A stretch of DNA of 63,094 nucleotides, the filler included, from Reticulomyxa filosa (Eukaryota > Protista > Foraminifera): the NCBI GenBank assembly GCA_000512085.1. It is 21 parts of 21 records of this genome, joined end to end, with 100 filler letters (N's around TTAATTAATTAA, not from the genome) between each part and the next. Parts side by side here need not be neighbours in the genome. Positions count along the whole stretch, not along the records: positions 10,991 to 20,624 come from ASPP01019760.1; 20 more parts are not named here. One strand, 5' to 3'. Positions within the stretch are counted from its first letter, which is position 1; every line of letters starts with the position of its first letter. The notes below the pieces were generated by a model. The model was not told where the DNA came from, ran no database searches, and was given only the letters and a program-made list of their open reading frames with translations. Positions 1 through 63,094 of the stretch are shown here, piece after piece. The position numbers and the translations under genes are program-made.

Positions 1-2581
1 TTGATCCAGAATTATTGGAATTTTCAACGGTCAAGTTATTCGACGGTTGTTGTTTTTGTTGAATGTTTTTGTTGTCCTTTTTTTTTTGTTTGGACTCGGA
101 CTCTTCTTCGCTCTCGCTAAAATAGTCCATGTCCGTGGCATATTTGATTTCCAATTGTTTGATTACATCGGTGAGTTCACTGATGGTTTTGTTGTGTTGC
201 GATTCAACGCTTTTCAGATCGTCCAATTGTTTTTACTTTCGGTCAGCATTTTGGCTTTTTCAGCCAATTGTTTTTGCAGCTCTTCTTCACGAACCCTCAG
301 TTGTTCGTACTGTTGCAATAGCTCATTGTCGTACTCCGCGTGCGTCTCACTCGCTGACGCTGTCCCTGTTGTCGCTACATTTGCAGAAGCATTCGTAGTA
401 TCTACGTTTTCCTGATTGGATTCATTGGGCTGATATTCATTATTTTGCGTTTCATCAAAGCCGTAACCTTTGGTTTTGTTTTCAAAGCCATCAAATAAAT
501 AAAAAAAAAAGATTTGAATCGACCCCAAAGAGAAAGAGAGAAAGAGAGAAAGAGAAGAGGGAAGGAAAAAAAAAAAAAAAACAGTATACAATAGCCAACC
601 AATGGCCGCATCCAATTCAGATCCATCATAATCTTCATTATCAGGAATCAAATCATTGTCATTGTTTTGATCTCCATCGTCACCACCGAACATGACACCG
701 ATATTGTTATCAAGGACTCCATTTCCGAGGAAGGACCCTTGGTTTTCCAGCGGCGGCTGTTGAGTGGTGAAGGCCTCATCGTCGTCTTCCTTTGTTTGTT
801 TGTCGTCAGCGTCCGTGTCCAATTTGCCATCGACGTCGAGTTCCTCTTGTTCTTCGCTTTTCAGTAGTTTCATTTCATTTTGCAGTGTGTCGAGCAAGTC
901 ACCCAGTGATCGCAGTTCTTCCTTTTTGGCATTGATATCGCGTTCGAGCGATGCAATGTGTTGATCCTTTCCCTGAATGAACTGTTGGAAGTGTTGTTTG
1001 AGTTTGTCCATTTCCACCTCGTGTTTTTTAATGGTGGTTTCTTTTTGGTTCATTGCGTACAATAGGCGCTGCTTCTCGCTCACAAACTGTTCGGACGTGC
1101 GGTCGACATCGCTTTTCAGTTGTTGGATTGTCTCATTCAGCGCTTTGATGTCTTTTTCCGCCTGATGTCGAGAGCTGGTCAACTCTTTTTCCAAGTGTTG
1201 GTTTTTCGATCGCAGCGACTCGATTGTGTCTTGGTACTTGCGTTCGGGATCGTTGGAATGAGTTGCATGTGCATGTGCATGTGCATGTGCATGTGCATGT
1301 GCGCCAGAGCCCGAGCCATGACTGGTGTGGTCCTTCTCTTCCTCACTTTCAGGTCGCCATGAGCGTGGACGGCGCTCGTTATTTTTGTTTGTGTTGGAGC
1401 CGCTGTCCAAGTCTTTATTTCTCCTGGATTTTTTTCTTTTGGGTCCAGCATTGCCAGAGGCGCTTTCATTAGCATTGACATTAGCATTATTGGTCTTTGC
1501 TTTTCGTGAATCACCGACTTGTTTATCAAAGTTGTCATCATCGCCATCACCATCGCCATTGTCGTCCTGATCCAACTCGTCTTCTTCCTCGTCAAAGTAG
1601 TCATCGTCGGCAGTCCTCTCCACCACGATGATACTGGCATTTCCTTTCTGGTTGCGCTCGATGGTGAAGCTGCTGTTCTGTCGGCGATGCACACTTCGCG
1701 AGGACGTATTGTTGTTGGCGTTGGCGTCGGCGTCCGTGGCTGTTGTCTTTGCATTGTTTGCTGCTTCAGTGGTGGCCACCGTTGTTGTTGTTGTTGTCGT
1801 CGCGTCGCCACCTCCAACTCCGGATGCGAGTGAAAGAGTGGCAGCGTTTTGTAGGTTGGCTGTATTGATTTGGTGACGTTGCTTGCGCTCTTTTTCGAGT
1901 TGCAATTTGAGGATCTCGCTTTCGTGATGAAACTCTTCCAACTTTTGCTTCATCTCTTTATTCTTGGATTCGAGTGCTTTGATGCGTTTGTTCAATACTT
2001 GCTCGCGCCCTTTGAACTTGTTGGTGAGGTCGTTGATTTCGTCTTCGTGATCTTGTGTCATCGTGTCAATGACCGTGTCGTAGTGGTGCTTCAGCTTCTC
2101 CATTTCTTGTGAATGCTCTTGGATTTGCTCTTGCAACGACTCAATCTCTCCATCTTTGGACTGGTTCGACTTGAGCTTGTGCGTCAGTTCTTTGGCCATT
2201 TCTTGCAGCTTCGATACGTCCTTCTCATAGCCCTTCTTCACATTGTCCAAATCAATCTCGTGCAAATTCTTCGAGTGACGATGCTTGCGATTCAATCTCG
2301 TTATCTCATTCGCATGTGCAGTGGACAGCTCTTTCAGCTTCTCCTCATATTCTGTCTTTTGACGCAACATTTTATCCTCCCATTGCTCGTTCGACATTGT
2401 CTTGTTCATCTCCTTTCTTTTCTTCTCTTCTTCCATCTCATATTTCATACGCGCCTTCTCTCTTTTCAGTTCTTCAATCTCCTTCATCGCGTTCTCGTAT
2501 CTCTCTTTCCATTGTTCTGTTTCTGCTTTCTCGTCGTTCAATTGTTGTCTCAACAGATACATTTCATCTTTTTTGGCATTG
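1..2581 (-). CDS. Long coiled-coil, low-complexity protein (partial at both ends)
   Basis: E/K/Q-rich heptads. In-frame GT-AG intron at about 468-599. Coding-like sequence continues to position 1 after a 1-nt shift in an A-run near 230 (KQLDDLKSVESQHNKT...). Confidence 0.75.
1264..1302 (-). repeat. (GCACAT)n hexamer microsatellite encoding a His-Ala repeat
   Basis: tgcatg repeated about 6 times; translates AHAHAHAHAHAHA. Confidence 0.9.
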
Positions 2582-2727
2582 CTTTTTTTTTTTTTTTTTT
2601 CAAAACACACGTAACATAAGCGTTTTATTGTTTTTCGAAATTAATTATATATATATATATATATGTTTATATATATATACATATATTATAATTATGACTT
2701 TTTTTTATGTACGTATCTCTCTCTCTC

Positions 2728-2827
2728 NNNNNNNNNNNNNNNNNNNNNNNNNNNNNNNNNNNNNNNNNNNNTTAATTAATTAANNNNNNNNNNNNNNNNN
2801 NNNNNNNNNNNNNNNNNNNNNNNNNNN
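2728..2827. other. Artificial contig linker (N-run, TTAATTAATTAA six-frame stop, N-run); 20 copies in the window
   Basis: Identical cassette with core at 2772, 4446, 5913, 7078, 10935, 20669, 23912, 26700, 30111, 32084, 33660, 34811, 38338, 42874, 44380, 49160, 52367, 56121, 57221 and 60199. Confidence 0.98.
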
Positions 2828-2879
2828 TCCTTTTTTTTTTTTAAACTAAAAAAAGTTACTAGTATTGTATTGGAATCAT

Positions 2880-2912
<33 letters not shown>

Positions 2913-2920
2913 CCAACAAC

Positions 2921-3625
2921 CTTTGTCAAAAGCATATTGCGCTTGGGCATAAGAGCGATAGTTGTCAATGCATTGTTCAGTAAGTTTTTGAACGTATTCA
3001 CTATGCTCATCAATTTGAAATTGTTCTCCTGCAGATAGTGCATGATGCAATGCATCTTCGTAGCTTTGCAAATGAAAAAATATCTTTGATGCCAACAATG
3101 ATGCTGACTTTGCATAAGGTTCATTCGTTTTCTCCGATAATTCCTCACTTTTCATTTTTATTATTGTTATTATTAATTTTTTTTTAAACAAATAAATTAA
3201 ATAATAAATAAGAAGAAAAAGAAACATTTTGGAAATTCGATCTCCAATTTCGGCCCAGCTGTGAGTGATCAATTCATGCAAGGCCTGCAATGCACTTTCT
3301 ATCACATTGGAGTCACCTTCGTCCAAATGTGTTAATATGCCTGGATGCATTCACACAATCACAAACAAAATATTCAAATCCTTTTTTTTTGTTTTGACTA
3401 GTTAATATTTTTTCACTTTTCTTGATCACAAACCTTCTGTACTCACAAAGGAGTCCAATAACAGGGTCATCTCTGATGTGGGATATCACTTGTTTGTATT
3501 TTTTATTTTTTTTTAGAGGAGATGTGCAGCCTTCTTCCTTTAAAAAAGATGTTAGTTTTTTTTTTCTTAAATTCCCTGTTGTGTTGATCCCTTTACCCAC
3601 AAAACTCTGTAAATAATGTGGCCAT
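2921..3625 (-). CDS. RPN2: 26S proteasome regulatory subunit RPN2/PSMD1, N-terminal exons (partial)
   Basis: ILTHLDE..ALQALHELITHSWAEI..., ASLLASKIFFHLQSYEDALHHALSAGEQFQIDEHSEYVQKLTEQCIDNY follows the RPN2 N-terminus; introns at about 3148-3225 and 3342-3597; the first exon is tentative. Confidence 0.9.
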
Positions 3626-4501
3626 TCTCTCCAAGACAAGAAGGAGTTTCGTCAGAGTCTCATTTTTAATAAACTAGAAAACGCTTTTGATTTTTTACAC
3701 AAATGAGACTGCAAAATTTAGATTCATTTTTTCCAAAAAAAATTTTCTACCGAAAAGATTACAGAAAGTTGACAATATAACATCTGTTCGTCTTACATGC
3801 TCTTATAATTAAGTTTCATCAGCCGCATCACCATGCTGTTCTCAATGGTATTGCCTGTCAGCATATTCGATACGGACTGTCCATTTGGCATTTATGTAGT
3901 GATGCCAGTTTTGTTGGGTCTCGTAAGTAACATTGGGCTGTAATTTAAATTCCGACGCGGCTACATCTGATATATTGTTTCCATTGTCATCAACTGTCAT
4001 TGATGATTGTCTGCATTCTGACGACAATTGTAGCAATTGAGCCACAAGCAGTTGATGCACGCTCACTGTTAGATGGCATCTATTTTGTTATCACACGACG
4101 ACAAAGAAGATCAAATATTCTTTTATTTATTTTTTTTTTTGTGAAAAAATAAATAAAAAGAAATATAAACTTGTAGCTTATTTAATTCACTGTTGCAAGC
4201 TTGCAGCTATTGTGTTTTTTTCGCACTTGCTGCTTTGGAAGACGGCAAACATCGGAATCCCCCACGCAAATTGTGAAACGCTGGATGTTGGAGTTGCGTT
4301 TGCATTCCCATTTGCATTTGCTGCACTTCACCTTCCACTATCGATCGTTATTGCTCCATTATACTCACACCTTGTGCTGTTTCAAGCTAAGTTTTTTTTT
4401 TNNNNNNNNNNNNNNNNNNNNNNNNNNNNNNNNNNNNNNNNNNNNTTAATTAATTAANNNNNNNNNNNNNNNNNNNNNNNNNNNNNNNNNNNNNNNNNNN
4501 N

Positions 4502-4781
4502 TGGCCGGTTGCCGACCACGCCAGGCGCAACAGGACGTACCAGACCGCAGGATGGCCTTCGCCGTGCAACCCCTGCAGCATGTCGACGATGTCGGTGCCC
4601 GACGAGGCGACGGACAGCGCGCGGACCTCATCGCGCCATACGACATGGCCCAGGGCCAGGTAAGAGGCGGCCAGCAGCCACAGCAGCAGGACCGGGCCGT
4701 TGCGGCGCAGCATCCACAGGCGTGTCGACGGCTGCACGACTTCTACGCCGCGACGGAAGAGAGGAATCTCAGGGCGAGGCA
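4502..4781 (-). CDS. Bacterial GT-C-superfamily membrane glycosyltransferase-like N-terminus (3' partial)
   Basis: TM helix followed by WRDE and GEGHPAVWYVLLR, resembling the WxDE...HPPLxY pattern of GT-C/PMT-like enzymes; start position uncertain. Confidence 0.6.
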
Positions 4782-5868
4782 CGACGCGGACTGTCCATCC
4801 GGTTGGCCGGCCTGCCGATCGACGCCGGCGGGGGGCGGTCGCCGTCGCGGCGCGCATAGATCCTGTTTTCCCAGGTCTGGCTGCTGCGTGACACGATGTG
4901 GCCGAGCACGGTGGCGTACTGAGGGAGAGCCGGCTCGACCACGACGCGATACTCGGCCTCTGTCAGCCAGGGCGGTACCACCGGAACCAGGGGATCGCCG
5001 GAGCCGCCGAAAGGCGCCGCGACGTATGCCAGCTGCTTGCGATTGTTCGGATCGGCAAATCCGGAATAGATCGTCGTCAGGGGGTGCAGCCCTTTCTGGC
5101 GCCAGAGCATGTAGGTCGAGGGCGGTACCGCGATCAGCCCGTCGCCGTGGCCGAGATCATCTTGAATGCGATCGATGGCCTCAAGGGCGCGCCCCATCGA
5201 ATCCTGGGAAGACACCCGAATTATGAACTCGCGCATCCGGTCCTGTGCGCTGAGAGCAAAGAGAGCGGCCAGCCCAATCAATGTTGCCGATGCATAGAGG
5301 CGGCGCGATGGCACGGGCATGCGCGCGGCAATGGTCGCGACGCCGCCCAGCAGCAGGGCCGCCGTCATCGGTGGGTAGTTTCCTTGATAGGGTATCGCGA
5401 GGAGGCACAGCGGGCTGGCGGCGACCAACAGCACGATGGGCAAGGCGCGCGTTCCGCTTTTCGATCGAACCAGATCGACGATGACGGCGCCCGCTACGGC
5501 GACCTGGACGGCAAGCAGCTTGGCAAGACTCACGAAATAGTTCGGATCCGCGATCGGGAAGGCGCCGAGCCAGGTCCGCACACCGCCGCGGAGCAGGGAC
5601 AGGAAATAGCCGCCGCCCGTTTCGTTTCCTGTCGACTGGCCGGTCAGGACACCCACGAAAGTCGGAAGCCAACCCGGCAGGAGGAGGGCGAACAGACCAA
5701 CCGCGGCCGTCAGGACAGAGATCAAGCCAGCGCCGACGACGAGCATCCTTCCGACGCACCGCCACAGGCCTGCGGTCTGGAAGTGACGATCGAAAACGAC
5801 AATGATGACAGCGATCGTCGACCAGACTCCCGCGAAGGGCGATGTGAGGAGGGCGGCGCCGCAGAGCA
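4769..5868 (-). CDS. Bacterial multi-pass membrane protein (GT-C-like), 5' partial
   Basis: High-GC contig, no introns, many hydrophobic helices and a C-terminal soluble tail; frame is open to the contig edge. Confidence 0.6.
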
Positions 5869-5968
5869 NNNNNNNNNNNNNNNNNNNNNNNNNNNNNNNN
5901 NNNNNNNNNNNNTTAATTAATTAANNNNNNNNNNNNNNNNNNNNNNNNNNNNNNNNNNNNNNNNNNNN

Positions 5969-6556
5969 TTGTTTTGCAATATTTTCTTTCTGTGAATTCA
6001 ACTTATAACATTCTCTATAAAAAAAAAGACAATGTTTGTTCTTATTTCCGGTTTCCATGTCTTGTCTCCGTTTTTTAATCAATTCTTGGCATTCTGCAAT
6101 TGGAAAATTTAAAAAAATAAAAAAATTTCATCATCGAGATAAACTTTTGAAAAAGAACTTCGAAAACGAGGCCCCACAACCGTTGATTGATCTCGCCGTA
6201 CAATATTTGGGATTTTTTGTTTTTTTTGATATTTTAAAGACTTAAATTTTTTTTTTCACTTATGCAGGGATTATTATATCTTGTTCGAATTGAAAAAACA
6301 ATTTTCTTGTTTCAGTTTCCTTTTTAATTGCATTGCTGCTCTTTTGTGTTTCTTATAATTTGTTTCAGTTCTGCACTTTCTATACTTCCTTGGATGAAAT
6401 TTTTTTATTTTTTTAAATTTTCCAATTGCAGAATGCCAAGAATTGATTAAAAAACGGAGACAAGACATGGAAACCGGAAATAAGAACAAACATTGTCTTT
6501 TTTTTTATAGAGAATGTTATAGGCTGAATTCACAGAAAGAAAATATTGCAAAACAA
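5969..6556. repeat. 164-bp inverted repeat (5969-6132 / 6393-6556) with a 260-bp spacer
   Basis: Arms are reverse complements with 2 visible substitutions; both give the same MFLFPVSMSCLRFLINSWHSAIGKFKKIKKFH translation on opposite strands. Confidence 0.95.
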
Positions 6557-6769
6557 GCAACTCACTCACACTTGGAACAGACTAAGTATTACAATATGTT
6601 ACAAAGGTAACCAACAAACAACATTCTAGCTTCAACTTTGCAGCTTGAATGAGATCATCGCTCTGTTGATGGCCTTTATCTTACCTATGTGGAGTTCAAG
6701 AATCTGTTTGTGCTGTTGGAGAATATCTCCCCAGTGAAAGCAAGAAGAGATCGCAGAAGCATTGGGAGA

Positions 6770-7033
6770 GATTGGATTCAAAGTGGAGAAAGTGGAAAGA
6801 TTTGAAGGCCTTCCAATTGCGAAAGTATTGTAAAGAGTTGGGAGATAAAGAAATCAGAATTGGATACAGATTGGTGAAGTGCGAGCTGTTCGATAAATAT
6901 AAAAATAGACCACATTCGCATTTCAGGAAGTGTTTTAGATTGAACCATTTCGCAAAAGATTGCAGCAGAAGACAAGCAAGTATTGTGGAATGAAGAGTCA
7001 CAAATCAGAAGACTGCAGTCACAAAAAGAAGCC
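6770..7033 (+). mobile_element. Degenerate non-LTR retrotransposon ORF1 (gag-like zinc knuckles)
   Basis: IRIGYRLVKCE..., then KCFRLNHFAKDC and a frameshifted KYCGMKSHKSEDC: CX2CX4HX4C-type knuckles after an IxIG motif. Confidence 0.65.
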
Positions 7034-7212
7034 NNNNNNNNNNNNNNNNNNNNNNNNNNNNNNNNNNNNNNNNNNNNTTAATTAATTAANNNNNNNNNNN
7101 NNNNNNNNNNNNNNNNNNNNNNNNNNNNNNNNNTCTCTCTCCCTTTCAATATCTTGCATAATTAGTCTTACTTTATTATATCGTGTGTATATGTATGTGT
7201 GAATATACAAAG

Positions 7213-7834
7213 CAAACGAGAGCAATATTGACCCAATATCTGACAAACGACAAGACCTTCCAAAGCATCAATCCGTCGCGACTACACTACATCATAGATC
7301 TAGCTCGATGTTGTCCCACACTAATCACCGAGTCATTGGTACTGCAAATTGACAAGGCGATTACGCAGATTGCCGAAATGCCTGTGCCAAAATCAACCAC
7401 CGCGAGTATGTCGGAAAGCGGTGCAAATGGCAACGGCAGTAGCATTGTCGACAAGAGTTTACGGTTTGCTTTGCAGCTGCTCGATCTCTTGCAATACGCA
7501 CAAGTGATTCCACCTGGCGGCCATGTGGAGTTGTTGGTGGATGGGTATATGAAAATCGAAAAGAAGTGGCTCCAATCCATCGCCCCGGCCTTTGCGAGCG
7601 ACGGACTGTACACGAGTCCATTTCGCAAAGCCATGCTACCCGTCGTCTGCAAGTATCCTCACAAGTTCATCATGCACGTTTTGACGACCAAGTTGGTGGA
7701 CAACTCCAACCCAGCCGACACCACGCATTTGTACTATTTGTTGGAGCTGTTGTCCGACAAGTCGGCACATTCATTGCGACAAGCGTTTCAAAGTGAAGAA
7801 GTGCTTTCCATCATTGCTCAGGCTTTGGTTTAGC

Positions 7835-7866
<32 letters not shown>

Positions 7867-8834
7867 CAAACAAACAATCAATCAAAAATCCAAATGTGCA
7901 TGCGGATTGCATGTGATGCATGTTCACAGACAAAATTGAAAGACGAAAAGAACAACACAAAGGGCACGACTCCAGGCTTTGAAAAAGCCTGTCGCTTGAT
8001 GTGTCTGTTGGCATGCGTGTGTCGACAGGACGACCATTGGCTGACACAGTACCCTTTGAACTCCAGCCTGAAAGACTTTGTCGTCCTTGTCTCCACAAGC
8101 ATCCCGACCATGCTCGCCATTTCACAGTCACTGTTCGCCGGGCCTCACAACCCCGCGTGCTCAGTGGAGTTGTTGGAGTTTTGCAAGCACGCGTCGTTGG
8201 TGTGCATGCAAGGTTTGGTGGGATCATGCGACCCCGTCGTCGCTATTAACTGTGCCCATCTCTTTAATGAAAAATATTGGATTGACTTTACGTATTTTGA
8301 GTACTTCTTGGAACAAACAGTTTCTTTATTTTTACAAAAAAAAAAAAAATAAATAAATAAATAAATAAGTAGTAATAACAATGACAAAAAAAAAAAAAAA
8401 AAGTTTCCGGCGCTAGCAAATCTTGGAGCCCGTGCGAGCCTGATCGAAAAGCTATTGGAAAAAAGCTTGGAGAAATTGAACACGACTCCGGAGCGTATAT
8501 CGGTTCAAATAATGCGATACATAGTGAACCCGATATGCTCGGGGATACACAATTACTCGATGAAAGACCCAAGATGCGACTTGTGGCAGCAAAACGATTG
8601 GAAGCTGTTGAAGCACCTGATGGAGCTGGTGCCCACGAGTTCGGGGAACAGCTTCTTTGAGGAGACGGCAAAGTTAAAACCTCCGGTCGTGGACGCAACG
8701 CAGATTTTGAAAGAGAGCCTTTACATGGAAGTGTTCAAGCTGCAAAGCACTATTTTAAAGTATTGTGAAGTCTTTGTATCTACTTTCGAAAAAGGAGTAA
8801 TCAAAAGAATATATATATATATATATACATACAT

Positions 8835-8870
<36 letters not shown>

Positions 8871-10800
8871 TGAAAGATCAATTTCGGCAACACGCAGCTA
8901 TCCAAAAGATGACGCACGCAATTGGTTTCCGAAATTGGCACTGAAAAATTATCAGTTGGACGAACACAGTCCATTGTACGTGGAATGGCAACGGCATTGC
9001 GGCGCGCAACTGGCCACGATCTTTTGCATAGACAGCAGCGTGGTTTGGGCCATGTTCAATTCGATCTTCCAGCGGAGCGATAACGCGGACCCAAATGTGG
9101 TGAACTCCACACTACAGATCTTGGTGCCGATGTTGCGGTACCCGTTGAAGGTGGAGGGCAGACTCGATACGCGACAGGAGCCACGGAGACCCGACGTGAG
9201 TCCGCATCGCGACGAATGGTACGACGGTGTCATGACATTGCTGGACTGGCCTGTGAGCAAGCGCAAGTTCACATATCAGCAGGCGTTGTATTTCCTCTAC
9301 GCGTTTGCGTCGCATCCGGACATTTTCTTCGACTACCATCACAAGATCATGCCTGTGTTGGAGAAGGTATTGCCGAGCCATTGGGAGACGATAAAAAGCA
9401 AGAACGACGTGTTGGGACGACTTCTCGTGTTCGACGTCATCCGCGTGACCAGTCGTTGGATCAGTACATGCCACGCAGTGCACGAGGAGTATCATCTGGA
9501 GAAGCCCGAAAAGTATCACAAGATCCGCAAACTGGTCGGCGAATGGACGCATCGTGCCATTCGCTGTCTGGCCGAGACCGACGTCACCATCATCGGCATT
9601 TTTCCTCACTACCTCAGCAAGCTGCTCATGGCCTCTGCTTTGAGGGCCGCCGAGGAACTGATGAACGCCTGGAGGGGGTTCGACGATCTCATCGAAGACA
9701 AAAAAGTATCCGCCAATCGTCCTCGCCAGATCTGGGGCAATATCATGGACCAGGTGGTCATGCACGACAAGTTTGTGCTGCAACACAGTCGCGATCAGTC
9801 CCAAATCACCGACTCCGAAATCAATGTCAAAATCAACTACTCGCGCATCCTTTGGCACATGTTCTTCCTCAATATCGTCTTGAAGCCCAGGCCTTGCAAG
9901 TCCGCAGAGGACTGGAACAAACAGCACTCCCAACGCCAAATGACGTGGGTCCAACACACTGCCCTCCAAAATGTACACAAGCTCTTCTTGGCCCATGCCT
10001 TCCATGATAAAAGACAGTGCAAGCTCATTCCCAAAAAATGGTCGCCGCTTAAAAACTTGCAAATTCAGTATTGTCACTTGTTTGTGGGATTTATTGAAAG
10101 GGTATGTTATATATGTATATATGTATATACATATATATACATGTATATGTATATATGTGTATATATTTGTGTTATTGGATATCTGAACAGCTTCGCCAAC
10201 ATATCGATGGTGAAAAAAAGGTATTGCAGCTGGCAGAAGACCTCATCAATAAAATGAAACAACAGTATGAATCCATGCTTGCTATACAGAACAGTCGTGA
10301 GATACACGACAAAGAGACCGAGTTTGCAAGTTAATTCGAGAAAAAAAAAAAAAGTGAATATTTGTATGTGTGTGCCTTCTGCAATAAATAAACCAAAAAA
10401 AAAAAAATGTGTAAAGGAAATTGCATCTATCACACATTCTGCTCGTGGCTAATGTGTGAACCATTGCTGTACAACAACCCTTGCGTGGATCTTTCCTTCT
10501 TTCAAAACATCCTGGCATTGCTCCTTTCTCTTCGACGCTTTTTCGTAAACAAAGACGACCCGTCCATACATCTGGTGCTGAAGAAGATCATGCTGGAGTC
10601 TTCGGTGGCCGTCGTACGCATCATATTGTCCAATCATCACATTTACAAACAAAGACCTTTTTCGGACAAACTCGTTATTCAAGTATGCAACGTTGCTCAT
10701 CAAATATTGCAGCATTGGTCCACAATGTATCGTAAACTTGGCCTCCCGCCAGTCCCTCACGATATTGTTGTGCTCTTTGCCAGAAATCTATTGCTCAATG
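7213..10800 (+). CDS. TRRAP: TRRAP/Tra1-like HEAT-solenoid protein, internal exons
   Basis: SPFRKAMLPVVCKYP (cf. SPFREPLIKFLTRHP), VVWAMFNSIFQ...VVNSTLQILVP (cf. VLQVFHSLL...IVRQAMAILTP) and SHPDIFF (cf. Tra1 SHPDLFF), in the expected order; several GT-AG introns. Confidence 0.65.
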
Positions 10801-10990
10801 TATGTGTTCGACGAAAGAGAAAATAAGCACAACTCTTTTAATACTATGAGTTTGTCAATATTATATACATAAACATATATATATGTATACNNNNNNNNNN
10901 NNNNNNNNNNNNNNNNNNNNNNNNNNNNNNNNNNTTAATTAATTAANNNNNNNNNNNNNNNNNNNNNNNNNNNNNNNNNNNNNNNNNNNN

Positions 10991-11714
10991 TATTCATATT
11001 AATATTTGTATTCATATTGACATTGGTAGTGCTATGGGTCAAACCATTCGAATTATGTCCCATTGAAACCTCTCCTGAAAGCAAACTCATTTTGCTTTCT
11101 TTGATACTTTCCTCATTCGATAAATGTGGCTCTTTTGCTTTTAATGTCTCCGATGACTGTTGTGGTGGTCGTGCTATTGTCATACTTGACGACGATTCCA
11201 TACTAATATGCGATTGCTGGTTGGTCACGACGCGTTTCCAACTTTTCAGCTGGTCGAACACATCTGAAATAGTATTTAATGGTACCCACTTTGGTGCCTT
11301 ATTACTATTCCATAGGTAATGGTTCCCTTTCAACTCTCCACTTACATACATTTTTTTCAATTCACTCATCCCCACCGGTCCTGTTGCATTGCCAGTTTTG
11401 TTCACATAATACCAACCCTCTTCTAGGCCTTGTCTTCTTGTCACACTCTTATCCTCGTTCTCATTCGTCGCTAAATTCTTTCCAGAGTAGGATGTCTCGC
11501 CCAATTTCTTTTCACTCCATATTGTGGACGTGCTTTGTTGATTCGTCTGTATTTTTACTGTCTCTTTTTTATTGCTTATTAGGTAACTACTTTTCTGATC
11601 CTGCAGAAACTGTATTGCAAGATTTGTGCTATTGAATTTACTAGCTGCAGAAGTTGTAGCAGGCGTAGTGGTAGTAGTATTTATCATTCTTTGAGTAGAT
11701 GGTTGGTTGTTCAT
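10991..11714 (-). CDS. GYF_2 (DUF4339-type) domain protein, 3' partial
   Basis: WYYVNKTGNATGPVGMSELKKMYVSGELKGNHYLWNS...WVPL fits the WYY..GP....L...G.l...lW....W pattern. Confidence 0.75.
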
Positions 11715-14298
11715 GGAGCATGACAAATTTTTTTCTACACATTGCCCTAGCTGACGTTTCTAAATCGTATTACTTGTTTTGGTCCGGTTAACTATAACAT
11801 TGTTTTGAGTATTTTATTTCAATGTAATTCTTCTCTTTTTCATGGAAATTACTGCTAGAATTGTTGTGACACTAGAACGCATCTAATTTAAGAAAAAAAT
11901 AAAATATGATATACCAAAAAAATGAAAAGATATTATGAAAAAGATACAGAAATTTCCAAAGAATTTTACTTCGCAATCGATGATAATGTCTAGTCTCAAA
12001 AACTTGAAGTTATTCCAAACGACTTCAAACTTAATTTATAATTTGTTTCTCTTTTTAAACAATATGTTACTGTGTATTTAACACTAATCATCCACAGTAT
12101 AGTGGTGTTGCTCATATAACAACTGTTCATATTTTTCAGCACTATTCTAGTCATTTTAGGATAGTAATTTATCTTACTACGTATACTTTTAAGTATCTTT
12201 GATAGTGATGTTACTTATTTTTGTCATTTTTATATTAATGCAATTTACTTTTTGTTTTTGCATCATTTACAAACGCACGCTTGCATTGATTAGCACTATG
12301 CAACAATTGATCAATATGGGCATTGACTTTTTCTTCATTTAATCACTACAATGTTGTTGAAGACGACAAAAAAATCGATATTGTGTATCATTTTGTGATA
12401 AATAAAGATTAACTAGTAAATTTGTTGTCAATTATACGTAATCAAATGATTTTATGTTAAACTTTATTCTAAATAAGATGTAGAAAAGCTAAAATGCTAC
12501 ATTATGATGATAATCGATTTTCTATATGGAAAAACAAACATTCAACTTTATTTATTTTTTTTTAAATATAATTGTTTTTTTTTGTTGTATTTGCTTTTTA
12601 AAAGATCTAAATTTGTATTGTAATTTTTAAAGGGATTTGCGTCGGAATTATTGTCTGCATAAATAAATAAAAATTGTCTTTTTTATTTTTTGAATATTTT
12701 AATATATTGAGTTTGAGCATTAATGCTATTTTTTTACTTTTCCAAACAATATTCAAATAGCACACAAGTTGAAAGTCATGTACGTCACACAAGAAATCAC
12801 GAATTCAACCAAGAATAAATTTCCAATTATCAATTGAGTCAAAGAATATCAATTAATCAATATCTTTTTCTATGTTAGATTTGAATTTTTTGATTAAGAA
12901 ACTTTTTGAAATTTTCGAGACAATACGACTTCTTTTAAACGGGAAAAATGAGTTTGTAAATCATAAAAATTAGCGTAAGTTAACTAAAAGAAATTATTAG
13001 CGTAACGCTTGACAAGAGTAATTGCAATAAAAAAAATTTAATTGAGATGTTTGTAATCGCAGGAAAAAGTGAAATGTGTTTGAAACAAGTACTTTTTAAA
13101 TGTTGATTTTCTACAGAAAATCGATAATCTTATAAAGTAATATTTTCGTGTCATTGCTTTTGTAGTTCTATTTCCTAATGTAGAGAAGTGTTTGGACACT
13201 ATATCGATGAATTTCCTCAAAACAAAAAGTTAAATAAACTTGAAAAGGAGCCAGTCCAAAGAAAACAGAATAGAACAAAGAAAGTTTTGGAAAAGAATTA
13301 AGTGAAAAGTTCTTAGAAAAAGGGTTTCGACGTTCCACTTGAACTTTGTTAATCACAAGTAAGGCCTTACCATACACTAATTATATCTATGTAGGAAGTT
13401 GACCAGCCTGTCTTGACTGAAATGTTGAGTGTAATACGAATAGTTGCTCTTTAAGCAATCTTTCAAAAACAAATTAAATAAAGAAGAATATAAACAACGA
13501 CAATAACAACAAGAGAATAAGAGAGATTGGAAGAAAAGGTAAGTAAGTTGTTGTAAAAAAGGGATTTCCTGAGTTACGCAGGAACTTCACTTTACACTGT
13601 TAGAGCCTTACCCTACATCTTTATATTTTACATTGTATAACTTTTGAGCCAATCGGAAAATGAAAATCAATAATTGTTTTCATTTTTAAATACAATAAAA
13701 ACTGTTGTCACTTTCTATTTGTTGATTTTCAATTTACTAAAATTTGACAACTCATTGTTAATTTCAAATATCAATTGGCGAATTTTTAACAAGCCAAACA
13801 ATTTCTGATATTAAAAAAAATGTTTCAGCACTACCAATTGTAAATTTTTCTCAAACAAATTTTATGTTATTATAAGACTTTTTTTGTATTTTGAAAGTTG
13901 TGAGTGATAAAATTTTTTTTTGGAAGTTTTAGAACCTTGATTTTTTCATTTAAGAATGTAATTTTTTTTTGACATTATTGTAACATTATAAAGGCAAGTA
14001 ATAAATCATTTTTTGATTTGTTTAATTTACGCGGTCGATGATGAAATAGTCAGTTAGTCTTGTCGTGTCATGAGTTGTGAAAAGAGAGACTTTCTTTTTT
14101 CTTCATCACTAACCTTAAGAAGTCGTTTGACAAATTATACGCAAAGTTTTATTGCTAAGATATTTTAGCCAAAAGAACATAATAAGCATTTAATTTTCTT
14201 CATGAAACCAAAATCTTTAAAAATATCTACATATATGAAGAATTACAAGTGCTGTGATTTTTTTCTTCAGTTGATACTAACCAAAAAAGTATTGAACA

Positions 14299-17200
14299 CT
14301 ATATATCAGGTCCTTGCAGCAGCGCCGTAATTTCACTGGACATTTTCAAACGGCAAGCCATTTCAAAAGGTGTTTCTTTCATCTATAAATAATAGACAAA
14401 CATTCCATAAACTAATTTTTGTTAAAAAAAGCAGCCCCATACGTTAACATACCAACGCCGCATTTTTTGTTTTGAGCAAAACATTCCAACGATCAACAGG
14501 TATTCCTTTACGTAAGTAGTTCAAACTAATTTGTGCATAATTGTATTTGTTGAGCATGCACAAATGCAGGACGTTGCATCCTTCTATATCTGTACGATTG
14601 TCCTATGCCATTACGATCATAACTGCAAACTATGACAATAACAAACATATAAAAAAAGAAAAATGAACTCGTGTGACTCGTGTCCAAAAGTTTTCTGTTA
14701 ATTTTTCTGGGATCAATTGCGATAAGATGTCTTCATTAATTTCTGGTGAAAGCAACAACGCTTCCATTAGTGGCGTTTGGCCATGCTATGTGTAATGGTG
14801 AAATTGTTTTGTCTTTCCTTCGTTCAACATACAAGCCAAGAGGAAAAAATCTAAACTTTATCAACACGAACAAGTATTCTTTGCCATATCTCTCTGGGCA
14901 TGTATTTTTTCAATAAGGATAAACGATATGCCGTATTGGGAAATGACATATTGAACAGCAAATGCAGTATAGTTTTGCTAAACTGTCGTGCATCATCAAA
15001 CGAATGTATTTCTCTTCTTTTCTTTTTTGCAAAAGAAACACGTAACTCCAATTTCATTGCATTTTGTTTCCCAAAAAGTATTTATCTGTTCACAAGGTTT
15101 GGGGATAAGAGATTGAATCAAATATTCGTCTAAGTTAGGTTGAAAGAACACTGCACTCATCAATGGCGTCATTCCATCCTATTCAACAAAACCCGATCAC
15201 AATTTGCAAAAAAAAAAGGATGTGTCCATGTGAATGCTCACAGTGATTATGACAACAGAGAGATAATACTGACATCGGCGTCTTGTGTGAGGAGCAGCGA
15301 CTGCCATACATCTTCATTGACAATATTTTCTTTCAATAAAGCAATCAATTGGAAAGAAGGGACGAATGAGTTTCTTACAGCAAATGAAATAGGAGAAATT
15401 TTGCGCTATGTTCATTTGTGAGCAAACCTACCGACAATGCTACAAGAGTAAAAAAAATGTGTAAAATGAAAAGACAAGACTAAAAGCGAACATCAGTGAG
15501 AGAATGCCAGATAATTTCGGCAGCACTGGGATCAGATGGGACAAAGAGTTTGATGCAATCAACAGAAGGTTGTTTCCACAAAGCGTAGGTCAAAGGATAG
15601 GCATCGAACATGTCCCTTTGCACGAGTTGTTTCTGGACGACGTCGAGGGGAATAAAGCGACCACTTTGCAACAAGGCTTGAGCATAGCCAAAGCGGACTT
15701 GTGAGTTTAATGCCATTTGACATAGAAAGTTGCCACCGCTGATATTTCGGAAGGAAGAGATGAATTTGGACGTTCGAAAGGAAGCGGGATGAAGTAGCAT
15801 TAAGGCGGCGACATCACGAGAATGGAACGAGGCAATTTTAAGTTGTTCATCAAAGGACAGATCGGCCATGATGGACAGAGATTCTGATATGAAGGACTCT
15901 TGACGAGACAATTCGTAAAAGCCATGTCCTTTTTGTTTGAGCAGAGACATGGGTTGAAGTAAGAACTGCACTTCGGTGACAATACTTTCATTGTTCTGCA
16001 GGAACAGTACATTGATTTTAACATCGCGATAGTCTTGTGGAACCGTTAAGATCTTGTCATCGCTCTTGTCCATTCCAGAAAAGCCATTTTTGAACCGCAC
16101 AATGGCAAAACGCGTTTGCTGCTCCTCGATGGCATTTACAAAGTGTTCCAAACCATGCAACAAATAGCGGACATCTGTGAACGTCGCCTGACAGCGCAAT
16201 ACGTCAATAACATGCGCAGACTTTGGATAGTATTCGTTTTTGTATTCGACTTGCGCTTTCAACTTGCATCGCTCGTGAGTCTTAATTGGACCTTTTTCAA
16301 AGACACAGCCTTGGCAGGATTTGAAGATCTCTTGCATATACTGTTGATACGCAGCATCCATTTTGTGTGCTCGCGTCAAGAGTTCGTTTAAGTATACGTC
16401 AAAGTCGTATACGTGTTTGGGGTGGAATTCCACATCGTCGCTTTGCATTTGAATGGCGAGCAGCTCGCTCTCAGTCTTTTGGCATTTGAGTCCAAACTTG
16501 TCATTGTCTTGGCGACATTTCTTGTGTTTCAACGTGCTGTTCTTTGGTTCGTATCCAAATGCTATCAATCGTCGATACTCCTTTTCAAACTTTTCAATTT
16601 CTTGCTTTATTTCGATTTGAAATCTTTTCACTTCTTTGTCCGACTCCTCTTTGCACAGTTTTTTAATTTTATGCCATTGAATTGCTTTCTTCACCTTATT
16701 TTTTTTTTCCTGTTCTACTTCTCGAAGAGATAGCGATGATTGAATTATTGGCAAGGCTACTTCTTCGCTCTCCTTTTTTTCTTCGTTGCCATCGACTTTT
16801 TTTTTATCAACCACTTGAGTTGTGTCACCGAATTCGATATTTTTTTCCTCGTTTCCTTCGTCCGCCAGCTCGTCCATCCACATCAATATGTCTTGTGCTT
16901 CCAGTATGTGCTCTTCAATCCATTTCCAATTGCAAGTGCTTTGATGCAATGTATCGACATTCAACAGCGCTTTGCACGTCTGGTGCATCGCGTTGGTCAT
17001 CGCCGATTTATTGTAGAGCCAACAGAGGTTGAAGACATCACTGCTAATTTTTTTTTGATCTTTTATCATTGCAATTATTGCTTCGCTCAGCCCAGTCATA
17101 ATTATGTTAAAGTCTTCTTCTTTTTGTTTCTTCAAATAGCTCAACAACTCTTCGCATTTGCTCTGCTCATTCATTTGTGTCATTGCGTATTCCCTCGTCA

Positions 17201-17760
17201 TTTTCTCTTTTTCGTTCATAAATTTCATATGCATTAACACTTTTATCACTTGCGTGTTTTGAAATAATATCGCACAGTTCAACGCATCCTCAAACACTTG
17301 CTTGTGTTCATTGGGTCTTATTAACTCTGCTTCCAACAAGTAGCGTATACACTTTACATTATTTCCTGTTGACGGGCATACCATGTGGCTTAACAAATTC
17401 ATCTGTACGTATCCGCCGTTCACATGCACACAAAATATTACAAAGGGAAAAAGAAACAGGAAAGGTTATTTTCCACTTACTGGATGTTTATATCTATTGT
17501 ATTTAAATTTTTTCTCCCAAATTACTTCACTGCCATAACGCTCAAATATATCCACAAATAATGATTCTCGTTTATTTTCGGCGCATAAACACGCATACCA
17601 GCATATCTTGTCCTTAGCAAAAAAAAAAACAAAGCAACGTTTGAGAGTGTTAAGTTTGAGTAGGTCGAAATTTCAGTAAAACTGATTTACGAGCTCTGTC
17701 TACAATCGCGTCTATTTGACGAATGCGTTCTGCATGAACAGGATCAATCTCTGTTGTCAT
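14299..17760 (-). CDS. Ankyrin-like repeat protein with a central RelA/SpoT (SAS-like) nucleotidyltransferase domain; about 9 exons, apparently complete
   Basis: ATG at 17760 and TAG at 14299. Large exon about 15492-17402 carries GPIKTHERCKLK, IDVLRC, VRFKNGF, DYRDVKINV, TEVQF and HGFYELSR. Repeats include DGMTPLMSAV, HGQTPLMEAL and EGCNVLHL. Confidence 0.8.
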
Positions 17761-18476
17761 TTTTGTCTTTCAAGAAGTAACCTTTTCTTAATTTTGTGTT
17801 TTAAGTTTTTTTATGTTTAAAAAACAACAAAAAAAATTGAACGTATGAAAATTTGCATGGTTTCATGCATTTACATAGAATTTAGTGTAAAACATAACGT
17901 ATGTATTTATGTTTCCGAAGAGATAAATACTTGTTGCTCGAGCTAGCTTCGATATAAACGGACTCTCACTTAGAGCTCAGTGCGAAGGTCTTAGCAGTAG
18001 CATTTTTTTAAATAGTCAAGAAAATATGGAGATATGAAAAAATACATCACATCTTTTGCGCGTTCTAGTTTCGTCTATTGTTCATTAACTCAGTGACGGT
18101 CACTCAAATTTAAAATTAATTACAATACGTATTGATTTTTGATTTCAAAAAAGATTATTGGAGTGTCAAAAACGACATAAATTGATCAAAAGCAAAGAAA
18201 TTAGGTGCTTATTCAATGTCGTCCTAATCTAATTAGGTCAAAAACCGAAAAAATAAATATCACATTGCAAATTGCTTCTCTTTAAAAAAAAATTGTATTT
18301 TCTTAAATATTATTTAGAGCCTTATCATTTTATTATTGCCACAATCCCTTTAATAAAGTAGCTCCAAAAAAAAACATCATGACATTGTCCAGATAGATCG
18401 TTGCTGACGTTACTGGTCTTGATATAACATTTGTCTTTTTTCCCTTATTTTTCATTTTTTATGATTAAAATATGAC

Positions 18477-19923
18477 CTATGAGAACCCAAACTTTTTCTT
18501 TTCAGCTGGTTTCAAAATTTGAAAAGAGCACATAAGATTTTCATCCACGCTCATCATAGCTCCAGCGTTATCAAATTCTCCGCAGTAATTTGGTGCGCTG
18601 AACACAGTCACCAATTGTCTTCGCGAAAAAAATTCGTATCCATCTTCAACAACTTGATGTGCTCTTGCAATCAAATCCAAATCGTGTTTTTTCAAAAACT
18701 TGCTGACCACACTCGGTCCAAACGTATACGATACCTTATTATTGTTTTAAAAAGGGTAAATAACTTTTGGCGGAAGGCTCCAATCCCAAAACACTCCCTC
18801 CTCCCTTTTCCGTCAATGCAAGAATTATGGGAACGAAAGCGTTGGTGGCACTAAACTCCTCGGTCATTTTCTCCCCACTCTGGAACATCCTTGTCAGGAT
18901 CACTCCAAAGCAAGTCACATAATAAGCCACTGTCGGGCACGTCAGTAGGTCTCATCAATCGGCGAATTTGTTCCATCGATTTCAATTCTGGAGACAAGCC
19001 ACCGTGCATGCAAAATATTTTTTCATCAATTACTGCAGCCACTGGTAGACAATTGAAGCAATCAGTGAACGTTTTCCATAATTTTATTGTGTAACGCCGC
19101 TTGCACTCATCAAAAAATCCGTAAATTCGATTGATTGACGCACATTCATGGTTCCCTTTTTTTTTTTGTTGTTATTTGTTGTTGAGAAGGATGGTGACAG
19201 AGACGAAAACAAACAAAAAAAAAAACCAGCTGTTCTCACGGACTGGGCAATTGCAGATACGAAGGTTTAAAAAATTGTTTAACCGTCTTTTTTGGCCCCT
19301 TTCTTTCACGCACCCCCTCCCCTTTGATCACTTTTTTTGAGTGCTGGGGATGGTAATGCAATACATCTCCCAATTCCGTAATTTCGCAATTTCAGGAGTT
19401 GTTTGCCGTTTTTTATGATTTTTTTGAAAAATGAGGCCACCCTTTTTTAAAAAGATCAAAAGTATCAGAAACACCTACCCCGTAATAAAAAAAAATTCTC
19501 CGGGTATTTGTATTTGTAGGCCAATAACAGGCAAATAGTTTCCAAAGATTGTTTTCCTCGATCCACATAGTCCCCTAAAAACAAATAATTGGCTTGTGGA
19601 GGGAATTTTCCATATTCGAACAATCTTAATAAATCGTAGTATTGCCCATGGATGTCTCCCACTATTTTGATGGGTGCTTCCAATTCTATCAGTATTGGCT
19701 GTTCCAGAAAAATACGCCGACACATATCGCATATCTTAGTGATATCTTTCTCGCTCAATTCCACTTCTTTGCCTGGACGACTTCCTCTTACCTCCAACAA
19801 CTTGGAGATCATGTTGTCAACGTCGACATCTTCATTTACACGAGCTCCAGTACTTCCATTGCTGCTATTATTTATTTGTGCAGCAGTTTTGTCGTCAGAT
19901 GCACTTTTGCTTGGTAAAGACAT
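18477..19923 (-). CDS. PP1: Serine/threonine protein phosphatase 1 catalytic subunit; 3 exons
   Basis: GDIHGQ, GDYVDRG, LRGNHE (split by an intron), [31 protein letters not shown] and [13 protein letters not shown]; introns at about 19156-19479 and 18736-18855. Confidence 0.97.
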
Positions 19924-20586
19924 GATTTTTTGACAATTTTCTTCAAGGGGGGGAAAGAGCAAACTTTGTTTTCGTGTCTGTTGAGTACGAAGATAAGTGT
20001 AGTGCATTATTTCTTATATTTTTTCTTCCAGTACAGTTTCTTTAAAAAAGATTCTATAGATCACCAGGCACAATAACTTTCTTTTAAAAAACTACCTCTT
20101 AATCTTTAATAAAGTTAGTGCCCAAGTGCAGAAACGGAAAAACGAACAGCTAATGTTCAAAATTCTTATGACCGAATAAAAAAATTCTAATTGCGGAGAA
20201 AACTTTTGTAGTGCACTACCGAGCGGCTCTCAACAAAATATGTCTTGAATTGCGAAAAAAATAGCCTTTGGTCGCGCAATACTTTTTGTTTTGCTGTGAC
20301 CAATTGTTTCTACAGAGAAAAAAAAGCTTTCCTGCACAAAAAAGCAAAATGCGCAAAATGAAATTTTCTGGTGCTATGGTATATTCAAGACACCTTTTGG
20401 AAAAACTAAAATCAACACAAAAAAATTATAACATTGACAAGAAAAAAGAACTAAAAGCAATAAAATCCAAATCAGGTTTTCATTGTGTCGTTTTTTTGAG
20501 TTATAGTGGCATTACAAATAAAAATGAAAACCAATCAAGAAACTACAAACAAATTAATAAAACAAACAAAATAAATGTATAAACAA

Positions 20587-20624
<38 letters not shown>

Positions 20625-21404
20625 NNNNNNNNNNNNNNNNNNNNNNNNNNNNNNNNNNNNNNNNNNNNTTAATTAATTAANNNNNNNNNNNNNNNNNNNN
20701 NNNNNNNNNNNNNNNNNNNNNNNNAAAATGGGAACCACATTCAAATTAACAAACATGTCTACAAATAAATAAGATCAAGTGATTGTGTTCACTATAGCAG
20801 CTTTTTATGTGTTTATATTTAAGTAATACTGTGTGTTATTGAAAAGATTTTGTTTTATATTGTGATGTAATCTCTTTTATCTTCACAAAATATTTTTGTA
20901 AAACCAAGATATAATTTTTATGAATTGTTCTTCCCAAAAATTGGAATTTTTTTTTTGTTATATGCATTTGTAGAAATGATAAAATCACTATACATTCAGA
21001 AGAAAAGTATTTTTTAGGTATGCGACGCTGTTGAATGAAGGCTTAACGTTTTTTGGAAGTGCAAAGCTTATGTAAAAAGAATGAGTAAAGTTAATGCTTT
21101 CCAAAGGCCAGTTTCAACACGATGATCTCAACTTAGAAGATGATAAATGTTTTATTATCAAAAAAAAAAAGGATTTTTTAGTTTTTAATTTTTTCAAAAA
21201 ATATTTAAACTGATTAGATGTTCATCATTTTTGATAAAATATATATTTAAATATTTTTTAGTTAATCAACAGTTTAAAAAGTTTTCTTGCAACGAAATGA
21301 GCTTTTGTTTTTAATCGAAAAAAGAATTTGAATTTTATAAGTATTTATGTTCAACATAGGTTTTTAATTAAAAAAGAAAAACAAATTTCAGATGGGATCA
21401 AAAA

Positions 21405-23353
21405 ATGATCTATGAAAATATTTATTATGAATATTCAATTCGTTCACTTTGTCGATCCAAACCAAAGGTAAAGCAAGACTATAACATTAATGCTGATAGA
21501 ACAAAGTATCTTGAGTTTCTCAGCCACATTTTCAGCCTTTTAAAAAAGGGAGTTGAGCTAAAAAAAAATTAATAATATCAACTATTCTATATCGAACGCT
21601 TAGCTATTATACACATTGGGATAAAAGTTATCAAAAAAAAGTATTTATATAGAACAAATAATGTAGAATAATTGGGTAAAATAGTAAAATTCAAAATTTA
21701 ATAAATAATTATAATTTTTTTTTGTGACTTTTTTATTTTTTTTTGCATTATCTTTATATGTTGCAATATTAATTTTTAGATGGAATCCGGCGAATGCTGT
21801 TTGTTTGTGCCTTATGGTTGCAATATTGATTTTCTTGATGGCGAATTGCAAGATCATTTAGTCAAAAATATGATATATCATTTTAATTTAATGCAGGCGA
21901 AGATTAAAGAGCTTGAAGATATAATTCGAAAGCAGCAAGAACTACTGAAAGCAAGAGAAAGTAAAATTTTTCGAAGAGAAGATGAACTGAAAATTACTGA
22001 TGAATTAAAAATTGAGTTAATTGATGATATAACATTGGATAATGTTTTTGCATATTTATTGAATGAAAAAAGTAATTTATTTGATTGGAATTTCATCAAT
22101 TGGAGTAAGTACCAGAGCAACTGTAACCAACGCAGAAAATATAGCATAGAGCAATGTCGAGTTGACAGTAAATTGTTTAATGTGACGTTTGGGCATAATG
22201 TAAATTGGTATAGACATCATTTAAAAAATGCCAAGATAAAACAAGAAGACGTTAGAGATTTAATTATACAGATTAAAGGATTTTGGAAAGCTGCAAAAGA
22301 CTGTGGTAAAGAAAGCAAGAATATGTTTATAATGAAGGGTATCCAAGTATTATTTGAAAAAATAGAACAGCATGAAGTATTCGCATTCCACCAATCGACA
22401 ATGAGCGAATGTAAGCACAATAGACTCAAGATTGCTGGTAGTCCTATATCAGATTTATTTTGGGCTACTGATGAAACTTACGTAAACGAAAGTGAGCCCT
22501 TTGAACCGTTTTTCCTTGTCGAATATAAGCAGCCTAGATCTCTTAATGTATTTGAAGAAGAAAATAAAGTATTGGAGCTGACATGGGAAAAAACATTGAA
22601 AGATATCAAACGACAAAAAGCAAAAAGTTAACTAATTTTTTAATTTTTAAAATATTTTAAAGAAAAAGTGTTTGAATAGGAACAAAGCAAACATCCAAAT
22701 TAAAAACTGATTTTAACAAGCTATGTAAATATGGAATAAACACAAGCAACCTAGCTGATGAAAAAGTAGCAGATTATTTGAAGTGTCACAATAATAGCAC
22801 TTTGGATTGGCATTGTTATAATATGGATGCGCTAAGGACATATTATGATGGTGACTCCAAACATTTTAAACGAGCAGAGCTAATAAAAGCTTTGCAAAAA
22901 ACAAAACCAAGACCTTTGATGGATAGTAGCTTGGCGGATCTTGTTATTCAAATTGCAAGCTATTTAATTTGGAGTGGTACTCGCATTGGAATATTGCTGG
23001 CATATCCACAAATAGTATGCTTTGAAATTGGAGAAAAACGAGACAACAAGTATGATATCAAGGTATACAAAAACATAAAACACGATGACTTTGAAGATAG
23101 TGTACTTGAGTTACTGTCGATAGCACAATATGCCAAGGAATTAAAAAAAAATCCGAAGTGTTTAAGAGAGGAAAAAATATTTTCATGCAAGAAAAGAACA
23201 AGAACCGAGTTTGAAAGTGAAAATAAAGAAAATGAAAAAACACAAGTTAAAAAAATTGACCAAATTGAACAACATGACCAACATGAACAATCTGAATCGG
23301 AAAAATCTGAACATGAAAATCCAAAAAAAAAAAAATACAACGAAAAATTTTAA
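21405..23353 (+). CDS. TRAF-type Zn-finger fragment, coiled coil and putative PD-(D/E)xK nuclease-like domain
   Basis: CCLFVPYGC...LQDHLVKNMIYHFNL (TRAF-type finger); D...LVEYK and LVIQIASYLIWSGTRIGILL; a 53-nt intron (22627-22679) joins the two ORFs in frame; upstream exon ends at GTAAAG near 21468. Confidence 0.6.
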
Positions 23354-26097
23354 AAATTTTTTGTACATTTGTTACCATTACCCTTAAGTATCACTTGACT
23401 GCTTTTGCTGGCATTAAAGCAAAAGATAAAAGCAAAAAAATATTAATGCAAAAGACAATAAATATACTTATTCTGATCCAAATACAAAAACAAAATTTAC
23501 TTCAGCTTTACATTTATCAATTCAAAAGCCACAAGTTGCGTCAATTATGCGCTTTAAAACAAAACACAAGAAAATTGTTACTTAGTAAAAATGATTGCAC
23601 TCCAACTCTGTACCACATCAAATTTTTTAATCCAATTACATTTCTTTAAAAAAACTAAAAAAATCCCAATTTTATTCACTTATTAAAAATATAATTGCTG
23701 CAAAATTGTAGTAAAAAAATCATAATTAGTCCTAAAATAATCTACACTTTTCACACTAAAAGAATATGTCTGTTTTGTTCTTATACAGTAGGTTGCAAAG
23801 AAAACTGAACGCTTAAAACGATATCTTATGATGATAATTGATTTTCTCCATGAAAAATCAACATTTANNNNNNNNNNNNNNNNNNNNNNNNNNNNNNNNN
23901 NNNNNNNNNNNTTAATTAATTAANNNNNNNNNNNNNNNNNNNNNNNNNNNNNNNNNNNNNNNNNNNNAAATAAAGGATAAAATATATGAAAGATTTAATA
24001 AAAAAACAATGATATTTAAAAAGTACACGATTTGTAGATATTTTTTAAAAAATTAGGTCTGAATGTTGTTTTTTCACTTAGAGAATCAATCATTTATATA
24101 ATGTGCCGTTTTAGGTGTCAACTTTACTTTGCATTATACTGCACAAAGAATGTACACTACATAAATGTATATATTGTTGAAACCAATTAACGTTTGTCCA
24201 AAATGATAGATTTAATGTTCCATAGTAATACTGTTGGATGATTGACTATCGATTATTACCCAAACAAAGTTTGTAAAATGTTTTGTTAATGATGCATTAC
24301 ATATATATGTATATATGATATAGACAAACCGTAGCGCGTAGGTTAAATAATTAAATACATTATATGCACGACAGCGTATCCTTCCAACGCTTTTCTCAAA
24401 ATACAAAACAAATTCTTCCATTGTGTCCATTTTGCTTGGCTCCCACAAACTTTTTCTCCAATTGCAGATTGTGAGACAACCTCTTACACAAAATGTTTTG
24501 TAAGATTACCAGAATGTGTAAATTTAATTTTTACTCGAAACAAAAAACAATTTTACAAAATGCTATTAGTTTTAGATAAAATGATGATACAATCATTTAA
24601 AGAGTTTAGCATACTGTGTTCCACAACTCCCTTGGAACTTCGCTTAACCACTGTAGTGCTTTATCCTACATAAAGTATTTGAAAAAAATAGGAAAAAAGA
24701 CATATGCGAAAGCTTAATTGAATACATACAATATATTATCGCACCAAATGTAAATCATTCTTCACCAGAAAAAAAGAAAGTGCAATGACATATGGTAATA
24801 TGCTTTGCAGTGGTAAAGAGCAACAATTATGTTACCAATATATTTGAGACAAGCAGAATATTTTGAAATCATGAAGAAAACATTAATCCGATTTCGTAAT
24901 CAAAATTATTCCAGTTAAATCTTGGAATTCAATACTTTCAGTTTGTTTTTTTCCACACCAAAGTAACATACCACTATCAACTCCTTTCCCTTGATTAATT
25001 ATCTAGAATTATTTACTGGGCTCTTTACTGTTGTTAGCTTTGAAAATGTCGAAGCTGTGTGTTATTAATAAAGTGGAATGTTTTCATCAAAATGCAAACT
25101 TGAAAGGAATATGTACAATGTCCGACAGTTTGAAACACAATGTGAGATTCCTTGTTTTGGACAATGTCTTGTGATTAATTGCATGAAACAATTTAAAATC
25201 ACAATACTTATCCAAAACTTAACTCACCTCACATCAGTGTATCGCCTTTTGTAACTGTCATTCTTGTTTTTTACAACTTGGTTTTTTTAGATCCAATTGT
25301 TTTTCTTTTTTTCGAAAGTATTTCAAAATGATTCCTTTATTTACAAATTGTCAACAATACGTGACAAGGAAGACATTTTACAAAAATACCGACAAAAAAA
25401 AGGCAAATGAATCTGCCAAACAGTAAAAGCAAAAAAATTCTCTTGCAACAGCCTGAACTGTAGCACGTAAAGAAACTTTGTGCATTAATTCTGCAAGTTG
25501 CTTAGAAAAGGAATTTTGTTTGTTTGATCTTACCATTTTGTTCCCGCAAAATAACTAAAGTGCAATAATTTTTATCATTTATGTATAAGAAAAAATTTGT
25601 CTTCAAAAGCGAAATCTCGTTTATTTCCTTTTCTTCTACCCCTTTTTTATTTATAAAAACAATAAGTAGTATTGTTTAACAATTTCCGGCCACAACAAAA
25701 AACGTTTCCAAGATACCTTAATTTGTGTTCCATGCTTTTCTTTTTCAACTTCTGCTTTCATTTCGCAACAAAAAAAAAAATCATCCAAAACCGTTACATA
25801 CACGATTTATTCTATTGAGCGAGTGCCAAACCAAAATAATTTTAAAAAGAACGTGAGCATCGTGTATTATCATAGCAAAAGAAATTTTTCATGTGTGACC
25901 AACCTGCAAAAAAAAAAGCAGGTTGTATTTTGATATTTTAAAAAACGAAAGTAGATTGCAATTTTAACTTATCAGTTTGAATTATCAAGAATTTAATCAA
26001 CCAAATATGTTAAAAATGGATTTGGAGCTGGTCTATTATATTTGCTTTTGAAGCGAGTTTTTTTGTTTTGAGGTTAAACCAAAGTGACAAAAAGATA

Positions 26098-26607
26098 ATG
26101 GGTAGCTGTGTATCGATCTTACATCCGGTTGATGATACCGATGCAGAAAAAAATGTGATAAAAAAGCCAAAGTCGACAACAGGAAAGCCTAATAGAGACA
26201 AGTTCACTAAGCCAGGCCTGGCCCGAGTGAACAGTAGTACAGCAAATCGGTCGAGTAAAACGGGAACGACTGAAGATATTCAATACAACGGTGGCAATAT
26301 CCAAATAATTGACGAAATGGCCGATGAGTCGGAGATGAGCCACCACAACGAGATAGTATCAGTTCATGCACGAAACAATGTGAGCACTACAAAAATTGCA
26401 AATGGGATGCTGAGTAATATGGGTGTAGGCAAAGCATCGATAACCCTGTGGGAGAGCGAGCAGGTATTGGACGCGGCGAATGTCGGTGATCAAGAAAATA
26501 AAGAAATGGGTATTGAGCCAATAGATACAGATACAATAGATGAGCCAGATTTATTTTATTTTTCAGAGGAGTTGTTGGAATTTTCCACGTTTTGGAAAGT
26601 TGATTGA
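26098..26607 (+). CDS. Small hydrophilic protein with an N-terminal acylation motif
   Basis: Starts MGSCVS (MGxCxS myristoylation/palmitoylation consensus); 169-codon open frame in an AT-rich context. Confidence 0.55.
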   Translation: MGSCVSILHPVDDTDAEKNVIKKPKSTTGKPNRDKFTKPGLARVNSSTANRSSKTGTTEDIQYNGGNIQIIDEMADESEMSHHNEIVSVHARNNVSTTKIANGMLSNMGVGKASITLWESEQVLDAANVGDQENKEMGIEPIDTDTIDEPDLFYFSEELLEFSTFWKVD

Positions 26608-26618
26608 ACTGTGAACTT

Positions 26619-26655
<37 letters not shown>

Positions 26656-26755
26656 NNNNNNNNNNNNNNNNNNNNNNNNNNNNNNNNNNNNNNNNNNNNT
26701 TAATTAATTAANNNNNNNNNNNNNNNNNNNNNNNNNNNNNNNNNNNNNNNNNNNN

Positions 26756-28890
26756 AGAAGAAGAAGAAGATGAAAGTGTATCTTTTCTTTCCTGCAAATT
26801 GGAACGAGTGACATTATCATCTCCCAAGCCCAAAGCATCGATCATTGTTTTGACATCTTTTTTATGAGACAATGCCAATTGTGCTTCCATGTTGGTTTGT
26901 GCATATCGAAGATACTCACATTCTCGTTTCATTTGCGACAGTTCCTGTTCAAGGGAAACTGTCTTTTGACATTTTTCATGGTAACGAGATTGCAGTTGAT
27001 TCCATTTGGCATCAATTCGCCAGCTTGTTCAGTCAATTTGTCAATAATTTCTTGCGATTTCGCAATTTTTTCTTTGTGCTGTTCGACTGACTGTTGCAAT
27101 ATTTCAATGGTAGCAGTATCCGTTTTGTTATTGTTGTTATTGCTGTTATTGTCGTTTGTAATGAGATTAAAATGTCGATGCAAGCGGTCAAAGTTGTGTT
27201 TTAATTCGTCGCGTTGCAACGTCAACTCCTTTGTTTGTCGCGAGAGTTGGTCGTTTTCATGTTCCATGCTTTTAAGGGTGTCGCGCAAACCCAGCACCTG
27301 TTCATGCAATCGTCGTTGTTCCAATTGCAAGTCTTGTGAATCTTTGGTTAGCTGATTGTTGAGTTTGGACAATTCGTCACCGTGTTGCGAAAACGTTTGC
27401 AATTGCTCCTCTTTCGTACCCAGTTCCTCTTTCAAATGTTCCACTTCCTCAAGCAGTTGTTTTTGCTGACGTTCCAAAATGACATTCGAGTCGGACTTTA
27501 ACTGTTCCTGCATCAAGTTTGCATCCGACGACAGTATGTTCGCATTGAGTTTCATTTTGTTATTGTCTTGTGACAATTTTTCAAGTTCTCGTTCCAGCAG
27601 CAGCAGACGAGATTCACTTGCTTGGAGTTGTTGTTGCAATTGCATATTGGCCAGTTCCATTTCCTTTGTGCGTTGAACCGAGGCATCATGCTGCCATTTC
27701 AACGACTCGTACTCCTTTTGGCATTGTGCAAACTTTTCTTTGCGAAATTCGGATTCTTCCTTCAATTGATAGTACTCCATCTTCAAGCGATTGTATTTCA
27801 AAGACAAATGTTGGAATGACGGATCATTTTCACCCGACGCATCCCTCGTCGCATGACTTGAGTCTTTTTGTGCACCGTCGCTGCTTTGCAGACAGGACAG
27901 AGAGTATTTCAATTGCATGCATTGGCCTTTCAGCTCTGCGTTGGTTGCTTTGTATTGTTCCATCGCCTGAATTAACTTCTGCTTTTCCGTTTCGATTTGT
28001 TGAATCTTTTCGTTTGCAAACTTCACTTCCTGTTGCAACGTGTCCACTTTGCGTTCCAATTGCGTCTTCATATTCACAAAGTCAAAGTACGTGGGTCCCA
28101 TCGAGTTCGAGGCTGACTTGTTGCTGTATTCGCGATCATTGTTCGAATGAAGTGGCAATGGTGTTGTCGCCGTAGCTGCAGCTATCGTTGTCATTGCTGT
28201 TGTGGTCGAAGACGACAATGATGACAATGATGACAGTGGTAATGGCAATGGTAAAGATGATGAAGTATGTCCAAATTTGGAAAGTTCTTGTTGCAACAAA
28301 GCATTGAGACGAGTCAATTCATCAAACTTGTTTTTCAAGTCTTCGGAAAAGGATTTTAATTCGTGGAACTTTCTCAGCGTATTATCATGTTGTCCATTTT
28401 CAAATTCGTACTGTTGTCTCGCCTTTTCAAATTTGTCTTTCCAAGACAAAGATTCTTGTTCGCATCTTTCCAAATTGCCTTTGACTTCTTCCAATTCATA
28501 TGTTTTATCTTCCAATTGCTGTGCAATGGTATTCTTCTCTGCTCGCAATGCTGTAAGTTCCTGTTCGATATGTTGTTGCGACTCAAACACTTTGTCGGAT
28601 ATCTTCAACGACTCCTGTTTCAATCGCGTGCTGCGTTCCTCCCATTTGCTCTTTTCCGTTTTCACATTCGACAGCTCCTTTTTCAATTGTTGATATTGTT
28701 GTTTCAGCTCCTCTGTCTTCAACTCCATTTCCGTATGGTCTTGTGCCAGCTTCACCTTTTCCTTTTCCAGTTTCAACTTCTCCGACTCCAGCTCTTCGAT
28801 CTGTGCTGCCACCGCATGCGATTTCTGTGGGAGCAGCATAGAACTACGATGTGCATCCTGTTGTTTCAAAGCCTCTTTTTCCTTCTCTTC

Positions 28891-28923
<33 letters not shown>

Positions 28924-30027
28924 TTGCATCTCTTTTTGACTCAGTTGTTGAATGAGGGAAAAGATTTCCTCCCTTTGTCGGTGCAACTCTTGCTCGTGTC
29001 CAAGCTTTTCATTCTGCAACAGCTGGATTTGTTCCTTCAAGCGTCCCAAGTCTTGTGAGGATATCACCATCTCTTGACCCTCACTCTTATCTTTATCCTT
29101 ACTCTTATCTTTGTTGGTGGCACTTGCAAGTTTCCATCTGTCGAGTTTGGCCGTGGAGAGAAGCTTTTCTTTCAACGAGTCGTTGATCTGCCTTTGCAAG
29201 ACTTGGCCCTTGGTCTCGCTCTCTTTCCATTCGTGTTCGAGCAGCGCACACTTGTCCTGCCATTGTGTGGACAGCAGACGCAGCTTTTCCATTTCCATTT
29301 GTGCGTTGTTGAGTTTGAGTTGCAGACTCGACTCTCTTTGATGCGACTCATTGACCATGTCTTGAAGACGCTCGATCTGCGTCAGTTTGGACTGCGTCGA
29401 CTGACTCAGCGTTTCGAATCGATCGTCGAGCGTGTCCTTTTCGGCCTGCATGCGCGCGACTTCTGCTTTGAACGTGGCCACTTTGTCTTGCAATTCCTCC
29501 ACCTTGCTTTCCAACGAGGCATTTCTCGTCTTTAAAGAGCGCACTAGTTCTTCCTGCGCAGATGCGCGATACTTGTGTGCAGCTGTGGTTTCGTGCTTGT
29601 TCTTCCACGTGTCAATAGACTCGCGAAGGGATTTGATTTCCATCTTCTGTTCTTCCACACAGTGTTGCAACGATTCGTTCTGCACCTCGCAGTGCTTCAG
29701 CTGCACCTCCACACGTGCGTTCACTTGTGACAACGACTCATACTTGGCCTTTGCTTCGCCCAACTTTGCCTCCGTCGAGCGCAGATGCTCCTTCAACTCC
29801 TGCGTCTCCTTCTCCTTTTGCTGCACGTGCGACTGCAGGTGCTCCAACTTCGTGTCGCGCAGTGACACGTCGTTGCGCAGGTTTTGCTCGTTCAGCGAGG
29901 TCTCCCACTTCACCTGCTCCAGTCTCGATCGCTCTTTTGCCAATTCCTGCTGCACGCACGCACACTTCTCCTTCTGTTGTTCGAGCTGCTGCTGCAGTAT
30001 CATCAGCTCCTCTCCCAACATCTCACC

Positions 30028-30030
<3 letters not shown>
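26756..30030 (-). CDS. Very long coiled-coil protein (weak resemblance to TPR/Mlp1), partial
   Basis: More than 1000 aa of heptads; EKARQQYEFENGQH resembles the TPR/Mlp1 AQxxYExELxxH motif; 1-nt frameshift near 27010 (continues WNQLQSRYHEKCQKTVSLEQELSQMKRE). Confidence 0.7.
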
Positions 30031-30066
<36 letters not shown>

Positions 30067-31187
30067 NNNNNNNNNNNNNNNNNNNNNNNNNNNNNNNNNN
30101 NNNNNNNNNNTTAATTAATTAANNNNNNNNNNNNNNNNNNNNNNNNNNNNNNNNNNNNNNNNNNNNAAAAAAAAAAAAAATAGAGCTATTTTTATATTTC
30201 AGAGTTTGTGTGGCTGCAAAAAATAAAATTGCGGTATTTCTTATTTGTGATATGTAAAATTTAAAAAATTTTATTTAACAATTCTCCTCACAATCCCTAT
30301 TTACTTCAACTTAACAAAGTTTTATTTCTTCAAACAAAACAAAACAAAACAAGAAGAGCTATTTTTTTATTTAAAGGACTAATGTTTGGTGCGAAGATAG
30401 TATTATAAGAAGTCGTATCTTAATTTTCATTTCCTTTCATGCACTGGCTCAATAAAGAGTAGTTTCTTTTGATAGGTAGCCAAATTGTTAAAAAAACCAT
30501 CTTCATTATGCCCATACATTTGATGCCATTCAACTTGTCTGAGTCTTAAAGAAGAATCGCAAATGCATCATATTTGTTTGGGCTGTAAATAGCTCCATCT
30601 AAGATATCCCAATTAATTACTTCACCGTTTGATTAATTTAATGTAAAGCAGAGGAACTCAAGTTTTTTTTAGGTACAACTTGTAAACTGAATTAATTGAT
30701 ATTTTTGTCCAAAGGGTTAACTAAGTGCCGGAATTTGATAGGAAGTGACTAATATTTTTCAATTTGGTTAATTAGTACAAACATATATCATTTCAGGTTA
30801 CTTCATAATTATTGTTTTATCATTTATATAGAACACTACACAACCATTTGGTAAAAAATACATTGTCTGACATCTGAATTCCTTTTATTCATGAATGACT
30901 CTTCCTGCAACAACAACAAATTTTCCAACTGATAATTTATTTGAAATATTCAAAATAATTAAAAAAGTACTTAAACATTTTAAATTTATTACATGTGTAC
31001 TACTTTGGAAAACAGACAGGCAGGATTTGGAATTTTAAACGATAAAAACAAAGTTGAACTAAAAGCGACAAAATAGTCTCTGGGTTCCTTTTTTTTTTAA
31101 AAGGAACTTCATCTAAATCATTATATTATCTATTTGACAATTTAATAAGAATCTCTTGACATCTTCAAAAGCAAAATAGAAAAAGCA

Positions 31188-32039
31188 ATGCAGAATGAAA
31201 AGACAGCTGGAGGAGAGCAAAGCAAATGGATTCCAACTTCAAGTGTCCAAACGTGTTACAGCAAAGACTGGCTTTTGCGAACAAATGAACATAAAGACAT
31301 CAAAGACTTTATATGTCTCATTTGCAAGCAAGTTGTAAGCAGTCCAATGGAATTGACTTGCTGTCAGCACGAAAGTTTGAAGGATGGGTTAATTGTCGGA
31401 GAGGATTGCCTGAAAAATTTTTGTGAAAATAATGATAACTCATGTCCAACTGAACCACATGAGTGCAAACCCTTCAAAAGCAAAGCATCGAAAAAATTCA
31501 TTGGAAATTTACTAATTATGTGTCCAAAGCAATTCGAACAAGATAAAAAAATATTACAAGGAGCTGAAACGTGTGAAAACATTCGATGCGATTTTAAAGG
31601 AAAATTAAAAGATTTACAAAATCATTTGGATAATGAATGTTTTTTTACTTTGATTGATTGTTGGTTCAAACCTTTTGGATGTGATCACAAGTGTCGCAAA
31701 CAGAATTTAAATGATCATTTGGTTTTGAATATGAAGTATCATTTTAATCTGGTCATGGAATTGTTCCAATCGATGAAGCAAACCATCCAATTACATCGAG
31801 TTTAGTTTTATTGAGTTGATGTTATTTGCTTTATTTCAATATTTATATACGCATAAACATCAAAGGATATTTCAAATAAATTGAACTTGGAAATTGATAC
31901 ATTAAAAAAAGAATTAAATCATAAAATCGAAAATCTTCGACAAGAAACGGCTAAATATCATTCTGATATTGAAGCGATCAAAAAAGATTTCAATGGGCAA
32001 AGACTAATTATAAAAGAAGAAGAAGAAGAAGAAGAAGAA
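31188..32039 (+). CDS. RING-like plus TRAF-type Zn-finger coiled-coil protein (3' partial)
   Basis: FICLICKQV..PMELTCCQH...VGEDCL...SCP, CPKQF...CDFKGKLKDLQNHL..C, CWFKPFGC...HL; intron 31800-31865. Confidence 0.85.
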
Positions 32040-32154
32040 NNNNNNNNNNNNNNNNNNNNNNNNNNNNNNNNNNNNNNNNNNNNTTAATTAATTAANNNNN
32101 NNNNNNNNNNNNNNNNNNNNNNNNNNNNNNNNNNNNNNNAAAAAAAAAAAAAAG

Positions 32155-33252
32155 TGAGCGAAAAACAACGTGGATGGACACTATTGGACACAACCGGAGA
32201 CGTACCGACTCCACGTAAATCATGTGCGTTGGCGTATCACGACGGGTGCTTGTATTTGTTTGGTGGCAATTTTAAAGAAAAGTGTTTGGGTGACTTTTAC
32301 AAATATGAGATAAAGAATCGCCTGTGGTCACGGATCATAGTGAAGGGGAAATCCCCTTGCGCTCGCGACCGCCACACGCTAACCCTTGTCAATGAAGAAT
32401 GCTTGCTGTTGTTTGGTGGCTGCGCCAATGACGACCAAGAGTTCTTAAATGATCTGTGGAGCTTCGACATCAAAGCCAAAACTTGGACTTTATTACAAGG
32501 GCAAGGGACTGTTCCGTCGCCGAGGTTCGCTTGTCTATTACATTTTTTAAAAAAAAAAAAAAAAAATCAGCAATATATACATATATATATTTATAGATAC
32601 ATATGTAATATATATATTTTTTATTTATTTGTTTTTTTTTTTTTTTTAAGGGGTCGTTGGAATGAACTGCCTCACTAAAAAAGCGAAAGGGGTAACCCAC
32701 TTCCCTTCCCTTCTTTTTGCAAATACAAAAAAAAAAAAAAAAAATTGAAAAATGTGGGTTGTGTGGAACGTCATAGATACGAGCACGCAGGGGTTGGATT
32801 TGGACCCTATTTGGTGATAATTGGTGGAAAAGGCTCGGAAGGAGGTATCGCCGATATACATGCGTTTGACTGGGGAAAGAGTTCTTGGTTTGTTCCCAAA
32901 TTCGAAGAGGCTGTCAAAATCGATCCTGCGTGGGGTCAGTCTGCTGTTGCTTTTCATGACAGGTTCACATTATACATTTATATATATATATATATGTATA
33001 TTTATATACATTTATGTTTATAAATGCATATATAAGTGATATGTAAATCTGATTGGGTGAACGAGAGAAAAATATGAGGTTAGAACCACATTGAAACATT
33101 GACATGTGTGACAACTGTTTTTTTTTATGTTAGGATCTTGATATTTGGAGGATGGAATGGAAAGACATGTTTTAACGGCGTGTCGGTGATAGACTGCAAG
33201 CAAAGTTGAGTGGATTCAGGGATGAACAACAGCAATAGAAACACAAATCTTT

Positions 33253-33294
<42 letters not shown>

Positions 33295-33547
33295 AAAGCA
33301 CCGTGGAAGTGGATTAGTTCAAGTATAATGGGAACAAAGCCTTCCATTCGAGTGTATCACGGCGCAGGGCTGCTTAAGAATCATATGGTGATAGTCGCCG
33401 GCAGAAATAATAACAAACGACTGAACGACACGTTCTTCCTCGATTTGACGGACATCACCCCTGGGGGATATAAACGCAGAATGTCGCTCAAAGAAACTGC
33501 CGAGTTGCAGAATGATTTGCCACCCCCAAAAGAAACTTCGCAATTAC
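32155..33547 (+). CDS. Kelch-repeat beta-propeller protein (partial, multi-exon)
   Basis: Repeated PxPR...LYLFGG, LLLFGG, LVIIGG, ILIFGG and MVIVAG units separated by (TA)n introns. Confidence 0.9.
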
Positions 33548-33582
33548 GTATGTGTAGAGATAGTTTGTCCTTCTTTTGTCTT

Positions 33583-33615
<33 letters not shown>

Positions 33616-33715
33616 NNNNNNNNNNNNNNNNNNNNNNNNNNNNNNNNNNNNNNNNNNNNTTAATTAATTAANNNNNNNNNNNNNNNNNNNNNNNNNNNNN
33701 NNNNNNNNNNNNNNN

Positions 33716-34766
33716 ATTGCTATTGCTATTGCTATTGCTATTGCTATTGGTCGTGTTGATAACACCAGCAGTGATAGACGCATTTGTCGAGTTCATTTGA
33801 CCTTGCAAAGTGTCCGCCGTTTTGGACTCGCCTTCGACCACATGTTCCTTCTGTTGTTCCTTACCCATTGCTTTTGGGGACACCTTCGTTTTCCCAGTTT
33901 TGTCCGTTTCTGTATCGTCGTCATCGTCGTCATCGTCGTCAGTCTCCATATCAGTGTCGGTGTTTGAATCAGTGTTGGTGTCGCTGTCTCCGCCGGCCGC
34001 ATTGGACGAACGGGAGGATCGCTTGGCACGAGAAGTGGCCGTGGCCGACTTGGAAGCGAAATAAGCGGACGATGTCAAAGGGATCGGCGCTTGTGTCTTG
34101 GAGGTCGTGGACGGCTGGTGGCTCACCGAGTCGCTTTTGCGAGCCGAAGGACCACTTCCACTGTACGCGCTATACTCGGACTTGGCATTCAAGCCAAGCA
34201 GATCCAATCGACTGAACCGCAACACTACTGTTTTGCAACTTTTTTTCAATGCAATGCAAATCACTTTACTATATACATATACATATACATATACTATATA
34301 TATGTGTATATACATATATATGTATATGTAAACTCGTTTGGAAAAAGCGAGTAGCTTTGCAAGACAGATGGAAGGGGATCGATCTGTTTGTCTTGCAAGT
34401 GGATCAGTCGCACGTAAAATTGGAAATGGATTTTTTGGACAGAGATATTGGCCAAAGCGGGATTGGTGGTGGGAGCAGTGGAGGAAGATGATGTCGAAAT
34501 GAACCGAGAAAAGGGGACATCCGAATGCAAAGGCGACGACAGCAACAAGCGCGAGTCTTGAGTGATCAATAATATCCGCTTTGTCCATTGCGACGAAGAT
34601 GATGATGATGATGATGATGATGACGACGATGATGATGACGACGATGATGACGACGATGATAAAGTAGAAGGGTTCGAATGCGCCCGACTTGGTGGTGGGA
34701 GTGCAACAAAATAAATCATATTTCCATTTCTCTCCTGTTCTAGTAACCCTTCAATTTCATGTTGAG
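33716..34766 (-). CDS. Hypothetical low-complexity (S/D/T-rich) protein, partial
   Basis: Two coding-like segments separated by a (TA)n intron at about 34265-34334. Confidence 0.5.
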
Positions 34767-35119
34767 NNNNNNNNNNNNNNNNNNNNNNNNNNNNNNNNNN
34801 NNNNNNNNNNTTAATTAATTAANNNNNNNNNNNNNNNNNNNNNNNNNNNNNNNNNNNNNNNNNNNNATAAATGAATGAAAAAATCAGATATTCGATGATA
34901 TGCCCCTTTTCACAGTCAAAATAAATGTTATAATACTACCTTTTCTTCATCGATCGAGATTGATGGTGTATAATACTCAGTGTGTAGAATCACAAAGAAT
35001 GACCACAACAGTGGGATCAATTGTTGCATAAAGCTTCTCAATATTAGTGAACGCTTTAGCCTTTTTTTTTTGTATTTATGGGACTTGTTTATATAAAATT
35101 TTTTTTATTATTATTAACA

Positions 35120-37330
35120 ATGGAAAGAAATAAACTTGATGAACGTCGAAAGAGTTTGCAATTGTTTTTAAATTCAAGATCCTCCAAAGCAGATTTGATG
35201 AAAAAAGGGCTCCTCGAAAAAAAAGACATGGCACCACAATTGCGATCAGTAGTGGACACGCTACAGCAACGGTTGAGTATGCGTCAAGACCACAGCATAC
35301 TCCAAGCGACGATAACAGAGTCTGAAAATTGTGCGCAGCTGAACGAACAGAATGAAGACAGCATTGCAATAAAGAGACACTACGAACCAGTCCCTTCACA
35401 TATTTTTTTAAATGGATTTGTAAACAAAGCCGTATTGGATCAAATCGCAAAAGGCTATTTCACCACTCACAATCATCGACTCACCGACTTTGACGATGGC
35501 ACATCTGTAAACAACAATGATGTGAACCAATTATCGATGATCTTGCAAGTGCAAGATTGTACAAGAAATCACAATAATGGCATTACTCATGATTATATCG
35601 TCGGTGATAGAGTTGAATTAATTAAGGTATTTTTTTTTTATTTTATTTTAAACATACGTACATATTATGTATACATAATGTACATAAACACATGTCTATG
35701 TTATATTGTAATCCATTTTTTTTTTTTTTTTAGTTTTTATTTGTTGGATTGCATGTCGATTTTTAACAGCTTAAAAAAAGCAATCTGTTGACTTTTTTGC
35801 AGGTGTGATCAAATAACATTGGGAAAGATGATTGGACGAATTCAATATGAAAGGTCATAATGGCAACAACTACTCTACCACCAAAGAGGGTCGTGGCTTG
35901 TTTGTCACAAGGAAAACAATTATCAAAAAACTGGAGAATGGCAGCCACAATGAAGAAGTCTTGTTTGAAGTGGGTGACTGTGTCTTGCTTAAAGATAAAA
36001 TCATGGGTCAGTCTCAAGCTTTTTTTTTTTAAACATTTTGTAAACTTTAAGCGTTTCAAATTTGGGTATATCCAAAAAAAAATTATATATATATGTATAT
36101 TCATATTGGACAAGCCAACATGTTGGATGTGCCGATTGTAGGATTTGAGCCACTTGAGCCTATTGCAAATGGTGGTAATGGAAGATTTGGAGGACAAAGG
36201 TAAAAACACTGAAAAGTCTTTGTTTTATTTTGAAAAGAAGTGAAGAGAAATGTGAACGTAGGGATGTATTGACAAGACATTCTTATTTGATGATTGAATG
36301 AAAAAAAGATACTTTGAATAGCAAACCGGGATGCGGCTACTTTGCATGTGTCGGTGATGTGGATTCAATGATGAAAACGTGTGCAGAAGTACTGATGGAG
36401 AAACAGCTCAAAACAATCCCAGAAGACCTGGAAATGGAACCTCCTGCGTGGTGACTACCGGGAACACAAATGCTCAAGACGACGAGTTTGAATGGAATCA
36501 TTGTTTGCCACCAGCAAAGATGAAGTTGAATCAGAACTAGTTGTTGATGTGGGCAGCATTATCGTGTTGAAGAATGGATTTGAAGAAGGAGTTGAGATCT
36601 TTTTTTGGAGACACAGTATTTTATAAGAACATTTTGGATTTTAGATATCAGATATTTTTGGCAAAGATAGAGTTGCAAAAGGAGGAATTAAGCAAAATGA
36701 TTGGAAAATTGCAAGTAAATGATCGTGTTGAAATAGTGTGTTTATTTTAATAATAATTTATCAAAGAGTATTTCATCACGGAGTTTGCCAAGGGCATTCA
36801 AGTTCGAGGCAGAGTCACTGTTCAAAGAAGAAGAAGGAGATCACGTTTTGTTGCATTTGAGTGAAGAAGAGGTTGTCACATTGATCGGGAAGTAGAAGCA
36901 GCTCCAATCAAACTGGTCGACGTGAAGTAAAACTTGGGCAAACATCAGAACAATAATTGCTGTTGATACGAAAGGACGGATCGACAAGGTAAAGTACATT
37001 GGCCTCTGTGAGCGACGAATTCTGAAATGACTGGCATCTCAATGGACGCAATGGCAAAGGGCGAGTATTTTACAAAGCGTTCCGAAATCATCGAAATTAT
37101 CGAAATCATTAATCATATAGCAGCCTACATTACGTCTTCGAGAAAAAATTGCGCTCTGACATCGAATTGGGCCAATTGCAAGATTTGATAGAAGCCTTTG
37201 AACTTAACTATCTACATCGTCGAAAATGGACGATGTGGACAGACGCGCGCGCGCGACTGAATACCCTCCCCCCTCTTCGAATGTGAAAGTCGGTGATAGA
37301 GTCGTTCTCGACACAGGCGATAATGGTAAG
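35120..37330 (+). pseudogene. RPEL plus multiple CAP-Gly-like domain gene, degenerate in its 3' part
   Basis: RRKSLQLFLNSRSSKADLMKKGLL (RPEL-like); IVGDRVEL, EVGDCVLL and KVGDRVVLDTGDNGKV with IVG...GGNGRFGGQ and KPGCGYF (CAP-Gly-like); stops and frameshifts after about 36300. Confidence 0.6.
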
Positions 37331-38529
37331 GTTGCGTTGTTTGATATATACACATATATATTTGGACGCACTTTGGTTTATCTTTTTTGGTCTCTTGTCT
37401 TCATTGACGGATTTCAATTCCACCGACTTCCCCGTCACACCTGTTGCTTTTCCGTTATTTTGGTCTCATTATATAACCTCTTCACGGACGCAAAGGGGAC
37501 CAGCAACCTTCTTCCCTCGGGAGCCACAAAGAATTGTGTGCCATCCACAGTTCCGTTGTAATCGTTGGGCGACCAATTATCCACAACCTATACATCTTTC
37601 CTTTTTGCTTAGGAATGGCCACTGTGGAGGGAAACTAAAAAAAAAAAGAAGTGCAACACTCCCGACAAACGTATCAAAACGAATGATCCAGATGGACGGC
37701 AATGGAAAATGAAGAAATATAGATTGAGTAGTTGGCCACTGAAACACGTCCTTGGAATGGCGTTGATACACTTGATCAAAGACAAAAAAAAAATTATATA
37801 TAAAGTGACACAGTTGTTAAGAGGACAGATTGAAAAGAAATTAAAACGCTTGCCATCTCTCTTCTTCCTTTTCCTCGCAGTGTTCACACGAAACTTTGAT
37901 CAATGTGTTGAAACACTGTGTCACTCCAAATCAATCGGCTTTGAAAGTTTGGACTCTACGTTTATATATATGTGTGTTTGGTCCATATTCTTGATTATGC
38001 ATTGCTTATTTGTTGGTGAAAAAGTAGATAGACACAAGTACCTCTCAAAAATATATTGGTCACTGAGAAGAATTGATTATGTATGAAGACGAAGAAATAG
38101 TGATGGTAAATAAATATCAGAAACAATAACAAGTATCAAAACAATGTATTGACATTAGTCTGCACATGAATATATTTAATTTCACAACGAGCGAGCGGAT
38201 TGATGGTGTTGGTAAATTTTTAAGTACTATCAAAGAATCTCTCGATCAGTGGAACAACTTTAACAACAACAATTTCATGCGTAGGGAGTATCTNNNNNNN
38301 NNNNNNNNNNNNNNNNNNNNNNNNNNNNNNNNNNNNNTTAATTAATTAANNNNNNNNNNNNNNNNNNNNNNNNNNNNNNNNNNNNNNNNNNNNCACTATG
38401 CATACTATAGTTAACATGTCTGACTTACCATTAGATCTGATGCTTGATCCAATTCCATGTGGAATACCGGCATGACTTGCTGCCTCGACCATCCGGATCG
38501 CCTTTGCAAGCATTGCTATCAGCGAGTGA

Positions 38530-39516
38530 GTTTCGGTTTTGCCTGAGGTTCAGTAGAAGTTACCCAACCCTTGGAGTTCTGCCAAAAACAAAAGACGTGT
38601 ATTTGCCTCGAGATTGCCAATTTCCCGACCCCTTAAGGCTAAGCTAGGATCGATACCCTCTTACACAAGCCGCCCAGAGTTACTATCTCAATTACCAGGA
38701 GTTTGCACCTCGGTACACTTAAAGCAACTGATGTCAATATACGCAGTAAGTTTTAAAGCACTTTCACCTCTCAAGATGCAGAACCGACGATAATAGCCCC
38801 CTAAAATGAATTGCAACAAAAACTTTACCAAATGGTGAAAAAGTAAAAACCACAATACTAACAAAAATATAAAAAAATTTTTAATCACTAGTAAAAAAAA
38901 AAATTTTCGGACTTGACTTGAGGATTCTTGTTTTGTTGACACGACTTGACTTTTTCGATAATTTTGAGATATCTACTTGTTCTAAGTTTACTTGAAGTGA
39001 TCTCGAGATAATCTTGACGATTTTTCATGATGATAATATAGATTTAATTTTTTTTTCTGATGTTGCTGATCTAAGTTCTTTGGATTTGATTGGAGTGTTG
39101 GAATGTTGGAGCAAAGAAATTGTCGTCTAGTTTTCATATTCTTTTTCCACATTTGCTCAAATGTACTCTCATCAATTTTCTTTTCTTCATTTTGTTGTAC
39201 ATTTGAACTTGACACAACTAGGTGTTTCGGTTTTGCCCGAGGTTCAGTAGAAGTTACCCGACTTTCGAAATTCTACCAAACACAAAAGACATGTTTTCCC
39301 GAAAGCGTCGAACACTCTTAATGCTAAACAAGGATCGATACCCTCTCACGCAAGCTTCCCGTTGCCAGTAAAAGAATTACTATTTCAGTTACCATGAGTT
39401 TGCACTTCGGTACACTTAAGGCAACTACGCGGTAAGTTTAAAAGACTTCCATCTCTCACAGCCACACACTAGATGCTGAACCGACGATGAACCCCAAAAA
39501 TGAACTGCAACAAAAA
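38530..39516. repeat. Two diverged direct copies of a ~290-bp GC-richer element (38530-38822 and 39224-39516)
   Basis: Shared blocks gtttcggttttgccYgaggttcagtagaagttaccc, ggatcgataccctc, gagtttgcacYtcggtacacttaa and gaaccgacgat...aaaatgaaYtgcaacaaaaa. Confidence 0.9.
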
Positions 39517-39659
39517 GCGTTGCCAAAGCCACAATCACACACAAATAAATTGCAACCAAAATAACTAAGACACACGAATTTTGCAATCTTAGCAAAGATC
39601 ACAATCCTAAAACTTTTTCACTATGATCAATAGTGATCGATATATGTTTTATTATTATT

Positions 39660-41330
39660 ATTGATATGAAAAGGGATGAAGAAATTAAAGGTTTTCCATT
39701 GTGGAATGAGTATCATCAAATGGATATCACTGATGAAGAAATAATTGAAGGATCGATATATTTCATCTCATAAAGCGCAAGGACCTGACAATATTCATAA
39801 CCAAATGATCAAAAATGGCGTCCAAGCATTCATTAGTGTTATTATTTAATTGGAGTTTCAAGATTGGTTATGTTCCAAGCAAACATTGTTCCAATCCCAA
39901 AATCAGTTAGAGATCACATCATCTGCAAGAACTACTGACCAATCTCATGTTATCTGGAGTTGAGAAATTATTGTAAAGAATTATAACAATGAGATTAATA
40001 TGAAAATAAATTATTAACACAATGTCAAGCAGGATTTCAATCTTGGCATAACACATCAGAATTGTTATTACGAATGACTGAATCGATTTATTGGATGGTG
40101 TATTATATGCAGTATTAAAAAACAAAATGATACATGAATTTGGACGAAAAGGGAGAATTTATTGGTGGTTGGATATCTTCCTCAAAGATCAAATTGATCA
40201 AGTGGCATTAAACGGAATCGGAAGAATATTCAAAGTTGAGGTACTACATTGATCATCGGTATCTCCACTGTTGTATATCAACGATCGCTAGAGCAGTATT
40301 GTGGACATTTACACCAGTGACGAAAAACAGATGGAGATGCAATTGTCATTGATGCAAAAAGTTTGTATAAAATTTCATTGTGGACATAAAAATGAAAAAT
40401 GTTATTAGCTCCAGATAAAACTCAATTAATTACATTTAAGATGAAAAATAAACGAAAACATCCAAAGATGAAATTGAAATTGAAGAAGTATACCATGTGA
40501 AATATTTATGTTTAATTATTGATCAACAAATGACATTCCAGCAACATATTAACTACGTTTATAGCAAAGCATTGAAGAAACTTGGATATTTAACATTACT
40601 GCGTTCATATAAAGGAATTCGTCCAATCTTGTCTATGTACAATCCAAGGAATCACCCAATGATTATATGTGAATTAAGACATCCATCAAGCATTAAAATA
40701 CGTTCAACTAAATCAAAATGGCAAGGCGAACGAGTTTTAATCCTCTCTGACTTCAAATTTGCTGTGGATGCGATTTACAACAATTCAAAGATTTACAACT
40801 TTCCGATTGCATAGTGCCAAAGATTGATAGAAGAAATTGGAGAAAATGACGTTCCCGAAATTCATTGAATCAAAGGCCATTCTGGTATTCATGTAAATGA
40901 AAGAGCAGATGATGTGGCAAAGAAAGCAAGATTCCAAGCAAAAATTGACCAATCGAGTTATTTAGAAGACCAGACCGACAGTACCGTTCCCGAATTTCCA
41001 TTAATTGAATCCGTTCTTCATTAAAAAATAGAACCGACATTGGACAAATGAAGTAAACTATGGAACCACACAAACATCCTAAGCAGTATTTGTATAACCT
41101 AATTGAAGCACAATCATTTTAATGATTGGTGGTGCATGAGCGGATATTTGTGTGCATAGTTATTACATGTAAAGTGAGTTTTAATTCTTTCCTTTACAAG
41201 ATCAAAGATCGAAATCACTGGACTGCAAACGGTACGGAGATAAGAAGAAACTGTAGAACATTTCCTTATTGAATGCATTTCAAGTCGATGATAAGTCCGA
41301 CATTTGACACGTCCACAACTGCGACCCATA
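39660..41330 (+). mobile_element. Decayed non-LTR retrotransposon ORF2 (RT, RNase H, C-terminal Zn finger)
   Basis: KAQGPDNIHNQMIKNG and IVPIPK (RT domain 0/1), KYLCLIIDQQMTFQQHI, KGHSGIHVNERADDVAK (RNase H), EETVEHFLIEC; many stops and frameshifts. Confidence 0.9.
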
Positions 41331-42540
41331 CAAAAAAAAAGAAAAACGTAGTTCATCAAATATTGTATGCTAGATCAATTTGATAAGTTTTGGCATAACT
41401 TTACTTTCTTGCTGTATTCGTAACTCAAGTAATGTCAATTGTAAAATAGTATTGACTTTGTCATATGCAGTGGAATTAAGCAATCTAAGAATAATACAAA
41501 TTGTTACCATTTAAATTCTATAAAATCTTTTTTGCGTATTCTACTACTGCGTCCCAGAATGCAAATCAATATTCAAATGACTGTCAGTTAGAAGTCAAAG
41601 TTGTTTTTACACAAAATTGATTGAGTAACAAGTTTCCGTAACGTAATCTTACGCAATGTTATTTGTCATCAAACTTCGTTATGTTATTCAACTTGTACAT
41701 GTCCACGTATACTTTTTAATACTATACATAATGAATGCACCAGATAAGTAATTTAATTATCAAGTGAATATTACATCAGTTGAAATAATATCAACTGCTT
41801 CTTATATCTTTGTACATTCAAAAATGCTTTATGTACAAAGATTGCTCCAACAGTTGTATTTGCAACTTATGTGTATAGTAAAGTGATTGATTTATCAATA
41901 ATTCGCTTTGATACAAGTGTTCTGCAGTTCAACAAACATACTGTGAAATGTCTCATCACAATGCATTTAACAAAATATTGATTTATATGACATAAATTGA
42001 AAGCAATATCAAATGTCAAGCATATTGACATCGAAAATAAACAGTTAATGGTAAGTTTCTCAAAACTTACACTAGTATTTGCCATATTTCAATTATATTA
42101 TGTATGGTATCTTTTTCATCTATCAATTTAATCTGAATTAAATTGGCGATAGTGTTCAACATTTAATTTTGTACCTAATCTTGTTAATATTCCAAGATAA
42201 TTTGCTTTAAAATCTACTATCAGCTATTCTTTCCTGATGACTTATACTTGCGCTAAATCGTTTGTTTTGACACTTAATTATTGTTTTTATGGAACTCCTT
42301 TGGTGCTTGAAGCAGCCAATTCTTGATACACCAGTTTTGAGAAAATATAAAAAATTTTACAAGGTCGCTTTTTTCCACAAAATAAACATTACAAAATGTA
42401 AAAACTTTTTGATTACAACCAGTTGTAATCCAAGTTTTTAGAAAAATGTTACACCCAAATAGTTTGCTAACTCATTACATTCGAAAAACAAAACAGGACA
42501 ACGTAAAATAATTCCCAGACATCTCAAAAAGATTTTTAAA

Positions 42541-42826
42541 TTATTGCTCGTAGTTATACTTAGCTTGATATTTTGCTTTTTTTTGTGAATCTTTTTCAAG
42601 CATGGCTTGAATAATGTCTTTCAAAGGTGCCAATTCTTTATCGTCAACTAATTTGAATTCTTTTACAAAGTAAATAAAGTGTTTGAAGCACGTGTTCAAA
42701 TGGGCTTCACACTCCAATTGTGCCATTTTTTCAATGTGAGAGTGGTAAATATGACCATACACTCGAAATAGTCGTTTCAATATGGTTTTGCAAATGGAAC
42801 GAAAGTTTTTAGGAAATTGAACACCC
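42541..42826 (-). CDS. MOB1: MOB1 kinase activator, last exon
   Basis: FPKNF....KTILKRLFRVYGHIYHSH...EAHLNTCFKHFIYFVKEFKLVDDKELAPL. Confidence 0.95.
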
Positions 42827-42929
42827 TATNNNNNNNNNNNNNNNNNNNNNNNNNNNNNNNNNNNNNNNNNNNNTTAATTAATTAANNNNNNNNNNNNNNN
42901 NNNNNNNNNNNNNNNNNNNNNNNNNNNNN

Positions 42930-43560
42930 ATAATTTTTGTATTTTTTGACAAACCGTAAATAACACCCATTTTTTGGGCTTTTTGGGGCGTAAAGCTACG
43001 GCTCCACACGACAACATCCATTCCAAAGGACAAGGCACGAGTGACAACTTCGGTTCCAATGGCACCCAATCCAATGACAGCTAATCGTCGACCGCACAAG
43101 CCGTTGGCTTTGCCATACTCTTTCTTGTTCCATTTCCCGTCCCTCACGTCCTTCACATTGTCGGAGATCCTTCGATCCAAATTGATCAGGTGGCCTATTG
43201 TTAACTCGGCCACGGCAATCGAGTTTTTCCCTGGACAATTGGCCACAAAGATCCCTCGACGGCTTGCCTCAGCGACGTCGATCGTGTTCACGCCTGCACC
43301 CGCGCGGATTACTAACGACAGGTCGTGGCCTGCTTTCAAATGGTCTTTCGTCACTTCTGTTGACCTCACGATCAATATTGATGGCTTCACTTTCTCCAAT
43401 GCTGCCACTAACAAAGGCCCCTTCAGGTTCGCGTCACTCACTACTGCGCAATACTTCTTTAGCCCTGATTCCACCACGGAGACAGCTTGTCTGCTATCAA
43501 CACCACAAGCTTGTCTTCTGGTGCTGGCTCGGGACTCAATTCCATTTTATGTTCGGACAT
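42930..43560 (-). CDS. serA: D-3-phosphoglycerate dehydrogenase / D-2-hydroxyacid dehydrogenase, 5' part
   Basis: VLIADKL, LIVRST, IRAGAGVNTIDV, NCPGKNSIAVAEL and GLGAIG (Rossmann); 1-nt frameshift near 43479 between the ATG at 43560 and the main ORF. Confidence 0.85.
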
Positions 43561-43949
43561 GACTGAAAAGCTTTTGGAGTCTTATTGATCAATCGATTTC
43601 CTTTTATTTGTCCGCCCCCCCCCACCAAAAAAAAAAATATTTACACAGTTTCCACTTCTTGTGCTCACTATAATCATGCGTTATTGTATATCCTCTCTCA
43701 AAATAGGAACTGGAATTTGTAATGTTTTTGAAAAAAGACAGACGCAATGATATTTTAGCTTAAAAGAATTTACAATTTTTTTTTGCTTGCTGTATCTCCA
43801 GATTACAAGCATAAATTACCATAATATCAGCTTAAAAGCATTTTTAACATGACAGTTGATACGACGACAAAAGAGGGCGCTAAGCTCCAAAAGTGCACTT
43901 TTTTCCCTATTCACTCCATACATTTAATTTAGTCTAATTTAGGAGTATA

Positions 43950-44196
43950 ATGACATCATTACCATTGTCCGAAAGGATAGACGAACTTTTGCGTTTTGTG
44001 CAGTCGTTGCCAACAAGTGACAAGTCAAGTCGCCCTGACCAGTTTTTTTTGACAACAGCAATAAATTACACCAACGGCCGTCCGCATGTTGGGCACGCGT
44101 ACGAAGCAGTTGTGTCAGATATAATTACTCGTTATCACCGCATTTTTGGTCGAAAGGTATTTTTCCTGACAGGAACCGACGAGCATGGGCAAAAAG
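43950..44196 (+). CDS. metG: Methionyl-tRNA synthetase, first exon
   Basis: [21 protein letters not shown] (HIGH motif) and [11 protein letters not shown], followed by a GT donor. Confidence 0.93.
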
Positions 44197-44460
44197 TTAT
44201 TTCTATCAATTTGTGTGTGTATTATGAGGAGAAGAGGAGGAGGGGGGGGGGAGAGAAAAGTTTTGTTTTGAGCATTGAAATTTCTGTTGAAATTTCTGAA
44301 AATTTTCTTTTTTTTTTTTTTTAGTATTTAAAAAANNNNNNNNNNNNNNNNNNNNNNNNNNNNNNNNNNNNNNNNNNNNTTAATTAATTAANNNNNNNNN
44401 NNNNNNNNNNNNNNNNNNNNNNNNNNNNNNNNNNNAAAAAAAAAAAAAAAAAAAAAAAAG

Positions 44461-45554
44461 AAAACAAAACAAATTGCAACGATAATTGAACATTGGATTT
44501 ACTCACTGTCTGTCAAAAGAGGATGGATCGATGATTTTAACATAATCATTTCACGATATGTTGTGGTTAGCTTGTGTTGTCTTGTTTTTCAAAAAAAGCA
44601 ATGATATTCAATATATGTACATATTAAATATCATTAAAACAGATGAAATATTTCAGGCCGTTAAAAATATTCCGAGGATATTCTAGTCACGTGAACAAAG
44701 GAACATTTTCAGCAGACAATACCAAAATTATTTCACCTTTGAATAATGGGACGATTCAACTATGGGATATTTCATCGAAAAAAGAAATTTCAATATTGAA
44801 AGGGCATTCCGATAGAGTTAATGGTGCACAATTTTCACCAGATGGAAATATGGTGGTGACTTGTTCAATGGATAATACAATTCGATTATGGGATTTGCAA
44901 TTGTGCAAGGAGATAAAAAAATTGGAAGGACATACTCATGCTGTGACAAGTGCTCGATTCTCACCAACTGGCCAATGTATTGCCTCTAGTTCGTATGATC
45001 TAACTGTTCGTTTGTGGGATGTAACCTCAGGACAGGGAATAAAAATAATGAATGGGCATTCAGATATTATAAACGATGTGCAATTTTCACCAAATGGACA
45101 GCAGCTCGTATCATCATCTTATGACAAAACAATTTGCGTTTGGCATTTGAAATCTGGTAAAATATTGCATAAATTGGAAGGGCATTTTAACAATGTCGTT
45201 GAAGCAAAGTTTTCCTTCGACAGTTTGTCTATTGTATCTTGCTCGTGGGATAAAACTATTCGAATATGGGATGCGATATCAGGAACGCAATTGAAAAAAT
45301 TAGTTGGTCACATCGATTATGTCAACAATGTGCAATTCTTTCCAGATGATCAAACTATTGCGTCATGTTCGGCAGATCGTACAATTAGATTATGGGATAC
45401 AAAATTAGGAATAGAAATTCAAAAATTAACAGGACATTCCGACAATATGATAGGAGTAAATATTTCACCAGATGGCAACACAATTATGTCATCTTCAAAA
45501 GATAAAACAATCAGGTTATGGGGATCAGTACAAATAACATTTACAGATACCTAA
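44461..45554 (+). CDS. WD40-repeat protein with a short helical header exon (5' partial)
   Basis: About 7 GH...FSPDG...S.S.D.TIRLWD repeats; upstream exon 44461-44565 spliced in phase 0 through intron 44566-44642. Confidence 0.93.
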
Positions 45555-46594
45555 ATTCAATCAGCTAATTATACAATTTTATCGATGTTGTTGTACCATA
45601 AACTGATTAAGGAATGTTCTTTTTTAAAGTAATTTATTCTCTTTTTCTGCTTAAATGCAAGTGTAAAATTATGCTTAAATGTTTACAATTTTTTCTACAT
45701 ACAGAATCCTAACATAACTTGTACATAAGCTTATAAGTTGCCAACAGACAACTTTACATATCTATTTCAAGTTTATTCGTTTTTTAATTTCTCTTGTGTC
45801 TTTTAAACCATTTTATTTTGAAGTTTGGAGTAACAGTTTAACCGGTCTTTGAGAAGTTCAAAAACAAAGAAAAGGGTTCAAAAGTTCAAATTTGTCTCTA
45901 AAAGCTACTATGTTGCCTTCTTGTCACAAACTGAAAAAACTCAAACGCAAATTTGGTATGGATTACCGGTTTCGATTAAATTGTTGGCTACCACCTTAGT
46001 GCATTTTTTTAAGTACTAGCTAAGCAGTTGAACAGTAGGCTAAAAACATTTTCATCCAAAAAATTGTTAAATGTTCATCGATGGCAAAAATACGGTTGTG
46101 AGATATAAAATCAGCAAAGGTTGTAAAGATGTCTATTTACACAAGGAGTGGAGGCGATAACTGGAGTTGACCTCATTATTTTTTCGTTAGAATGTTAGTT
46201 TTTTTTAACAACTCTCTAGCCGGAGAGGACTCTCCAACGAACTTGGCCCGCAACAAAAAAATTCTAACCACGTGCTAAGTTTAAAATTTTTAGTTTATTA
46301 AGTATAAGTGAATTTAATTTTGTAATACCAAACAATTTTAAAAAAGTTTGTGAATTCAGAAGAAGATAAATAAATACATCAAAAAAACACAAAAGTTTTA
46401 CACAAATGAGGTAACACAACTGAAAGAAATGGGCAGTATTCATGATGAGGCCACATCATTAGCAAAAAAGAAATCGTACATAGTATTTTTTAAAAAAAAG
46501 TAACGTAGACAATGACCAACAATCTCTAAAAATATTATAAACTTCTCATCACTAATAATAAAGTAAAAAAAAAAAAAATAATTATTATTTTGCT

Positions 46595-47754
46595 TCAATT
46601 GAATTCTGAATTTTTCTGCTTTTCAGCAGTTAGTTGAAGAAAAGACTTACTAAAAGGGCGTACATGATGAACGCATTGAAACAACCTTTCATACAACGCA
46701 TCTCCAAAACGGAATGCACATGCCATCAAAACTTCGTTCAAAATAATGCCTACGAGGGCAAGTAAGAACCCAACTTCTTCAAACGTGTAAAAAAAAATCG
46801 CGGTCAGTATTGTGACAACCGACGAGGTTAGCGCAATGACACACGACCTTTGCACTCGAGAAAGTAGATCTTCCGGACTAGCATTTACATTCACAACGTC
46901 CATTACTTGCGCATTCAAATGTAATAATCGTCGAATATATTGATAACTTATAATGACAAATAGTGCTAAGATCATCAATGAAGCTATTTAAAGGCAATAA
47001 ATATATGTATACATATATATACATATATGCATATATATATATATATATTTTTTTTTTAAAGGAGGATTGATACACACACATACCTATGCCCGAATATACA
47101 AATTGACTAAAATATGAGCCACCGCATTCATAGATAGAATAATTGGCTCCGAAGGGGTTGAAATCACCTACATCTTGCGGCGTCAAACACCGAGAGAAGT
47201 AGGCGATAATTCCGGCACCCACAAGACCTATTACGCAGCTTGAAATAAGTATCAAATAAATCAACCATTTGTAGTGATTTCGCAATTGATAGGAGGTACG
47301 CTCAAAGGCTATTTGCAAACGTTCGAGCCAGAAACATATCAAACAAGGAGAAAGGATTGCAACCGATGACCATACAATGCCTTCATAAACTTGACAGTAA
47401 TATGGTATCTTAAAATACAGATAAAATTTATGCGAAAATGTGTCGTCGATAGTGTTCAACAGTATATACAGTATTGCAAACGCGTGGTATGTTAAAAGTG
47501 GTATAAACAAACGGCTGGGTATCTCATGCTGATTCGGAGGGCTGGCCACGCGAACATTGGTTTGCCCACTGGCTCCATGCTGGTGGATTGCACCTTTTTT
47601 TTGATTTTCTTTGACACGTTGCTCGAGAAAATGTAAATATTGTTACCGCTATTTGCAGTGTCAGTGCCAGTGGCAACAGAATTACTCTTGTCCCGGGTAA
47701 CGAGAAATTTGAGTTACCAGTCGAATTCTCATTTTCGCACAAATTTTTTGTCAT
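46595..47754 (-). CDS. Seven-transmembrane (GPCR-like) protein
   Basis: Seven hydrophobic segments, Cys at the top of TM3, ERL at the end of TM3 and Cys in ECL2; intron at about 46986-47082; frameshift in an A8 run near 47598. Confidence 0.6.
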
Positions 47755-50499
47755 GTTGCTTATCTGGAGGCTTGCAACGTTACTTTTTTAAACCAATAAA
47801 AGTTCTTTTTTTGTTCGTTGGAACGTTTTCCACTTTCATCACAGAAAAATTATCTACATAACTTAATTTCATTTTTTAAAAAATTGTTGAGCCAGAAATT
47901 AGTTAAAATCTGCATTTTCAAATAAATTTGAAAGAAGTCAGCAAAATTCAATTTTTTTTTCAAAAAACAAAATATGCTTTGTTTTCCTTGAGAACTGGCT
48001 ACACTAGTTTTATTGCAACGACAGCAACCAAAAATTACTGGAAAAAATTAAAACTGCCTTTGACAAATTTAAAAATGAAATGAACGTATTCTTAATAATG
48101 AATTAATTAGTAGTTTATCAGTTTATTTTTTTAAATCTTTGAAAACATTTTTTAGGTAACGTGTACTATTTATTGGACATATCCAAGTCTTACGTTTTTT
48201 TTTACTGGATCAGTGCTAACCTTTTTTTAGAAAAAGCAGAATTAACAATAAATTTTTTTTGAAATAATCAAGCAGTTATCAAAATTTTCCGTTTCTGAGA
48301 GGCATAATTTGTCGTTTTTGTCACTATGTCAGTATTTTGTCAATCAGGCTCAGAGGCAACCAGTAAGTACTGTCACTTGTGTGTGTGTTTTTTTTTAAGC
48401 GTGGGCATTGTTTTCGATAACCAACACAAACAGCGAAAGAAGAAACAATGAACCACGAGCAACAACCACTTAAAGTTCCACTCACGCCTCCAGGTGAAGC
48501 AAGTGCTATTTGTTGTGTATCAGATAAGAGATTGACAAGCAACACCAAGCATTTCAAAAAAAAAAAAAAAAAAAAGCTCGAAAGTTGAAAAAGTATCTCG
48601 GAGTTCGATAATATTAAGTCTTCGTCGCAAACGTATACACAAGAAAGGGGCAAAAAGCAAAAGCGAAAATGAGTTAATATCGCCAAGGATAGCAGTTTTG
48701 TGTAATTTGTTGGCTCTTGTTTCTTTTGCAATGTTATCAATGGTTTATAAATTGTACAATACAAACAAAAACAAAGGCATTGAAACGCAAAGAGGATTGG
48801 AGTGATTGGGTTGATGTGGGGTCACAAGTTATCCTTCAAACTAAACTATATGTTTACATAAGTATACGTGTTAGATAACAATACAAATTATTATTACTAC
48901 TATTTTATTTATTTATTTTTTTTTTAAGGGGCAATTGATTTTGAAAAAGACACATGACGACGAAAAAATGTGTAGTGGAAAAGAAGTATCGAGCCAAAAA
49001 GATGCAAAATTTTGTTTGAAAAGTTTTGAGCTGCTGAGTTCATATTTCTGAACCTCGTTTTTTATGGAGTGCAAAGGGGGAGTGGGGAAAATTTTTTGTT
49101 GTTGTTTTTTTTTTTNNNNNNNNNNNNNNNNNNNNNNNNNNNNNNNNNNNNNNNNNNNNTTAATTAATTAANNNNNNNNNNNNNNNNNNNNNNNNNNNNN
49201 NNNNNNNNNNNNNNNAAAAAAAAAATATACACAAATGTTTTAATTCAATTTTTTCCCATCTTTTTTTATTATTGAAAAATTTCACATATGGCTTTAAGTA
49301 TACTTAAAACGATCACCTTGGTATAATTTAAGTGAAGGGAAATGATGAAATACAAATATTCGTTTTTTGTTTTGATAAATGCCGTGTGAAAATACTTGTA
49401 GTAAGACGTTTAAACAAAGATTATTCTTAAAGGAATATATTTCAACATGTCAGGGCAATTAAAAGTAGAGACTAGTGGAAAGGGCATTAGCAGCTTTGTT
49501 TCAGGCACTAGAGGCGGATACAGCAATAAAAAAGAATGCAGCTCTGCAAACAAGCTTACAAAATAAAGGAAGAAGTGTTGAAAGGTTACCAAATTGTTAC
49601 GTTGGGAAAAACAGGACCTTATACAACTGCCAAATGCGTATATGAAAGTCAACACGTAGGAACAGATTTGTACTACGTCTGATCCTTACGCAAAAAATCA
49701 TTTACTGGGAGATATGGGCAAGAATTTTTATAGTAGATTTACATTCCACTTTGGCTTGGACGTGCTGGAAATGTTTTTTGAAAAGTTGGCTATGCTGTGA
49801 TTGAAATTGAAGAGATTGGAATTGGTAAATCAAATATTTCAATGGCTGTCCAAGAGAATAAATGTAAATGGTAAAAGGCGATCTGGAGATGATAGAGTCA
49901 ATCGCACACATTGTTTTGACTAAGAAGGCATTTGATTCTACTCCTGACATTTACACTTCAAACATATCTCCAATCCCCGACAATTCCTCACCAAAGTTAA
50001 TCTTCAATCGAGGGCTGTAGATACCATTCAGGTCAAAAATGGTTGATGAATTTTTTTTGACAAGACACAACAAAATCAATTGGTTGCTTTGGTTATTGAA
50101 TTGATTGTGTTTACTTTATCAATGTAGAGCTAAAATTTGTTTCCTCAAAAATTTCCAGGTCAGTTTCACTTCTAAGATTTTGCATTTATTGTTTTATCGT
50201 TTTTTCACAAAAAAAAAAAAATCTCCAATAATAAATGAAATTTTTCTTTTTATCTTGATAATGGAAAAATAAAAACTACAAATGTATGATATTTTTTGAT
50301 TTAAAAAAAATGTAGATCGTCGAAGCAACACTTTTTTTTTGATTTCAAGGGAAAATTGTTGAAAAGAAAAGAAGTAATTGATTCAAAATATGTTTTACAA
50401 CTTGCCATCATGCCTTGACCATCTGAGTATGTTAATGATCGCACTGCAAATGTTGCTGAATCAGCTATTTCTCAAATACAATGTCTTTCACTCACAGTA

Positions 50500-51175
50500 C
50501 ATTCAATCCGTCATCATGTTGTTCTCTCCCCAACGACTTGCAACAAAGGCAGTCACAGCAAAGACATCAGAGAATGTGTTGTGTTGGGAGTGGTTGGATG
50601 GCCGCACGATTGCTTTTGTGACAGACGACACAACTTATCACTGGAGTGTAGAGAGTGACACGACACCAGAAAAGAAAGTTGAAACTTGTCACGTGCAAAT
50701 TATCAACTACGATCCCAGCAAAAACAGCAACTGGCTGTTCTTACAAGGAATTGCAAAAAATGCAAAAACGCAGAAAATGGAAAGTGTGTTGCAATTGTAT
50801 AACACGCAACACAAACACTATCAATCAAAAAAGAACGCATACGGAGAATATTTTGTGGAAGTCATTTTGAGTGGACATCCACCTTGTTCTGCTTCACTAG
50901 ATCTGATGGAGTTGAGTTTTTTGTTTGAGATGTGGGGAGAAATAAAAAAAAAGGATAGTGAGAAAGAAGGTTTTGGATCAGGATGTAAAATCTTGTGTTT
51001 TTTTTTTTTTTTTTAAACTTTTAAAAAAAATCATTTAAGCGGAAGTGATCTAAGTATTATACGTGTTTGTTTTTTTTTTTTTTACGATAGACCACAATGA
51101 AGGCCGATCCTACACGTGTTGCTGACTATGTTGGATGTTTAAACAATTACGATGGAATAGTACAAATTGCACAAA
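50500..51175 (+). pseudogene. CLTC: Clathrin heavy chain remnant
   Basis: WEWLDGRTIAFVTDDTTYHWS, QIINY and WLFLQGI..LQLY (N-terminal propeller); TTMKADPTRVADYVGCLNNYD (cf. [21 protein letters not shown]); deletions between segments. Confidence 0.8.
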
Positions 51176-52670
51176 GAAGGATTTTTTGATTTACAAAAAA
51201 AAATGAAAGAAAGAATTGGATGCTGCTGAATAGTTGTTTTAACGTGCTCCAGAGAAGCTCCATTTTGCTGATCCACATATCAAAGGAACCATCCCCCCCT
51301 CCCCTCTTTTTTTACGCACGCAGCACATATGGTATTACATGCAAATGATATACGTATTTTCCAGTGTACACATGCATGTGTGTTTTTTTCTATTCGTCTG
51401 AGATAAATTTCTTTAAAGACAAAAAAAAAATGATTGTGATATATTTTGGTTTGACTTGAATGAAAACAGCAAGTGTTTGAACACTTTTGCCGCACACACG
51501 TAATTACAAATGCGTATGTACGTATGATTGGTTCATAACGTATATTAGTATATCGACTTCTGGAGGCTGGAGAACAATAACAATGACATCTAAAATTTAT
51601 CGAAACGAAATGTAAATTATTGTATTCGATTAGAAATCATAATTGCGGTGTCAAAAAGTGAACCATTTATTGAAAGCAAAGAAAATGCTGAAGTTGGTGA
51701 AGAAATTTATTTTTTAATATTTATTAATTTAAAATTAAAAATTAAAAAATTTAAATTTTAAATAATAAACAAACCAAGAAAAAAACAAAACAAAAAAAAC
51801 AAAACATAACATCAAATAACAATTTCAGGAATCTTGAACACGGAATACGACGCCCAACTATATCAAAGCAAACAAAGGTCGCAATGTATGATCGTGTGAA
51901 GTGGTGATTGCAAAGAAAATTAGAAATGGACAAAGATGTAGACAAAACTCTGGTAAGCGAAGCGTCGCGCTTTGACGGCCGTGTTTTTTGGTGTTGTCAC
52001 GTTGGCCACTTTATCGTATCGCGAGCACTTCCACAGTCAAGTGGCTGCTCGCACGTTAAAAATCGCAGACCTTAATGGGGATGCAATGCAGCCCCAAACG
52101 CATAAATATCTATTGACACAAGCCACATGGCTGGCAATAGATAAATTGCGTACATTGGAGTCGTCTTCATCTTCACTTGTCCACATCAGTGGACATCTTT
52201 CCTTGCAGGACTGGTGGCAATCGACTCCAGGTTGATGCACACGGCATCAAATCGTTGGTCTACGGGCGTGCCGACAACACATAATCTAGTGAGGAGCCCC
52301 CTTTGCATGACAGGAGACAGGANNNNNNNNNNNNNNNNNNNNNNNNNNNNNNNNNNNNNNNNNNNNTTAATTAATTAANNNNNNNNNNNNNNNNNNNNNN
52401 NNNNNNNNNNNNNNNNNNNNNNTATATATATATATATGTATATACATATATGATATTACAACAATCTAAACAACATAAAAATTAGAGTGGCTAACTGTCG
52501 GAAGACAACAATGGCTGATCGAATTGTGTGTTGATGAGCGTCTCCCAATGGGCTTTGTTGCGAAGCGATGTAATGGAGGCGTTGGACATGGAATGATGTG
52601 ATTTGGTTTGACGGGGCGATTTCGATCGACTTTCCAATTCAGCCAAAGCCATTTTTTGAGAGCTGTTCCG

Positions 52671-52709
<39 letters not shown>

Positions 52710-52992
52710 AACAATAACAACAACAAAACTAATGACCCTCTTTTTTTTTTTGATGAGACTAATGAGGAGAGAAGGGAGAGGGCATAGTGCCGTGGGTCCA
52801 TGATTTGTTATGTGACATCCTCAACATGGAAAATTGATTGAATTGAGAAATGAGAAAGAGGATTTGAGTCTGACAAGTAGTTAAGAAAGATTGGAACAAG
52901 CGAAGCAACGTGTCTTTTTCTTTTAAAGTCCTAAGAATTTCATTTTTTAATTTGAAAATTTCTATGTATTGTATGTATATGCATATACAATA

Positions 52993-53383
52993 TTATGTAT
53001 GGTATATAATATATATATATATACACATATGTATATGTGTGTACATAAATATGTATAAATACATATGTACATAAATACAATACATGTGCAAACCATGAGT
53101 GAAGTGACTATTGGAATGAAAGTGCTGACACAAGCGATCGAAATGGTGGAACAAAAGCGCGGAGGAATTGGATTGCAGTTGCAGAATGACGCGTTTCCAG
53201 TGTTGAAATTGCGCGGATAGTTGTGTTTGAATGAGGTTCCAATCGCAATCCTTGTTGGACATATCGTCAGGCCATTGAATGAACGAAAAACGATCCAAAG
53301 GGTCGTTCCACGTAAGCAAAAGTGTATTATCGCCTTGCGTTTGTGTTTCAGCATTATGTTGTTGTTTATTATTATTGTTATTA

Positions 53384-53442
<59 letters not shown>

Positions 53443-54558
53443 GTTCTTATTATTATTATTGTCATTGTTATTAATAATAGGAGTACTTGGCTGTTGCTCG
53501 ACAATGGTTTGTGTCGCCACAGTGTGTGCATGCAGTCGTTTGTGCTGTTCGATGTATAGTACATGTCTTCGATACTGCCATTGCAACAGGTCGATGGTGT
53601 CTTGCAAGGACTCATTAGTGGTTTTCAAATTCAAGACTTCGTTTTCCAACGTGTGAAACCAATGGTAAGACCAGCGTTTCAACGTTTGTTTTTTCACGAC
53701 CTGTTTGTCATTGGCATTGGTATTGCCATTGTCATTGTCTCGTAGCAGCGACGATAGTTTGGTTCCCAATTTGCTCCACAAATACTCCTCTTCTTCTTCT
53801 TTCTTTTTTTCTTTGTGTTCAACATTTAAAATGGCGCTAATGTCGTCCGGGAACAGCACTTGGTAGATCTCCGTCAATCGCTTGGCATATTTTTCTAACC
53901 TCGCGCGGTAGTGCGCAATACACTCGTTTTTGTTGCTTAGTGACGCCTCCAGTGACTCGATTTTTTCGCGCGCTAACGTATACAATAATATATTCTCTTG
54001 TGTGTCCCCGCTCCTCTTCCTTCTCTTCTTCTTCTTCTTCTTCATCATCATCATCATCATCGTCATCTTTTTCATCTTCATTATCTTCCATTGCTCTTTG
54101 TTGCTCATCATGTCTGTTATTCTTCTCTTTTCTTCTTCATCCCTTGGATGCTTGTTCAATATTGCATACAACTCTTTTCGTACTGCCTCTTCTTCTTTTT
54201 CTTCTTCTTCTTCTTCTTCTTCTTCATCGTCGTTGTCATCGTTGTCGTCATTGTCTTCCTCTTCCTCGTCTTCTTCGTCTTGCTCCTCTTTTTCTTCTAG
54301 GATTCTACCCTCTTTCTTTTTGATTGGGGGGAGCGCCTTGTTCCAGATCCGAGCCTCACCTCTCACCGCGGACTTTTTCTTATAATCAATCACTTTTCCT
54401 GTCCTTCCTTGTTTCTCTGTCGTCTCCTCGTTCACTCTAAGTTTCAATTCGCTTGTCTCGGCACGCTTCCGATGCGATGACACATCCATATACTGACGTC
54501 CACTGTGCAAACCTTCTTGATTTGATACATTACGCCTGCGTCCTAATTCCTGTGACAT
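52993..54558 (-). CDS. Acidic, poly-Asn coiled-coil protein
   Basis: Long ORF with E/D and (AAT)n runs; the 3' end runs into a (TA)n intron near 53080. Confidence 0.65.
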
Positions 54559-55104
54559 ATACAAAGTCAATCTTTGCAGAAAGATAGCAAGTTTTTTTAA
54601 TATCTTTTTTAAAAAAACACTGCTATGGATTTTCTTTTTTTTATTGGTTTGTTTTGTTTTTAATCGGAACTGATTTAATACAATATTTCTTTTTCACCAA
54701 GCATTTAAAAGAAAGCTTTTTAAACGAAAGATATTTTGAACCTTTGCCTTTAACTTTGGATCATAATTCATTTTCAAAAAAAAGAGAGCCGACCTAAATC
54801 AATTTTGATTTTAAAGCATTTATTTCTATTATTCTAAATAACATTTGTCCTATTAGAGAATGCAGCAAGACGAGTATAATATTTCGGGCATCGTTTGGCT
54901 GCAACTAATTTTTTGCGCTTCACAAGTGTACGAAACGTTTACTATCGTTCCAGAGACCCAGACATAATTGTAGGTTTTTTTAAAATTGCGTGAGCGTGGA
55001 TGGTAATAGTGTTCATTACAATAATCATTTGAAGTTTGTGTGAAGCATTTTTGATCGTCAGAGCAGTCTCAATTTTTATCTTTTGACAGACGTAATAATA
55101 GATC

Positions 55105-56025
55105 ATGGCCCAGGTGAAAGGAGGAAGTGGCCAACATGTGCAAAATGCAAGACAAAGCCAAGGCCAAGCCCAAGCTCAAGTCCAAGCTCAAGGCCAAAGC
55201 AACACAAATCAAATGTTGGATCCAAATCATGGCGGAGCAAAAGGGAGTGGTGACAATGAAGCAGCCAAATCATCCAACAATGCAGATAAGAAGCGAACAT
55301 TGCGCTATTCAAGCGAGCGCGTGATTGGCAGTGGGACATTTGGCGTGGTATACAAAGCAGTTTCACTAACAACAAATGAGGTTGTCGCCATTAAGAAAGT
55401 CAAAGAAGATCGACGATACAAAGTTTTGGAATGACTTAATTCTGTGTGTTATATTTTGTAAAAGAAAACAAACACTTTTTTCCAAAAGGGGCACAAAGGG
55501 GGGGGGAGGGGGACAATTCATCTATAAAAAAAAAGCGAACTTTTTTTTTTTACTTTAAAAAAAAAAAAAAAATTAAACCTATGATTAAAGAATCGGGAAT
55601 TGGAAATAATGAAAGAAGTCAAACACCCCAATGTCGTCCAATTAAGAGATTGTTTTTACTCAAGAGTTATGTCTGTTTTTCTTCTCTCTTTCTCCTCTCC
55701 TCGCCTTCTTCTTTTATCTGCCACACTCTTACATCCTTTTTAGTCAAATGTAGTATACGTGGTTAACAAAAGGAGGAAAAAAAAAAAAGAATACGATTTT
55801 TTTTTTTTTTGTGTGTTGTTGAGGGGGTCTTTATTCTATCACTGGCCCTCAATATTCTTTCTTCTCCACGAGGGAAAAAAATAGTGTTTGCTTTGTATAA
55901 TTTGTCTTTAGATCAATCAAGATATTTTCCTAAACCTGGTAATGGAATATGTGCCTGAAACACTGTATGTGACAATCCAGAACCATGCAAAAGCAGGACA
56001 AACCATTCCCTTTGTTTTGACAAAA
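55105..56025 (+). CDS. GSK3: Glycogen synthase kinase-3/shaggy-like kinase, 5' exons
   Basis: YSSERVIGSGTFGVVY..VAIKKVKEDRRYK | NRELEIMK..HPNVVQL | LNLVMEYVPETLY; exons at about 55105-55423, 55591-55665 and 55912-56025. Confidence 0.93.
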
Positions 56026-56035
56026 GTTAGAGCGC

Positions 56036-56076
<41 letters not shown>

Positions 56077-56176
56077 NNNNNNNNNNNNNNNNNNNNNNNN
56101 NNNNNNNNNNNNNNNNNNNNTTAATTAATTAANNNNNNNNNNNNNNNNNNNNNNNNNNNNNNNNNNNNNNNNNNNN

Positions 56177-57166
56177 TTGTCATTGTCATTGTCATTGTCA
56201 TTATCATTGTCATTGTCATTTTCATTGTTATTGTTATTGGTGTTACGTAGGCGGGACGAGAGAAAAGACAAGAGTTGGGGCGAGTCGTAATCTTGATCCA
56301 AATGGGTCAAGACTCGATATCCCCATCCATACACCATCCCAGTTTTAGATAACGCCAATCCATGCAAGCTGCTGCACGCCACCTGGTCGATATAACACTT
56401 GGTCAAGGAGTGCAGCAGGAATGGCGTGGTGCTGGTGACAGTGGCACGGCCCAAGCCAAAGGACGGAGGATATTCCGTTTCTCCCCACACAAACACCCAA
56501 TTGTTGTTACTTATCCCAAAGCTGTGACTGCCATCTTTCGCACAACAAATGCTCTGAAAATTCTTATCTGTCAATGTCTTGTGTGCCAATGGATGCGTCC
56601 TGCCACTTTCGTCTGCAAACATCTGTAGTTGTTATGTTTCATGATTCTTTTATTATTATTATTATTATAATTTTTTTTCATAAACAAAACAAAAAATAAA
56701 CTCTTTCGGGGTGCGGAATACCCCATACAAACACTGTGGGACAAGTGTCAGTGATTCGTTTTTTATCCGTCTTGGACTCTTCATCAATGTTTAGGTTCGG
56801 GGTCGATACGGAACTCGTCAGTTTATTGAACGAGAAGCGATCCAATGCTGCCATTGGCGACTCCACCGGATCCGATGCACTGTCAAGATGTGTCGTTGTG
56901 GCCGCACGTGTAAGCATGGTCTTTGGCATGGACGTCAATGGCAGTGTTCGTGTTGATGTTGATATTGATGTTGGTGTTTGTGTTTGTGTTTGTATTTGTG
57001 TTTGTATTGATGTTGATACCGGTGTTGATGGTGGCGTTGCGAAATACGATTCCGTGCTCTTTTTTTTTGTGACAGTGGCTTGGTCATAATGGCCGAACGT
57101 GGCAAAACGTGACACTGGTGGTTGTTTTATTGTCACTGGCGTCTGAGCGGTCGATAGCGACGACAT
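56177..57166 (-). CDS. RCC1-repeat protein (partial)
   Basis: VFVWG, HSFGISNNNWVFVWG and QVACSSLHGLALSKTGMVYGWG; intron at about 56625-56701. Confidence 0.8.
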
Positions 57167-57564
57167 AGCGTTGACGNNNNNNNNNNNNNNNNNNNNNNNN
57201 NNNNNNNNNNNNNNNNNNNNTTAATTAATTAANNNNNNNNNNNNNNNNNNNNNNNNNNNNNNNNNNNNNNNNNNNNTGCTAAAAGGCTTTGTTTTTCAAA
57301 TATCTTTTCATTTATAATTACCAACTCAAAAAATTGAAAGTAAAAATAATTTTGTAAAAAAATTTTTTAAAAAAGCTGAATTTGCAAAGGAAGAATGAAA
57401 AAATAAATATTGTTTTTGCGAGTTCTAAAACTATTGAATCTGAACTTAGGTATTAGAGCTCTAGTTTTAATGTAATACTGATTCATTGATTTTTTGATCA
57501 ATTTAGCCTTCTGTATGCAAATTCCCTTTGATCAAGCATTTGAATCGCTATTTGAAATTGAAAA

Positions 57565-57801
57565 ATGTTTTCTCTAATGGAAAAAGGCAAAGACTTGAAA
57601 GATAACATCATATACGCAGTGAAGCAAATCAACAAAGCCAGATTTTATCACATTGGCAAGGATTCGCGAAAAGATATTTTGCAAAACATGAAGAAGGAGA
57701 TCAACATTCAAAAACAGCTCAATCATCCAAACATCGTCCAGCTGTACGAAGTATACAAAGATCGTAACTTTTTGTATTTGGTTATGGACTATTTATTCGG
57801 G
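57565..57801 (+). pseudogene. CaMK/CDPK-like kinase fragment (subdomains II-V)
   Basis: YAVKQINK...EINIQKQLNHPNIVQLYEVY.D...LYLVMDY; no Gly loop upstream and no downstream kinase exons on the contig. Confidence 0.7.
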
Positions 57802-58639
57802 TAAAAAAAAAGATCTATTTTTTAAAAAAATTATGATTTTTCTCTCTTTTCGACTACTCCCTTTTTTTTTTTTTTTGTGATAAAAGGGTATCCTCCCTCC
57901 CCCCCAAAAAAAAAGGTGGTACATTATTGAAAAAAAAAAGAAACTTCCAAAACCCATGCGAATTTAAACAAGTTGTTGCTCGTCTATTTGTATTACATAT
58001 GGACCCCCTTTTTTCGAAAAAAAAAATCACCAATGAAACAAGAGGAAAGACATTCTGTTCCCATCCACGTCTTTCCTTCTTTGAACAATCTTAACGAGCT
58101 TCATATCTTTCGACAGCTTTTATCTATGCAATGTTTAAAAAAAGTTCCGAGCGACTTGAAGTCATTACATAACTTTCTGAAAAATGCAAAGGATCATCAA
58201 ATTTCTGAAATTGAAGAAAATTTAGAAATGAAATAAAAGTGTTAGAGTGAATGATTTTGTTAGCTCAAGCATTGAGTGTTTTTGAATTTCTTGTTTTGAA
58301 TATGAAGCATTCTACAAGAGCAACACTTGTGCAAACTGCCTAATGAAAATCGTGTCTCTTCTTTGAGTATCTGATGGCTGGCTTGGAATTTCAATTTGAG
58401 AGTTGTTGCTTAAACACTGTTTTCGTGTGCTTCTTTTTCCCAAATTGTTGACAATTTCATTTACTTTTTTTTTTTGTCCATTGTTAAAAAAATCCAAAAA
58501 AAAATTATTAGTTGCAATGTAGTATTCTTAAACGTATTTTTGTACAAAGCGTTAAGCTTTCAACGTTCAATTTTAGACAAGAATCAAAGTTACCCTTGGA
58601 TCATGAATATTTTATTCAATAAAACTTACTTTTTTTTTG

Positions 58640-60154
58640 TATTTGAAACGCCATTGGGTGAACTTTTGCAACAATGGCGCAGCCAGAGGAGGAGTTGGAG
58701 GAGCAGTGTAGCAGGTGGTGCGAATGCAAATATGGGTAGAAGTGGTCGATCAGGACAAGTATTGGATAAATTGAGAGAATTTGAAATGAAATTAATTGAA
58801 AGTCAAGATGAATCATTATTATCTGGTATTACATTGGATCTTGTACAAGGTGTACAAGAATGTATTGTTTATGCATTAGAAAAAAGTTGGAAAACATTAC
58901 AAGCATTATCAAATGGTAATAATAATAATATTGATGAAATTGAACAAAAAAAAAAAGCCAATGTTTTAAAAAGTTTGTGTGAAGACAGAGCATTAAATGA
59001 AATACAAAATTGCTTAAAACAATGGAAAGAACAAATTCAAACAGTATTAAGAAGATCTGGAATATCTGATCTTTCAACAGTTCGTAAACAAATACGATTT
59101 TGGGAAGGAAAAAAAGCAGCAATTATAATTTATGCATTAAAATTAAAATTAAATAAATCAATATTTTGGGTAACTACATTTTAAACATTAGATGTAGAAG
59201 ATGCACAAAAAGAAGTAGATTTATATTATGGTGTGTTAAGTGCATTTCCATTACAAATATTTAAATATTTGGATACACAAAATTATACAGTAGGTAGAGA
59301 TAGTGGACGTGATATTATAGCAGAAAAATTATTAGAAATATTATCAAAAGATGTTGTAATGTTTATAAAATATTCAAAAGCACAAGAAACAGATAGTGTA
59401 TTTCAACATAAATATAGTAGTAAAGTACAAACAGAAATGCGTCAACAAAGACAACATGCAGCATGGAATTTACGTGAATTAATAGGTTTAGAAAAAAGAG
59501 TAGAAGCAATCCAAAAAATTAGAGAATTAGAAAAAGTAGTATATCCTTCATTTTCATCATCATTATCATCAGATAAACAATTATTAGAAGAAGCAAAAAA
59601 TAAAGTAATTGAAATATTTCGTACACAAGATGTATTAAGATGTTTATATTCACAATGGAAACAATGTGATCCAAGAAAAATGTTTCGTGTATGTGAGACA
59701 TTTAATAAATTAGATAAAATTCATACCACAGTATGGGGTTCTCAACAAGAATTAATAACTAATGTAGAAAAAGAAGTAAAAGATTTACAAGAAAGATATC
59801 GTAAAAGATATATATCTGTACCTTCTGTATCTGATCAAGTTATATGGTTAAAACAATTAAAAAGACAATTAGATACACATGAAAAACTTGTAATTGAAAA
59901 ATGGCAAGAAAGATATAATACAGGACAATTAATAGCACGTTTTGAAACTAAATTAGATCCTAAACTTATTATAGAACAATGGGTAACAGAAGCTAATTCT
60001 TTACCACAATTTGATACTGAATCGTTTATTTCTAGTGCAGGTAAAGGTATTTCTGGTACACATATGTCATTAAAAATTAATTTTGATGATAAATATGTTA
60101 CTTTATTTAAAGAAATGAGAAGATTAACTGCATTAGGTATTCATATTCATAAAG
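58640..60154 (+). pseudogene. DYNC1H1: Cytoplasmic dynein heavy chain tail (DHC_N1) fragment, internally deleted
   Basis: LNEIQNCLKQWKEQIQTV, QIRFW, FPL, MFRVCETFNKL, VPSVSDQVIWLKQLKRQL and LKINFDDKYVTLFKEMRRL follow dynein-1 tail motifs in order; in-frame TAA at 59182. Confidence 0.8.
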
Positions 60155-60254
60155 NNNNNNNNNNNNNNNNNNNNNNNNNNNNNNNNNNNNNNNNNNNNTT
60201 AATTAATTAANNNNNNNNNNNNNNNNNNNNNNNNNNNNNNNNNNNNNNNNNNNN

Positions 60255-63094
60255 AGCAAAGATCAGATATGAGTAATGGGAAATGATGGAATGGAACGTA
60301 TGTAAAATCGCTTCAATGGTTGCAATAGACAATTCATTACACAATAACAGCGTCATAGACACAATGACATCTCGTAGAATACTTTGTTGCTCTGAAGTAT
60401 GTTTATGCTCCAAAAAGCAGTTTCGAACCAAATCCATTACATATTCGCGCATGGCTTTCGCAGAATACTCATCGTCAATTAAGTTTTGTCTCAAGACTTT
60501 CACCAATGAATCCAAGTTAGTTTGTAGCGAGTCAAAATGGGTGCAAAGCTGAAGTTGACACCACTTGTGAATGCAATGACTAAAAGGGAAAAAATTTTCA
60601 AAATTGTTTTGAAGAACACACAATTGAGGGTCAATTGCATCTAAAAGCAAACGGCTGGTATTAATACTTGGCGGCTTTATTTCGATCAATTTTCGATTTT
60701 TTAATGCTTTTTCAAACAATCTTGCGTACCACTGAAATCCATCTTTCTTTTCTTTTTGCTTGCTTTCAACATATTTCTTTTAATTTTTTTGTTTCAATAA
60801 ATATTTATATGTGTATATATTATTATATGTGCATATAACATAAAAGTTTTACAAAACTGCAAAACCACCGTTTTGATAAATGGCAAAAAACACATTGACG
60901 AAAGTCAAAACTAACAAAGTGTCAATATTGTTTTGACGCTTTTCAAAAAAAGATCCCTCCATTTTTTTTTCACCATTCCCCACTTCCTGCAAAATTTCAT
61001 CCATGAGCCGTGTTTCTGTAACTTTGTGCAAGAGTCCCTTCGATCTCTCTACAAGTATGTTTCTACATTCTTCAAACTCTTCGTCATTGAACAGTAGCTT
61101 CAATAACTTTTTTTCTTTCAGAGTGTTGAAAGAGTGTGGAAAGTGCAATCTTCCAAATGCCCGATGAGCACATTTGGAAAAGTTCTATATGTAACAACCA
61201 AATTTTTCTGTTTTTATCGTACATATCATTGATTAGTCCTAAACAAACAAAAATAAACAAATTTGAATTGAAAGATTAGCTTGTTTGGCTTGTCTATCAA
61301 TTACATCCGTCAAGGTTTTTTCAAATCTTCTTGCAATGACATAGAATTTGTCAGCAATAAATAGTCCACGTAAACAATCTTCCACTTCCTTTTTTTTTCC
61401 GAACAAACAAACAAAAAGATACAATAAACCACAGACTCCAATTTTCAAAGTGACTCTTTTTTTAACTGTCGAAATATTAAAGGAAATGATAATTCTCTAT
61501 CAACGTGAATAAGCAAAACGATCAATTTCTTTTTTTCACTGTTATTTAGGGCACTATAAAACAGATGATGTTTGACCTGGAGAATATGTATTACTTGTTC
61601 CAATTGATCCGTGGTGGTAGACGTATAACGATATTGAAAGATAAGCACATCATTCGATATTTGGCTATTGAAAAATTCTTCGATTGCTTGTTCAAATTCG
61701 CTCATTTTTTTGAATGACACAATTTTTTTTGTACGATGAAGCCACTCTATTGGAACATTGCACTCTATATCACTCGTAATTACCATTAGCATTTGATTGT
61801 TGGATTTCTTCTGCTGATCTTCCACAGACTCTCCCTTTTTTTTTGTTTGTATCAACAAAAGGGATCGTGATGAGAAATATTTTTAAAAAACGTGTAAACT
61901 TACCAATGAATAAAATTTTATATCTTCGTCAATCTTCATTTTGACACTTCTTCTGGTCGACACAATGGGAGAAACAAATCTAATAACTGTGGTCTCAATT
62001 CCTTGTCGTCAAATTTAACGGCATCCAATGTTATATTTGTTGTTTGAATTTGTTCCTTTTTTTCATCGTCCTTGCTTTCTTTTGTTTTCATTGCTTTTCG
62101 TATACCCAAATACAGTAATGCTGAAGACATAGTATCAGCACCATACCCACAAAATACTTCAGTTGGAGGTTTCTTTGCAAAATATTCCGATAAAATATTT
62201 AGTGCGTGAACATATTCTTTGAGATGTTTTGGTAATGAATCACGATAAGAAATGAATTGTTTCTCAAAACGACTGAGAAATGCAATCTTTTCATTGGTTT
62301 TTATGTTTGTAAAAGTAAAGTATTTTTTGACAAAAAAATATTTTTTTTTAAAAAACAAGTCAACTGGCATATCTCGACTGTGGGCTTCCTTTTGCTGAAC
62401 AATGACAACACATTTGAAATTTTTATGAACATGGCAATCTCTGCTTTCATTTCCTAGTGCCACTCGGCAATACACGTTTTCTTTTTATTATTTTATTTTA
62501 TTTTTTAAAAATGATTATTTATTTATTTATTTTAAAATGATTTTGACATTAAAAAAAAGTTGACACAGCACCTGAAGATTTTTTTTCGTATCTCTGATTC
62601 AACATTTCGTATAAACTTTCGTAAATGTCTTCCAAATTGCTTAAAATAACAGTTTTCCCAGTGTCCATGTGATCAATAATGTTATTTAATTGATTGTAGT
62701 TGCTAATGTTCGAACAGGTGTCGTTTTCGAAATAACTTCCAAATAAAAACACGTGATCGTAATTCAGAATATTGCATTCCAAAAGCAGTTGCCAAGAATA
62801 ATGATTTTCGCTTATAATCATGCAATGCCTAGTGACCATCAGATCATGTGATACTTGTGTGAATTTCTTCTCCATTAAATTTCTTTGTACACATATGACA
62901 GGGGTCAATGTTTCGAATTCTCGAGAAATTTCGCTTTCTGTTTGGCCAAATTCTTTTACTAAAATCTTGCGTAATTGCTTTCTAGATTTGCTTGGATCAA
63001 GCCCACCAAAGTTGCGAAGATATCCTTGCAATGATTTTTTTTGAGATTCGGCGAGAGTAGCTTGATGCTTGATCAACGCATAAAAATCACGTGC
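60255..63094 (-). CDS. RNF213: RNF213/mysterin-like giant AAA+ ATPase, internal exons
   Basis: LRNFGG, RHCMIISEN, FLFGSYFEND, MDTGKTVILSNLEDIYESLYEMLNQRY, YCRVALG...CHVHKNFKCVVI, AFLSRFEKQ and VFCGY match the RNF213 second AAA region in order. Confidence 0.85.

What the first reader, a model, noticed from the sequence alone, without database searches (positions are those of the whole stretch)
14299..17760. Eukaryotic alarmone-synthetase-like (RelA/SpoT SAS) enzyme embedded between ankyrin-like repeats: candidate nucleotide-signalling or immune system
Seen: the segment at about 15900-16430 contains, in order, PIKTHERCKLK, DVLRC, VRFKNGF, DYRDVKIN, EVQF and HGFYELSR. Established: these correspond to the RSH synthetase motifs (RxKSxxSxxxK, DxxGxR, GYRSxH, EIQ, HxxYK). 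The DxxR, KNxF and HxxYExxR variants resemble stand-alone small alarmone synthetases and toxSAS enzymes such as Tas1/Apk ((p)ppApp) more than the long plastid RSH proteins. No HD hydrolase or TGS/ACT domain is visible. The gene has spliceosomal introns and lies beside PP1 on the same contig, so it is host nuclear DNA. The catalytic D and E are retained. Inference: a repeat-sensor-gated enzyme making (p)ppGpp or (p)ppApp, or modifying tRNA, in a heterotrophic protist, analogous to sensor-effector immune fusions.
Basis: partly seen in the sequence, partly recalled or inferred. Interest (0 to 1): 0.88.

Follow-up and report, generated by a model that had tools for sequence, protein, structure and literature searches.

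The report
Divergent alarmone-synthetase-like enzyme in a foraminifer
A nuclear gene of the amoeboid protist Reticulomyxa filosa carries, between ankyrin-type repeats, a domain predicted with high confidence to fold like the bacterial enzymes that make the stress signal (p)ppGpp, and it belongs to a large unannotated protist family that sequence-profile surveys would have missed.

Summary
All six motif strings lie in one 649-codon minus-strand ORF (15480-17429), between bases 16289 and 15903. The ORF is the big exon of a nine-exon GT-AG gene running from ATG 17760 to TAG 14299. The contig is Reticulomyxa filosa, with an intron-bearing PP1 gene next door.

Pfam, NCBIfam and PDB sequence or profile searches do not recognise the domain. 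A high-confidence AlphaFold model (pLDDT 89.8) does. All 50 best Foldseek PDB hits are RelA/SpoT-type synthetases. An exhaustive structural scan puts nine such enzymes on top (Z 13.7 to 9.4), above other Pol-beta nucleotidyltransferases (9.3 or less).

The motifs are collinear with E. coli RelA. The Asp, the Glu and the ATP-binding basic residues are invariant across 58 homologues at about 30% identity. The G-loop is remodelled, so the acceptor is unknown.

The family is large: 1165 representatives. The members looked up are foraminiferal, with at least 18 R. filosa paralogues, and 29 of 34 long members carry ankyrin repeats.

The fold and the retained catalytic site are supported. The product and the immune-sensor idea are untested. 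No RNA run was listed for this gene.

The parts
17683..17760 (-). Exon 1 (ATG at 17760; 26 codons; donor GT at 17682-17681)
   Evidence: Sequence reading; weak tblastn of paralogue P0008 residues 55-72 to 17730-17677
17481..17612 (-). Exon 2 (44 codons; acceptor AG at 17614-17613, donor GTAAGT at 17480)
   Evidence: P0002, P0008 and P0009 align from 17615 onward
15492..17402 (-). Exon 3, the large exon (637 codons). It holds an N-terminal ankyrin-like repeat, a helical region, a charged linker or coiled coil, a conserved RQD motif and the RSH-like domain.
   Evidence: ORF 15480..17429; 100% identical to GenBank-derived model P0001; AG at 17404-17403, donor GT at 15491
17229..17366 (-). Ankyrin-like repeat, below Pfam threshold
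   Evidence: Pfam Ank_2 E 0.009 and Ank_4 E 0.011 on ORF residues 22-67. The equivalent region of paralogue P0006 passes threshold.
16506..16517 (-). Conserved CRQD motif about 25 residues upstream of the modelled domain (RQD is invariant or near-invariant in 34 full-length relatives)
15825..16442 (-). RelA/SpoT-synthetase-like (SYNTH-fold) domain, P0001 residues 315-520
   Evidence: AF2 models; Foldseek and VIA-align top hits are all RSH synthetases; coordinates
16203..16205 (-). Codon of the invariant Asp (P0001 D394, domain D80), at the start of strand beta2; counterpart of E. coli RelA D275
15972..15974 (-). Codon of the invariant Glu (P0001 E471, domain E157), on strand beta5 in the GE[VIM]QFLL motif; counterpart of RelA E335
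15274..15405 (-). Exon 4 (44 codons; ISFAVRNSF...LLKENIVNEDVWQSLLLTQDAD)
   Evidence: Frame analysis; tblastn of P0008, P0003, P0002 and P0007
15047..15178 (-). Exon 5, ankyrin-like 'G.TPLM.A' repeat (an alternative donor would end it at 15042)
   Evidence: The homologous stretch of P0003 carries Pfam Ank hits.
14857..14982 (-). Exon 6, ankyrin-like '..LHLL' repeat (an alternative acceptor would start it at 14977)
14669..14785 (-). Exon 7, second 'G.TPLM.A' repeat (an alternative donor would end it at 14678)
14453..14602 (-). Exon 8, second '..LHL' repeat
14299..14382 (-). Exon 9 with stop codon TAG at 14301-14299

Best explanation
This is an intact, intron-bearing nuclear gene of Reticulomyxa filosa, of roughly 950 codons. 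Its central domain is a very divergent homologue of the RelA/SpoT (RSH) synthetase domain. The most likely mechanism has three parts. The basic helix motif (G-P-x-K-x3-R-x3-K) together with R83, R116 and K118 holds ATP. The invariant Asp on beta2 and Glu on beta5 hold Mg2+. The beta,gamma-pyrophosphate of ATP is then transferred to a hydroxyl of an acceptor, most probably the 3'-OH of a purine nucleotide, giving an alarmone-type product. The acceptor-binding 'G-loop' (PKxNGYxSxH in RSH) is replaced by a variable loop followed by Y-x-D-x-K-x-N, so the acceptor need not be GDP or GTP. The ankyrin repeats on both sides, and the conserved helical N-terminal module, are inferred to tether or regulate the enzyme through protein-protein contacts. 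Shown here: the gene structure, the fold, motif collinearity, residue invariance, and the size and architecture of the family. Inferred: catalytic activity, the pyrophosphate-transfer chemistry, the acceptor, and regulation by the repeats.
For: Fold: the AF2 model from 58 sequences has pLDDT 89.8 and pTM 0.82. The 50 best Foldseek PDB hits are all RSH synthetases, with best E 1.5e-7. An exhaustive VIA-align scan of 48,161 chains gives EAS 8vx3 at Z 13.7 (159 residues aligned, 3.2 A), SAS2 12.9, SAS1 12.3, RelP 12.2, Rel 11.9, CapRel 11.2, SpoT 10.6, Tas1 10.5 and Rel 9.4. Other nucleotidyltransferases follow at 9.3 or below. An independent 8-sequence model gave the same ranking. ESM Atlas structural neighbours include bacterial clusters carrying PF04607. 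The strand and helix order matches the SAS topology, with D80 at beta2 and E157 on beta5. The motifs are collinear with E. coli RelA: G-x-x-K then +8 to K with identical spacing, D394~D275, R430-x-K-N~E306-x-D-D (the RxKD position), Y452~Y319, E471~E335, and H487-x-x-Y~H354-x-x-Y. Those residues are invariant or at least 90% conserved in 58 homologues at about 30% identity. One of the 58 members weakly hits the NCBIfam RelP/YjbM model (E 0.0053). The gene looks real and eukaryotic: nine in-frame GT-AG exons supported by paralogues, PP1 and GYF genes on the same contig, and relatives present in foraminiferal transcriptomes from Nonionella, Bolivina and MMETSP.
Against: No sequence method links the domain to RSH. 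Pfam RelA_SpoT gives no hit on this protein or on 58 relatives. PDB phmmer and profile searches find nothing. hhalign and hmmsearch against E. coli RelA, and against a profile built only from RelA sequences, find nothing. That profile was of low diversity, so those results are inconclusive. The fold evidence rests on predicted models only. The G-loop, the DxxGxR motif (here DxxR) and the EIQIRT tail (here E[VIM]QFLL) all differ from canonical enzymes. No activity data exist. No RNA run was listed for this gene, so its own splicing and expression are unverified. No hydrolase partner was sought or found.
Confidence: 0.72

Rival explanations
1. The fold and chemistry are the same, but the acceptor is the 3' end of tRNA or another RNA, as in the toxSAS enzymes CapRel, FaRel2 and PhRel2. 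The protein would then be a repeat-gated translation-shutdown or immune effector, activated when the ankyrin repeats bind a trigger.
For: CapRel is among the top structural matches (Z 11.2; Z 10.8 and 10.4). The nucleotide-acceptor G-loop is remodelled. The family is greatly expanded with lineage-specific bursts: at least 18 R. filosa paralogues, and 7 sampled ones form one clade with SH-aLRT 99. Members are fused to varied repeat modules: Ank, TPR, WD40/coronin and RCC1. This pattern is reminiscent of sensor-effector families.
Against: CapRel, Tas1 and FaRel (Z 6.3) score below the housekeeping-type SAS, EAS and Rel enzymes. No PADLOC defence model matches. No antitoxin-like or STAND NTPase module was found. 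Foraminifera expand many gene families, so expansion alone is weak evidence. Nothing here tests RNA binding.
Confidence: 0.13
2. The domain is a Pol-beta-superfamily nucleotidyltransferase that transfers a nucleotidyl group (adenylyl or uridylyl transfer, RNA tailing, or cGAS-like cyclic nucleotide synthesis) rather than pyrophosphate.
For: TdT, Pol mu and lambda, GLD-2, TUTases, CdnE and cGLR appear at Z 7-9.3. One member weakly hits the ANT(4')-I model (E 0.0093). Sequence methods do not assign the domain to RSH.
Against: All RSH synthetases rank above every classical nucleotidyltransferase, and they cover more residues (about 150-159 aligned against about 100-125). The classical hG[GS] plus DxD/DxE carboxylate pair is absent: strand beta2 carries the single Asp in DxxR, as in RSH (DxxGxR). 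RSH-specific features are present: the basic K-x3-[SR]-x3-K helix, the RxK[DN] motif, E-x-Q and H-x-x-Y.
Confidence: 0.07
3. The domain is a catalytically dead pseudoenzyme that serves as a nucleotide-binding or scaffolding module within ankyrin-repeat proteins.
For: The canonical acceptor loop is lost. Some paralogues are visibly degenerate. P0008 lacks Y138, D140, H173 and Y176, and the P0004 model lacks the Q-F-L-L segment.
Against: D80, E157 and the whole set of basic ATP-binding residues are invariant across 58 sequences at about 30% identity. Such conservation is hard to explain without catalysis. The window's own copy has every conserved residue.
Confidence: 0.06
4. The finding is an artefact: chance motifs, a mis-assembled piece, or bacterial or endosymbiont contamination rather than a host gene.
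For: No RNA run was listed for this locus. The GenBank model is only a 634-aa fragment called a hypothetical protein.
Against: The gene has nine GT-AG introns of 64-95 nt and an AT-rich eukaryotic context, with intron-bearing PP1 and GYF genes on the same contig. There are 1165 family representatives. Every member whose source was looked up is foraminiferal (genome or transcriptome) or from environmental assemblies. No relatives were found in phage records or viral contigs.
Confidence: 0.02

Closest known systems
Small alarmone synthetases RelQ/SAS1 and RelP/SAS2 (Bacillus, Staphylococcus; PDB 5ded, 6fgk, 6ewz)
   Same: They share the single-domain SYNTH fold (Z 12.2-12.9, about 150 residues aligned at about 3 A). 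They share the topology, the basic ATP-binding helix, the single Asp on beta2, an RxKD-like RxKN motif, the E-x-Q strand and the H-x-x-Y helix.
   Different: Sequence identity is only 11-15%, with no HMM-level match. The G-loop PKxNGYxSxH is replaced by a variable loop plus YxDxKxN. DxxGxR becomes DxxR. The protein is eukaryotic, intron-bearing and embedded in a roughly 950-residue ankyrin-repeat protein instead of being a free homotetramer-forming domain.
Exported alarmone synthetase SaEAS of Streptomyces albidoflavus (PDB 8vx3; PMC12691689)
   Same: It is the best structural match (Z 13.7, 159 residues aligned, rmsd 3.2 A; TM 0.57-0.60).
   Different: [quoted passage not shown] The R. filosa protein has no evident signal peptide by reading, and it has flanking repeats. 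Identity is about 12-13%.
Tas1/Apk1 (p)ppApp-synthetase toxin (PDB 6ox6) and the toxSAS tRNA pyrophosphokinases CapRel and FaRel (PDB 7ztb, 9erv, 8pu1)
   Same: They share the fold (Tas1 Z 10.5 with the highest identity, 20%; CapRel Z 11.2). They also share the concept of a SYNTH domain coupled to a regulatory or sensor module.
   Different: They do not rank above ordinary SAS and Rel enzymes, and FaRel scores only Z 6.3. The protein has no immunity or antitoxin partner, no pseudo-ZFD and no secretion-system context. No PADLOC model hits it.
Eukaryotic RSH proteins known so far: plant and algal plastid RSH1-4, Mesh1 hydrolase, and 'divRel'/FunRel SAS of fungi, Dictyostelium and diatoms (PMC3153485; bioRxiv 10.1101/575399)
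   Same: These are also eukaryote-encoded members of the RSH superfamily. The divRel and FunRel proteins likewise have a synthetase domain without a hydrolase.
   Different: Those proteins were found with RSH HMMs and are recognisable by sequence. This family is not hit by Pfam RelA_SpoT, so HMM-based censuses would have missed it. It has no HD, TGS, ACT or EF-hand domain, and it has its own architecture (Ank - helical module - SYNTH-like - Ank).

Membership tests
RSH superfamily, synthetase (SYNTH, Pfam PF04607 RelA_SpoT) domain | Significant match to the RelA_SpoT profile (Pfam gathering threshold) | tested here: not met
   No PF04607 hit at E up to 1 on the 649-aa ORF or on any of 58 family domains. 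PDB sequence and profile searches were empty. hhalign and hmmsearch against RelA were empty. One of 58 members gives a weak NCBIfam RelP/YjbM hit, E 0.0053.
RSH superfamily, synthetase (SYNTH) domain | SYNTH fold: N-terminal helices, a five-stranded mixed sheet and a C-terminal helix, closest to solved RSH synthetases | tested here: met
   Model with pLDDT 89.8. Top 50 Foldseek hits are all RSH synthetases. In the exhaustive scan the top nine chains are RSH at Z 13.7-9.4, and other nucleotidyltransferases score 9.3 or below. The evidence rests on predicted structure only.
RSH superfamily, synthetase (SYNTH) domain | ATP-binding basic motif G-R-x-K-x3-S-x3-K on the helix after beta1 | tested here: met
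   G-P-x-K-x3-R-x3-K, with spacing identical to RelA G251, K254 and K262. G51, K54, R58 and K62 are invariant or near-invariant. It is a variant form: P replaces R and R replaces S.
RSH superfamily, synthetase (SYNTH) domain | Catalytic Asp on beta2 (DxxGxR) and catalytic Glu on beta5 (E[IV]Q) | tested here: met
   D80-x-x-R83 and G-E157-x-Q159 are invariant in 58 sequences and sit on the predicted beta2 and beta5 strands. The Arg is at +3 rather than +5.
RSH superfamily, synthetase (SYNTH) domain | Acceptor (guanine) binding G-loop PKxNGYxSxH | tested here: not met
   It is replaced by a variable, often low-complexity loop followed by Y138-x-D140-x-K142-x-N144. Only the Tyr is kept.
RSH superfamily, synthetase (SYNTH) domain | ATP:nucleotide 3'-pyrophosphotransferase activity | not testable with these tools
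   Needs biochemistry.
Long RSH (Rel/RelA/SpoT, plant RSH) | HD hydrolase domain N-terminal, and TGS/ACT (or EF-hand) domains C-terminal, to SYNTH | tested here: not met
   No HD_4, TGS or ACT hit in the ORF, in the other exons or in 34 long relatives.
toxSAS / fused toxin-antitoxin CapRel-type defence proteins | Adjacent or fused antitoxin (pseudo-ZFD, Panacea and similar) and a defence-island or prophage context; tRNA 3'-CCA pyrophosphorylation | tested here: not met
   The context is a eukaryotic chromosome with PP1 and GYF neighbours. No PADLOC model is hit. The flanks are ankyrin repeats instead. Activity on tRNA was not testable.
Ankyrin-repeat proteins | Pfam Ank-family match above threshold | tested here: inconclusive
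   The window's own gene is below threshold (Ank_2 16.9 bits against 27.3), and single exons give no hit. Paralogues P0003 and P0006 and 29 of 34 long relatives are above threshold, on both sides of the domain.
Classical Pol-beta nucleotidyltransferases (TENT, PolX, cGAS/CD-NTase) | hG[GS] motif plus paired carboxylates [DE]h[DE]h on beta2 and a third carboxylate | tested here: not met
   Strand beta2 reads I-D-V-L-R-C, with a single acidic residue, and no G[GS] helix-cap motif is present. These families score lower structurally.

The most novel reading that the evidence does not exclude
Foraminifera, and probably ciliates and diatoms, possess a large and previously unrecognised clade of active RSH-fold pyrophosphokinases. 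These enzymes are wired to ankyrin, TPR, WD40 or RCC1 modules and make alarmone-type nucleotides, or pyrophosphorylate RNA ends, in the eukaryotic cytosol. That would be a eukaryotic alarmone or immune-type signalling system invisible to HMM-based RSH censuses. It would also be a precedent for where to look for the missing ppGpp synthetase of other eukaryotes.
Probability: 0.35. Interest if true: 0.9.

Novelty: new variant of a known kind. Interest (0 to 1): 0.72.

Why it matters
RSH synthetases are regarded as bacterial and plastid enzymes. Outside plastids, the only eukaryotic synthetases reported are sporadic HMM-detectable 'divRel'/FunRel proteins (PMC3153485). ppGpp has been measured in animals that have the hydrolase Mesh1 but no known synthetase (PMC7666150, PMC9894426).

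The family found here has more than a thousand 50%-identity representatives and keeps the RSH catalytic constellation, yet it lies below HMM detection. That shows sequence-based censuses can miss whole eukaryotic clades of this fold. If the enzymes are active, they would define a nucleotide-signalling system in a major protist lineage, with a modular layout (repeat - enzyme - repeat) that invites tests of regulated or sensor-gated alarmone production. The family also gives a new profile with which to search other eukaryotes. If the domain proves inactive, or uses another chemistry, it is still a large unannotated domain family that deserves a database entry.

Tried and rejected
1. Direct sequence recognition failed. 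This covers Pfam and NCBIfam on the ORF, PDB phmmer, and PDB profile searches with 8- and 58-sequence alignments, whose only hits were spurious neuraminidase matches at E of about 0.3-1.
2. Profile-profile tests found nothing. I ran hhalign of the 58-sequence alignment against the E. coli RelA synthetase region and against a 59-row profile built only from RelA sequences, in global and local modes. I also ran hmmsearch --max against RelA. The database search used to build that profile returned only RelA fragments, so the profile was too narrow. I count these results as inconclusive, not negative.
3. PHROGs gave only an unannotated family (phrog_37685, 7 of 58 members, best E 0.0024). PADLOC gave nothing relevant.
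4. The search for relatives outside eukaryotes gave little. The viral-contig scan gave pattern matches but no confirmed relative. tblastn against phage records gave no match. A word-based database search with the family alignment added only two proteins.
5. RNA evidence: no RNA run was listed.
7. My first hand reading of exon 4 used the wrong frame. The three-frame analysis corrected it.
8. Exons were searched one by one by reference, which is too short for ankyrin detection.
Full report
**Where the piece comes from, and the gene**

The usable piece (10991-20624) is AT-rich, with 23-45% GC. The strings map to window 16289-15903.

The ORF's product is 100% identical to a database protein of 634 aa from a 9634-bp contig. 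All close relatives are 'hypothetical protein RFI_...' entries of Reticulomyxa filosa.

I read both flanks on the minus strand, mapped five paralogues by tblastn and translated the three frames. This gives nine exons with canonical GT-AG borders, all in phase:

| Exon | Window coordinates (minus strand) |
|---|---|
| E1 | 17760-17683 |
| E2 | 17612-17481 |
| E3 | 17402-15492 |
| E4 | 15405-15274 |
| E5 | 15178-15047 (or 15042) |
| E6 | 14982 (or 14977)-14857 |
| E7 | 14785-14669 (or 14678) |
| E8 | 14602-14453 |
| E9 | 14382-14302, then TAG at 14301-14299 |

Introns are 64-95 nt. The public 634-aa model is therefore truncated at both ends. Exons were analysed one at a time by reference.

The neighbours are eukaryotic genes. 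A PP1-type phosphatase, split by introns, lies at 18477-20007 (STPPase_N E 1.2e-17; Metallophos). A GYF-domain gene is cut by the piece edge at or below 11726.

No RNA run was listed for the locus, so splicing and expression of this copy are not directly verified. Relatives are present in the transcriptomes of the foraminifera Nonionella stella and Bolivina argentea, and in MMETSP.

**Is the central domain an RSH synthetase?**

Sequence methods do not recognise it. Pfam finds only sub-threshold ankyrin matches in the ORF. NCBIfam finds nothing meaningful. PDB phmmer and two profile searches find nothing. Pfam RelA_SpoT hits none of 58 family members. hhalign and hmmsearch against E. coli RelA and a profile built only from RelA sequences are empty. 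That profile was narrow, so those last results are inconclusive. The only sequence-level hint is one of 58 members hitting the NCBIfam RelP/YjbM model at E 0.0053. With 58 queries this is not significant on its own.

Structure prediction recognises it clearly.
- An 8-sequence model (pLDDT 71) already gave small alarmone synthetases as the 42 best Foldseek PDB hits, with Z 12.2 to RelQ/SAS1 and to SaEAS (8vx3).
- A 58-sequence model reached pLDDT 89.8 and pTM 0.82.
- With that second model, all 50 best Foldseek hits are RSH synthetases: SAS1, SAS2/RelP, EAS, Rel, RelA, SpoT and Tas1. The best E-value is 1.5e-7.
- An exhaustive VIA-align scan that does not depend on Foldseek (48,161 chains) gave the ranking below.

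| Chain | Z |
|---|---|
| SaEAS 8vx3 (159 aligned, 3.2 A) | 13.7 |
| SAS2 | 12.9 |
| SAS1 | 12.3 |
| RelP | 12.2 |
| Rel | 11.9 |
| CapRel | 11.2 |
| SpoT | 10.6 |
| Tas1 (20% identity) | 10.5 |
| Rel (second entry) | 9.4 |
| TdT | 9.3 |
| GLD-2 | 8.9 |
| RsfS, TUTases, Pol beta, CD-NTases | lower |

ESM Atlas neighbours by shape include bacterial clusters carrying PF04607.

The predicted element order is a long helix, beta1, a helix, beta2, a helix, beta3, a loop, beta4, beta5 and a final helix. This is the SAS topology. It places D80 at the start of beta2 and E157 on beta5.

**Motif register**

Against E. coli RelA (sequence, positions), the motifs are collinear.

| E. coli RelA | R. filosa (P0001 numbering) |
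|---|---|
| G251-R-P-K254 ... K262 | G365-P-I-K368 ... K376 (same +3 and +8 spacing) |
| D275 (FDVRAVR) | D394 (IDVLRC) |
| E306-F-D-D (the position that is RxKD in bifunctional Rel and SAS; established knowledge, charge-reversal motif) | R430-F-K-N |
| Y319 in NGYQSIH | Y452 in DYRDVKIN |
| E335-I-Q | E471-V-Q |
| H354-W-K-Y | H487-G-F-Y |

RelA G251, D275 and E335 are residues whose mutation is known to abolish synthesis. This comes from my own knowledge of the RelA literature and was not checked here.

In 58 homologues averaging about 30% identity, K62, D80, R83, R116, K118, N119, N144 and E157 are invariant. P52, K54, R58, Y138, D140, K142, Q159, H173, Y176 and R180 are at least 90% conserved (and for a 10-sequence subset).

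The ATP-binding and metal-binding constellation is therefore under strong constraint, which argues for an active enzyme. Three things are not conserved relative to RSH:
- The acceptor G-loop PKxNGYxSxH becomes a variable, often N/Q/S-rich loop followed by YxDxKxN.
- The Arg after the Asp sits at +3 rather than +5.
- The IRT tail after E-x-Q is absent.

The classical Pol-beta signature (G[GS] plus paired carboxylates) is absent.

**The family**

A profile of eight R. filosa domains, searched against 1.84 billion representatives, found 1165 proteins at E of 1e-3 or better, 538 at 1e-10 and 135 at 1e-30. Of the thirty top hits looked up:
- Eight are further R. filosa gene models (with, at least 18 distinct paralogues).
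- Eight are from Nonionella stella or Bolivina argentea.
- The rest are MMETSP transcripts or marine metagenome or metatranscriptome assemblies.

ESM Atlas suggests further relatives in ciliates and diatoms, some fused to ankyrin or TPR repeats. I did not verify these by sequence.

Of 34 long members, 29 carry significant ankyrin repeats. Three carry RCC1 repeats. One is a coronin-type WD40 fusion. ZZ and C1 fingers occur once each. In P0030 and P0123 the ankyrin repeats lie on both sides of the domain.

An upstream W-rich helical module and an RQD motif are also conserved. The conserved unit is therefore larger than the catalytic domain.

In a quick ML tree of the 58 domains, seven R. filosa paralogues form one clade (SH-aLRT 99). 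Nonionella sequences fall in at least three separate lineages. This points to old paralogy plus lineage-specific expansion.

**Ankyrin claim for this gene**

The N-terminal match is below threshold, and the C-terminal exons are individually too short to score. Those exons do show an alternating 'G.TPLM.A...' / '..LHL...' pattern. They are homologous to the stretch of paralogue P0003 that passes the Ank_2 threshold. 'Ankyrin-like' is therefore reasonable, but for this copy it rests on homology.

**Mechanism**

The best-supported reading is an ATP-dependent pyrophosphokinase of the RSH type. Its acceptor site has been rebuilt, and it is tethered or regulated by ankyrin repeats and the N-terminal module. 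A 3'-pyrophosphorylated purine nucleotide is the default expectation, because the stacking Tyr is kept. An RNA or tRNA 3' end (toxSAS-like) or another hydroxyl acceptor cannot be excluded.

The immune-sensor analogy has only circumstantial support: family expansion and variable repeat fusions. There is no positive evidence for it. No PADLOC model matches, and no viral or phage relatives were found.

**Prior knowledge**

HMM-based censuses of the RSH superfamily list only plant and algal RSH, Mesh1, and sporadic divRel/FunRel SAS in fungi, Dictyostelium and diatoms (PMC3153485; bioRxiv 10.1101/575399). Neither paper mentions ankyrin fusions. Full-text searches combining alarmone synthetase or RelA-SpoT terms with ankyrin, protists or Foraminifera returned nothing relevant. 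That library does not cover subscription journals, so prior description cannot be excluded.

**Verdict**

The fold-level interpretation is strongly supported by predicted structure, motif collinearity and residue invariance. Membership of Pfam RelA_SpoT is not met at sequence level. The chemistry, the product and the biological role are inferred. I rate this as a new, highly divergent eukaryotic variant of a known enzyme kind, of considerable interest to the alarmone field.

Noticed in passing
window 18477-20007 (minus strand): A PP1-type serine/threonine phosphatase catalytic-subunit gene split by introns. Exon ORFs lie at 19465-20007, 18851-19042 and 18477-18710, with Pfam STPPase_N E 1.2e-17 and Metallophos hits. 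The exon between about 19042 and 19465 was not resolved.
   Followed up: partly
window 10991-11726 (minus strand): An ORF with a GYF domain (Pfam GYF_2 E 4.7e-7), preceded by a Thr/Ser/Asn-rich low-complexity region. It is cut off by the edge of the piece.
   Followed up: partly
window 14299-17760 compared with database protein P0001: The public gene model for this locus (634 aa, starting MVCPSTG and ending DVRF) corresponds only to the big exon. It appears to lack two upstream and six downstream exons. Several paralogue models (P0002, P0003, P0008) seem to read through introns, for example runs of F or K.
   Followed up: partly
Paralogues P0003, P0004, P0006 and P0007, loop between beta3 and beta4 (alignment A1, columns about 131-165): The loop that replaces the RSH G-loop is highly variable in length and is filled with N/Q/S/D low-complexity sequence in some R. 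filosa paralogues (up to about 50 residues in P0007). It is short in the window's copy and in Nonionella.
   Followed up: no
Paralogues P0008 and P0004 (alignment A1): P0008 has lost Y138, D140, H173 and Y176 while keeping D80 and E157. The P0004 model lacks the QFLL... segment after the Glu. These may be degenerate paralogues or annotation errors.
   Followed up: no
Family member P0039 (Nonionella stella, 1218 aa), and three RCC1-bearing members of alignment A3: P0039 is a coronin-type fusion: an N-terminus of DUF1899, WD40 and WD40_4, then ankyrin, then the RSH-like domain. Three other long members carry RCC1 repeats. These hint at links to the cytoskeleton or small-GTPase pathways.
   Followed up: no
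Alignment A2 against PHROGs: Seven of 58 family domains weakly hit the unannotated phage family phrog_37685 (best E 0.0024). I could not determine what that family is.
   Followed up: no
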